From contig NC_086108.1 in assembly GCF_963921235.1 (NCBI RefSeq), positions 70,434,001-70,494,000 on the forward strand: a stretch of 60,000 nucleotides of DNA, read 5' to 3'. Position numbers and translations under genes: made by a program. This DNA comes from Mobula hypostoma. Lineage: Eukaryota. Below the pieces are notes generated by a model. That model was not told the DNA's origin. It did not search any database and saw nothing but the letters and a program-made list of their open reading frames with translations. Shown in pieces: positions 1-60,000 of this stretch; position 1 is the first letter of the stretch, and the number at the start of each line of letters is the position of its first letter.

Positions 1-680
1 TAAGTTTTTCAACATTCGAAAGGTTTCAATGAGACCCCACCCCACCCCATCCTTCTAAATTCCAGCGAGCACAGATTCAGAGCCATCAAATGTTCCTTGT
101 CTGATAACCCTTTCATTCCCAGAATCATCCTTGTGAACCTCCTCTGAACCCTCTCCAATGCCAGCACATCTTTTCTGTGACGAGAAGCCCAAAACACTTC
201 ACAGTACTCAAGCTGAGGCCTCACCAGTGCCTTATATAGCCTCAGCACCACATCCCTGCTCTTGTATTCTAGACCTCTTGAAATGAATGCTAACATTGCA
301 TTTGCCTTCCTCACCACCGACTCAACCTGCAAGTTACCAATTAGGGTGTTCTACACAAGGACTCCCAAGTCCCTCTGCATCTCAGAATTTTGGATTTTCT
401 TCCCATTTAGAAAACAGTCTGCACATTTATTTCTTCTACCAAAGTACATGACCATGCATTTTCCAACATTGTATTTCATTTGCTATTTTCTTGCACATTC
501 TTCTAATCTGTCCAAGTCTTTTTGCAGCCTTCCAGTTTCCTCAACACTACGTGCCCCTCCACCAATCTTCATATTATCTGCAAACTTGGCAACAAAGCCA
601 TCTATTGCATCATCTATATCATTGGTATACAGCATAATAAGAAGTGGTGCCAACACCGACCCCTGTAGAACACCACGTCA
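1..680 (-). mobile_element. CR1 LINE ORF2 (RT C-terminal) fragment
   Basis: ORF 9..332 with KANAMLAFISRG..LYKALVRPQLEYC..LERVQRRFTRMI, typical of CR1. Confidence 0.9.
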
Positions 681-828
681 CTGTCAGCCTGATACTTATA
701 GATCTAACTTTTATCTGCTTTTATTGGAAGTATCACTTTATTACTGGAACTTCTGAAACATCAGACAGGTAGAGAAGAGCATTTTAATTACCTGCTTCAA
801 ATAGGACAATGATAATTTCTGCACTTAC

Positions 829-887
829 TTTGTAGTCTGAGCCACATTACCAAGATGTGTAAATTGTTTGGAATATGTCATACATTT
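829..887 (-). CDS. CC2D1B: CC2D1B exon (KCMTYSKQFTHLGNVAQTTK); gene continues past the window start
   Basis: atctag| ... |gtaagt, 59 nt, phase 0->2; KC...SKQF.H.GNVA.TT motif. Confidence 0.93.
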
Positions 888-956
888 CTAGATTTAAAAG
901 GAGAAAGATTTAATTATAAAGTATGAAAGGAAAAGATCATCAGGAAGGCACAAACT

Positions 957-978
957 ACACACACACACACACACACAC
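957..978. repeat. (CA)n microsatellite
   Basis: Seen directly. Confidence 0.95.
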
Positions 979-1278
979 GAGGGGTGATTGATATGTTCGT
1001 GGCCTAAGGTAGAAGGCGATGAGTTAATAATCAAAGAGTTGAACTGCACATGCATGTAACAAGAGAGCTGTATAACTCATCTCCTTCTACCTTAAGCCAC
1101 AAACTTACCAATCACCCCTGATGTGGACCACTTTCCGGAGGTCCAAGACACCAATTTCTATAAAGAAGGGATCCGTATGCTCCACGGCTGCTGGATTAAG
1201 TGTGTAAATATAGTAAAAATAAATGTGCTAGGTTTTCTAAAATTGACTCCTTCTACCTTAGGCCACAAACTTATCAAT
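978..1278 (+). mobile_element. Internally deleted mariner-like MITE
   Basis: TIR gaggggtgattgat...ggcctaaggtagaagg with inverted copies at ~1075-1119 and ~1246-1278. Mariner C-terminal remnant DHFPEVQDTNFYKEGIRMLHGCWIKCVN. Confidence 0.75.
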
Positions 1279-1280
1279 TA

Positions 1281-2852
1281 CAGGTGTCCCCCGCTTTTCG
1301 AACGTTCGCTTTACGAAACCTCACTGTTACGAAAGACCTGCATTAGTACCCTGTTTTCGCTTTCAGAAGGTGTTTTCACTGTTACGAAGAAAGGCAGCGC
1401 ACGATAAAAAATCAGCACGCGAAAAAATCAGTGCGCGATAAAAGGCAGCGCGCGCCCCGAGCAGCCACTCTCCCCTGGATTCAGAACGGCATTGCTTAAA
1501 CACGTTGCATTGAGCAGTCGTTAGCAAGATGAGTTCTAAGGTGTCGGAAAAGCCTGAAAGAGTAAGGGTGTTACACTTAGCATAAAACTAGACATAATTA
1601 AGCGTTTCGATCGTGGTGAATGAAGCAAGGACAAAGTGAGTTTGGCTTGTGGAAGCTGACGAAGATGATGTTGAAGAGGTTTTGGCATCCCATGACCAAG
1701 AACTGATAGATGAAGGGCTGATGCTTTTGGAAGAGGAAAGGATAACAATCGAAACCGAATGCAGAAAGTGAAGCAACTGCGTGAGATTTTTGCTGCAATG
1801 ATAAAGTACGACTTTCATTTTGAAAGGGTACGTAGGTTTAGGGGATATTTGCAGGATGGTTTGAAAGCTTACAAACAACTGTATGATAGAAAAATGCGCG
1901 AGGCTCAGCAGTCAAGCAAGTCTTCCACATCAGCCACAGCAGACGACGAACCTCGACCTTCAACATCAAGGCGGGCAGTCATAGGAGAAGATGAGCTGCC
2001 TGCCCTGATCGACGATGAGATGACACCCCCGTGTCCCACCACCCCAACACCCGGGCCCCGGACAGATACTGTACCGATTCGTGAAGAACGCAGCGGTAGC
2101 CGGGAGGCACACAGCACATCTTTAAGAAAAAAGCCGAAATAAACATGCTACTTAATTTGGTGCTGCCTGGCACGTAATTGTCGGCCCAGATCAGAGGCGA
2201 TGCAATTGGCAATCGCCTCTGATCTGCGCCGACATTTACGTGCCGGGCAGCACCTAATTAATTTTTCTTAAAGATGTGCTGGGTGCCTCCTGGCTACCGC
2301 TGCGTTCTTTGCGGCAATGTATCGGGTCGGCAGCCCAGAGGGTGGGGGCCACTGCACCACCCAGCCTGCGATGACTCAGTCTAACACACCATCATCAGTG
2401 TGCTCGGCGCTGTTTTCCCAATTCCGGTAAGTGATACTACACTGTACATACATTATTTCTACCTTATAGGCTGTGTGTTTTTATGTGTTATTTGGTAGAT
2501 TTGGCAGCTTCATAGTTTAAAGGTTACTGGAGAGCGCGTTTATGCCAACAGCGCTTGCGTGAGATTTTCGCTATGGAGATCTGTGCAGGCAATCATTGTA
2601 GAGAAGTATTTCTACTTTATATAGGCTGTGTATTTATCATATCATTCCTGCTTTTACTATATGTTACTGTTACTTTAGGTTTTATGTGTTATTTGGCATG
2701 ATTTGGTAGGGTATTTTTGGGTCTGCGAACGCTCACAAAATTTTCCCATATATACATATACAAAAATGGTAATTGCTTCTTCGCTTTACGACATTTCGGC
2801 TTATGAACTGTTTCATAGGAACGCTCTACCTTCGGATGGCAGGGGAAACCTG
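1281..2852 (+). mobile_element. Non-autonomous Tigger-like (pogo) DNA transposon
   Basis: TA|caggtgtcccccgc ... gcaggggaaacctg|TA imperfect TIRs. Transposase remnants KLDIIKRFDRGE and DVEEVLASHDQEL..., with no DDE core. Confidence 0.8.
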
Positions 2853-2855
<3 letters not shown>

Positions 2856-2899
<44 letters not shown>

Positions 2900-2920
2900 C
2901 ATACACACACACACACACAC
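2856..2920. repeat. (TG)n followed by (AC)n compound microsatellite
   Basis: Seen directly. Confidence 0.95.
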
Positions 2921-3107
2921 ATATCTACTATATATACATACACACCTATACCTACTATATATATATCCAAAATATATCTAATAATGGAATTACTGTATTA
3001 CAGCACAGAATTCTTCAATTCACCCCTCCAACCAAAGAGAATGCATTTGTTTTTAAAATGAAGTTAACATTCTGCATATAATGTGTCTTTATCATCATCT
3101 TTAGAGT

Positions 3108-3426
3108 TTAGAAAAATGAGAGGTTTTCTCACCGAATTGTACAAAATTGCCATTGTTGCTGACAATTTGTAACTCATCCTCTGGTCGTGGGGGAGACAGG
3201 TATTGTACTTCACAAGGCAAAATTTAGACATACATATAATATGCTATAAAATACTGTAAAAAACATTAGAAAAATGAGAGGTTTTCTCACCAAATTGTAC
3301 AAAATTGCCATTGTTGCTGACAATTTGTAACTCATCCTCTGGTCGTGGGGGAGACAGGTATTGTACTTCACAAGGCAAAACTTAGACATACATATAATAT
3401 GCTATAAAATACTGTAAAAAACATTA
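3108..3426. repeat. 158-bp tandem duplication, 2 copies
   Basis: 3108-3265 repeated at 3266-3423 with 2 substitutions by manual comparison. Confidence 0.95.
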
Positions 3427-3459
3427 CGTATGCACTTCACAGTACATGACATCAAATAC

Positions 3460-3591
3460 CTCATGCTGTTCTTTCAGAAGGTTTATAAGGTGTGTGTATA
3501 CTTCATCTATCTTTGCCGAAATCTGCACATCTTTATGATGCACTATTATAAAGTCATTGTCATTTTGCTCATCCTCAGGGGGGGAAGGAAC
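3460..3591 (-). CDS. CC2D1B: CC2D1B exon (VPSPPEDEQNDNDFIIVHHKDVQISAKIDEVYTHLINLLKEQHE)
   Basis: ttttcag| ... gag|gtattt, 132 nt. VPSP...DFI.IHH.D...S.K..EVY favours CC2D1B over CC2D1A. Confidence 0.94.
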
Positions 3592-4086
3592 CTGAAAAGA
3601 GGAAGAAATATAAAACACATACTCTCAATGTCCATGGTTGCATATGTGCCTTCAAAAGAAAATACAGGCTTTCCCTGGGATACAAATGCCTGACTTACGG
3701 ACATCCCTACATATGAACAAACTTCCATATTAAAATATCCAATGACATACATACAAAGACTAGGTTCTACAAACAACAGAATTAGCTCCCCACCCACTTT
3801 CACCCCACCTCCCATTTGTAGTAATTATTTTCCCTTGTCAATCTCGGCTTTTGACGCCATTCGTCACAATACTGTGGAGGTATGGTTACCGTATCAAGTG
3901 TCTTCTGTGCATTTTCAACCTCTGCCCAAAGTCAGTCTTCAGAGTCAAAATAAATAGAGCTTGCTTGTTACCCAGGGACAGCCTGTACACTTGATAACAA
4001 GACTGTCATTTTACAGTTTATGACTATCTTTGTAATCCCCTCTTTTTTCCTTCAACACCGTCGTTCCTGTAGAACACCATTACACT

Positions 4087-5880
4087 ACAAGACCATGAGA
4101 TATAGGAACAGAATCAGGCCATTCGGCCCATCTGGGCTGCTCTGCCATTTCATCACGGCTGATCCGGTTTTCCTCTCAGCTCTGATCTCCCACCTTCTCC
4201 CTGTACCCCTTCAAGCCCTGACCAATCAAGAATTTATCAACCTCTGTCTTAAATATACATACAGACTTGGGCTCCAAAGCCACCTGTAGCAATAAATTTG
4301 ACAGATTCACCACTCTCTGGCTAAAGAAATGTCTCCTCATCTCCATCCTAAAAGGATGCCCCTTTATTCTGAGGCTGCATTCCCTGGTCCTAGACTCTCA
4401 CACCACAGGAAACATTCTTTCCACATCCACTCTATCAAGACCTTGCAACATTCGATAGGTTTCAATGAGGTCACCCCCCCATTCTTCTGAATTCCAGTGA
4501 ATACAGGCCCAGAGTCATCAAATGCTCTTCACAAGACGAGCTGTTTAATTCTGTAATTATTTTTGTGAACCTCCTTTGAACCCTCTCCACTGTCCACACA
4601 TCCTTTCTAAGGGGCCGAAAATTGCTGACAATACTCCGTGAGGCCTCACCTGTGGTTTATGAAGTCTCAAAATTACATCCTTGCTTTTATATTCTAGTCC
4701 TCCTGAAATGAATGCTAATGTTATGTTTGCCTTCCTCACCACAGACTCAACCTGCAAATTAACCCTTAGGGAATCCTGCACAAGGACTCCCAAATCCCTT
4801 TGCACCTGAGACTTTTGAATTTTCCCTCCATTTGGAAAATAGTCTACCCTTTTATTTCTTCTACCAAAGTGTATAACCGTAAACTTCCAGACACTATATT
4901 CCATCTGCCACTTCTTTGGCCATTCTCCTAATCTGTCCTTCTGTATCCTCTCTACTTCCTCAAACCTGCCTGCCCCTTAACCTATCTTCATTTCATTCGC
5001 AAACTTTGCAACAAAGCCGTCAGTTCCATCATCCAAGATATTGACATATAATACAAAAAGAATCGGTCCCAACACAGACCCCTGTGGAACACAAGAAGTT
5101 ACTGGCAGCCAAACAGAAAAGGCTCCCTTTATTCCCACTCTTTGTCTCCTGCCAATCAGCCACTGTTTTATCTATGCTTGAAGCTTCCCTGAAATACCAT
5201 GGGCTCTTAACTTGTTAAGCAGCCTCATGTGTGGCACCTTCTCAAAGGCCTTCTGAAAATCCAAGTACACAATACCAACGGATTATCCTTCGTCTATCCT
5301 GCTTGTTATTTCTTCAAAGACTTCCAAAACATTTGTCAGACAAGATATTTCCTTGAGAAAAGATGCTAAGGTCTACTTTATCATGTACCTCCAAGTACCC
5401 TGAGACCTCATCCTTAATAATCGACTCCAACATCTTGCCAACCACAGAGGTCAGGCTAACTGGCCTATAATATTCTTTTTTCCACCTCTCTCCATTCTTG
5501 AAGAGTGGAGTGACATTTGCAATTTTGCAGTCTTCCAGAACTATTCCAGAACCTAGTGATTTTGAAAGATCATTACCAATGCCTCCACAATCCCTTCAGC
5601 CACCTCCTTCAGAACCCTGGGGTGTACACCATCTGGTCCAGGTGACTTATCTACCTTCAGACCTTTCAGATACCCAAGAACCATTCCCCTCGTAATGGCA
5701 CCTTCACACATTTCAGAACCAACAGTCTGGAACTTCCCAAACTGCTAGAATCTTCCACAGTGAAGACTGATGCAAAATACTTATTCAGTTCGTCTGCCAT
5801 TTCTTTGTCCTCATTACTACCTCCCCAGCATCACTTTCCAGTGGTCCAATATCCTCTCTCGCCTCTCTTTTACACATGAT
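4087..5880 (-). mobile_element. CR1 LINE 3' fragment, degenerate
   Basis: RT remnants in ORF 4557..4904 and a CR1 3' tail. Confidence 0.88.
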
Positions 5881-6949
5881 GTACCTGAAGAAAGAACACA
5901 TTCACCTGCAGCCTATGAAAAAGTCTTTACAGCACTTTACTGGGATGAAAAGGCTGACTGACTTCCAGAGGGAACAAAAACAAAGAGAAGTTAAAAAAGA
6001 GAGAGCAATCTTTACCCTAAGTGTTTCAAAGCATAGAGAATTATGAGATCAGAGCAGAAATCATCTGCTCTGAAAATGGAAGATATAGAAGCCATGCAGA
6101 AACCTAAATGCAGCCACAGGTGATCACTGTAATGATTGGAAATGAATAAGCAAAGTGCTATAATTTCATGAAGGCATTTTGAATATAATGTTTGGGATCC
6201 TGAAATCATTTTGCTTTCACATATTGCCAGTGAAATAGAGTGAAGGTAAAATTATCATTATGTCGGAATCTTGTAGAGGTTTTGTGCCACAGCATCTTAA
6301 ACCACATGAATTTGTAGGGCAGATGTGATACAAGTCTCAGAAAAAGCGATTGTCCTAATCATAAACTGACGAGAGTAATGGTAGTTGTAGACAAGCCAGA
6401 AGGTAAAATTTTAAATGGTAGTTTTCATGATGAGAGTTAAAAGTTGAATTCAAGTTCAAGGACAGTAATGTTGGCCCATCAGGTTTAATTTGTAAATGAT
6501 TGCCAGAAATAAATGCTGGCAAGTGCCAAAAAAAGATAACTTTACTTGTATTAATAATGGGTTGTAATATGACTGAATGATGTTAGTCAGGCAAAATCTT
6601 AGTCCTGCAGGACTCGTGAGAGAGAATACTGAGCAGAGACAGAGTGGTAGGAAGTGCATTTCTGCAGGTGCTGTCAAGCACGGAACCAAAGGTATAAATC
6701 TGGGTGTATGTTTCACATGAATTGTCCCTTGCATAAAGTAATTAAATTTAAACTGATGGTGAATCTTCACTCCTGTGAGACCGAAAATATTTGGACTTTA
6801 CTTATTCATTACTTGAACTCTGTGCTAGTTCACATTTAAAATCACATAGTTTTATAGTATGCAAACAATCCCTTCGGTCCAACTAGTCCATGTACCTGTC
6901 TAAGCATTTTGTAAATGTAGCTAATGGACCTGCCCCAACCTCTTTCTCT

Positions 6950-7190
6950 GCTCCCTTTAGACCAGTGATGAGGATGAATTTCTTTAGCCAAAGTATGGTG
7001 AATCTGTGGAATTCATTGCCACAGGTGCCTGTGAGACCAAGACATTGGGTATATTTAAAGCAGAGATTGATAGGTTCTTGATTAGTAAGGGTGTCAAAGA
7101 TTATGGGGAAAAGACAGGAGAATGGAGTTGAGAGGGATAATAAATCAGACTCATTGGGCCAAATAGCCTAATTCTGCTGCTATGCATTAG
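6950..7190 (+). mobile_element. CR1 3' end fragment
   Basis: MR.NFFSQ..VNLWNSLP motif and 3' tail. Confidence 0.8.
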
Positions 7191-7844
7191 GGCTCTGGCA
7201 ATTTAATTGGTTGGGATTCATCAGGGCAAACCTTACTTCTGTGTATTCTGGATCTGGTTGATGAGATTCTGCATAGCACCAGGATCTTGCATGATGTACG
7301 TAGTTACAGAGGTGGGCCAAAATAAGCCTCACCAACTAAACTGCTCAGACAACATGGACAAATAGCCAAGTCCAATCTTTGTCACACAGCTATTTTTCAA
7401 AAATAACAAAAAATGATGTAATTTAATGTTTTTTAAGTTAATAAAAATTGGCTTACTTAAAAACATTTACTAGTATTATTAATACAAGATTGAAAGAGGC
7501 ATCCATTAATATCCTCATATTCTTCTCTTACTGTATTCCTGCCACTGCCATTAGTAATTGATTTCCTTTCTTACTGAATTATTTTGGTATTCCATTTCCA
7601 TGCCTGCTCTATATTCCCTTCCTTGTTCATATCCCTTACTTCCCTGCAGCCTAACAACTTTTTCTCTCAATACTCATTTCTTTTCCACCAAGGGGGTACC
7701 ATACCTACCAACACATTTTTAACAAATCAGAGGAAACTGGTCTACGTGCTCATGGGAAGAATGTGCAAACTCCACATTAACAGCACCCCAGATTATCATT
7801 AACTTTTGTTTATTTTTGGGCTCCATCAACCCACTTTGCTGTTT

Positions 7845-8020
7845 GTAAACTGCTGGAGAAACTCAGTGGACTAAGTGGACCAGCATCTGTCGAAGCAGAG
7901 GGTCATATGACGCAGGAAATGCTGACCATCTTGACTGCACACACGTTGCTCAGCCCACCAAGGCCCTCCAACAGTTTATTTTCTGCTCCAGATTCCAGCA
8001 TCTGTAGTCCTTGGTATCTC
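7845..8020. mobile_element. Old Penelope-like 3' tail remnant with an inverted piece
   Basis: tgctggagaaactcag..cagcatctg in reverse, then ...ccagattccagcatctgtag; same tail as the other PLE copies here. Confidence 0.5.
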
Positions 8021-8381
8021 CACTTCACAGTCTATCCCAATAATCAGAATTCCTTTTGTGCTTGGCATTACCTGCACACTTAGCTTTGATGTAGCAAAAT
8101 GCCCATGTCCATAGAACAGGAAGGGACGTGGAAACAGAATGTTTTGCGATGACAAATGCCTAATCAAAGAAAATGCTTTTAAGAAAGGTCTTTAATGTGG
8201 AAGGCAAAGAATTGGCAGAATTTAATCACTTAATGGTATCTAAGCCATGGAACACAGAACAATGGCTAGGATGAGGATAAATACCGCATCTTTTGCCTCA
8301 CGATCACAAAATATGCCAGCAAAGGCACGAGCATGAAGACAAGAAGTTCATCTACCAAATTGGCATTCAGCTTTACTTCAC

Positions 8382-8554
8382 CTTTGAGATATCAATTGGT
8401 TTCCCATTTTGGACAGCCAGAATCAGTGGGTCAAAGCCTTTGGCAGTCCTAAAAAAATGCTTTGCTTGTTCCAGGTTGTTCTTCTGCTTTGCCTGCAAAG
8501 CAGCTTTCATGTATTGCTTCTTCCGATTCTCAAGAAATTCCATTTGTTGCTGGG
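8382..8554 (-). CDS. CC2D1B: CC2D1B exon, DM14 repeat 4 (QQQMEFLENRKKQYMKAALQAKQKNNLEQAKHFFRTAKGFDPLILAVQNGKPIDISK)
   Basis: ctgtctttcag| ... aag|gtgaag, 173 nt, phase 1->0; DM14 motif. Confidence 0.95.
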
Positions 8555-8699
8555 CTGAAAGACAGCAGAGAGAGTGATCAGATGAAATATTACAGAACTG
8601 AGAATTACTGGTGTCTAGTTCAGTGGTACTATGACTGCCGATGAAAAGTAAAACTTTAAAATCTTCATTCAAACTTTATTCTATTTATTTTAGTTTATC

Positions 8700-8925
8700 T
8701 AGAAATACAGCACAGTCACAGGCACTTTCTGCCTCAAGGAGCCCATGCCACCCATACAACCAATTAATCTTCTAACCCCAACAAGGGAGGAATCTGGAGC
8801 ACCCAGAGGAAACCCATGCGGTTACAGGGAGAACGGACAGACTCCTTACAGACAGTGGAGGAATTGAATCCAGGCCACTGGCAGTGTCATCACATTACAC
8901 TAACCACTACACTACCACACTGCCC
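8700..8925 (-). mobile_element. tRNA-derived V-SINE (HE1-like)
   Basis: A/B-box-like head and V-domain-like tgggtttcctctgggtgctcc on the minus strand. Confidence 0.7.
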
Positions 8926-9023
8926 CAGTTCTTGTGGACTTTTTGGAAAGTCTACTGAACAATATGTCAAAACTATATACACTTTAAAATTATGCTGCTG
9001 GAGTGAATGAAGAGAAAATATAC

Positions 9024-9207
9024 TGATTATATTTTGTTGACTTTGCTGAACCAGGTTATCCTTTGACGTTGGCTTCGGAATGGGTTTTGGGGAGTGCCTT
9101 TCCTCAGCTGCAGCTGACAAGGTCGGAGGTGCCTGCTCTACATCGTCGAGGAGTTTTGCAGGTCTCTTTGCAACTGGAGGTTGAGCAGCAGACGGAGGAG
9201 TTCCAGT
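9024..9207 (-). CDS. CC2D1B: CC2D1B Pro/Ala-rich linker exon (TGTPPSAAQPPVAKRPAKLLDDVEQAPP...)
   Basis: ttcccttag| acceptor and open frame. Donor uncertain: exon ends at 9024 (|gtatat) or 9042 (|gtcaac), both phase 1. Confidence 0.72.
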
Positions 9208-9429
9208 CTAAGGGAAACCACACAAACTTCGTTAAGTGCTCAGGTTCACTACAAAGCAAATGATTGTCAATTCATTTCTACCAAATGAGCAAATTAATAT
9301 CTCAAATGAAATGAAAAAATGCAGAATTTTTAAACCCTGTCTAATCCATGCCTCTGCACATCAAAATCTGAATACATAGAATATCTATTCAAATTGAGGT
9401 CTGAGTCACCTTTGGATTTTCTATACATA

Positions 9430-10850
9430 GAACATAAAACAATAAACACAGAGACAGGGCCATCAAGCCACAATGTTGTGGCAAATTAATTAAACTAATG
9501 GTGCTGAATGAAGCTAATCCCTTCTGTGAGCACAGGGTCTATAGCCCAAGAACTTAGACTATAAGACATAGGAGAAGAAGTAGGCCATTTGACCTTTTGA
9601 GTCTGTTCCACCATTCTGTCATGGCTGGTTTATTATTCCTCTTAACCACATGCTCCTGCCTTCTCCCCTTAACCTTTGATGCTCTGACTAATCAAGAATC
9701 TATCAACATCTGCTTTAAATATGCCCAATGACTTGAGCTCCACAGCCAACCCCGGGAAAGGATTCCATCGATTCACCATGCTATGGCTCAAGAAATTCCT
9801 CCTCACCTCTGTTCTAAAGGGACATCCTTCTGTTCTGAGGCTGTGCCCTCTGGCCTAGACTCCCCCACTACAGGAGACATCCTCTCTATATCCACTCTAT
9901 TTAGGAGTTTCAATGAGATTTCCCCCCCCCCACCTCATTCTTCTAAACTCCAATAAGTATAGGCCAAGAGCCATCAAACACTCATCACATGTTAACCCTT
10001 TCGTTTCTGGAATCATTCTCATGAACCACCTCTGGATCCTCTCCAATGCCAGCACATCCTTTCTTAGAAAAGGAACCCAAAACTGCCCACAATATTCCAA
10101 ATGCACTCTGACCAATGCCTTATTAAGCGTCAGCATTACATCCTTGCTTTTATATTCTAGCCCTCTTGAAACGAATGTTAACACTGCATATCACGTGCCT
10201 GTCCAAGAGACTCTTAAATACCTCTACTGCATCCACCTCCACTACCAGTCCTGGCAGCACAATCTAGGCACACACCATTCTGCAAACAAAAACTTGCCCG
10301 CACATCTCTTTTGAACTTTCATGCTCTCACCTTAAATGCATGCCCTCGAGTATTTGACATTTCAACCCTAGGAAAAAGATACTGGCTATCTATTCCATCT
10401 ATGCCTCTTATAACATTCTATCAGATCTGTCTCTGCCACTCCAGATAAAACAACCCCAGTTTGTCCTACGTCTCTTTTTGGCACATGCCTCTAATTCAAG
10501 CAGCACCCTAGTAAACCTCTTCTAAACCTTCTCCAAAACCTCTGCATCCTTCCTATAATGGAAAATTTTATAAAGCTGCAACATAGGTTCCTGACCTGTT
10601 AACTCAACCCAGATTAAACTCCCTCTCCCATTTCTCCACCCATATGTGTAAACATCCCACTGTGTTCTTTGACAATCTTCAATCTTCAACACTATCCGCT
10701 AACACCACCAATCCTTGTGTCATCAGCAAATTTACTAACATATCCATCCAAGTCATCTACACATACCACAAGCAGCAGAGGCCTTTGAGTGGATCCCTGC
10801 AGAACACCACTCATCATGGACCTCCAGCCAGAATTGTACCCATTGACCAA
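9430..10850 (-). mobile_element. Nested or adjacent CR1 fragments
   Basis: ORF 9897..10184 has CR1 RT C-terminal motifs; two CR1 3' tails are present. Confidence 0.8.
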
Positions 10851-11159
10851 TACATGTTTCAGTTTAAATAATTCTCAAGTTAACAATTCAAAATTCTGCA
10901 CAAAATCTACACTTAATGCATGTACAAGCAATCAAGTCTCGTGATCAAAAAGAAATTCTAAAACTAGATGCTTCTTCCAGTTAACTAAGCTGCTTTATTC
11001 TCAGGACTTACAGTTGACAAAACTGACATTTTTTGCATATTCTACCTCAAATAACCCATTAACAGTACTGAAATTACATATACTCATGTGAAACTGGAAG
11101 AACCATAGCCTTAACAACTTTTAAGTCTCTTAAATGAGGCATAAATCAAGTAATCTCCT

Positions 11160-12415
11160 CTAAGTCTTTTCTAGCTGTATCACTGTCTGGTATGGAAATT
11201 GCAAGGCATCTAACCACAAGATTGTGAGGATTGCTGAGAGAATCACCAGGGTCTCTCCCTCGTTCCCCCCCCCAACCCCCACCCATCCAGGACATACACC
11301 AGAAGTGCTGCCTTTGCAGAGCCCTCAGCATTGTCAAGGACCCCCCCCCCGCCCCCATTCATCGCACAATCCCTTTGACCACCAACTGCCAAGCAGCAGG
11401 TAATGCAGTGTAAGAACAAGGACTGTTAGGCTGAGTAACACCTTCTCCTCCTGGCACATGAAACCTCTGAACACCCTGCACACAGTATTTATGACAGCGT
11501 CAGTAGCAGTAATACCACTTTGTCAACTAGTACCTCTATAGAATACTTTCGTTTAACCTGTGTTACTATTATTTTATGTGCTGTATGTACTGTGCTTTGG
11601 ACCTTGGTTCCTGAGGAACACTGTTTTGTTTAGCTGTATACATGTAAAGGGTTGAATGGCGATAAACTTAAACTTGAATGAGATTCTTCTTATACAGCTG
11701 CATTCAAGGACCAGTTATTTAAATGGGCAACATAAAAGCACTAAGGCCATACTGGAACCTCAAAGTTCAAAGGAAGTTTCAGAATCAGGTTTAGTATCGC
11801 CAGCATATGTCGTGAAATTCGCTAACTTTACAGTAAGTATGCATCTATTAAAATGGTTAAGTTAAACATAAGTAGTGCAAATAAAAAAACAAATTAAAAG
11901 AAAACAGAAAGTTAGTGTTCATGGGTTCAGTGTTCATTTAGAAATAGGATGGCAGAGGGGAAGAAGCTGTTCCTGAATCATTGAGTGTGTGCCTTCAGGC
12001 TCCTGTATCTCCTTTCTAACGGTAAAAGGACATGTCTTGAGTAGTGGTGGTCCCTAATGATGGACACCATCTTCCTAAGGCACTACTCCTTGGATACTAA
12101 GGAGGTTGGTATGCATGATGGAGCTGTTTAACTTCACAAAATTTCTGCAACTTACTTCAATCTTGTGTAGTAGCGCTCCCCCCACACCCCCCGCCCTCAT
12201 ACCAGATGGTGATACAGCCAGTCAGAATGCTCTCCACGGTATATTTGTAGAAGTTTTCAAGTGCTTTGGTTGACAAACCAAATCTTTTCAAACTCCAAAT
12301 GAAATATAGCCGCTGTCTAACTTCTTTATAGCTGCATCAACATGTTGTGTCCAGGTTAGGTCCTCAGAGATCTTGCCACCTAGGAACTTGAAATTGCACA
12401 CTCTCTCCACTTCTG
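11160..12415. mobile_element. Two Rex/Babar-type LINE 3' fragments (+ ~11160-11680; - ~11780-12415)
   Basis: Similar to the Rex/Babar 3' ends at 41-47 kb (ggcacacactcagcgattcaggaacagcttc motif). Confidence 0.65.
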
Positions 12416-13835
12416 ATTATCTGCTTCTTTATTATCAAAGTACATATATGTCACCATATACAACCCTGAGATTTGTTTTCTTGCAGGTATACTCAGTAAA
12501 TCCAATAACCATAATAAATGATAACAGATAATGAAAGCTCAAATAAGAACTTTAAAGTAGCTTTTCCTATCTTAAGGCTAAAAGGAATCTTGAGCAATGT
12601 GAACTAGATGAAAATGGATAATATTGTTCAGTTTCCAGTACTTTGAAAACCCCACTCTCAATCTGGTTGTGTGGAAATACCTGCTTGTTATCAACAACGT
12701 GTGTGTCGTGATCAGACCCTGAGATCTGACATGGCCCCACTGTCAGCTCAGACTGAGGATCTGTAGTGGTGGAACGAGTCACTCCCCAAAAGGTGGAATC
12801 AGTGATTAACTAGAGGAGTTTCAATCAGCGGAGTAAACTGATCGGTCACATGGAGTTGCTTCTCATGGGATTGATTATTGGTGGTTCGACTACTTGCAAT
12901 TCTAACACAGGGCTTGGCTCACAGCAAGGTCCAGTTGGGAGGAGGTCAGAAAAGGATGCTTGTGTCAATTTCTACATTAAAGCTGCTCTAATCTCTCACA
13001 CTCAAACAGAGGCTTTTCATTGAAGAATAAAGAATACTGGTTTGATGTCATTTATTTCAAATCCTTGGTCAGAACTTCCCAGCCAATTGTTATCCTCTTA
13101 CTCACTTACTGTAGGCAGAGTACGGGTAAGACTCCAGTCTTATCTCTGCTGGACCAGTGTGTGGTGCATTGATAGTTTTAATATTCATCTTTGCTAAACA
13201 CTGGAAGTAATATATGGGCTTATCCCAAGGAGAAATATGAGAGTTCAGAATTGGAGAAATTGGTAAAAGAAATGCAACGCTGGGTTTCCTCTTTAAATTG
13301 TGAATATCAAAACTAGAATAGCAATAGCGTCTTCATATCTGTAAAATCTGAAGCCCAAGAAAAGAGTTAAATTTCTTAAAGCACCAAAACTTCAATATTA
13401 GAGAAGTTAGTCACCTCCTCACCTTCACAAGATGACCTTTGCAAATACCCACAAAATACTTTCTCCCACCCTTCTTCACTGAATGATTCTTCCAATGTCT
13501 CGTACTGAGATTGCTTTCCATGATTTGCCTCTTTTACACTCACTACCTTGATCCAGAAATGCCAACCTCCAAATTCCCAACATGACACGACAAACAATAA
13601 GGACACTAATACATAAATAGCATGCTTGTCTGCATATGCTTTATTCTTCTGGATGGAATAGGTGCTCAGCAAGAAATAATCTTAAACCATTCCAATTTTC
13701 AATGAAACATCTTGGCCAACATCTAAAGAACAGTCACTTTCAAAGAATATTAGAGGATAATAAGCACCACACTTTCCTTTGAGAAACGAGAAAACGGAAT
13801 CAGTTAAGGTTTATGGGTTTGATTATATCTAGTAC

Positions 13836-13954
13836 CTCGCCATCGTCTTCCTCCGCCTCAACTTCAGCAGCGGCTAGTCTGGAAGCAGCCTGAAGTGTTC
13901 CAGTGATGCCAATGTCTCCAGATGTTCCTCCCACTCCTGGTATAGCTGGAAATC
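13836..13954 (-). CDS. CC2D1B: CC2D1B exon (GFPAIPGVGGTSGDIGITGTLQAASRLAAAEVEAEEDDGE)
   Basis: ttctgtag| ... gag|gtacta, 119 nt, phase 1->0; completes PPGFP.IPG. Confidence 0.93.
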
Positions 13955-14949
13955 CTACAGAAAATTCAATACAACAATCGTGAAAAATCTGGAAATTTCT
14001 TTGCTAATTTCCATGCCTATTGGTTTCATATCATTTTGTTAAAGAAGACAAGTTGACTCACTCAGGATTTTTATTCCCATCTTTTAACAAATTCTCTCCT
14101 TCACGAACCACACCACTCCCGCACCCCACCCGCACCAACACCCACTGTGACAAGTCAATGAACTGCTAAGTACCTCTGTGGTATATCTCCTCACAATAGC
14201 AGCTAATTTTAGTTTACCATTACATCTTCACTCAACTGTACTTTAATAAAATTAAAATGAGTGATTTATAACTGGTTTGCTATAAAATGCTCATGGTGTG
14301 AAATTTGTTCTGAGGCAATAGCACCAAAATGGATTTATGAGAAATAATATTTGCTATATTATTTGGTTACTCTAAAGAGGTAACTTCAATAGCTCTACAG
14401 TTTTGTGCACTGTTATCTCGGTTGTCTATACTGTACACTTAACAAAAACTAGTGATATTCATTACAAGTGCAATATAAAGACAACAAGAAATGTTCCACT
14501 TTCATTTTGTTAGCCTTGATCAGCAGTAACATTATTAACCCAGCTTTACATTCAAGTTGCACTCCAGAGTTCCATCTGTAATAAGTATTCTAGTCTAATA
14601 ACGCAATGCAGCAAACAGTGAATTAGCATTTTTCAGATGAGAGTGTTACAGCATGGTCTCACTTGACAGATGACATGCAACAAAAAACAGCCAAGCTCTC
14701 TCTTGTGTCCTAATATTCATCCCTTAAACCAATCTTATTTGATGAGAAGCTCACTGCATACGGGAATTAGTAGTAGTCACACTTCAAAAGTACATTAATA
14801 ATGAAGTGCTTTGAGACCCTGGAGATCATGACAAGAATTCATAGAAAGATATGCAAGGATAAATGATCTGCAGGTAATACAAAAACAGGAATCGTGGGGT
14901 GGAGTTGGGGAGTCCTTTCCTCGAAAGGGCGCTGGAAAGATGCTAATCG

Positions 14950-15614
14950 ATATTTCAAAGTAGTCGCTATAAAATTTTCAACACATTTGTGCATAAATGG
15001 GGTGGTGGAGGAGTACAAATACTTGACTGGAAACCAATACTAAGGCTGTTTACAAGAAGGGGATGAGCAGACTCTAATTCCTAAGAAAGCTGAGATCCTT
15101 CAATGTGTGCAGCAGCATGTTGGAGATCTTTTGCCTAGCAAGGGCATTCTTCTTTGCAACTTTATATTGGGGGAGCAGCATCGATACTGGAAATGCAAAA
15201 AGACTAAATTAAAAAGGCTGGATCCGTCCTTGGGTACAACCTGGACACTTTTGTGTTAGTGGTGGAGAGGAGGTCACTAAACAAACTGTTATCCATTATG
15301 GACAATCTGACACATCCTCTCCATGACCTACTGAATAAGCAGCGGACAGACTCATTCAGTCCCACTGTCACAAGGATGGTTACAGAAAATCTTTCCTAAG
15401 CATGTAAGCAGTTCATCTCTGTGTGACAAGAGAATACCCATCATAGTACAATAGTCTCTGCTTTATTATTTTGTACATTATTATTGCACATTGGTAAATT
15501 ATTATTGTGTATATTACTATTCTGTATATTATTAGTTAAGTCTGCACACTGCTAAGTGTGTTTTTAAATGACGCTGCTGTGACGAAAGAATTTCCCACTC
15601 AGGATAACAAAGTA
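14950..15614 (+). mobile_element. LINE 3' fragment (Rex/Babar-like) whose tail is split by the Penelope insertion
   Basis: VVEEYKYL / KKG..RL.FLRKLRSFNVC remnants; the tail resumes at 17695 with an (ATT)n run. Confidence 0.65.
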
Positions 15615-15707
15615 AACACAAAATAATCTGCAGATGCTGGGATCAAAGCAACACTCACAGTACACTGGAGGAACTCAGCAGGTCGGGCAGCATCAATGGA
15701 AACGATG

Positions 15708-15743
15708 AGTCGATGTTTCGGGCCGGAACCCTTCGTCAGGACT
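15708..15743 (-). ncRNA. Minimal type I hammerhead ribozyme motif (PLE-associated), host-sense
   Basis: agtc CTGACGA aggg-ttccgg-ccc GAAA c ATC gact; core intact, palindromic ACGT changed to ACAT. Confidence 0.75.
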
Positions 15744-17615
15744 GAACAAAGAAGGTGGGGGAAGGATTTGAAGAATGCTTGTAGGTTCAGTTGAAAGACC
15801 AGTAATTTGAAAGACAAAGGGGTGGAGGAGGGAAAGCAGGGTCGTTATAGGCAGGGAAACAATGGGTAGTAGAAGAAGGAGGCGGAACCATGAGGGAGGT
15901 GATAGGCAGCTGGGGTAGGGAGCAGAGTGAAATAGGGATAGAGGAAGGGAGGGGGAGGGACTTACCGGAAGTTGGAGAATTCTATGTTCATACCAAGGGG
16001 CTGGAGACTACCTAGACGGTATATGAGGTGTTGCTCCTCCAACTTGAGATTAGCCTTATCATGGCAGTAGAGGCGGCCATGTATGGACATATCTGAATGG
16101 GAATGGGAAGCAGAGTTGAAGCGGGTGGCTACCGGGAGATCCTGTCTGTTGTGGCGGACGGAGTGGAGGTGCTCAACGAAGCGGTCCCCCAATCTGCGTC
16201 AGGTTTCACCGATGTAGAGGAGGCCGCACCGGGAGCACCGGATGCAATAGATGACTCCAACAGACTCACAAGTGAAGTGTTGCCTCACCTGGAAGGACTG
16301 TTTGGGGCCCTGAATGGTGGCAAGAGAGGAGGTGTAGGGACAGGTGTAGCACTTATGCTTACAGGGATAAGTGCCGGGTGGGAGATCCTTGGGGATGGAC
16401 GTGTGGATAAGTGAGTCGTGGAGGGACCAATCCCTGTGGAAAGCAGAGAGGGGTGGAGAGGGAAAGATGTGCTTAGTGGTGGGGTCCTGTTGAAGGTGGC
16501 GGAAGTTGCGGAGGATAACATGCTGGATCCGGAGGCTGGTGGGGTGGTAGGACAAGGGGAACCCTGTCCCTGTGGTGGTGGCGGGAGGATGGGGTGAGGG
16601 CCGAAGTGCGGGAAATGGAGGAGATGCGGGTGAGGGCATCATTGATGACGGTAGAAGGGAAACCACGATCCTTAAAGAAAGAGGACATTTAAAATGTCCT
16701 GGAACGGAAAGCCTCATCCTGGGAGCAGATGCGGCAGAGACGGAGGAATTGGGAATAGGGAATGGTATTTTTGCATGTGGTGGGGTGGGAAGAGGTATAG
16801 TTGAGGTAGTTATGAGAGTCAGATCTCTGGATCCAGCACATTATCCTCCGCAACTTCCGCCACCTTCAACAGGACCCCACCACTAAGCACATCTTTCCCT
16901 CTCCACCCCTCTCTGCTTTCCACAGGGATTGGTCCCTCCACGACTCCCTTATCCGCATGTCCATCGCCAAGGATCTCCCACCCAGCACTTATCCCTGTAA
17001 GCATAAGTGCTACACCTGTCCCTACACCTCCTCTCTTGCTACCATTCAGGGCCCCAAACAGTCCTTCCAGGTGAGGCAACACTTCACTTGTGAGTCTGTT
17101 GGGGTCATCTATTGCATCCGGTGCTCCCGGTGCGGCCTCCTCTACATCATTGAAACCCGACGCAGATTGGGGGACCGCTTCGTTGAGCACCTCCACTCCG
17201 TCCGCCACAACAGACAGGATCTCCCGGTAGCCACCCACTTCAACTCTGCTTCCCATTCCCATTCAGATATGTCCATACATGGCCTCCTCTACTGCCATGA
17301 TAAGGCTAATCTCAAGTTGGAGGAGCAACACCTCATATACCGTCTAGGTAGTCTCCAGCCCCTTGATATGAATGTAGAATTCTCCAACTTCCGGTAAGTC
17401 CCTCCCCCTCCCTTCCTCTATCCCTATTTCACTCTGCCCCCTACCCCAGCTGCCTATCACCTCCCTCATGGTTCCGCCTCCTTCTTCTACTACCCATTGT
17501 TTTCCTGCCTATGACATCCCTGCTTCCCCTCCCCCACCCTTTTGTCTTTCAAATTACTGGTCTTTCAACTGAACCTACAAGCATTCTTCAAATCCTTCTC
17601 CCTCCTTCTTTGTTC

Positions 17616-17651
17616 AGTCCTGACGAAGCGTTCCGGCCCGAAACGTCGACT
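17616..17651 (+). ncRNA. Minimal type I hammerhead ribozyme motif
   Basis: agtc CTGACGA agcg-ttccgg-ccc GAAA c GTC gact; one mismatch in helix II. Confidence 0.75.
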
Positions 17652-18079
17652 CATCGTTTCCACTGATGCTGCCCAACCTGCTGAGTTCCTCCAAGATAAC
17701 AAAGTACTTACTATTATTATTATTATTAAAATGTTTTTACTCTTTTAATGCTTCTAATGCCTTGCTTTTAGGATGTTGATAAGTCACCTCATGGTGAAGC
17801 ACTGGGTCTACATTCCACCCTTTAGCTGGACAAATTGCCAGTCAGGTTGCATATTTTATGTTGGCCATTTTTATCAGTCACATTACCTTGAAGTACTGGG
17901 ATCAACACAAATAAAATCCCCTAGCAGCTTCTATAGGTGCCTGGTTAATGTTCCCTTTTCAATGCATAACGTACAGAATAAAAATACCAACCATCACTTT
18001 TATATTCTCTGCTGTGGCATTAATCCTTTCTTAATTTAATCCTCTACCTACTCTTACACTATCTGCTGCATTCTGCTTT

Positions 18080-18725
18080 CTGGTTGGCTGCCAGTGACTG
18101 GTGGTTTTCTGCCGAGGTCGGTGCTGGGACTGCTCTTTTCACTTCACATGTCAATGATTTGGATGACAGAATCGATAAGTTTGTGGCCAAATTTGCGGAC
18201 GATACAAAGATAGATGGATGGACTGGCAGTATTGAGGAAGCAGGGAGTCTGCAGAAGCATTTAAACAGATTAGGAAAATGGGCAAAGACCAGGCAGATGG
18301 AATACAATGTAGGAAAGTGCATGGTCATGCACTTTAGTGGAAGGAATAAAAGCTCAGACTATTTTTTAAATTTGGAGCAAATTCAGAAATCGGAGATGCA
18401 AAGGGACTTGGGAATCCTAGTCCACGGATTCCTTAAAGTTTAACTTGCAGGTTGAGTCAGTGGTCAGAAAGCAAATGCAATGTTAGCATTCATTTTGAGA
18501 GGACAAGAACATAAAAACAAGGACTTGATGCTGAGGCTTAGTAAGACATTGGTCAGACCACACTTGGAGTACTGTGATCAGTTCTGGACCTCTTATCGAA
18601 GAAAGGAGGTGCTGGCCTTGGAAATGTTCACAAGAATTATCCTGGGAACAAAAGGGTTAATATATGAGGAGCAGTTGATGGCTTTGGACCTATGCACATT
18701 CTGCTCCTGTGTCTAATGGTCTTAT
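18080..18725 (+). mobile_element. CR1 RT fragment
   Basis: NDLDD..VAKFADDTKI motif in ORF 18084..18443. Confidence 0.88.
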
Positions 18726-18921
18726 TTCAATTGCCATTATAGTCCATTAAAGTCATTTCCTGTGCATGCAAACACATTAATTTAAAATAAGTTAAAATGA
18801 AGGAAAATTTTGTTATATTTAAAATTACATCAGGCATTCAAAAGCACTTAATATTATACACTCTTATAATTTACAAGCAGTACAAATGCTCTGCTTAAAG
18901 GAATGAATACCCTATACTTGC

Positions 18922-18994
18922 CTGGAGGTACTGGAAGATCTCCAAAATCTACTTTTCTTCCAGATTTATGTGCTCTGATGGCACCCTGGTACTG
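18922..18994 (-). CDS. CC2D1B: CC2D1B exon, end of DM14-3 (QYQGAIRAHKSGRKVDFGDLPVPP), followed by a GC donor
   Basis: tccag| acceptor and CAG|gcaagt donor, 73 nt, phase 0->1; conserved QYQ.AIRAH..GR.V....LPVPPG. Confidence 0.93.
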
Positions 18995-20024
18995 CTGGAT
19001 AATAAAAAGGTAGAAATTTCAATTACACATTTCATCAAGTTGATGTACATTTTCAACTGACCAATTTCAAACTAATTTATGTAAATATAGCTCCTGCATA
19101 CATGAATATTTTAAAGAATATTTATGTTTTTTGTTGTAATTTTGTCCTATGAAATCATCGTTGAAGATGATGCTTTTGTTATGTTTGTACTGACTGAAAT
19201 AAATGTCATTCATTCATTCACTATTCATCTGCATATCTGCAAAAGAGTAAACGCCATTATAAATGGGACTCTCAAATATTTAATGTTAAAACTGGTCTCT
19301 TGGATTTTTGTTGGACAGTGGAGGAGGGGAATAGAGGGTTCTTTCTGTGTCAAATAGCGCCTTATCACTTAGCAACCCTTTCATAATGTACTTAGTTCTC
19401 AAACATTGCAACTTTACTGGGGATAATTTCTAATGACTCCCTTACATTCTTGGAAGAGTCTAAGAAAAGGGCTGACTTTGTTTTCATGTTATCATTATCT
19501 TTTTGATCATTGTTGACACAAATATCACAGTTCTTCCTTACAACTATTAAATGAAACAGAATTGTTAAAATATAAAATGACTCCATTTGCGTCATTTTAA
19601 CTTTTGAGCTATAAATGAATGTTTCTCAATGAGATTTCACTGGCTACGTAACCTATTAAGAACTTTTGGACTAAGCTATATACAAGGGGCAGGTTAACCA
19701 GTTGAGAATAGCTTTGCACATCCCATTTTAAGTTACCTGGCATCATCCTGGTCACCTTCACAAAGATAACATTAACTAACCGTCACCCACAAACTAACAA
19801 ACCATCAAATTGTTCATCTATTTTTTATCTAGACTTAATAGTTACATCAACATTGTACGCCTTATCACATCACCTCCAGGAAATTAGAGCTAAATTCATG
19901 CACTTTTGTAACTTATTCCATGAAATAGGGCCTCACTAACAAAATATAATGCTCTAACCAAATCATTTTAAGAATGCAGTATTCAGCTGGCCAGTCACTG
20001 TGAAGGTACACCACAATGTCAGTG

Positions 20025-21266
20025 AGAAGCTGGGAGGTGATAGAGGGAAAAGGTAAAAGGGCTGAAGAAGAAGAAACACCTGATAGGAGAGAAGAGGGGA
20101 CCATAGGAGAAAGGTGGGGGGGGAGTGATAGGCAAGTGAGCAGAAAAGAAGAGGTAAGGGGGTAATTGGAAGGGGAAGGGTAAAAATAACTGGAAGTTAT
20201 AGAAATCAATGTTCATGCCATTAGTTGGAAGCTACCCAGACAGAATAAGAGGTGTTGCTCCTCCAACCTGAGAGTGGCCTCATCATGGCAGAAGAGGAGG
20301 CCATGGACCAACATGTCGGAATGAGAATGAGGATTGGGAATTAAAATGGCTGGTCACCGGGAAAACCTGCTTGTTGCCGATGGAATGAAGGTGCTTGACA
20401 AAGCAGTCCCCCAATCTACATCAGGCCTCATCAATGCAGAGGAGGCCACATCGGAAGCACTAGATACAGTAGATTACCCCAACAAACTGGCAGGTGAAAT
20501 GCATCTCATCTGGGAGGATTGTTTGGGGCTCTGAACGGAGTTGAAGGAGGAGGTGAATGGGCAGGTGTTGCATTTCTTCCGCTCAGAGGGATAAATGCCA
20601 GGAAGGAGATAAGAAGATTACTGGGGAAGGAAGAATGTCTTTCCCTTTTCCACCTATCTGCTCCCAGCTTCTCACTTCATCCACCCCCAACCTCTTCCAC
20701 TGACCTGGCTTTACCCCTCACCTTCTAGCTTGTACTCCTTCCTCTTCCTTCCCCCTCACCCCACAACCGATCACCTTCTTAATCTGGCTTCTTCCCCCTT
20801 CCTTTCCAGTCCTTTTTTTTTTGGCGTGTGCCTGCGTGCGCGCAACTCTGTGCGTGTGTCCGCGTGTGCGTACATGTCTGCCCGTGATGCCTTTTTCATG
20901 GCTTTTTACAAGGCGCGGAGCGAGAGAGAGACTGTGTGACACACCACTCCTCACACAGACAGTTCACAGTATTTTTCCCTTTATTTTATGAGGTCCAGTT
21001 GTGATCTCGACACTCAACCCGGCACGGATGGAAAGCGTACTCGGGAGCGGACCCGACTGGTTTCGAACCCGGGAACCTCCCCTCCCAGGTCTGGCGCCGA
21101 TGTCATTACGCCACCAGCCGGCCCTCCTTTCCAGTCCTAATGAAGGGTCTTGGCCCAAAACGTTGACTGTTTATTCCTTTCTATAGATGCTGCCTGACTT
21201 ACTGAGTTTCACCAGCATTTAGCATGTGTTACTCAGGTTTTCCAGCACCTGCAGAATCTCTTGTGT
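20025..21266. mobile_element. Older Penelope-like insertion with an inversion (minus ~20025-20610, plus ~20640-21266) and a 14-bp TSD
   Basis: Degenerate GIY-YIG coding region on the minus strand. TSD ccacaatgt(c/t)agtg at 20011-20024 and 21267-21280. Degenerate hammerhead at 21132-21169. Confidence 0.8.
20814..21124 (-). mobile_element. Young tRNA-derived SINE with poly(A) tail and a 14-bp TSD
   Basis: A box tggcgtaatg, B box ggttcgaaacc, A-tail, CpG-rich. TSD tcctttccagtcct at 20800-20813 and 21125-21138. Confidence 0.88.
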
Positions 21267-22008
21267 CCACAATGTTAGTGTCTAGTTAAGTCTCTTTTCA
21301 TACGAGTAGGGTTTTGACATAACAGCCTAATGCAACTGAATGGCTTTGAGAAGACTTTTACAAGTTAAGCACATTGTTCTGGATTCAAAATCATACATTG
21401 CAAGAGCAGGTAGGATAATGGTTCCCTGCATATCAGTAGATATAAATCTCCACCAGTGTACAGTCAAGGTCCATCTGGTGTAAACCAAATAGAAGCTGTG
21501 TTTGCCAATTCCTGGCCATTGAAGATACTACAATCTTCTGTGAAGATCTATATATCAAATGTCAGTTTGGAAACTATCGTAGGAGATAGATTCAAGCCTC
21601 GATTGGAACCTTGAACTAGCTGCAAGAGAACTTGGACGGACTGAGCACCAAGGGAAAGCAAGTGTCTATCTGCAATTCAAAGCAATGAGGGATACATTGC
21701 TACTGCAAAGCGTTCGCAATGAGGGAATAATTGAATCAGCTATAAGAGGGTCAGAATATACAGTAGATAACAAAGATGGTTTCATCAACAGCCTCTACAC
21801 ATCTCACAAATAAAATGGCCATCGAGTGTGTAAAACTATGAGTGTCCAATTATTTCATGGTTATCAATGAAATGGAACAGCTCATTAAAACATACATGAA
21901 GGTTTTCACATTAGATAGGATGGCTAAGGGAATCTGTGGATCCACATGTTCAGCAAGAAATAAACATCTTTAAAAGGGAACTGGAAAAATGCCTCAGTAT
22001 TAACGTAC

Positions 22009-22139
22009 TTTTGCTATTCTCTCATGCATCCTTGCCTTACGATCATTTCCAGTAGCTTTCGCCTGAGATGCCGCTGTTTTGTATCTCTCCATTCTTTGCT
22101 GTAGAGCTTCCAGTATGTCTTTGGGTGGTGGTGGTAGGC
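22009..22139 (-). CDS. CC2D1B: CC2D1B exon, DM14 repeat 3 (LPPPPKDILEALQQRMERYKTAASQAKATGNDRKARMHERIAK)
   Basis: ttctag| ... |gtacgt, 131 nt, phase 1->0; RKARMHERI motif. Confidence 0.95.
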
Positions 22140-22239
22140 CTAGAATCACAGAAATAACTTGTACCTGCTGTAGTTAAAAATTTCTTTTGAACAACTCATC
22201 AGATATTAAAAGGATTTTTACAGCAAACAGAACAATAAT

Positions 22240-24565
22240 ATGTTCATGTCATTAGCAGCATTTTCTGCCCAACCTCCTTAGGTCAATTGTCAAAATATCT
22301 CTCATTTCTCCATCCATTCATGGCTACCCCTTCTCTCCAATATGATCATCTAGCTCTCCACCCCTTCCAGAATGTTGTTAGTTTTAATAGAGGTATCATT
22401 CTTTAAATTATGGTAAATACAAACTTAGTTAACCTAATCTTTCCTCATGTGGCAGTCCTGTCATCCTAGATATTGGTGTGATAAACCTTCACTGCACTGT
22501 TAAGTAGATCCTTTCTCAGGAAACAAGAAGAGTACAATATTCCAAGGTGCAGTCTCACCAAGGCCCTGTATACCTCATTAGTCTAGTATTCAAAACCTCT
22601 TGCTATGAAGGCGAGTTTACAATCTGGCTTCTTAATTGCTTGCTTGACTTGCAGATTGCTTTCTTTCACTGGTATACACGAACACCAATTCCTTTTACGT
22701 TAACACTTCCCAATCTAATACTATTTAAATTATATGCTGCCTTCGGCTTTACTACCAAAGCAAATAACTTAACACATCTGTGTAATATTGCATTAGCAAA
22801 ATTTCTGTCCATTTGCTTAATCTGCCTAATGGATGTATCAAGGGGAAGGGAACACAGATTTAAAGTGACAGGAAAAAGATTGAGAAGATGAAAATCTATT
22901 GTTTGAAACAGTGGCTATCATTTGTAATGCTATAGGTATGTGACACTGGAACTCCAAAGAACGGTGGGGTAAGCTAATGGGTTGAATAGACTCCATCCGT
23001 GCTGCAATGAATCTATGGTTCTGTGACAGTGCAGACTTGAAGCTAACTGACTTCTGCAAGGGTCAAAGTGGTAAAATCCATGAAAACAAAACAGCTCACA
23101 ATCTTCTGCTGCATATTCAGAGTTTATCCTGTTACTTGTGCAATTCATGACCCATACTCAAAAATACTTATAGCGTAAACTGTCGAAGCTCGAGGCTGAA
23201 AATATACATCAAAATTTAACAAGAGGGCTTTGACTTCACAGTTCACTGTAGGATAGAAATCAAGCACTGTAGTATTCCAACAGTTTTGACACTAACGAGC
23301 CAAAAATGTGAAGGCTCAGCACTAAACCAATTTTTTTTCAAAAACTCAATGACTTTATTCTCAGTCTTTTGTTAATTTTGTGAATTTATGAAAATGGAAA
23401 AATGACTCTAAGATGACAACTATTTCTTCATGCAGTACATACAAACGAGCTACCGACCAATAGCTTGGGAAAATTGAAACGCTAGTTTAAGGAGACCAAA
23501 GTTTCATCATTAGTTTTATACATTTTACTTGCGGTCCACATCCATAGATCTCTCAAAGCTGTAGCACAAGTTGATAGGGTCGTTCCTAAGGCGTTTGGTG
23601 TGTTGGCCTTCATTAGCTGGGGAATTCAGCTCAACAGCTGTGAAGTAATGATGCAGCTCCATAAAACCCTGGTTAAACCACACTTGGAACTTGTGCTCAG
23701 TTCTAGTCGCATTATAGGAAGGATGTGGAAGCTTTAGAGAGGGTGCAAAGGAGATTTACTAGGATGTTGCTTGGATGAGACTGCATATCTCACAAAGATA
23801 GTTGAGCGAGCCAGGGCTTTTCTCTTCGGAGCCAAGGAGGATGTGAGGTGACCTGATCGAGGTCTTCAAGATGAAAAGAGGCTTAGATAGAGTGGATAGC
23901 CATGCACCTCTTCCTCAGCTGGAAATGGCTAATGTGAGGGGCGTGTAATTTTAAGGCAGATACATTAGGGGCATTTAAGAAATTCTTAGATAGGCATATG
24001 AATGATAGAAAAACAGGGGTTCACGTAGTAGGGATGTGGTACATTGATCTAGGAGTAGGTTACCAGGACAGCACAACCTTGTGGGTCGAATGACTTGCTG
24101 TAATGTTCTACATTCTACTTAGTGCCAACTGTACCTCCTAATTTAGATCATAAGACAATAAGATATAGAAGCAGAATTAGGTCATTTGGCCCACTGAGTT
24201 TGCTCAGCCATTTCATCACAGCTGATTCAATTTTCCTCTCAGCCCCAATCTCCTGCCTTCCCCCCTTATCACTTCATTCCCTGACTAATCAATAATCTAG
24301 CAATCTCTGCCCTAAGTATACATAAAGACATGGCCTGTGGCAATGAATTCCACAGATTCATCACTTTCTGGCTAAAGAAATTCCTCCTCATCTCCATTCT
24401 AAAATGATGCCCCTCTATTCTGAGGCTGTGTCCTCTGGTCTCAAACCCTCCCAGCATAGGAAACATTCTCTCCACATCCAAGGCCTTTCACCATTAGATA
24501 GGTTTCAGTTAGGTCACCCCTCACTCTTCTGAATTCTAGTGAATACAGGTCCAGAGCCATCAGTT
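22240..24565. mobile_element. Cluster of degenerate CR1 fragments (- ~22240-22830; + ~23535-24120; - ~24148-24565)
   Basis: CR1 RT C-terminal and 3' UTR motifs. Confidence 0.7.
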
Positions 24566-24778
24566 TGGCTTACTGTGACTTCCACTAAATCCTTAAGAAA
24601 CTGAATTACAAATCATGCCTCATAGTTTCAAACTTTCAGCACTGATCTATGGTATTTTATTTTTTAATTTAATTTATAATTATTTTTACAAAATGCCATT
24701 TTTCTTATTTATATAATAAAATTAAATTTCAGAAATACCAGTGCAGAACATTTACGAAGCATACCTAACCTATCCTAC

Positions 24779-24883
24779 CTGACTCTGTGTTTCCCTGAGG
24801 TTCTGTTTTAGGACCACCTTCTTGCTGATCAGGAAGAGTTACTGTTCTCGAAGGACTTGCTGATTTGTCTTGGGTTGAGGTAT
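24779..24883 (-). CDS. CC2D1B: CC2D1B linker exon (DTSTQDKSASPSRTVTLPDQQEGGPKTEPQGNTES)
   Basis: tttgatag| ... cag|gtagga, 105 nt, open frame, phase 1->1 fits both neighbours. Poorly conserved linker. Confidence 0.78.
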
Positions 24884-25151
24884 CTATCAAAATATTTGAA
24901 TAACTTTAATACATAAAACCATAATAAAGTTAGTAAATCACTTTATGATATTTCAAGGTTTTTCTATTCAATATATTAAAAGCACAAGAAATACTTAAAC
25001 TGACAGGTTGAATAACTAATCTGCTGCAAGGATGCAACAAGCATTTCTAAATTAAAAGTCAGTCAGGAGCCTGATTCTGCTGTGTGAGAATTCAAAATTG
25101 GTTTGTGTGAAGAATATAGCTTTCTACTTACTTCATAATGATTTGCTTTAG

Positions 25152-26497
25152 TTAGATGGAGAAGATCCTGAGAGGCAGGATTTATGAACATTTGCATAGG
25201 AATAATATGATTAGGAATACTCAGCATGGCTTTGTCAAGTGCAGGTCGTGCCTTATGAGCCTGATTGTATTTTTTGAGGATGTGACTAAACATATTGATG
25301 AAGGTAGAGCAGTAGATGTAGTATATATGGATTTCAGCAAGGCACTTGATAAGGTACCCCATGCAAGGCTTATTGAGAAAGTAAAGAGGCATGGGATCCA
25401 AGGGGACAATGCTTTGTGGATCCAGAACTGGCTTGCCCACAGAAGGCAAAGAGTGGTTGTAGACAGGTCATATTCTGCATGGAGGTCAGTGACCACTGGT
25501 GTGCCTCAGGGATCTGTTCTGCGACCCCTTCATGATTTTTATAAATGACCTGGATGAGGAAGTGGAGGGATGGGTTAGTAAATTTGCTGATGACACAAAG
25601 GTTGGGGATGTTGTGGATAGTGTGGAAGGCTGTCAGAAGTTACAGTGGGATATTGATAGGATGCAAAACTGGGCTGAGAAGTGGCAGATGGAGTTCAACC
25701 CAGATAAGTGTGAGGTGGTTCATTTTGGTAGGTCAAATACGATGGCAGATTATAGCATTAATGGTAAGAATCTTGGCAGTGTGGAGGATCAGAGGGATCT
25801 TGGGGTCCGAGTCCATAGGGCACTCAAAGCTGCTACGCAGGTTGACTCTGTGGTTAAGAAGGCATACGGTGCGTTGGCCTTCCTCAATCATGGGATTTAG
25901 TTTAAGAGCCGAGAGGTAATGTTGCAGCTATACAGGACCCTGGTCAGACCCCACTTGGAGTACTGTGCTCAATTTTGGTTGCCTCACTACAGGAAGGATG
26001 TAGAAACCATAGAAGGACGCAGAGGAGATTTACAAGGATGTTGCCTGGATTGGGGAGCATGCCTTATGAGAATAGGTTGAGTGAACTTGGCCTTTTCTCC
26101 TTGGAGCGACAGAGAATGAGAGGTGACCTGATAGAGGTGTACAAGATAATGAGAGGCATTGATCATGTGGAGAGTCAGAGACTTTTTCCCAGGGCTGAAT
26201 GGCTAGCACAAGAGGGCATAGTTTTAAGGTGCTTGGAAGTAGATACAGAGGAGATGTCAGGGGTAAGTTTTTTACGCAGAGAGTGGTGAGTGTGTGGAAT
26301 GGGCTGCCGGTGGCAGTGGTGGAGGCGGAAATGATAGGGTTTTTTAAGAGACTCCTGGATGGCTACATGGTGCTTAGAAAAATAGAGGGCTATGAGTAAA
26401 GCCTAGGCAGTTCTAAGGTAAGGACATGTTCAGCACAGCTTTGTGGGCTGAGGGGCCTGTATTGTACTGTAGCTTTTTTATGTTTCTATGTTTCTAA
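25152..26497 (+). mobile_element. 5'-truncated CR1 LINE (frameshifted RT)
   Basis: QHGFVK.RSCL, YMDFSKA.DKVPH, GVPQGSVL and KFADDTK motifs; (tttctatg)n tail. Confidence 0.93.
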
Positions 26498-27003
26498 TCT
26501 ATTTATTATGATTTGTTGGAAAAGGTATTTCAAGTACTCAGTACTATTTCCAATCAGGAAATTGCATTTACATATACTACGTCTATACAGTCTGGAAATT
26601 TCTTGTTTTCTCTGCCGCAGTAGTCAACGTGGTAGGAGTACCATTTTCATGACGGACCTGAAAACATCTATTTGGTATCTCAATGAAAGGCCGTTGCCCA
26701 TCTCCTCTTAAATTGTACTCAATCTCAATTGTCTCAGCAGGGTCATCTGAAGAGTCCTGTGAAGAGGCCAGTATTTGATAACGAATATCACAAATGACTA
26801 CCTGAGATTAGCTTTGTCTCAGTAATCAGTGCAGGAACACAATGGTCACTCCTTTGTGCATGCAAATGCATTCAACAATAAAGCAGACATATCCAGTTGT
26901 TTACAAACTGCTACAAACTGTTTACAAACTGTTACAAACTGTCAACATAACTTTTACAACTATAAAAGGCAGATAAATTTTGAAAACAGATATATATTTA
27001 CAC

Positions 27004-27079
27004 CTGTTAATGATGATGGCAAATTACTTAGATCCACTGGTTCCCCATTGTGCAAAGCCTTTATCGCAATATCAAGCCT
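27004..27079 (-). CDS. CC2D1B: CC2D1B exon, end of DM14-2 (RLDIAIKALHNGEPVDLSNLPSSLT)
   Basis: ttttttag| ... cag|gtgtaa, 76 nt, phase 0->1; G.PVDLS.LP motif. Confidence 0.92.
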
Positions 27080-27514
27080 CTAAAAAAAATAACAAAATAA
27101 CAATTTACACATTCAAATCTGTCTAGTCTATGTTTAAAAACAGTGTACTGTTGTAAATAGTCCAAAATTATTGCATCTGTAAATGAAGCTAAAAGCAAAT
27201 AATTACATTACAAAGAAACCCAGATTAAAATAAATCTTTGGAAATTATATGCCCTGAAATCTTAAAATTGAAGACACCACTAGGATTAAATCCACAACAT
27301 AAGTAAAAACATTTCTTATTTCCACCAAGTCGACAAAAGGCAGATAAAGCGGGTGGAAATTTGGACTGCACAGAAAGTCAGCATTGCTCAATTCTTCTCA
27401 TGCAAGGTGACTTGCATAAACAACATGCTTTCAAACAGAAGGGTCAATGTCAGACATCCAATGAGACAGACAGTTTAACATTCTTAATAACAATATCTTT
27501 TAATGTCGGGGATT

Positions 27515-27702
27515 CATCATCATCATTACGTGCCATACTGTTCGACAAAGGCGATCAATTTTTTTCTGCAGAAGTAGCTTGCCATTGTGGGGGGGGTGGT
27601 AAAGCAGGCACTACACCTTACCCAAGGGTAACCTGTGGGCTAGTGAAGGGAAGGAGCACCTTACACCTCGTTTGGTAGAGACGTAGCTCCACCCTGCCAC
27701 CC
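27515..27702 (-). mobile_element. Short SINE-like element with a structured 5' head and (ATG)n tail
   Basis: 5' gggtggc pairs with gttaccc; internal hairpins; atgatgatg tail. Confidence 0.5.
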
Positions 27703-28338
27703 ATTAGGGATTACATGATATATTAACTATTCCCTTCTTTATTATATGAAGATTTTGGAACTGTCACAGCAAAACCTCTGCATGTCAAAAGTACGTGTAG
27801 TAGGATTAAAAGTAAATATTTAACTGGCTCGTCTGCTTTACACTGTTTTTGAGATTTGGCAACTTCAAAACTGCAGTGGTAGAGCACTTTCCTTCAAAAC
27901 TAAAGAATCAAATCATTGTGAAGTACACAGAAGGTCAAGTTAGAGTTTAACTGCCAATTGCTAGTTCATAAATCTTCAGAAAATAGAATATCACCAGTTT
28001 GAAACAGAGGAACAAGTGCCTAAATTTCAGACAATTTCACGTTGGTAATGGTAGCTTTTGCTAGATTGATCCTTTTTATTATTCAAGTATATTTTACATT
28101 AATTCTGCTTAGTTTTTAGTACTTCACAGCTGATTTCATTTGTCGGATAAGTGTGCAACTTCAAGAGTATCTAATTAATTTTGCCTAAAAGCAAACACAC
28201 CACTACCATTAAAATAGTCTCTGCTGAATAGAACTTCAGGAATTGCTTCTATATTGGTCATATATAAGCATAAATTAAACATTAAATGCTGTTACATTGC
28301 ATTTTACAGGATTCACCAAAAAAATACAAATCTTTTAC

Positions 28339-28463
28339 TTTGCAGGTTTTCACATATTCCAGAGCTGTTGTGATGTCTCCTTGTTGCTTTGCTCTCAGTG
28401 CAGCCAATTTATATTCCTTCTGTCTTCCAATTAACAGCTCTTTTGTTTTTGAATCATCCGACC
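28339..28463 (-). CDS. CC2D1B: CC2D1B exon, DM14 repeat 2 (SDDSKTKELLIGRQKEYKLAALRAKQQGDITTALEYVKTCK)
   Basis: ttttgcag| ... |gtaaaa, 125 nt, phase 1->0; RQ.EYK.AAL.AK..GD motif. Confidence 0.93.
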
Positions 28464-29325
28464 CTGCAAAATGTTAAAAAAAATACTGACTTTAAAAATC
28501 ATAGTATAATTGATCTGCAACAGGACCAGTTTCAGACGACTACCTTCAGAGATTTCCTAATTTGGTTCAGAGCTTAATCCAAAATTGACTACAAGACTGA
28601 TTTGTATTTTACAAACCTGGTATATTTATTTCAGCAGTACTATCTTTCAATCAGTCAAAATATATTTATCAAAGAGGAACAGAACAATAATTTTAACTAG
28701 AGAAGTTCAGAGTGTTCAGTCTTTCACAGATTATATATAATTTCCTCATTGTGGACATCACCTAATTCATGAGCAGTTAGGGTGTGAATATCATTGTGTT
28801 TGGCCTAATCTTGTTGCATTTGGAATCACTGCCTACGGTTTCCATGACTACACTTAACCTCTATAGGATGTCGAGCGCCACTTTTACCAGCAGTCCTGTG
28901 TTTCAGAGATATGTGGCCTGAAGAGACTGACAACTGGCATAGTGGGGCCTAAGACATCACCAGGTGCAAAAGCTGACATGCAGAGTTATTTAATAAGAAT
29001 TAAAATGGAAGAAAATAATTCAATTATTTAAAAAAATTAAATGATTGAAGTTAACCAACAATGCCTCAAAAACATATTAAAAATAAGTACTTTAAAATGC
29101 AACCTACCTTGTCATTTGCTTCCTAATCAATTTAGCCTGTTGCAGGGTTCAAGAGCAATTCCTTGGTACTATGCTTGGAACTTGGTGAGTGGGTTTGGCC
29201 ACTAGACTCCTTGAGAACCTAGTGGCTCAGTGAACTGACAGAGCTGGCTTTACAAATCTGTTTGCAAGACCCGACCTATTACAACTGAAATGGCAGAATA
29301 AGAGCAGTTTCTTTTGATACAGTAC

Positions 29326-29647
29326 CTGTACCGTCATTAACTGCTGCAATGGGCACATCACTGATCTCTGAGTGAGTGGTCGGTGCATGCTCTTCAAGAA
29401 CATTTTGAGATTCAGGCATGGAAGGCATCACAGGTAACACAGTCTTAATAGATTTTGCTGGTGCTGCTGTTTCATCAGGAATTTCAGCTTTTCCACCCTC
29501 TACATTTTCAGCTTCTGAACTTCCCGCAGTTAAGCCATCGGGTTGGAGGACTGGAGCACTGCTTTTACCAGTGGGCACCGGGGGAGGAATTTCTGCTTCA
29601 TCTATTTTTTTACCTTTCTTTGCAGAAACCAGCATTGTCTGTAGAGT
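29326..29647 (-). CDS. CC2D1B: CC2D1B exon, end of DM14-1 plus linker (TLQTMLVSAKKGKKIDEAEIPPPVPTGKSS...)
   Basis: ttttaacag| acceptor; donor cag|gtactg (an alternative in-frame donor would end the exon at 29332); phase 0->1. Confidence 0.9.
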
Positions 29648-30244
29648 CTGTTAAAAAAAAAGGAATCAGTTAAAGACTGTATATACTATATTTAAATAAA
29701 CCTTAAAATTCACAAGATTTCTAATAAATTCTTCTCAAGGTTTTCCAAAAAAAAATCCAACTATTTCAGTGAGAATATCATCTCCATATTCTTTTAAGAA
29801 CCCACACTTCACATAATAAGCAGCTTGTTGAGTAGATTATGAAAAGGAAATCCAAAATGAACTTGTACGTTAAACCAAAAGTTCTTCATTTTTGCTATGT
29901 AAGTACACACAGTTAAAGAGAAATTGCAAAAAAAATTTCGAAGTTAAAATATGAGTGCACAACATTCAGCTATGCTAAAGCAACATTAAATCCAACCAAA
30001 AATACAGCCCTAATGAGAATTTTAATTCAACTTCTCTGAATTGCTAATTTGCTAAATGGAGCCTCAGGGCTAAATCTTTCTTTAAGACAAGGTTTGACAG
30101 AAATAGACTTCACACTTTGGCTGCGTTATGAAAACGCTGTTCCCATCAATTGACACTGAAGCATCTCCAATGCAATCGACAGAAAAATCTGAACTGCCCA
30201 AAATTTACACGGAGGTTGGAACATAAATAACTAATAAATTATAC

Positions 30245-30382
30245 CTTTAGTCCTCGTTCATATCTTCTCATTTTGGAGGTTTCCCCAGCTTGCTTTGCGT
30301 TAGCAACTGCAACCCCATACATCCGAATTCGTTCTTCCAGCGTACCTTGCAAACCAGGCGCATTCATAGAAACTGTGCTCGA
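30245..30382 (-). CDS. CC2D1B: CC2D1B exon, DM14 repeat 1 (LQGTLEERIRMYGVAVANAKQAGETSKMRRYERGLK)
   Basis: Pyrimidine tract + aag| ... aag|gtataa, 138 nt, phase 0->0; DM14 motif. Confidence 0.95.
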
Positions 30383-30499
30383 CTTGGGGAGGGGAAAAAT
30401 AGGATATATTTTTCTGATCACATGCTTGAACATATAATGCACACCACAGTAAGGCACTTGTTCTAAATGCTGGTAAGTTATCATCCTTAAGCTTTCATG

Positions 30500-31140
30500 G
30501 ACCTCAATTACTTTTTCTCAGCAGTTACCAGAAGCTCTATTCCCTTGTCCCCCATGATTGACACATTCCTTCCTTTATTCATATCAGGACTGTATACTTC
30601 AATAACTCCAAGTGGCAAAATGTTCTACACTCTTAATATACTTATAGAATCTCCTTTATCTTATCTGCCAAATCATGCCCTCTTTTAGCCCTCCTACTTT
30701 CCTATTAAATGTACTCCTCATCCCTTAAGCACCACAATCCCACCTACCTTCACCTGACAAATGCTTCGTTTTTCTTGATCAGACTGTCAATATCCCTTGT
30801 GAACCAGGGTTCCCTCTGCTTGCCAGCCTTGCCTTTCACTCTATCTGGAACTTGCTGATCCTAAATTCTCTCTCTAAATCACTTTTAAAAACCTCGCAAA
30901 TGCTAGACAGCCCCTTTACCTGCAACAGCCTCTCATAATCCACCTCTGCAAGTTCCCATCTAATTGCATCAAAGTTACCCTTTCCCTGTTTTAAGACTTC
31001 ATCTTGGGGACTGGTCCTGTGTTTTTTCATACTTTAAAACTAGGAGAATATGGTTACTGGTACCAAATTGATCTGACATTCTGGTAACTTGCCCTCCCTC
31101 ATTTCCCAACAGGGGGTTGAGTGTAAATAGGACCTTCAAC
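30500..31140 (-). mobile_element. Old CR1 fragment (region upstream of RT)
   Basis: KGNFDAIRWELAEVD.ERLL..K motif. Confidence 0.6.
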
Positions 31141-32147
31141 ATTTTGGATTCTATTTTCCAATAAATGTGCCCCAGTGTGCAGGTCAATGAACACACTCTA
31201 TTAGTAAGCAATTCATCTTTAGTTCTTGTATATGGCTTTGTGATGTACTCCATCACAATATAAATGTAAGATAAAATCATCACTACTTGCTTTTGTGACA
31301 AACTTTGGAAACAAATGCAAGGCCTAAATCTCTCAACAATTTTTAAAAAATTGTTCTATGATTTCACGAAATTAGTAAATCTCAGGTGCTGATAATATTA
31401 GAATAAATTGTGGAATTCAAACACTTTGAATGACTTGCCACTTTATGAGTAAATTTATCCAGTATGCCAATGTTAGAGTGATTTTTGGGTTTAGGTCATT
31501 TACATTTAGCAAATGGCTTTGGCCACCAGTCTTCTGTTCCTTGATAATGTATTGTGGATTTAGTTTGTAACAATGAATTCGTAAAAGCCCAGTCCAGACA
31601 CTGCTGGCGCCTGTGAGATGGATGTGAACCAGAAGGTGTGAAGTTTGTATGTAGTTTCAAAAGAAAGCATTGTCTATATACTTTGTAAATGTGGAATTGT
31701 CCTTTGTGTTTAGCAAATAAATATCGAGTCCCACGTTGGGCAGCAGACTTTTCCACCGAAAGCGTCTCCGTCCGTATGATGTGGTTTTGTCGAATAAAGA
31801 AGCTGCTTTGTATCTATCAGTAACTTTCTCTCCAGTGATTTCATTCATGCAACAACAGCCAATACACCATGTCCTACCGGATCAATTTTTATAACCACAT
31901 TTATGATGGATGCCACAACTCTATTTGGGCATTTTCTCAATAATTTCACCCAGAGTTGTTCTTAGTATGTTCAGGGCATCAAGGGGTATGGTGAGAAGGC
32001 AGGTGTATGTGGTTGAGTGGGATCTAGGATTAGCCGTGATGGAATGGCAGAGCAGACACAATGGGCTGAATGGCCTAATTCTGCTCCTATGTCTTATGGT
32101 CTTATGTTATATTTCAGGGAAGTTATAAGACTTAATGTAACCAATAT

Positions 32148-33190
32148 CAGGCAGTGACTAGTGGGGTACCGCAAGGCTCAGTGCTGGGACCCCAGTTGTT
32201 TACAATATATATTAATGACTTAGACGAGGGAATTAAATGCAGCATCTCCAAGTTTGCGGATGACACGAAGCTGGGTGGCAGAGTTAGCTATGAGGAGGAT
32301 GCTAAGGGGATGCAGGGTGACTTGGATAAGTTAGGTAAGCAGGCAAATTCATGGCAGATGCAATTTAATGTGGATCAATGTGAGGTTATCCACTTTGGTG
32401 GCAAGAACAGAAAAACAGATTATTATCTGAACGGTGGCTGATTAGGATAAGGGGAGGTGCAACAAGACCTGGTGTCATTGTACACCAGTCATTGAAAGTG
32501 GGCATGCAGGTACGGCAGGCGGTGAAAAAGGCGAATGGTATGCTGGCATTCATAGCAAGAAGATTTGAGTACAGGAGCAGGAAGGTTCTACTGCAGTTGT
32601 ACAAGCCTTGGTGAGACCACACCTGGAGTATTGTGTGTAGCTTTGGTCCCCTAATCTGAGGAAAGATATCCTTGTCATAGAGGAAGTACAAAGAAGGTTC
32701 ACCAGATTGATTCCTGGGATGGCAGGACTTTCATATGATGAAAGACTGGATCGACTAGACTTCTACTTGCTGGAATTTAGAAGATTGAGGGGGGATCTTA
32801 TTGAAACGTATAAAATTCTAAAGGGATTTGACAGGCTAGTTGGAGGAAGATTGTTCCCGATGTTGGGGAAGTCCAGAACGAGGGGTCACAGTTTACGGAT
32901 AAAGGGAAAGCCTTTTAGGACCGAGATGAGGAAAAACTTCTTCACACAGAGAGTGGTGAATCTGTGGAATTCTCTGCCACAGGAAACAGCTGAGGCCAGT
33001 TCATTGGCTATATTTAAGAGGGAGTTAGATAAGGCCCTTGTGGCTAAAGGGATTGGGGGTATGGAGAGAAGGCAGGTACAGGGTTCTGAGTTGGATGATC
33101 AGCCATGATCATACTGAATGGTGGTGCAGGCTCGAGGGGCCGAATGGCCTACTCCTGCACCTATTTTCTATGTTTCTATGTTTATGTTTC
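32148..33190 (+). mobile_element. CR1 3' fragment, young subfamily
   Basis: GVPQGSVLGPQLF..INDLD..KFADDTK; nearly identical to 44880-45920. Confidence 0.93.
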
Positions 33191-33697
33191 TATATAAAAT
33201 GAACATTAGGCAAAGTTAAAAACTAGGCAAAGACCTCGTAAAAGACATAAAAGCTTTACTTTGTTATTCTATGAACTGAAAGCGAATCAGGCAAAGCATA
33301 ACTAACTCATCTTCATCTACAAATTGCTAAAGCTGATGCTGACAATAGTATAGTTTAGCTCTTGGTGCTATTCCACTGCTACCAACTTGCTGACAATTTT
33401 ATGCATCAATACATTACAGTTAATCTCCACTGTGTTAATTACACATTTTTCTTAAATTGAATTTCAGTGGTCCTTTTAAGAAAACTCAATAAATATCTTA
33501 CAAGACATTTCTCATTCTAAAGATTATCTGCACTTTCCAAATAAGAGTGTAATTAGTAAAGTCAAATTACTAATATAGTCTACCGAGGTGCAGCAAATAA
33601 AAGCACATTATGTAGCAATAAGTTTTGTTTTAACTGACAGTATTACACCATATACAAGAATAATCTTTCCTTGTTAACCTAGAAAGACGTCATTCAC

Positions 33698-33805
33698 CTG
33701 AGGCTGAGATACAATTTGCTGCCTTATCGATACTGGCGTCTCTGTGGGAGAAGGTGAATTTGAAGATTCTTCCTCCTCATCCCCGACCACTTCCTTTAAC
33801 TCTGC
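33698..33805 (-). CDS. CC2D1B: CC2D1B exon (AELKEVVGDEEEESSNSPSPTETPVSIRQQIVSQPQ)
   Basis: ttaag| ... cag|gtgaat, 108 nt, phase 0->0. Continues the conserved L(A/T)EL.EV.G motif. Confidence 0.88.
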
Positions 33806-34551
33806 CTTAATTAGAAAAATAAATGTTTTATGTAACTTGAGCAAATATTTTTAATTAGCACACTACCTGGTTTACAATTATGTAATCCATTAACAAATTA
33901 ATAAACACAGAATACAGTTTAATACTGAGGCATTTGTTTGCTAGGTCCTCTGCAGGTTTAGATTTGTGGAAATAAGGGGACAAGCAATTAAAGGATGTAA
34001 CTGTGAAAGAGGCATCTGTCAGTGGTTATATTAAGGTTAAACTACCAGACACAATGTTACTATTTTCTGGTTTCAAGTTATTCAGCAAAAAATAAGATAA
34101 CCCATAACTTTCAACCATTGATACATTTTAAGATAAACACATTTAATACACAATTATTTTATATTCCATAGCTTAAGGTGTTTGCCAAAATAAACACCAA
34201 ATGGATAATGTAAACAGTTAATTATCATTAAATTAATTAGGCACAATGACCAATGCTTAAATTCATTCCAATCACTTCCCACATCATCTACTGGTTAAAG
34301 CAAATCATGACAGGATGTTGAGCTAGCATATCTGTGTAGAACTGGTAGATTTTGTTGATGTGGGGTCACAGAAAAATGATCAGCTGGGTTTTCTGTTTAC
34401 AAATCTATCCAATTACTCATTCTGGATAACTGCAATTGTGTAATCTTCATGACTCCACTTGAATATGACTTCACATTTCATTGAAAGGCCTTCAGGCATT
34501 AATTCATAATCCCAATACACAATAAGTTCAAAATTTACAAAAGGAAAATTA

Positions 34552-36104
34552 CCGTAAATTCCAGTGTATAAGCCGAAAATTTGGCCCTAAATTTTGGTCC
34601 GAAAATTAGGCGGTTGGCTTATACAGAGGGTGCCAACTTTGGAAAAACGAATACACGGAAGATAAGTCGTCTTTAATGGCTGTTTTTGAGTCAAATACAA
34701 AAGAAAATACAAATGCTTATGAAATCTACACAAAAGAAACACAGATGTCAAACCACCAGGGATGAATGCAATGTCCGTATTTTCAGCTTTCAGTGCTGCT
34801 TTTGTCTCACCTGACAAGTGCGCTTTGCACATGTCCCAGACAAGTAGCAACTTTTCCTTCCTGAAACCCTCGGGACGTCAACGCCACCCCTCTTTAACCC
34901 ACTTCAAGCAACCCACTTCGTCCATCCAGCCGTGTTCTTGAACGTAAACAACTACACCCCGCGGGAATTTTTCTTTCTTTGGTAATGTTTTCCTCTTAAA
35001 AATCACCATCGGTGGTAGTTTGGTCCCATCAGCCATACACGTTAACACGACAGTAAAATGATGCTACTCGTGTCCAGATGTTTTGACAAGGACTGTTTTC
35101 TCCCCCTTCTGATTGACAGTGCGGTTGCCAGCAAAATCAAAGAACATTGGTGTCTCGTCCATGTTACCAATCAGTGAGAGCGGGTAAGAACGTGCCTTTC
35201 AATGCTTGATTACAAACAATTGGAAGGCCGTAATCTTATTCTCAAGGTTGCCCAGCAACTTCTGAGCAATCTTTGCTTTTTGTCTCAACACAAGATCACG
35301 TCTATTCATAAATTGGGTGCACCAACTTCACATAGCTTTGAAATTTTCACTGACCTCACTGTGTTTTGCGGTCCATTTCAACGCTTGAACTCAAATCATT
35401 TCTCTGATAACAATGTATCCAGACAATCGCTGGTGATTCGCCCACTCTAAAACTTTTTCTTCCCGTCCTGGCCACTGGTATGTTTTCCCGTGGTTTGCAC
35501 ATTTCGTCTTTGGCATTTCCCTCAGCGTGTCCTCTGCCTTTCTCCACTCTCTCACTTGTGTCACATTTACACTAAACTTCTTAGCAGCTGCAGAATCATT
35601 CATTCCTTTAGCAAAATCAACAACCTTCAGCTTGAAGCTAGCATCGTATCGCATTCATTTTAATCTTTTGTACATGGTGGTCACAAACTCAATACTGAGC
35701 ACACGTACTGATCCCACCACCCCGCATTATGTTTTAACGAGATTACGATGGGTGCTAAATGGTTTCACGGGGGTTACATTTCAGAGGATTCTTTACCATT
35801 GGGAACCTAATCCAAAACTTCCCTCCCTGATTTATTTATTAAGAATTCGCTTATAATGCTCAACAATGTGTAGGCCTATTTTCTTAGCAGGTACTGGTTC
35901 ACAAAATTTCCAGGTTCCGGATCCAGCAAAGCTGAGTACTGGCATGTGAGATCTTGTGATCTTTTCTGGTTAAATCAAAAACCTCTACAAAAGGGGTCGG
36001 CTTATACAAAGGTAACATGAAAAAGTCACTTTTTTAACCTTAAAAATGGGGGGGGGGGGGGATCGGCTTATACTCCGGGTCGGCTTATACACTGGAATTT
36101 ACAG
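34552..36104 (-). mobile_element. Tc2/pogo-family (POGK-related) DNA transposon with a decayed transposase
   Basis: TA|ccgtaaattccagtgtataagccga ... tcggcttatacactggaatttacag|TA TIRs. BrkDBD-like N-terminus (YDASFKLKVVDFAK...AAAKKFSVN..QVREWRK) and DDE_1 motifs NMDETP, GWMDE, LLVWD, IPGGLTS. Confidence 0.9.
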
Positions 36105-36121
36105 TAAGTGAAAAACCATTT

Positions 36122-37524
36122 TCTATTTTAGGTTCCTCTCTTTCTTTTGATTTGAAACGCCTTAAACAGGTGTCTAACCCGATAGTTAAATATACCTTAC
36201 GTACTTGGTTTCAATTCAGAAAATTTTTTGATCTTAATCAATTTGGGTTAGCGATTCCTATTTTAGGTAACATATTTTTTCCTCCCTCTTTTACGGATCG
36301 TGCTTTTCAAATTTGGAAGACTAAGGGTATTTCACGGTTTTTGGATTTATTTTTAGATGGTTCCCTTATGTCTTTTGAACAATTATCTAATAAATATAAG
36401 TTATCAAGAATACATTTTTTTAGATATCTACAAGTTAGAAATTTCCTAAGTACTATACTTTCTTCCTTTCCAATGCTTCCTCCTACATACATTTTAGATA
36501 CTATAATTAACCTTAATCCATGTCAGAAAGGTGCATCGGCTATGATTTATAATATTATTATGAAACTTAGGAAAGCTCCATTTGATAAGATTAGGGTAGA
36601 TTGGGAACAGGAATTGGGGTTTATCATTTCCGTGGATGACTGGGGGCAGATTTTACAATTAGTCAATACTTCCTCTATCTGTGCTAAACATTCCCTAATT
36701 CAATTTAAAGTTGTTCATAGAGCACATATGTCCAAAGATAAGTTAGCGCGCTTTTATTCTCATATTAATCCTTTTTGTGATAGATGTCCAGGGCAGATAG
36801 CCTCTTTAACTCATATGTTTTGGTCTTGCCCTACTCTGGAAACATTTTGGAGAGACATTTTTAATATTATCTCCAAGGTATTGAATATAGATATCTCTCC
36901 TCACCCTATTACTGCTATCTTTGGACTACCTAAAATTTCCAGTAATCTCTCCCCTTCAGCCCGTAGAATGATTGCATTTCTTACTTTAATGGCGAAAAGA
37001 TGTATCTTACAACATTGGAAAGAGCTTAATGCTCCAACTACCTTTTTTTGGTTTTCTCAGACGATATTATGCTTGAATTTGGAGAAAGTTAGAAGCAATC
37101 TTTATGACTCCTCATTTAAATTTGAACAGACTTGGAGATCTTTTATTCAATATTTTCATTTAATGTAATATATACCCTTCTTGTTTTTTTTTAAACTGTT
37201 TTTAATGGAGGTCGGGATTGAGGACGTGATTTTAAGTTTTTTTAACTCTGTTTGGTTTCAAGTTAGCCCATTGCTTTGCTTTGCTTTTAGTTAGTTGCAC
37301 GGTGGGTTTTTTTTGTGTTTTTTTTTCCTTTTCTCTATTGATATATATATAAAAATTAGTATACTATTATGTTACCTTGGTATGTTATGTTTAAATTACA
37401 TTGTTTGTAGTATTTTTTTTGTATTAATATCTTCTGTAATTTTATTATATTCTAACAGTGTATTAGTGCCTGTATGGCTTACCTTTTTGTATACTTATTC
37501 AATAAAAAGATTAAAAAGAAAGAA
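36122..37524 (+). mobile_element. 5'-truncated L1-clade LINE with an uninterrupted ORF2 C-terminus
   Basis: 338-aa ORF with a CCHC-type motif CDRC...HMFWSC; AATAAA at 37501; A-rich tail. TSD gaaaaaccattt at 36110-36121 and 37525-37536. Confidence 0.9.
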
Positions 37525-38370
37525 GAAAAACCATTTAATAAATGAATGTTGTATATTTAAATAATAACAGGCATTTATGTATAATACAAATTATTTAGGA
37601 ATAACTCAAACAACAACACAATTGAATTCATTCATTACAAGCACTTTAGAATGAAATCCAGAAAATATTTGAAACCCTCAGGAGGTTGGCAGCAATGAAG
37701 CAGATGACCTTTGATCAAAATGGGAAAATATAGATACGTACGAGTTTTAAAATAAGACAATAAAACATACGAGGGAGCAGAATTAAGCCATTCAGCCAAT
37801 CGAGTCAGCTCCACTGGCTGATTTGGGAAAGGGAAAGAGAGAACAAAAGGCATATTCTATACTAAGGTGGTAACCATTGGCAGATCTGATAAAAGTTAAT
37901 TACCCAAACATTAACTTTCTACTTCTTCTTTCTACCAATTTAACCATCCTACTTTTCTTTCATTTTCTAGTTTTGTTCAGATTTCCTGAGGAAATATTTG
38001 TACAGTATTTTAGATGTGCTTTAGTGCAAGGTAACAGAAACATTTTAAGTAATACATAAGTATGGTTCCACAGGATAAGGTTGTAGTATTGTAGCAGTCA
38101 CTGAGACAGAGCTGCGCTAGAACTAAATGTAGCAAGTTATATCTACAGAAGAGAAAGCAAAAAGGCAGAGGGGTAGGTTTTGTCAGTGATTGGAATGAAA
38201 TTTAGTTGTGGCGAGAAGATAGGAAAATGAAGAAATAAATTAGCCATGATCAAATGGTGGAGCAGACTCAATGGACCAAATGGCCTAATCCTGCCCGTGT
38301 GCCTTATGTTCTTATATTGATATGTACAAGTAACGGTGCAATATACACCTTAATGAATATGAGATATATG

Positions 38371-39971
38371 CAATGCCTATTAAAGTATTCCTCCCCCTTC
38401 CCTGCAAGTTTTCATGTTTTATTGTTTTACAACATTGAATCACAGTGGATTTAATATGGCTTTTTTGACACTGATCAACAGAAAAAAAGACTCCTTTGTG
38501 TCAAAGTCAAAACAGATCTCGATAAAGTGATCTAAATTAATTACAAATATAAAACGCAAAATAATTGATTGTACAAGTGCTCATCTCATTCAAGTCAGTA
38601 TTTAGTAGACACAGCAACTACAGCCTTGAGTCTGTGAGGATTGGTCTCCATCAGCTTTGCATACCCGGACACTGCAATTTTTTCCCCACTCTTCTTCACA
38701 AAACTGCTCAGATTGCATGGGGTTAGTGAGTGAACAGCCCTTTTCAAGTCCAGTCACAAATTCTCAATTGGATTGAGGTCTGGACTCCAACTTGGCCACT
38801 CCAGGACATTAACTTTGTTGTTTTTACGCCATTCCTGTGTAGCTTTGGTTTTATGTCTAGGATCATTGTCTTCTGGAAAACAAATCTTCTCCCAAGTCGC
38901 AGTTCTCTTGCACAAGGCATCAGTTTTTTCTCCAGGATTTCCCTGTATTATGCTCCATTCATTTTACCCTCTGCCTTCACAAGCCTTCCAGGGCCTGCTG
39001 CAGTGAAGCATTCCCACAGCATGATGCAGCCACCACCATGCTTCACAGCAGGGATGGCGTGTTTTCTCATGAGGTACAGTGCTTGGCTCACACCAAAATA
39101 GCATTTAGTCTGATGGCCAAAAGGCTCAATTTCGGTTTCATCAGACCATAGATCCTTCTTCCAGCCGAGTCTCCCACATTCCTTCCGGCAAACTGTAGCT
39201 GAGATCTCATGTGAGTTTTTTTTCCAACAGTGGCTTTCCGTTTGCCACTCTCCGATAAAGCTGCAACAGGCGAAGCACCTGGGCAACAGTTGTTGTATGT
39301 GCAGTCTCTCTCATCTCAGCCACTGAAGCTTGTAATTCCTCCAGAGTTGTCATAGGTCTCGTGGTACCTCCCTCACTCATCCCCTTCTTGCACGTCACTC
39401 AGTTTTTGAGGATGGCCTGCTCTAGACAGATTTACATCTGTGCCATATTCTTTCAATTTCTTGATGATTGACTTAACTGTACTCCAAGGGATATTCAGTG
39501 ACTTGGAAATTTTCTTGTATCCATCCCAATTTGTACTTTGCAATAACCTTTACCCAGAGTTGCTTGGAGTGTTCCTTTGTCTTCGTAGTGTAGTTTTTGC
39601 CAGGATACTAACTAACCAGCAGTTGGACCTTCCCAATACAGATGTATTTTTACTACAATCAATTGAAACACCTCAAATGCACATGGTAATCTCCATTTAA
39701 CTAATTATGTGGCTTCTAAAACCAACTGGCTGCACGATTGATGATTTGGTGTCATACTAAAGGGGAGTGAATACTTAACATTCAATTATTGTGTGTTTTA
39801 TATTTCTAATTAATATAGATCACTTTGTAGAGATCTGTTTTCATTTTGACATGATCTTTTTCTGTTGATCAGTGTCAAAAAAAGCCAAATTAAATCCACT
39901 GTGATTCAATGTTGTAAAACAATAAAACATGAAAACTTCCAAACGGGGGTGAATATTTTTTATAGGCACTG
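38371..39971 (-). mobile_element. Full-length, decayed Tc1-like transposon with long TIRs
   Basis: ~210-bp TIRs ca(a/g)tgcctat...; LWSDET and KHGGG.IM.W motifs; frameshifted. Confidence 0.92.
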
Positions 39972-40199
39972 TAGATATTTATCAATCAAAAGATATTAAT
40001 GAATACAAGAACAAGATTGATGGGTGAAGTTGGGTCACAGGGAAGCCAATGTTGAAGTGCATGATGAAACAAACTGGAAGAACAATGTGCTTTTATGTTT
40101 AAGATTAAATTAGTGAAAACTAACTTCATACTTCATAATGCTATTAAGACATAATGTTAATATCAACTCTCAAAGGAACAACCCATGACTTCCATTCCC

Positions 40200-40445
40200 T
40201 CTCTCATTTTCCTGTATCACTGTAGCTTATTTTCTCTCTCACACACCCGTCTACTTCCTTTCAGCACTTTCCCCCGAACGATATTAAGGAGTAATTTACA
40301 GTGACCAAATAAACAACCAGCGCATCCTCGGGATGCGAGAGATAACCAGAACACCTGGAAATAATCCACATGATCATACAGACAACACCCGAGATCAGAC
40401 TGAACCAGGGTCCGAGAGCTGCAAGACAGCAGCACCACCTTGCCT
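40200..40445 (-). mobile_element. Degenerate V-SINE/HE1-like SINE
   Basis: tRNA-like head ctgctgtcttgcagctctcggaccctggttc. Confidence 0.6.
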
Positions 40446-40530
40446 GGACAATATTCAAAAACACAAATTTGTTCTGAGAACTAATTTATCATGCAATACT
40501 CATTTTATCCTTTTCAAAATACCAACTTAC

Positions 40531-40634
40531 CAAGAGATCCTCATCATTTTCAAAATCATCATCGTCGTCATTTTCATCTACATCCTTCATGCACTCGTCA
40601 GCCATTTGTTTTATGTGGTCCATGGGCAAAGGTA
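40531..40634 (-). CDS. CC2D1B: CC2D1B exon (PLPMDHIKQMADECMKDVDENDDDDDFENDEDLL)
   Basis: cacag| ... |gtaagt, 104 nt, phase 1->0. Closer to CC2D1B PLPMAHIEKLAADCMRDV than to CC2D1A. Confidence 0.93.
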
Positions 40635-41074
40635 CTGTGATTAGAATGTGCAAGATCAGGGACAGGTCTAGTTTATTCAAATTCTTTTGTTCTCAGATTA
40701 TAGCTTATTGAAATAGCTGTATATCTGGCATATTGTCAGATAATTAATATGACAGAACTCAGAGGGATTTTAATGCAATTATCCTTCACAATACCAAACT
40801 TCATATCCCAGCTGTGGGAAAAATAAATCAACAGTGAATCAGTAGCTTTTCCTGAAGGTTGAATTATATACCAGAGGAAAACAATAGCACTACTCATTTT
40901 CTCTTGAAAAAAAAACAAATCTCCAAAGCTAGCATTAAAGTATAAGCTGCCAAGTTCAAGCTGAAATTTTAATTGTTATTCAACCATACATGCTGATACA
41001 GCTAAACGAAAGTGTTCTTCCGGGGCAACGGTGCAAAACACAGCACATACAGCCACACACAGCACTCATAGTTG

Positions 41075-43655
41075 TAGAATCAGAATCAGGTTTATTGTCA
41101 CCAGCACAAAACGTGAAATTTATTAACTTAGCAGCAGCAGTTCAATACAATGTATAATATAGAAGAAAAAAATAAAATAGTAATAATAATAAGTAAATCT
41201 TATTCAGTATACTTTATACAATATATGTATATTGAATAGACTAAAAATCGTGCAAAAGGCAGAAATAATATATATTAAAAAACTGAGGTAGTGTTCACGG
41301 GTTCAATGCCCATTTAGGAATCGGATGGCAGAGGGGAAGAAGCTGTTCCTGAATCGCTGAGTGTGTGCCTTCAGGCTTCCGTACCTCCTACCTGACGATA
41401 ACAATGAGAAAAGGGCATGCCCTGAGTGCTGGAGATCCTTAATAATGGACACTGCCTTTCTGAGACATGTTCCTTGAAAATATCCTGGATACTTTGTAGG
41501 CTAGTACCCAAGATGGAGCTGATCAAATTTACAACCCTCTGCAGCTTCTTTCAGTCCTGTGCAGTAGCCCCTCCATACCAGACAATGATACAGCCTGTCA
41601 GAATGCTCTCCACGGTACATCTATAGAAGTTTTTGAGTGTATTAGGGATACATCTGTCCCCATAAAATCATTCAGAGTCTTCCTCAACCAGAAGCCCTGA
41701 ATGAGCCATGAGATCCTCAATCTGCTGAGGGCCAGATCAGAAGCATTCAAGTCTGGTGACCAAGAAAGTTACAAGAGATCCAGGTACAATCTCCAGAAAG
41801 CCATCTCACGGGCAAAATTCAATTCCAGACTAAACTTGAATCAACAAAGGATGCTTGGTTTTGTGGCAAGCCACATAGGAGACAACAGGGTTTCACTTCC
41901 AGCTGAGTTCAGTGCCTTCTATGCTCACTTTGACCGTAACGAACTCTCACAGCCACCAAGGATCCTGTGATTTCAGTCTCTGAGGCCGACGTGCAAACGT
42001 CCTTCAGGAGGGTGAACCCACGAAAAGCATCCAGCCCAGACCGGGTACCTGGCCAAGTACTAATCTATGCTGATCAACTGGCTGGCGTGTTCACTGAGAT
42101 CTTTAACCTCTTGCTTCAGCAGTCACCCATCCGCTTCAAGCAGGCTTCAATTATTCTACTGCCTAAGCAGGTAACCTGTCTCAATGACTATCGTCCAGTA
42201 GCATTTACATCTACAGTGATGGAAATGCTTAGACAGATTGGCGATGAAACATCATCTCCTGCCTCAGTAGTGGCTTGGATCCTCTCCAATTTTCCTACTG
42301 GAGCAACAGGTCCACAACAGATGCTATCTCACTGGCTCTTCACTCAATCCTGGAGCATCTGGACAGCAAAGATACATACCTCAGGATGCTCGTTATCAAC
42401 TACAGCTTAGCATTCAAAACCACCGTCCCCTAAAAACTAATCAATAAGCTTTAAGACCTTGGTCTGAATATTTCCTTGTACAATTGGATGCTCGATTTCC
42501 TTACTTGCAGACCCCAGTCAGTGCAGATTGGCAACAACATCTCTTCCATGATCTCCATCAGCACAGGTGCACCACAAGGCTTTGTGCTTAGCCCCCTGCT
42601 CTGCTTGCTTTACACTTATGACTGTGTGGCTGAGCATAGCTCCAATGCCATATTCAGTTTTCCTGATGATACCACTGTCATGGGCCAAATCAAAGGTGGT
42701 GATGAATCAGCATATAGGAGGGAGATTGCAAATCTGGCCGAGTGGTGTCATAACAATAACCTCTCACTCAATGTCAGCAAGACCAAGGAGCTGATTATAG
42801 ACTTCAGGAAAAGGAAACCCGAGGTCCGTGAGCCAGCCTTCAGAGGTCCAGATGTGGAAAGGGTCAGCAACTTTAAACTCCTCAGTGTATCATTTCAGAG
42901 GACCTATCTTGAGCCCAGCACATAGGTGTAATTATGAAGAAAGCATGGCAGTACCTCTACTTCCCTAGCCATTTGCAAAGATTCAGCATGACTTCCATAA
43001 CTTTGACCAATTTCTATAGATATGTGGTGGAGAATATATTGACTGGCTGCATCAAGGCCTGGTACGGAAACACCAAAACCCTTGAATGGAAAATCCTGCA
43101 AAAAAAAAAGACGATACAGCCCAGTCCATTTCGAGTAAAGCCCTCCCCACCATCGAGCAAATCTACACAGAGTGCTGTTGCAGAGAAGCAGCATCCATTA
43201 TCATAGACCCCCACCATGAAAGACATGCTCTCTTCTTTCTGCTGCCATCAGGAAGGTAGCTGGTGCAGGACCCTCAGGACTTACACCTCCAGGTTTAGGA
43301 ACAGTTCCTGCCCCTCAGTCATCAGGCTTTTAAACCAAAGGGATAACTTCATTCAACTTCATTTGCCCCATCATTGAAATGTTCCACAACTTATGGACTC
43401 ACTTTCAAAGACTTTTCATCTCATGTTCTCAATATTTACTGCTTATTTATTTATTATTATTATTTCTTTATGTGTTTTCTTTTTGTTGTCTTGCACACTG
43501 GTTGAATGCCCAGGCTGGTGTGGTCTTTCATCAATTCTAGTATGGTTATCATTCTATTACGGACTTATTGTGCATGGCCACAAGAAAATGAATCTTAGGG
43601 TTGTATATAATGACATATGTATACTTTACTGATGAACTTACTTTGAACTTTGAAC
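41075..43655. mobile_element. Rex/Babar LINE fragments (- 3' end ~41075-41645; + ~41645-43655 with RT)
   Basis: LNDYRPVA.TS, TGAPQG.VLSPLL..LYT.DC, F.DDTT and [14 protein letters not shown] motifs. Confidence 0.85.
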
Positions 43656-44005
43656 ATAATTAAGATAGCACACACCGTTACAAAAAAATAGTATCAGCAC
43701 AAGTCCCGGAATGGCATGGCCTGAAGATTGATGGTGCATGGAATGTTGTCATGGAGCCATGTTTCTACAAGAACAAGTATACAGCAGTTTCTCAACTCAA
43801 GCTGTTCAAACTACATATATGTCACCATATACAACTTTGAGATTCATTTTCTTGTAGGCATACTCACTAAATCTATAGAATAATAACTATATGCCCAATC
43901 AGAGCACAGAAGACAACAAACTGTGTAAATACAAAAAGAACTGAATGTGGGAACATGTCAATGATGAAGCATGTGAAGTTGAATTAAGTTCAACTTAATT
44001 CAATT

Positions 44006-45920
44006 TAAGGGCTTAATTAGGAAAGGGAAAAAAGATTATGAGAGAAAGCTGGCAGGGAACATAAAAACTGACTGTAAAAGCTTTTATAGATATGTGAAAA
44101 GAAAAAGATTGGTTAAGACAAATGTAGGTGCCTTACAGTCAGAAACAGGTGAATTGATCATGGGGAACAAGGACATGGCAGACCAATTGAATAACTACTT
44201 TGGTTCTGTCTTCACTAAGGAGGACATAAATAATCTTCCAGAAATAGTAGGGGACCGGGGGTCTAGTGAGATGGAGGAACTGAGGGAAATACATGTTAGT
44301 AGGGAAGTGCTGTTAGGTAAATTGAAGGGATTAAAGGCAGATAAATCCCCAGGGCCAGATGCTCTGCATCCCAGAGTGCTTAAGGAAGTAGCCCAAGAAA
44401 TAGTGGATGCATTAGTGATAATTTTTCAAAACTCTTTAGATTCTGGATTAGCTCCTGAGGATTGGAGGGTGGCTAATGTAACCCCACTTTTTAAAAAAGG
44501 AGGGAGAGAGAAACCGGGGAATTATAGACCGGTAAGCCTAACGTCGGTGGTGGGGAAACTGCTGGAGTCAGTTATCAAAGATGTGATAACAGCACATTTG
44601 GAAAGCGGTGATATCATCGGACAAAGTCAGCATGGATTTGTGAAAGGAAAATCATGTCTGACGAATCTCATAGAAATTTTTGAGGATGTAACTAGTAGAG
44701 TGGATAGGGGAGAACCAGTGGATGTGGTATATTTGGATTTTCAAAAGGCTTTTGACAAGGTCCCACACGGGAGATTAGTGTGCAAACTTAAAGCACACGG
44801 GATTGGGGAATGGTATTAATGTGAGAATTGGTTGGCAGACAGGAAGCAAAGAGTGGGAATAAACGGGACCTTTTCAGAATGGCAGGCAGTGACTAGTGGG
44901 GTACCGCAAGGCTCAGTGCTGGGACCCCAGTTGTTTACAATATATATTAATGACTTAGACGAAGGAATTAAATGCAACATCTCCAAGTTTGCGGATGACA
45001 CGAAGCTGGGCAGCAGTGCTAGCTGTGAGGAGGACGCTAAGAGGATGCAGGGTGACTTGGATAGGTTAGGTGAGTGGGCAAATTCATGGCAGATGCAATT
45101 TAAAGTGGATAAATGTGAGGTTATCCACTTTGGTGGCAAAAACAGGAAAACAGATTATTATCTGAATGGTGGCTGATTAGGAAAAAGGGAGGTGCAACAA
45201 GACCTGGGTGTCATTGTACACCAGTCATTGAAAGTGGGCATGCAGGTACAGCAGGCAGTGAAAAAGGCGAATGGCATGCTGGCATTCGTAGCAAAAGGAT
45301 TCGAGTACAGGAGCAGGGAGGTACTACTGCAGTTGTACAAGGCCTTGGTGAGACCACACCTGGAGTATTGTGTGCAGTTTTGGTCCCCTAATCTGAGGAA
45401 AGACATTCTTGCCATAGAGGGAGTACAAAGAAGGTTCACCAGATTGATTCCTGGGATGGCAGGACTTTCATATAATGAAAGATTGAATCGACTAGGCTTA
45501 TACTCCCTGGAATTTAGAAGATTGAGGGGGGATCTTATTGAAACGTATAAAATTCTAAAGGGATTGGACAGGCTGGATGTAGGAAGATTGTTCCTGAAGT
45601 TGGGGAAGTCCAGAACAAGGGGTCACAGTTTGAGGATAAAGGGGAAGCCTTTTAGGACTGAGATGAGGAAAAACTTCTTCACACAGAGAGTGGTGAATTA
45701 TCTGGAATTCTCTGCCACAGGAAACAGTTGAGGCCAGTTCATTGGCTCTATTTAAGAAGGAGTTAGATATGGCCCTTGTGACTAAAGGGATCAGGGGGTA
45801 TGCAGAGAAGGCAGGTACAGGGTTCTGAGTTGGATGATCAGCCATGATCATACTGAATGGCGATGCAGGCTCAAAGAGCTGAATGGCCTACTCCTGCATC
45901 TACTTTCTATGTTTCTATGT
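44006..45920 (+). mobile_element. 5'-truncated CR1 LINE nested in a Rex/Babar fragment
   Basis: Long RT ORFs 44094-45731 (PGNYRPVSLTS, YLDFQKAFDKVPH, KFADDTK); (tttctatg)n tail. Confidence 0.95.
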
Positions 45921-46159
45921 GTTATCTCCTTTAATTCAAGAGCCTGATGGTTGAGGAGTAGTAACTCTTCCTGAAGCCGGTGATGTGATTCCTGAGGCTC
46001 TTGTACTTTCTTCCTGATGGCAGCAGCGAGAAGAGAGCGTGACCTGGTTATAAAGGGTCCCTGATGATGGATGCTGCTTCACTGCAACAACATTTTGTCT
46101 AGATATGGCCAATGGTTGGGAGGGCTTTATCCATGATGTACCGTGCTATATCCACTATA

Positions 46160-47225
46160 TCAGATCACCTGGACAATACGAACATCTATGTCAGGATGCT
46201 GTTCATTGACTATAACTGTGTTTAACACTACCATTCTTAACAGCAAAAATCCTACAGTACTGGTCGATAAGCTATGGAACCTGGCCCTCCGTACATCCCT
46301 CTGCAATTGGATCTTCAACTTCCTAACTGGAAGACCACCATCTGTGTGGTTTGGTGAAAATCTCCTCCTCGCTGATGATCAACACTGGCACATCTCAGGG
46401 ATGTGAGCTTAGCCAGCTGCTCTACTCTCTCTCTATGCCAATGACTGTGTGGCTAGGCACAGTTCAAATGGCATCTATACATTTGCTGATGACAGAACCT
46501 CAGATGGAGACGGGAGGGTGTACTGGAGCGAGATATACCAGCCAACAGGGTTGTGTTTCAGCACCAGCCTTGCACTCAACGTATGCGAGACCAAAGAGCT
46601 GATTGTGGACTTCAGAAAGGGTAGGACGAGGATGCACAATCCAATTCCCATAGAGGGATCAGAAGTGGAGTGAGTGAGCAATTTCAAGTTCCTGGCTGTC
46701 AAGATCTCTGAGGATCTAACCTGGTCCTAACATATCAATGCAGTTATAAAGAAGGAAAGGGTGGCTATCTTTCATTAGGAGTTTGAGGAGATTAGGTTTG
46801 TCAAACTTCTACAAATGTACTGTGGAGAGCATTCTGAGTAGTTACATCATCGTCTGGTATAGGGGGTGCGGGGGGGAGGCTACTGCATAAGATCGAAATT
46901 TGATGCAGTAAGTTGTAAAATTGAACAGCTCCATCATGGGTACCAGGCTCCGTAGTATCCAAGACATCTTCAAAGAGCGGTGCCTTGGGAAGGTGGCATC
47001 CATCATTAAGGACCTCCACCACCCAGGGCATGCCCTCTTCACACTGTTACCATCAGGAAGGAGGTACAGAAGCCTGAAGGCATACACATCAGCGATTCAG
47101 AAACAGCTCCTTCCCCTCTGCCATCCGATTTCTAAATGGACATGGAATACATGAGGACTACCTCAACACTTTTTTACTTGCTATTTTGCACTACTTATTT
47201 CAACCTAACTATTTAACAGACACAT
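46160..47225 (+). mobile_element. Rex/Babar LINE 3' fragment
   Basis: YTFADD, LNVCETKELIVDFRK and HPGHALFTLLPSGRRYRSL motifs. Confidence 0.85.
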
Positions 47226-47229
47226 GTAT

Positions 47230-48055
47230 GTTTGGGCAGAGGGCAATGCTTAGTAATGATGGCGCTAAACAGTGACTCCTTTGTTTGCATCTTCAGAAAC
47301 AGCTCTGTTTTTATCTTTGATATCTCTATTTTTCCCTTTCAAGGTTCTTTTGATGACCCTGACCTGGAGTTACACACTGACTTCGGTTCCTTGTGGAAAT
47401 GGGACCCGCTGTCAGGGCCTCTCGACCGGATGCTTCTTGCTGTGCCAAGGACGCGGCCTGGAAGACTAGCATGCCTTCAGGCTGCCGGATTTTCGTGGCT
47501 CTGGAGACGGACTGATTCAAGGCCGGTGCTGCCGCCGAATGATGGATCGTGGGAGTACACGGGAGATCAGAAGCAGCAAGCTGGCTGTGTGCCCAGAGAC
47601 CCGAGTTCTTTGGGCACAGGGCTCGGAAAAAACGACGCAACTGAGTTTTAACACCATAAGTCAGCCAGTTGCTTTGTTATGTCTCTTCTCTCACTGTGAA
47701 ACGGGATCATCTCTTTTTCCCTTATTGGGGAGAGCGAGCGAGCCTGTGGTATGTCGAATTACCAGGTGAACAAGTAGTCTTTGGGGTAAAGCAAGTCTGT
47801 GTCTTTATTGATGCTTTGCTGCACGCTTGAGTGCTCGGTGGAGAGCGCCGATATTTTTTTGCTGGTGGGGGTGGGGGGGTCATTGCCTTGCTGCTGTTAG
47901 TGCGTGGGAGGGGGAGCTGGGGGTGGGGTGCTTTGGGTTCTAACATTTAACTGTCATACATTCTTTGGGGCACTCCTCTGTTTTCATGGATGTTTGCAAA
48001 GAATTTCAGAATGTATATTGTATACATTTTTCTGACATTAAATGTACCTATTAAA
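47230..48055 (+). repeat. Unclassified interspersed repeat with a CpG-rich 5' half and LINE-like 3' tail
   Basis: Compositional shift; ends gaatttcag..tgtatattgtatacatt..tgacattaaatg, like the LINE tails nearby. Confidence 0.45.
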
Positions 48056-48178
48056 ACCTAATGGTGTCAAAATGGTTGCTGTGACGCATTTAGTATAGCA
48101 GTACAGTGGGCAGAGCTTGTCGCTCCCACTTCCAGCTTTGATTGCTGGCTAGTAGTCTTGTGAAAAGGAGAGCTGAAT

Positions 48179-48668
48179 GTGTAATTCTCTCCCTGCCAGT
48201 ACATAGCCCCTCCAACAACAAGCCTCATGTAGTCCCTCTTCGCTGGCGATACACTGAAACCGAACTCCTTTCAGACTCGGGCTGAACTACAGAGGACAGG
48301 GAGGAGGTCTGGCCCCTGCACCTGTAGCACAAGATCCGAACGTGCCCTGGTGTTCATGAACCAGATCCCCAACAATGAGTAAGTAGCCCCACTACTTTGT
48401 GGGCAGCCTCAGGAGAGACGAAGGCTACGGGAGTAAATCCAGACAGCAAATCCGGAGCGGAGCGCCAACGTCATTGAACATCCTTCCAGCACCTCGGCAG
48501 CCAAGCTGGTGCCAATGTATTGCTTCATAAGCTTTCCTTTGGACTACACTGGTGAGGCCGAGAGGGGAATCTTGACGACTGGACATCTCAGGATTTCCAT
48601 ACTTTCCACCCAGGCTGGTAATGATGATGATCATCACCCATTGTCCTTCGAGACAGATGGATGCCAAT
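48179..48668 (+). mobile_element. Non-autonomous RTE-like element (5' UTR plus 3' tail)
   Basis: GC-rich head; ends ccattgtccttcgagacagatggatgcc, which resembles RTE-type 3' ends. Confidence 0.5.
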
Positions 48669-48795
48669 CTTATACATAAGATAACCTGTTTTTTTTCTAT
48701 ATTTATTTATCGTGTATTTCATTGTACTGCTGCTGTAAAGTTAACGGATTTCACTACGTATGCTGGTAATATTAAACCTGATTCTGAGGTGCTAC

Positions 48796-48972
48796 ACACA
48801 TCAAAGGGATTTCAAATCCCTTACTCACTCTTCCTTCAGTTAGTCCTGACGAAGGGTCTCGGCCTGAAACGTCGACTGCACCTCTTCCTATAGATGCTGC
48901 TTGGCCTGCTGCGTTCACCAGCAACTTTGATGTGTGTTGCTTGAATTTCCAGCATCTGCAGAATTCCTGTTG
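48796..48972 (+). mobile_element. Short Penelope-derived insert with a 13-bp TSD
   Basis: TSD tctgaggtgctac at 48783-48795 and 48973-48985; PLE-type tail gatgctgc...ccagcatctgcaga. Confidence 0.85.
48842..48877 (+). ncRNA. Minimal type I hammerhead ribozyme, intact
   Basis: agtc CTGACGA agg-gtctcgg-cct GAAA c GTC gact; helix I agtc/gact, GUC cleavage triplet. Confidence 0.85.
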
Positions 48973-49803
48973 TCTGAGGTGCTACCATGCTTTGCCCACA
49001 ACTGCACAGGGCCCAGGACAGGTACTGCAGAATACCACCACCTAGGAACCGAGGAACTCTCCATCTCTGATCCTCCGATGAGGACTGGATCATGGACCTC
49101 TGCTTTCCTTCTCCTGGTCTATAATCAGCTCCTTGGTCTTGCTGACATTGTGAGAATTTGTTGTTCTGACACCACTCATCCAGACTTTTAATCTCCCACA
49201 ATGGTGTCATCAATTAACCTGAATATGGCATTAGAGCTGTGCTTAACCACAGAGCGGTTTAGTGTGAAACGAGAAGAGCAGGGGGCTGGGCACACAGCCT
49301 TGTGGTGCACTTGTGCTGATGCAGATCGTGGAGGAGATGTTCATCTGCAGACTAAGGCAAATCAGCTTGTCTTGTTCTTTGTCAGCCGCAAGCAAAGACA
49401 ATCCTGCTGGTCTTCCAGGGTTGCAAACCCGATGGGAGGGGCCAGCCTCCAACCCCTGTTCGCTCCCACAGTGCCTCTGGCACCTCCTCCCAGCCTCCAA
49501 CCCAGCGCAGTCTAGAGCACGCTCACTGCACCCCCGTTCTCTCCCACAGTGCCTCCTCCCCTGGGTGGCTGCAACAGGTGATGCTGCACGCAACATAGAA
49601 GCCACAAACCACACAGCTCCCTCAGCTACCAATGAACCAGACTTGCAGTATTTTATATTACCAATGAACAACAGGGTCTTCCAATAGCAATAAAAACATT
49701 TAAGACAAACATTTTCTAATTTATAACACTATATACTGTACAACTTGGCCACTTCAGACATTTTCTAGGAAAAGAGGCTGTGATCAGTTGTTTGAAATGA
49801 TAA

Positions 49804-49978
49804 GCAACACACATAAAAGTTGCTGGTGAATGCAGCAGGCCAGGCAGCATCTCTAGGAAGAGGTACGGTCGACGTTTCAGGCCGAGACCCTTCGTCAGGC
49901 CTAACTGAAGGAAGAGTGAGTAAGGGATTTATGTGTGTTGCTTGAATTTCCAGCATCTGCAGAATTCCTGTTGTTTGC
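49804..49978. mobile_element. Short Penelope-derived insert with a 5' inversion and a 14-bp TSD
   Basis: Inverted part 49804-49930 and forward part 49931-49978. TSD gtttgaaatgataa at 49790-49803 and 49979-49992. Confidence 0.85.
49867..49902 (-). ncRNA. Minimal type I hammerhead ribozyme motif, host-sense
   Basis: aggc CTGACGA agg-gtctcgg-cct GAAA c GTC gacc; core intact, helix I weakened. Confidence 0.75.
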
Positions 49979-50794
49979 GTTTGAAATGATAATTTCTTTT
50001 TTAGCAATCAGATGCAGATCCATTAACTTTATCAGTATCTTCTAATCAAGAGCTCACATGAATGAGTTAAAATGATTTGCATCCACCTAGGATCTGATAG
50101 GAGAACCTTTACACAATTATTGGAAGATGATCACTTCTTCCTCTTCACGACCTCTCCTTCACTTTTTACCAAAGGGTATTTCCTATGTTTAGCTGATTTC
50201 AGACATGCACTGGCACACCCCTATTCCTTGACACCTAGTCTGAGAGAAGGCAAAAAAAAGCTTGAGTATGACCAATGTGACAGCTTTACCAATGCCATTT
50301 CTAAAGGAAATTAAAATTACTATCAGAAAGGTACACAGGTTAATAAGAGTCTTCTCACACATTCATCAATCTTACAAAGGAAAGAGAAATGCACACACGT
50401 TTCCTGTTCTAGTTCTGTCCAACAGTATGCCACAAGTATGGTCACAGTGACATTGTTTCAGCTGTGCTAACTTTAGTAGAAAACATTTATTATAGATCAG
50501 TGGGAAGTACAATTCACAAGTATCTTTCCTAATATGCAAGGAATCTTCTGGTATTTCTCATTCACCAAAACTGGAATTTTGTAACCAATTAATTACATCG
50601 AGTATATCATAAAGTAATTCCAAGAATTTTGTCAAGCAGTAATGTTCAATGCCTCGATTTCTATGGAGTGGTACTGAGAATATTGACAAATATAATCAGA
50701 CAAGGCAGACATGTTCCTGTTCTCCATCTAAAGAATGGTTGGATGACACAGTCTTTTGTTGTCATCATCTATGTTTGCTTCCCCCACCTCCAAC

Positions 50795-51270
50795 TCTTCT
50801 GTTCCGAAAGAAGCTGCAGAGGGTTCTAAATTTAGTTGGCTCCATCTTGGGTACTAGCCTATAAAATGCCCAGGACACCTTCAAGGACCGGTGTCTCAGA
50901 AAGGCAGTGTCCACTATTAAGGACCTCCAGCACCCAGGGCATGCCCTTTTCTCACTGTTACCATCAGGTAGGAGGTACAGAAGTCTGAAGGCACACACTC
51001 AGCGATTCAGGAACAGCTTCCTCCTCTCCGCCATCCGATTCCTAAATGGACATTGAACCCTTGGACACTACCACACTTTTTTAATATATGTTATTTGTTT
51101 TTTGCATGATTCTTAATCTATTCTGTATATGTATGCTGTAATTGATTTACTTATTTATTACTATTATTTTTTTCTTCTTCTATTTTATGTATTGCATTGA
51201 ACTGCTGTTGTTAACAAATTTCAGGACACATGCCGGTGATAATAAACCTAATTCTGATTCTGATTCTGAC
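50795..51270 (+). mobile_element. Rex/Babar 3' end
   Basis: Same 3' region as 46900-47200; (ctgatt)n tail. Confidence 0.8.
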
Positions 51271-51869
51271 AATGATTCTCTGCGAATACATTGTGGCTGA
51301 AGGTTATAACTTTCAGTTATCATATCAATTAATCAATAGGCAGTTAACCAAAGAAATAATGTACATAGAAGCATCAAAAAGCACTCATTATTTTTTTCCC
51401 ACAAATCATTTGCTTCTGGATTTCTAACCAGAAGCTGCCGTTAAATTAAAGACTGTACCAAAGTATCAGAGAACAGAGCAACACCACACTTAATGCAGCA
51501 AAAACATCCCAGACAGCCTTCTAGGAGTGTTGAGTGATCTCAACGCATGAAAGATGATATTAGGGCAGACAAACAATGCTTGGTCAAAGAGGCAAGTATC
51601 AAGGAACAACATAAAGGGAGAAGAAGATACACAAAAAGAACAGCTTAGTGACAGAATTCCAAAACTTTGGCCTCAATTACATGGGTACGGAATGCAGAAG
51701 TAGGGAGGGGTGAAGTTTTATTGAGATTTGAAAATTAGGGTGAGAATTTAAAAAATTGAGATTATATTTGACTGGAAGTGAGTCAAAAGTTCCGGGATGC
51801 TGGGTGAATGGGACTTGATGGAAATTAGGACAAAGGCAGTGCTTTGGATAACCTCAAATTCACACAGGA

Positions 51870-52065
51870 TTTAATCAATGACCAGTTAACTTACCCTGTA
51901 TGTTATTGGACTGTGGGAGGAAACCGGAGGACCTGGGGAACACCCACACGTACCACAGCGAAGACGTACAGATTCCTTACAGACAGTGCTGGTAACGAAC
52001 TCGGAACACCAGAATGCTCTAAGCTGCAATCGTGTCACACTAACTGATACACCGCCACGGCATTA
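51870..52065 (-). mobile_element. V-SINE/HE1-like SINE
   Basis: tRNA-like head and V-domain gtgggtgttccccaggtcctccggtttcctcccacagtcc. Confidence 0.72.
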
Positions 52066-52928
52066 ACCAATTGGAATTCAGTATTTGCTCTAGGCAGTTT
52101 TACCCAATACATTTTTCTTTCAGCTCTATAGCAAGATTCATGTCTTAAAATATGAAAGTCGAATTATTGTTAAAAGTTAAACACAAAGCACGAAAGAACA
52201 ATTTTGTCTGTATATTTTTTAAAATTTGTATTTCTTGGTGCACACGCCAATAGCATGGCTTACTTCTGTGTGGTAAGCTCACATCACTATCTGGCAGATC
52301 CCCCCTCTACCTCTGCAGCGCTGCCCATGACGTATGAAGCAGGAACAAGATTGTATAGACCTAGTCAACCGCTGCTATTTATTATCAGTTCTATTGTGAA
52401 GCAACAAATTTCACAATATATGTTAAAGATAATGGACCTGATTCTGATTCCATCTTACTTATATTTAGTTAAACTGAAGGCTTGAAGTGTCTTTTTCTGT
52501 TTCCATACACAGCTGCTGGCCACTTAAGAATTTGCCTTGTCAGTTTCTAAAGCAAAATTCTTATGTGTCCTCCCACACCCCAACACCATAAACCAACAGT
52601 TACAGTTCTCGTCACCTTTGCTGAGAGATAAATATCACATTGGAATGCATCTCCATTTACAACACAGATTCAATGTTATAGAAAATCGTGATATGGGTGG
52701 TTTTCTAGGAACATAACCCCTCCATAGAGCAGGGTGACATGCCTTTCCTGTAAGGGCAACTCAAGGAAAACCATGGGCAATTAACCCTAATCTTAAAATG
52801 CTCATAAAGTAAATAGATCCTTGAAAATTTTTAGAATTTCCATGATGTGGGCTATTTATTTACATTTTTCTTTTTAAACCAAAATTCATAAAGTTACAGC
52901 ATAACCAATAAACCCAGACAATACTAAC

Positions 52929-53061
52929 TTTTTTCTTTAGATTTTGGTTTTGTGACTGCCTTCACTCCAGTAATTGCAGCTAATTCTGATTCCAGATCTC
53001 CATCGTTACTATCTCCTTCAGTAATCATGTCTTCACATGAAAAGTCCACAAACAGGCCAAG
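52929..53061 (-). CDS. CC2D1B: CC2D1B coding exon, first one found in the window (LGLFVDFSCEDMITEGDSNDGDLESELAAITGVKAVTKPKSKEK)
   Basis: tacag| acceptor and |gttagt donor, 133 nt, phase 0->1. Resembles the CC2D1B N-terminal LGLFVEF..EDM...DLEAELLALTG segment as I recall it. Confidence 0.9.
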
Positions 53062-54231
53062 CTGTATTTAAAAACAGAACAGTAAAGAATCAGTTTCATC
53101 AGGCTCCTAAAAAGATGACTATTAAACTAAAAGTTAGCACAGGGAATTTTTTTGAATGTATGCAAACAGTACAAATTCATGGCTCTTCTCACCACATTGT
53201 CATATTCTTTGTACAACTGCATACCTTCATCCAGTTAATGACAAACATAATCAAAATCATGACTGTTTAACATTGCAATTGACAAGTATTAAATATTTCC
53301 ACAAGCTGATTCATGCTACAATCCATTCTTGAAATTCAAAGAATATTCAAAAATTACCCGAGCTTCATAAATAATCTTTGAATGTTATTTTTCAAATTGG
53401 CTACAGAACAATTGCACGATGAAAAGGCCATACAAATTTATATAACTTATAATGAGGTGACTCATCTATTCAACAAACAGGAAACTGTTATAATTATTAA
53501 TTTCTATTCTATTTTTAGTTTGTGGTTCAATCCTGTTTCTCTGCTGTTGATTTTGTATATCTGACTTAAGGAATTATAAAGCAAGTTTAAAGTTAGTTAA
53601 CCAGTCTAAAATTTGTTGCAAACACATACTTCATTCATTACCACGTCTGCATGAAGGATCTTATAAAGAGGGTCTTCAAAAGCTGCTCTTCTGCAGAAGC
53701 AGTTATTTTAAAGAAATAAAAGACAAGTGATATGTGCTAAACAGACAAATGAGATGAGCTTAGATGGGCATCCTGTTTGGCATGGACTAGATGGGCTGAA
53801 GGACCTTTTTCTACATTGTATGATTCTATTTTGCTGAGAGATAACTTTATTTTGCTTTTCAAATTGCCTCTGAGAAAAAGAAATTGGTTTATATCTGTGA
53901 ATGAACTAGACCCCAAAACAGGATGTGCCTGGAGAGCAACAAGATCTAGATGTAATATTTCATAGCTGGATTTCATTTAAATGAACAAGTTGGATTGAGG
54001 ATGGGACACAAGAGTCTTTATATCATCAAAATATGTCCTAACTCCAAAAGATAAAGTACTACCTAAATATCAATCACCAAGGAGACACCAAATGTACCTA
54101 ATTTTTGGTTATAATATTGTTATCTATATTATCTGCACCCCTTTGCTATGTTGCTTACCAGACAGCAGACTGAACTGAGAAAAAATTGGTAAAGTGCCTT
54201 GTAAATGTATTCAGTTGCCAACTCATTGTTC

Positions 54232-54478
54232 ACATAAGACCATAAGATAAAGGAGCAGAAGTCGGCCATTTGGCCCATTGAGTCTGCTCTGCCATTTTAT
54301 CATGAGCTGATCCATTCTCCCATTTAGTCCCACTCCCCCGCCTTCTCACCATAACCTTTGATGCCCTGGCTACTCAGATACCTATCAATCTCTGCCCTAA
54401 ATACACCCAATGACTTGGCCTCCACTGCTGCCCATGGCAACAAATTCCATAGATTCATTACCCTCTGACTAAAAAACA
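54232..54478 (-). mobile_element. CR1 3' end
   Basis: FFSQRVMNLWN motif and cataaga tail. Confidence 0.8.
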
Positions 54479-55040
54479 AATTAGTATTACAATCAGGAAC
54501 TTTGATCAATTTAACTGAGAATTTTTATTTGTGAATTACATGCTTCTTTTTTCACAGTAGAGACAAAAAAAAAGGTAAAGCATGAAAAACTAAGAACTCA
54601 CAAACTGAAATGTCAGCAGTTCAGAAGAATTCATCCCCCTTTGCTGAGTACTTAGCTGAACCACTTCTCGCAGATTTTACAGCAGTCTTTTTGGATAAAT
54701 CTCAGTTGGCTTTACACAACGTGATGGAGCAAGATTTACAAAATTGCACAAGCTATGCCAGGTTTGTTGGAGAGCAGTGGTGGACAGCAATCCTGAGCTG
54801 TTCATTGGGTTGAGTCAGGATGTGGAGCCACTCAAGGACATTAACTTCCTTCATCTGAAGCCACCCCATGGTTGCTCTGGGTCACTGTCCTGCAGAAAGA
54901 TGAACTTCCTCCCCAGTTTAACCTTTCTGGCAGAACTTGCAGGTTTTTATCCAAGATCTCTCTGTGTTTCATCTTCATTTTCCCATCAATATGACCAGAT
55001 TTCCAGTCCCTGCTGCTGAAAAAATATCCCTCAGCATGAT

Positions 55041-55583
55041 ATCGTGTCCAGTGCTCCCAATGCAGCCTCCTCTACACTGGTGACATCCGTTGTAAATTGG
55101 GAGACAGGTTCGTCAAGCACCTCCACTCCATCTGTCAAAAGCAGGACTTCCACAGTGGCCAAACATTTTAATTCTGAGTCCCATTCCCATTCTGACATGT
55201 AGGCCCATGGCCTCCTCTTGTGCCATGACGAGGCCACCTTTATTCTGTCTGGGTAGCCTCCAACCTGGTGGCATAAGTATCAATTTTTTTCTTCTGGTAA
55301 AAAACTGTTTCCCACCCCTCCTCTCTTCTTGTATTCCCCACTCTGGCCCCTTACTGCTTCTCACCTGCCTAACACCACCCTCTGGGTCCCCTCCTCCTTC
55401 CATTTCTCCTATGGTCCACTCTCCTATCCTATCAGATTCCTTCCTCTCCCCCCACCTTTTATTCTGCCGTCTTCCACCTTCCTTTCCTGTTCCAATGAAG
55501 GGTCTCGGCCCAAAACATCGACTGCTCATTCATTTCCATAGATGCTGCCTGATCTGTGGAGTTCCTCCAGCATTTTGTGAGGG
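55041..55583 (+). mobile_element. Penelope-like 3' fragment with a degenerate hammerhead (55487-55524)
   Basis: GIY-YIG remnant and PLE tail. Imperfect TSD atcc(ctc/tat)agcatgat at 55026-55040 and 55584-55598. Confidence 0.8.
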
Positions 55584-55609
55584 ATCCTATAGCATGATGC
55601 TACCTCCAC

Positions 55610-56975
55610 TATAAGAACGTAAGAAGTGGAGTAAGGCCATAAAAAGGAGTAGGCCATCTGGCCCATCGAGCCTGCTCCACCATCCAATAAGATCATGGCT
55701 GATCTGTCCATGGACTCATCTTCACCTACCTGCCTTTTCTCCCATAACCCTTAATTCCCCTACTACGCAAAAATCTATCCAACCATGTCTTAAATATATT
55801 TACTGAGGTAGCCTCCACTGTTTCATTGGGCAGAGAATTCCACAGATTCACCACTCTCTGGGGAAAGCAGTACCTCCTCATCTCCGTTCTAAATCTACTC
55901 CTCCGAATCTTGAGGCTATGTCCCTTAGTTCTAGTCTCACCTATCAGTGGAAACAACGTTCCTGCCTCTATCTTATCTATCCCTTTCCTAATTTTATATG
56001 TTTCTGTAAGATCTCTTTTCATTCTTCTGAATTCCGGCGAGTACAGTCTCAAGCAACTCAATCTCTCCTCATTGTCTAACCCCCTCATCTCTGGAATCAA
56101 CCTGGTGAACCTCCTCTGCACCACCTCCAAAGCTAGTATGTCCTTCCTCAAGTAAGGAGACCAGAACTGCACACAGTACTCTAGGTGCGGCCTTACCAGT
56201 ACCCTGTACAGTTGCAGCATAATCTCCCTGCTCTTAAATTCAATCCCTCTAGCAATGAAAGCCAACCTTCCATTTGCCTTCTTGATAGCCTACTGCACCT
56301 GCAAACCAACCTTTTGCGATTCATGCACAAGCACTCCCAAGTCCTTCTGCACAACAACCATTTAGATAATAATCTGATCTTCTATTTTCCCTTCCAATGT
56401 GGATGACTTTGCATTTACCAACATTGTGCTCCATCTGCTAGACCCTTGCTCACTCACTTAACCTCTGCAGACTCTCTGTATCCTCCGCACAATTTGCTTT
56501 TCCACTCAATTTAGTGTCATCAGCAAACTTAGATACACTACACTCGGTCCCAGATCGTTAATGTATATCGTGAACGGTTGTGGGCCCAGCACCGACCCCT
56601 GTGGCACACCGCTCACCGCTGACTGCCAACCAGAGTAATACCCATGTATCCCATCTCTCTACTTTCTATTGGTTAACCAATCCTCTATCCATGCTAATAC
56701 ATCACCCCAACTCTATGCATCCTTATCTTTTGGATAAGTCTTTTATGTGGCACCTTATTGAACGCCTTCTGGAAATTCAAGTAAATAACATTCATCTGTT
56801 CCCCTCTATTGACTGTGCTCATTATATCCTCAAAGAACTCCAGTAAGTTTATCAAACACAACCTGCCTTTGATGAATATATTCTGCGTCTGCACAATGAT
56901 CCATTTCTTTTCAGATGCCTAGCCATTTCTTGATAGCTTCAAGCATTTTCCCAACTACAGATGTTAAACTAACTA
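55610..56975 (-). mobile_element. CR1 LINE 3' portion
   Basis: ORF 55726..56265 encodes a CR1 RT C-terminus. Confidence 0.92.
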
Positions 56976-58314
56976 GTGGGGTGGTGTTACCTGACTGATG
57001 CACAATATTAGACTCATGCCACATGTACTGCTTAGTGTTGAGGCCAATTAAGTTCCACTTTAGTTTTCTTCATGATGCTGTGCAAAGTCTTTACAGGCAA
57101 GGATATGTTTTTATTTAATTAAGAGATCTTTTTTCTTTGCTATGCTTCTGTAAATATCCTTTCCGTGCAAGGCCTTAGAGGTTGCAGAGCCATGAACCTC
57201 ATCTCCAGCTCACTCAGAGTGACAGCTGGCATCACAGTAACACTCCTTCAAGCGCCATTCTTCCCCAGCGACCGAATTTAGAGGGGCGTTTTGACCTAGG
57301 TAGTGTGACCGTAGTTTCATATTTTTTCCACTTTTTCATGATGGCCTGCACTGAGTTCTGAGATATTTTCAGTGCCTTCCCCAGTGTGTGCTTCTCTATA
57401 TCATTTCCCTGACGTGCCATGAATGTTTTTTTATCCTCATTTTGGTTTGGTCTATTGAAAATCTACCACACTGTTGGATCTCACAGAGAGAAAGGGAGTA
57501 TTTACTCAGATAATGCTACGTCAACAAATTGGGTGAGTTGGTAAAGTATTATATTGCACCTGAGGAAAGTTAGCAGAATAATTACAAAGGGGATGAATAC
57601 TTTTTTAGACTCGCGATTTTGGTTTTTACTTTTTAGTAAACTGTTGACAGGTTTTGGAACTTTTCTTTTGATTGCACAAGATGCACAATGCTTTGTAGAT
57701 TAACTCAAAAAATCTTACTTCAATATATTTTAAACTTAGAAAATGAGACAGTAAAATGTGAAAATAGTTGTGGGGGCTGAATACTTTTCCAAGGCACTGT
57801 AAATACCTTATTGATGCTACATTCAAATTAAGTTCATTGGGACATGAACTGTTAACATGATGCAATCCCCTTAGTGAAATGAACTTGGGTAGTATCAATA
57901 AGGTTCCAAACAAGCACAATCATGCTGACAATATATAAATAAAGAATAAAAATATTGTTGTGGAAAATGCTCCTGGTGTAAAAAAATACGAACTTCTAGG
58001 GTTGTGTTTGAGAAAGAATATCAAGGCAGCTGCAGTCTGAATCCATCTGTATTATTAGTGATCTGGGAACACTGAGACTGGAGAACCACCTTTCATCGAC
58101 TTGTTGAGCACATTCATCCTGCCGATAGATAGAGAATTGCAGAATGCCGAGGCTGACAAACACGGAGTCTATCAGATACTAGGGAGTAGTACTATCTCAC
58201 CAAGAACAATCCTCTCAGGTAATCGATGACAGCAAATTAAATGGTGCCCTGCCAAACACACATATCACTCAAATAAAATATGGTGTATTCACGGATGGAT
58301 TTGCTAAAGCCTGC

Positions 58315-60000
58315 ATTTTTTTCCTTTTCTAGTCTTTTAATTAATTTTCAAAATTATAAACATAACAATAATATTAATAAACAGAGAATGGGATTACGTT
58401 ATTGATAGCTAACATTTGCAAATATAAAATTGTTGATAGTACAAGTATGTTAGATCTCCCCAACTCTAAATATGATTGAACATGGTAGAGGATAAATGGG
58501 ACAAAAACAAGAAAAAACCAAACAAGAAAAAAAAACACACTAAATTATGATAAAGTTTAGGGAAATGGGGGATTCTCAGATTCCTGTAAACAATGGATTT
58601 AGCACTGACTATGTCTTTGACTGCAGTGTGTTTGAATAATGTCTCACAGCTGCCTTCTTTGGAGCAAGATAAGGATTAAAGTTCGCCCAGATCCACATAA
58701 AATGTGTCTGGGCTTTTCACACCTTTTGATTTTGAGAAAAAGCACTACCTGATAGAAATTAGACAGAACATTCGTTTCTTAATTAAAGCATGAATTTGAC
58801 GGATGTTCTTATCTTTGTAATTAAGTTGTGGCTCCAGCAAACCAAGTAGGACATTCCTTTCTTTAACAAAGGTGGCTGGAGTGTCTAACAAATTGATTGT
58901 ACTTTTGTATCAATAGTCCATTGACTTGGCTGGAATGGTTAACAAACTGATTGTTCTTTTGTATCGGTGGCCTTATAACTTCTGATAATTCTGACATCAG
59001 GCAGTGAACTCGTAGAACTGCCAGGGAGATGAGAAAGTTTCTCTCCCTGATGTCGGGTCCAAGTTCACTTGCCGGCTGAGCTCGAAAAAATAAACGGGTG
59101 AAAAGATAAGTAACGATCTTTTTGTGCTGTCGTTATTTGATTCAGCAGAGTTACGTTTACAATTAAGCTAAGCAAAACTAGACTAAACTAAACAAAACTG
59201 AAACAAAGTCGGGCTAACATATTACATCGGATACAATCATTAATGTCGTTAACTCCACTCCTCTATCCTTATATTTTTAGTTTTAAAAAAAGGATTCGAG
59301 AAATGTCAAACTACATCATATGAAAATGTTGAATAAATGGTCTTCAGGTTTCTTCAAATTTAACCAAAGGATCAGAGGTGCCACTTCTAATTTTCTCTAA
59401 ATTTAAGCAAGATATAGTTTGAGAAAACCATTGAAATGTAGTAGGAGGATTAACCTCTTTCCAATTCAATGATAGATCTTCTAGCCATTAATGTAAGGAA
59501 TGCAATCATCCGGCAGGCTGAAGGGGATAAGTAACTATCTTTCATCATTGGTAACCCAAAAATTGCAGTAATGGGGTGAAGTTGTAAATCAATACACAAA
59601 ACTGTAGAAATAATATCAAAGATATCTTTCCAATATGTATCCAAATAAGGGCAAGACCAGAACATATGAGTCAAGGAAGCAACTTCAGAATGACATCTAT
59701 CACAAATAGGGCTGATATGAGAATAAAAATGAGCTAATTTATCTTTAGACATATGATCCATATGTACCAGCTTAAATTGTGTCAATGTATGTTTAGCACA
59801 TAAAGAGGACAGGTTAACTAATTGAAATTTTTTTTCCCATTTCTCAGTAGGCAAATGAAGTTGAAGTTCCCTTTCCCATTCAGTCTTAATTTTATCAGAT
59901 ATACCAGAATTTATTTTCATAATCAAATCATAAATGATTGCTATTAAACCCTTCTGATAAGGATTTAAACCTAATTTTTTTCTGTGATATCAAATGGATA
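58315..60000 (-). mobile_element. L1-clade LINE 3' part, interrupted by a solo LTR; runs off the window end
   Basis: ORF 59450..59926 with CDRC..SLTHMFWSC, homologous to the 36152 ORF; 3' UTR lies on both sides of the LTR. Confidence 0.85.
58548..59161 (+). mobile_element. Solo LTR (ERV- or Gypsy-type), 614 bp
   Basis: TG...CA termini, 4-bp TSD ATTA (58544-58547, 59162-59165), internal U3-like direct repeats, TATAA at ~58974, AATAAA at ~59089. Confidence 0.75.

Follow-up and report, generated by a model that had tools for sequence, protein, structure and literature searches.

We analyzed a 60,000-nt stretch of the Mobula hypostoma contig NC_086108.1 (hereafter the window), in which a Penelope-like insertion lies inside an intron of the gene CC2D1B. 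The host gene is recovered as 14 exon blocks of the protein P0001 on the minus strand (86–100% identity). An exon frame compared against a protein collection has ray CC2D1B proteins as its best matches, at 98% identity, with CC2D1A absent from the names of the 120 matches listed for that query, and a profile search detected the DM14 domain in all three exon frames tested, which fits CC2D1B. Residues 434–461 (19003–18920) and 461–500 (13955–13836) form consecutive exon blocks on either side of the insertion, which therefore lies within one intron, about 1.2 kb from the splice donor and about 1.6 kb from the acceptor; the location proposed in an earlier sequence-only reading of this DNA is thus borne out. 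The exons being on the minus strand, the left of the two element copies, likewise on the minus strand, is the host-sense one. The features of the locus are as follows:

13955 to 18921, minus strand: host CC2D1B intron, 4967 nt, with a GC donor and an AG acceptor.
15603 to 15614, unstranded: left repeat of the target-site duplication, 12 bp, exact.
15615 to 16822, minus strand: left copy, a 5′-truncated Penelope-like element with two in-frame stops and one frameshift.
15615 to 15665, minus strand: tail of 51 nt, found in the left copy only, a one-sided tail of the kind described in the structural account of PMC8557442.
15666 to 16534, minus strand: left arm, from the repeat finder and the arm alignment.
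15708 to 15743, minus strand: host-sense minimal hammerhead motif, with cleavage triplet AUC and the stem-III pair lost.
16535 to 16824, minus strand: spacer of 290 nt, made up of the part of the left copy without a counterpart in the right copy, plus 2 letters.
16825 to 17694, plus strand: right copy and right arm, shorter and tailless, with the YIG of the endonuclease changed to YII.
17616 to 17651, plus strand: host-antisense minimal hammerhead motif, with GUC intact and a C·C mismatch in stem II at 17629.
17695 to 17706, unstranded: right repeat of the target-site duplication, 12 bp, exact.

The GC donor reads G/GCAAGT at 18921–18920, and the AG acceptor lies at 13955. A simple pattern scan of the insertion's host-sense strand returned neither a splice-acceptor-like pyrimidine tract nor an AATAAA signal. 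The target (14860–15614 and 17707–17730) resembles an older LINE at its 3′ terminus, with a (TAT)n tail behind it; the Penelope unit thus appears to have split the end of that LINE, which is perhaps of the Rex1/Babar type. The introns of CC2D1B also hold many further inverted repeat pairs of 65–85% identity.

The repeat finder delimits two inverted arms of 869 nt each (15666–16534 and 16825–17693) with 290 nt between them. Their gapless alignment has 32 differences (25 transitions and 7 transversions), that is, 96.3% identity, and both methods agree with the coordinates, spacer and roughly 96% identity first reported for the repeat. A single target duplication surrounds the whole unit, as had also been claimed: it is exact over 12 bp (15603–15614 and 17695–17706), extends to 15 bp if one transition is allowed, and scores 13 against a best of 9 among 60 random pairs from the window. 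The left copy comprises, in order, the end of the RT region, a CX3CxxC linker, the GIY-YIG endonuclease, a 3′ non-coding part, the hammerhead and the tail. The right copy begins 290 nt further in, and the spacer reflects the further extension of the left copy on its 5′ side, into the last part of the RT region, with two letters at the head-to-head joint (16823–16824) matching neither copy. Both halves are dead, and both reading frames carry lesions.

The Penelope-like identity suggested earlier finds support in relatives of the element, which are 54–80% identical to it and retain RT and GIY-YIG traces, and in the Atlas, where the endonuclease part clusters with GIY-YIG at 0.96 (22 of 30 matches in the GIY-YIG set). 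All four relatives compared with Pfam match PF01541, with E-values of 2e-4 to 2e-3 and scores below the curated cut-off, and the relative P0128 matches RVT_1 weakly (E 0.008), the RT core being missing from the truncated copy itself. Pfam searches with the four frames of the window's own element recovered no family, and a PDB sequence search with the alignment A1 recovered no match. The Atlas clustering, together with the sub-cut-off PF01541 matches of the relatives, points to the GIY-YIG endonuclease expected of C-terminal EN+ Penelope-like elements. The window frames and alignment A1 display two cysteines between GIY and YIG, VIYCIRCSRCGLLYIG, along with downstream histidines, and this CCHH motif belongs to the definition of such elements in PMC8557442. 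The terminal inverted arrangement, the one-sided tail and the short target duplication are likewise those of the EN+ layout. Within this group, the linker is diagnostic: CKHKCYTC precedes the endonuclease in both copies and conforms to CX2-5CxxC, which the same part of PMC8557442 assigns to the Neptune/Nematis type, Penelope/Poseidon being described there without a linker. Hence, judged by its linker, the element is Neptune/Nematis-like rather than of the Penelope/Poseidon type.

Long stretches of this family's frame are also contained in the public ray models P0121, P0124 and P0131, which bear the names of divergent protein kinase domain 1C, mucin-2 and chitinase domain protein 1 isoforms. 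These likely represent annotation capture or exonisation.

The sequence-only reading had also placed a hammerhead on each arm. This stands insofar as core patterns are present at 15712–15739 (minus) and 17620–17647 (plus), with the host-sense one on the left, but it overlooked that both carry a lesion. Across the window, this pattern was found 4 times where 0.24 occurrences would be expected, and none of 100 shuffles reaches 4. Searches across the whole window at the gathering score of the Rfam hammerhead families gave no match, and in folding neither motif does better than its shuffles (z +0.96 and +1.28); thus, the term hammerhead rests here on the core pattern and the published minimal descriptor. 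Both motifs display the minimal type I features: a CUGANGA and GAAA core, helices I and II, the extra base 9/10.1 and G10.1–C11.1. In the right motif, helix II has one C·C mismatch, at 17629, where 99% of the family depth reads G. In the host-sense left motif, GUC has become AUC, a change that removes the stem-III pair along with the self-complementary core of the dimer. The dimer duplex is accordingly placed at +1.3 kcal/mol for this AUC motif as against −3.1 kcal/mol for the intact right motif, and the palindromic 15.2–16.2 stretch is retained by the right motif and absent from the left one. The lesions in the two motifs probably arose after insertion.

Contigs from four public runs were compared with the assembly over 16540–19200, the left arm and left junction falling outside this stretch. 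Among the 40 variant rows listed of 195, 23 lie in the right arm. Twelve of these coincide with differences between the arms, and in all 12 the alternative letter is that of the left arm; at the other 11 the arms agree with each other, and at 6 of them another letter makes up at least 85% of the family depth in run X1. The arms thus have in common six letters seldom found elsewhere in the family, which indicates that both derive from one source copy, unless they were converted. Taken with the one duplication, this sustains the claim of a single insertion event. At the right junction, a 440-nt X1 contig equals 17666–18105 without a difference, including a right-arm-specific letter at 17675. A contig of X12, another sample of the same organism, covers 17665–18022, and one from a second organism (organism B) begins at 17681. 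On the element side, these contigs hold 29, 30 and 14 letters, respectively, all short of the 31 that the comparison requires; of the 14 in organism B, an empty site would also match 3. X1 is possibly the assembly's own sample. With a divergence of about 2%, organism B seems to have the right junction as well. The central joint (16822/16825) is spanned by no contig among the longest listed of more than 211,000 pieces.

The divergence of the arms had been put forward as an insertion clock, with many of the differences said to fall at CpG. The latter is so, as 17 of the 32 are at CpG-prone sites (17 of 70 such sites as against 15 of 799 others). The clock works roughly, but needs a CpG correction: the raw divergence of 3.7% (K2P 3.8%) is about double the non-CpG value of 1.9% (95% interval 1.1–3.1%). 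The unique flanks differ from organism B by 2.0% (18/882 in X5 records 21, 22 and 24, a figure that omits record 23, with 3/138, and four element-internal records) and from a third, organism C, by 4.3% (18/415 in one record, the run X9 giving no cover at 17786–18052). As the non-CpG arm divergence is close to the flank divergence to B, the insertion would date to about the split from organism B or somewhat before it, which agrees with the apparent right junction of B.

The window holds further insertions of this kind:

20011 to 21280: insertion B, at 74% identity with the focal copy; its duplication spans 14 bp with one mismatch, and its hammerhead is decayed.
48783 to 48985: insertion C, tiny, with its own 13–14-bp duplication and an inverted stub.
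49790 to 49992: insertion D, tiny, with its own 13–14-bp duplication and an inverted stub.

Counting the focal unit, four of the five Penelope-type insertions found in the window (all but insertion E) combine a 12–15-bp duplication with head-to-head halves; in E (55040–55587) no duplication above chance was detected. Insertion B is an older Penelope-type insertion whose head-to-head halves have 33 nt in common, neither containing the other, and the same is true of the halves of D, with 16 nt in common. The hammerhead ends of C and D are mutually inverted, 94.6% identical over 129 nt and about 860 nt apart. Another repeat is nested in B at about 20818–21124.

Turning to the RNA, the predicted fold pairs 850 of the 869 arm bases and 34 of the 36 ribozyme bases with their mirror, in unbroken runs of up to 134 bp, in keeping with the earlier suggestion that the CC2D1B pre-mRNA could form a long hairpin. 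Transitions in the host-sense duplex are divided between 13 G·U and 12 A·C (p = 1.0), and 19 of the 32 arm differences break a base pair. No selection on the hairpin is seen in these tests, which rest on 32 differences and have low power, such that weak or early selection would be missed; the arms and hammerheads are likely marked by unselected decay. With such marks on both the arms and the ribozyme motifs, the insertion is likely an ordinary relic. Passive ADAR editing of the hairpin is nevertheless likely by analogy: the hyper-editing survey of PMC5625713, in the part describing its substrates, reports that inverted repeats drive hyper-editing across animals, with more than 40,000 hyper-editing sites in lizard Penelope elements and about 200,000 hyper-edited sites in the elephant shark. 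The change spectrum of X12, which is taken as RNA by guess, has 21 T>C and 26 A>G changes, as compared with 24–27 T>C and 24–27 A>G in the DNA runs; most of it stems from further copies of the family in the contigs, and it is hence uninformative on editing at the CC2D1B locus. The contig depth in X12 is 149 at exon position 18984 versus about 5 in the intron near the insertion, though contigs cannot show the level.

Thus, we propose that the locus holds a dead two-copy Penelope-like insertion that was likely primed from two nicks and has likely decayed without selection since, an overall explanation to which we assign a probability of roughly 0.85. That it is an ordinary dead insertion is the firmest part and very probable indeed; the two-nick route is moderately favored. 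By this account, the endonuclease would have nicked both target strands 12–15 nt apart. One nick would then have primed at the far start of the element RNA, giving the tail and about 1.2 kb of copy, and the other about 50 nt further in, giving about 0.87 kb, after which the two cDNA ends would have been joined head to head. Both primed copies likely came from the RNA of one source copy. In the present-day gene, we predict that the two arms pair within the pre-mRNA as a long duplex, which would undergo passive editing by ADAR ahead of the disposal of the intron and play no role under selection. The biochemical precedent lies in the Anolis work, where the experiments described in PMC11167929 have a purified Penelope-like protein cutting and extending both strands, with two initiation sites that delimit the tail.

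Several other histories could leave a similar structure. That the inversion is an artefact of assembly is extremely improbable: although no listed contig crosses the central joint and inverted Penelope structures are known from the assembly remarks of PMC8557442 to trouble assemblies, an artefact is hard to reconcile with the 32 substitutions between the arms, which are biased to transitions and CpG and come without indels, with the exact duplication flanking the unit, or with the difference-free 440-nt X1 contig and the second-sample contig at the right junction. We regard it as very unlikely, too, that the arms arose from two independent insertions, or were made or homogenised by some subsequent rearrangement or gene conversion, in which case their divergence would not date the insertion. 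The family is indeed very abundant (a summed X1 depth of 2.5e5–2.1e6 on the arm against 10–16 in the unique flanks, though summed contig depth on the arm is not a copy number), and C and D offer a local instance of separate copies lying inverted near each other. Against this stand the single duplication around the unit with none at its center, the six family-rare letters common to both arms and the scatter of the differences along the arms. A more serious competitor, yet one that we consider less likely than two-nick priming by a clear measure, would produce the same relic by fold-back or self-priming, with one cDNA copying its own first 0.87 kb and the 290-nt spacer being the loop. Such a route is possible for the focal unit, in which the left copy wholly contains the right one and the joint has a 3-nt match one base off register. 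Insertion C fits it as well, and self-priming has been proposed for head-to-head Penelope repeats in the discussion of mechanism in PMC3846280. The two letters at the joint that match neither copy tell against it, as does the extension of both nicked strands by the purified Anolis enzyme (PMC11167929). The focal unit by itself cannot tell the two routes apart. In the neighboring B and D, however, either half has sequence that its partner lacks, which the copying of one cDNA by itself cannot give, and these two insertions favor the two-nick route over fold-back.

A different kind of alternative grants the hairpin a role, with the inverted arm either masking the ribozyme or supplying edited or diced RNA, so that the insertion became tolerable or useful. 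The sequence-only reading had invoked the masking of the host-sense ribozyme as the reason for tolerance, and we find this most improbable. In its favor, transcription reaches the antisense twin about 1.9 kb ahead of the ribozyme, whose bases are almost all paired in the predicted fold (34 of 36), the hammerhead lesions probably post-date insertion, and both host-sense cores in the window (15712–15739 and 49871–49898) have an inverted partner less than 2 kb away, albeit with n = 2. Further, the summary of bioRxiv 10.64898/2026.07.22.740005 reports a depletion of tandem hammerhead arrays in introns. On the other side, the host-sense motif bears the AUC lesion, the arm differences have no pair-keeping bias, the arms diverge at the rate of the flanks, and the head-to-head layout recurs in four of the five local insertions irrespective of orientation. 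In addition, a single minimal hammerhead gave no cleavage in vitro in the assays described in PMC4209133, that of the Anolis Penelope requires protein (PMC11167929), and hammerhead cuts in introns still allowed splicing, unlike those of the faster HDV ribozyme, which block it, as PMC2995048 recounts in summarising earlier work. By extension, it is a long shot that ray Penelope elements in general prime at both nicks, carry an antisense mask, survive in introns where unmasked copies are purged, and thereby seed thousands of ADAR substrates.

The ordinary two-copy insertion that we prefer has close published counterparts, and its head-to-head layout is already on record as typical for endonuclease-bearing Penelope-like elements. 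The structural account of PMC8557442 has an inverted 5′-truncated copy adjoining at the 5′ end and a 30–40-bp tail that is often at one end only, and that of PMC3846280 has inverted pLTR units inside 8–10-bp duplications, with head-to-head the most frequent arrangement. The focal unit shares with this canonical EN+ unit the head-to-head 5′-truncated inverted partner, the one-sided tail, the one short duplication and the terminal-repeat hammerhead. It differs in its long arms (869 nt, reaching through the endonuclease) without a tandem pLTR, its tail of 51 nt rather than 30–40, its duplication of 12–15 bp rather than 8–10, and a central spacer of 290 nt instead of a short palindrome. The metazoan Penelope minimal hammerheads, as characterized in PMC4209133, resemble the focal motifs in their type I core, 4-bp helix I, extra base 9/10.1, G10.1–C11.1, want of a real helix III, and occurrence as dual motifs on opposite strands; there, the two are 100–700 bp apart, whereas the focal ones are about 1.9 kb apart, each with a private lesion. 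PAc, the Poseidon of Anolis carolinensis, parallels the focal unit in the two initiation points delimiting a tail, the A+T-rich target, and the cutting and extension of both strands (as far as PMC11167929 describes them). It differs in that its Penelope/Poseidon group is without the CX2-5CxxC linker found in the focal element, which is moreover dead. With the inverted-repeat substrates of hyper-editing described in PMC5625713, the focal unit has in common a long near-perfect intronic duplex of two inverted copies, its own being the product of one insertion and a predicted editing substrate.

There is also a likeness to L1 twin priming, in which two target ends prime on the element RNA to give an inverted half inside one duplication, the halves barely overlapping. 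Insertions B and D look much like this, whereas the focal halves overlap by 869 nt and would need strand displacement or two RNA molecules. Literature searches on Penelope inverted repeats, target-site duplications and twin priming returned no Penelope-mechanism paper by title, and those on transposable elements of cartilaginous fishes and rays none on this family by title among the 12 listed of 18; both are weak evidence, few subscription papers being covered.

Taken alone, the locus matters little: it illustrates a published layout in a clean and well-preserved form. The window's four inverted insertions range from near-abutting halves (B and D) to a long overlap (the focal unit); they bear on the unsettled origin of Penelope inverted repeats and favor two primed cDNAs. 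With CpG excluded, long arms of this kind further provide a clock for each insertion, and the presence or absence of this one could serve as a marker between closely related ray species.

Elsewhere in the window, two LINE copies (32148–33185 and 44883–45925) lie in direct orientation, 93% identical over 1043 nt, with long RT-like frames at 43983–45731. The frames at 35391–35654 (minus) and 38730–39549 resemble fragments of DNA transposases (pogo-like and Tc1-like).
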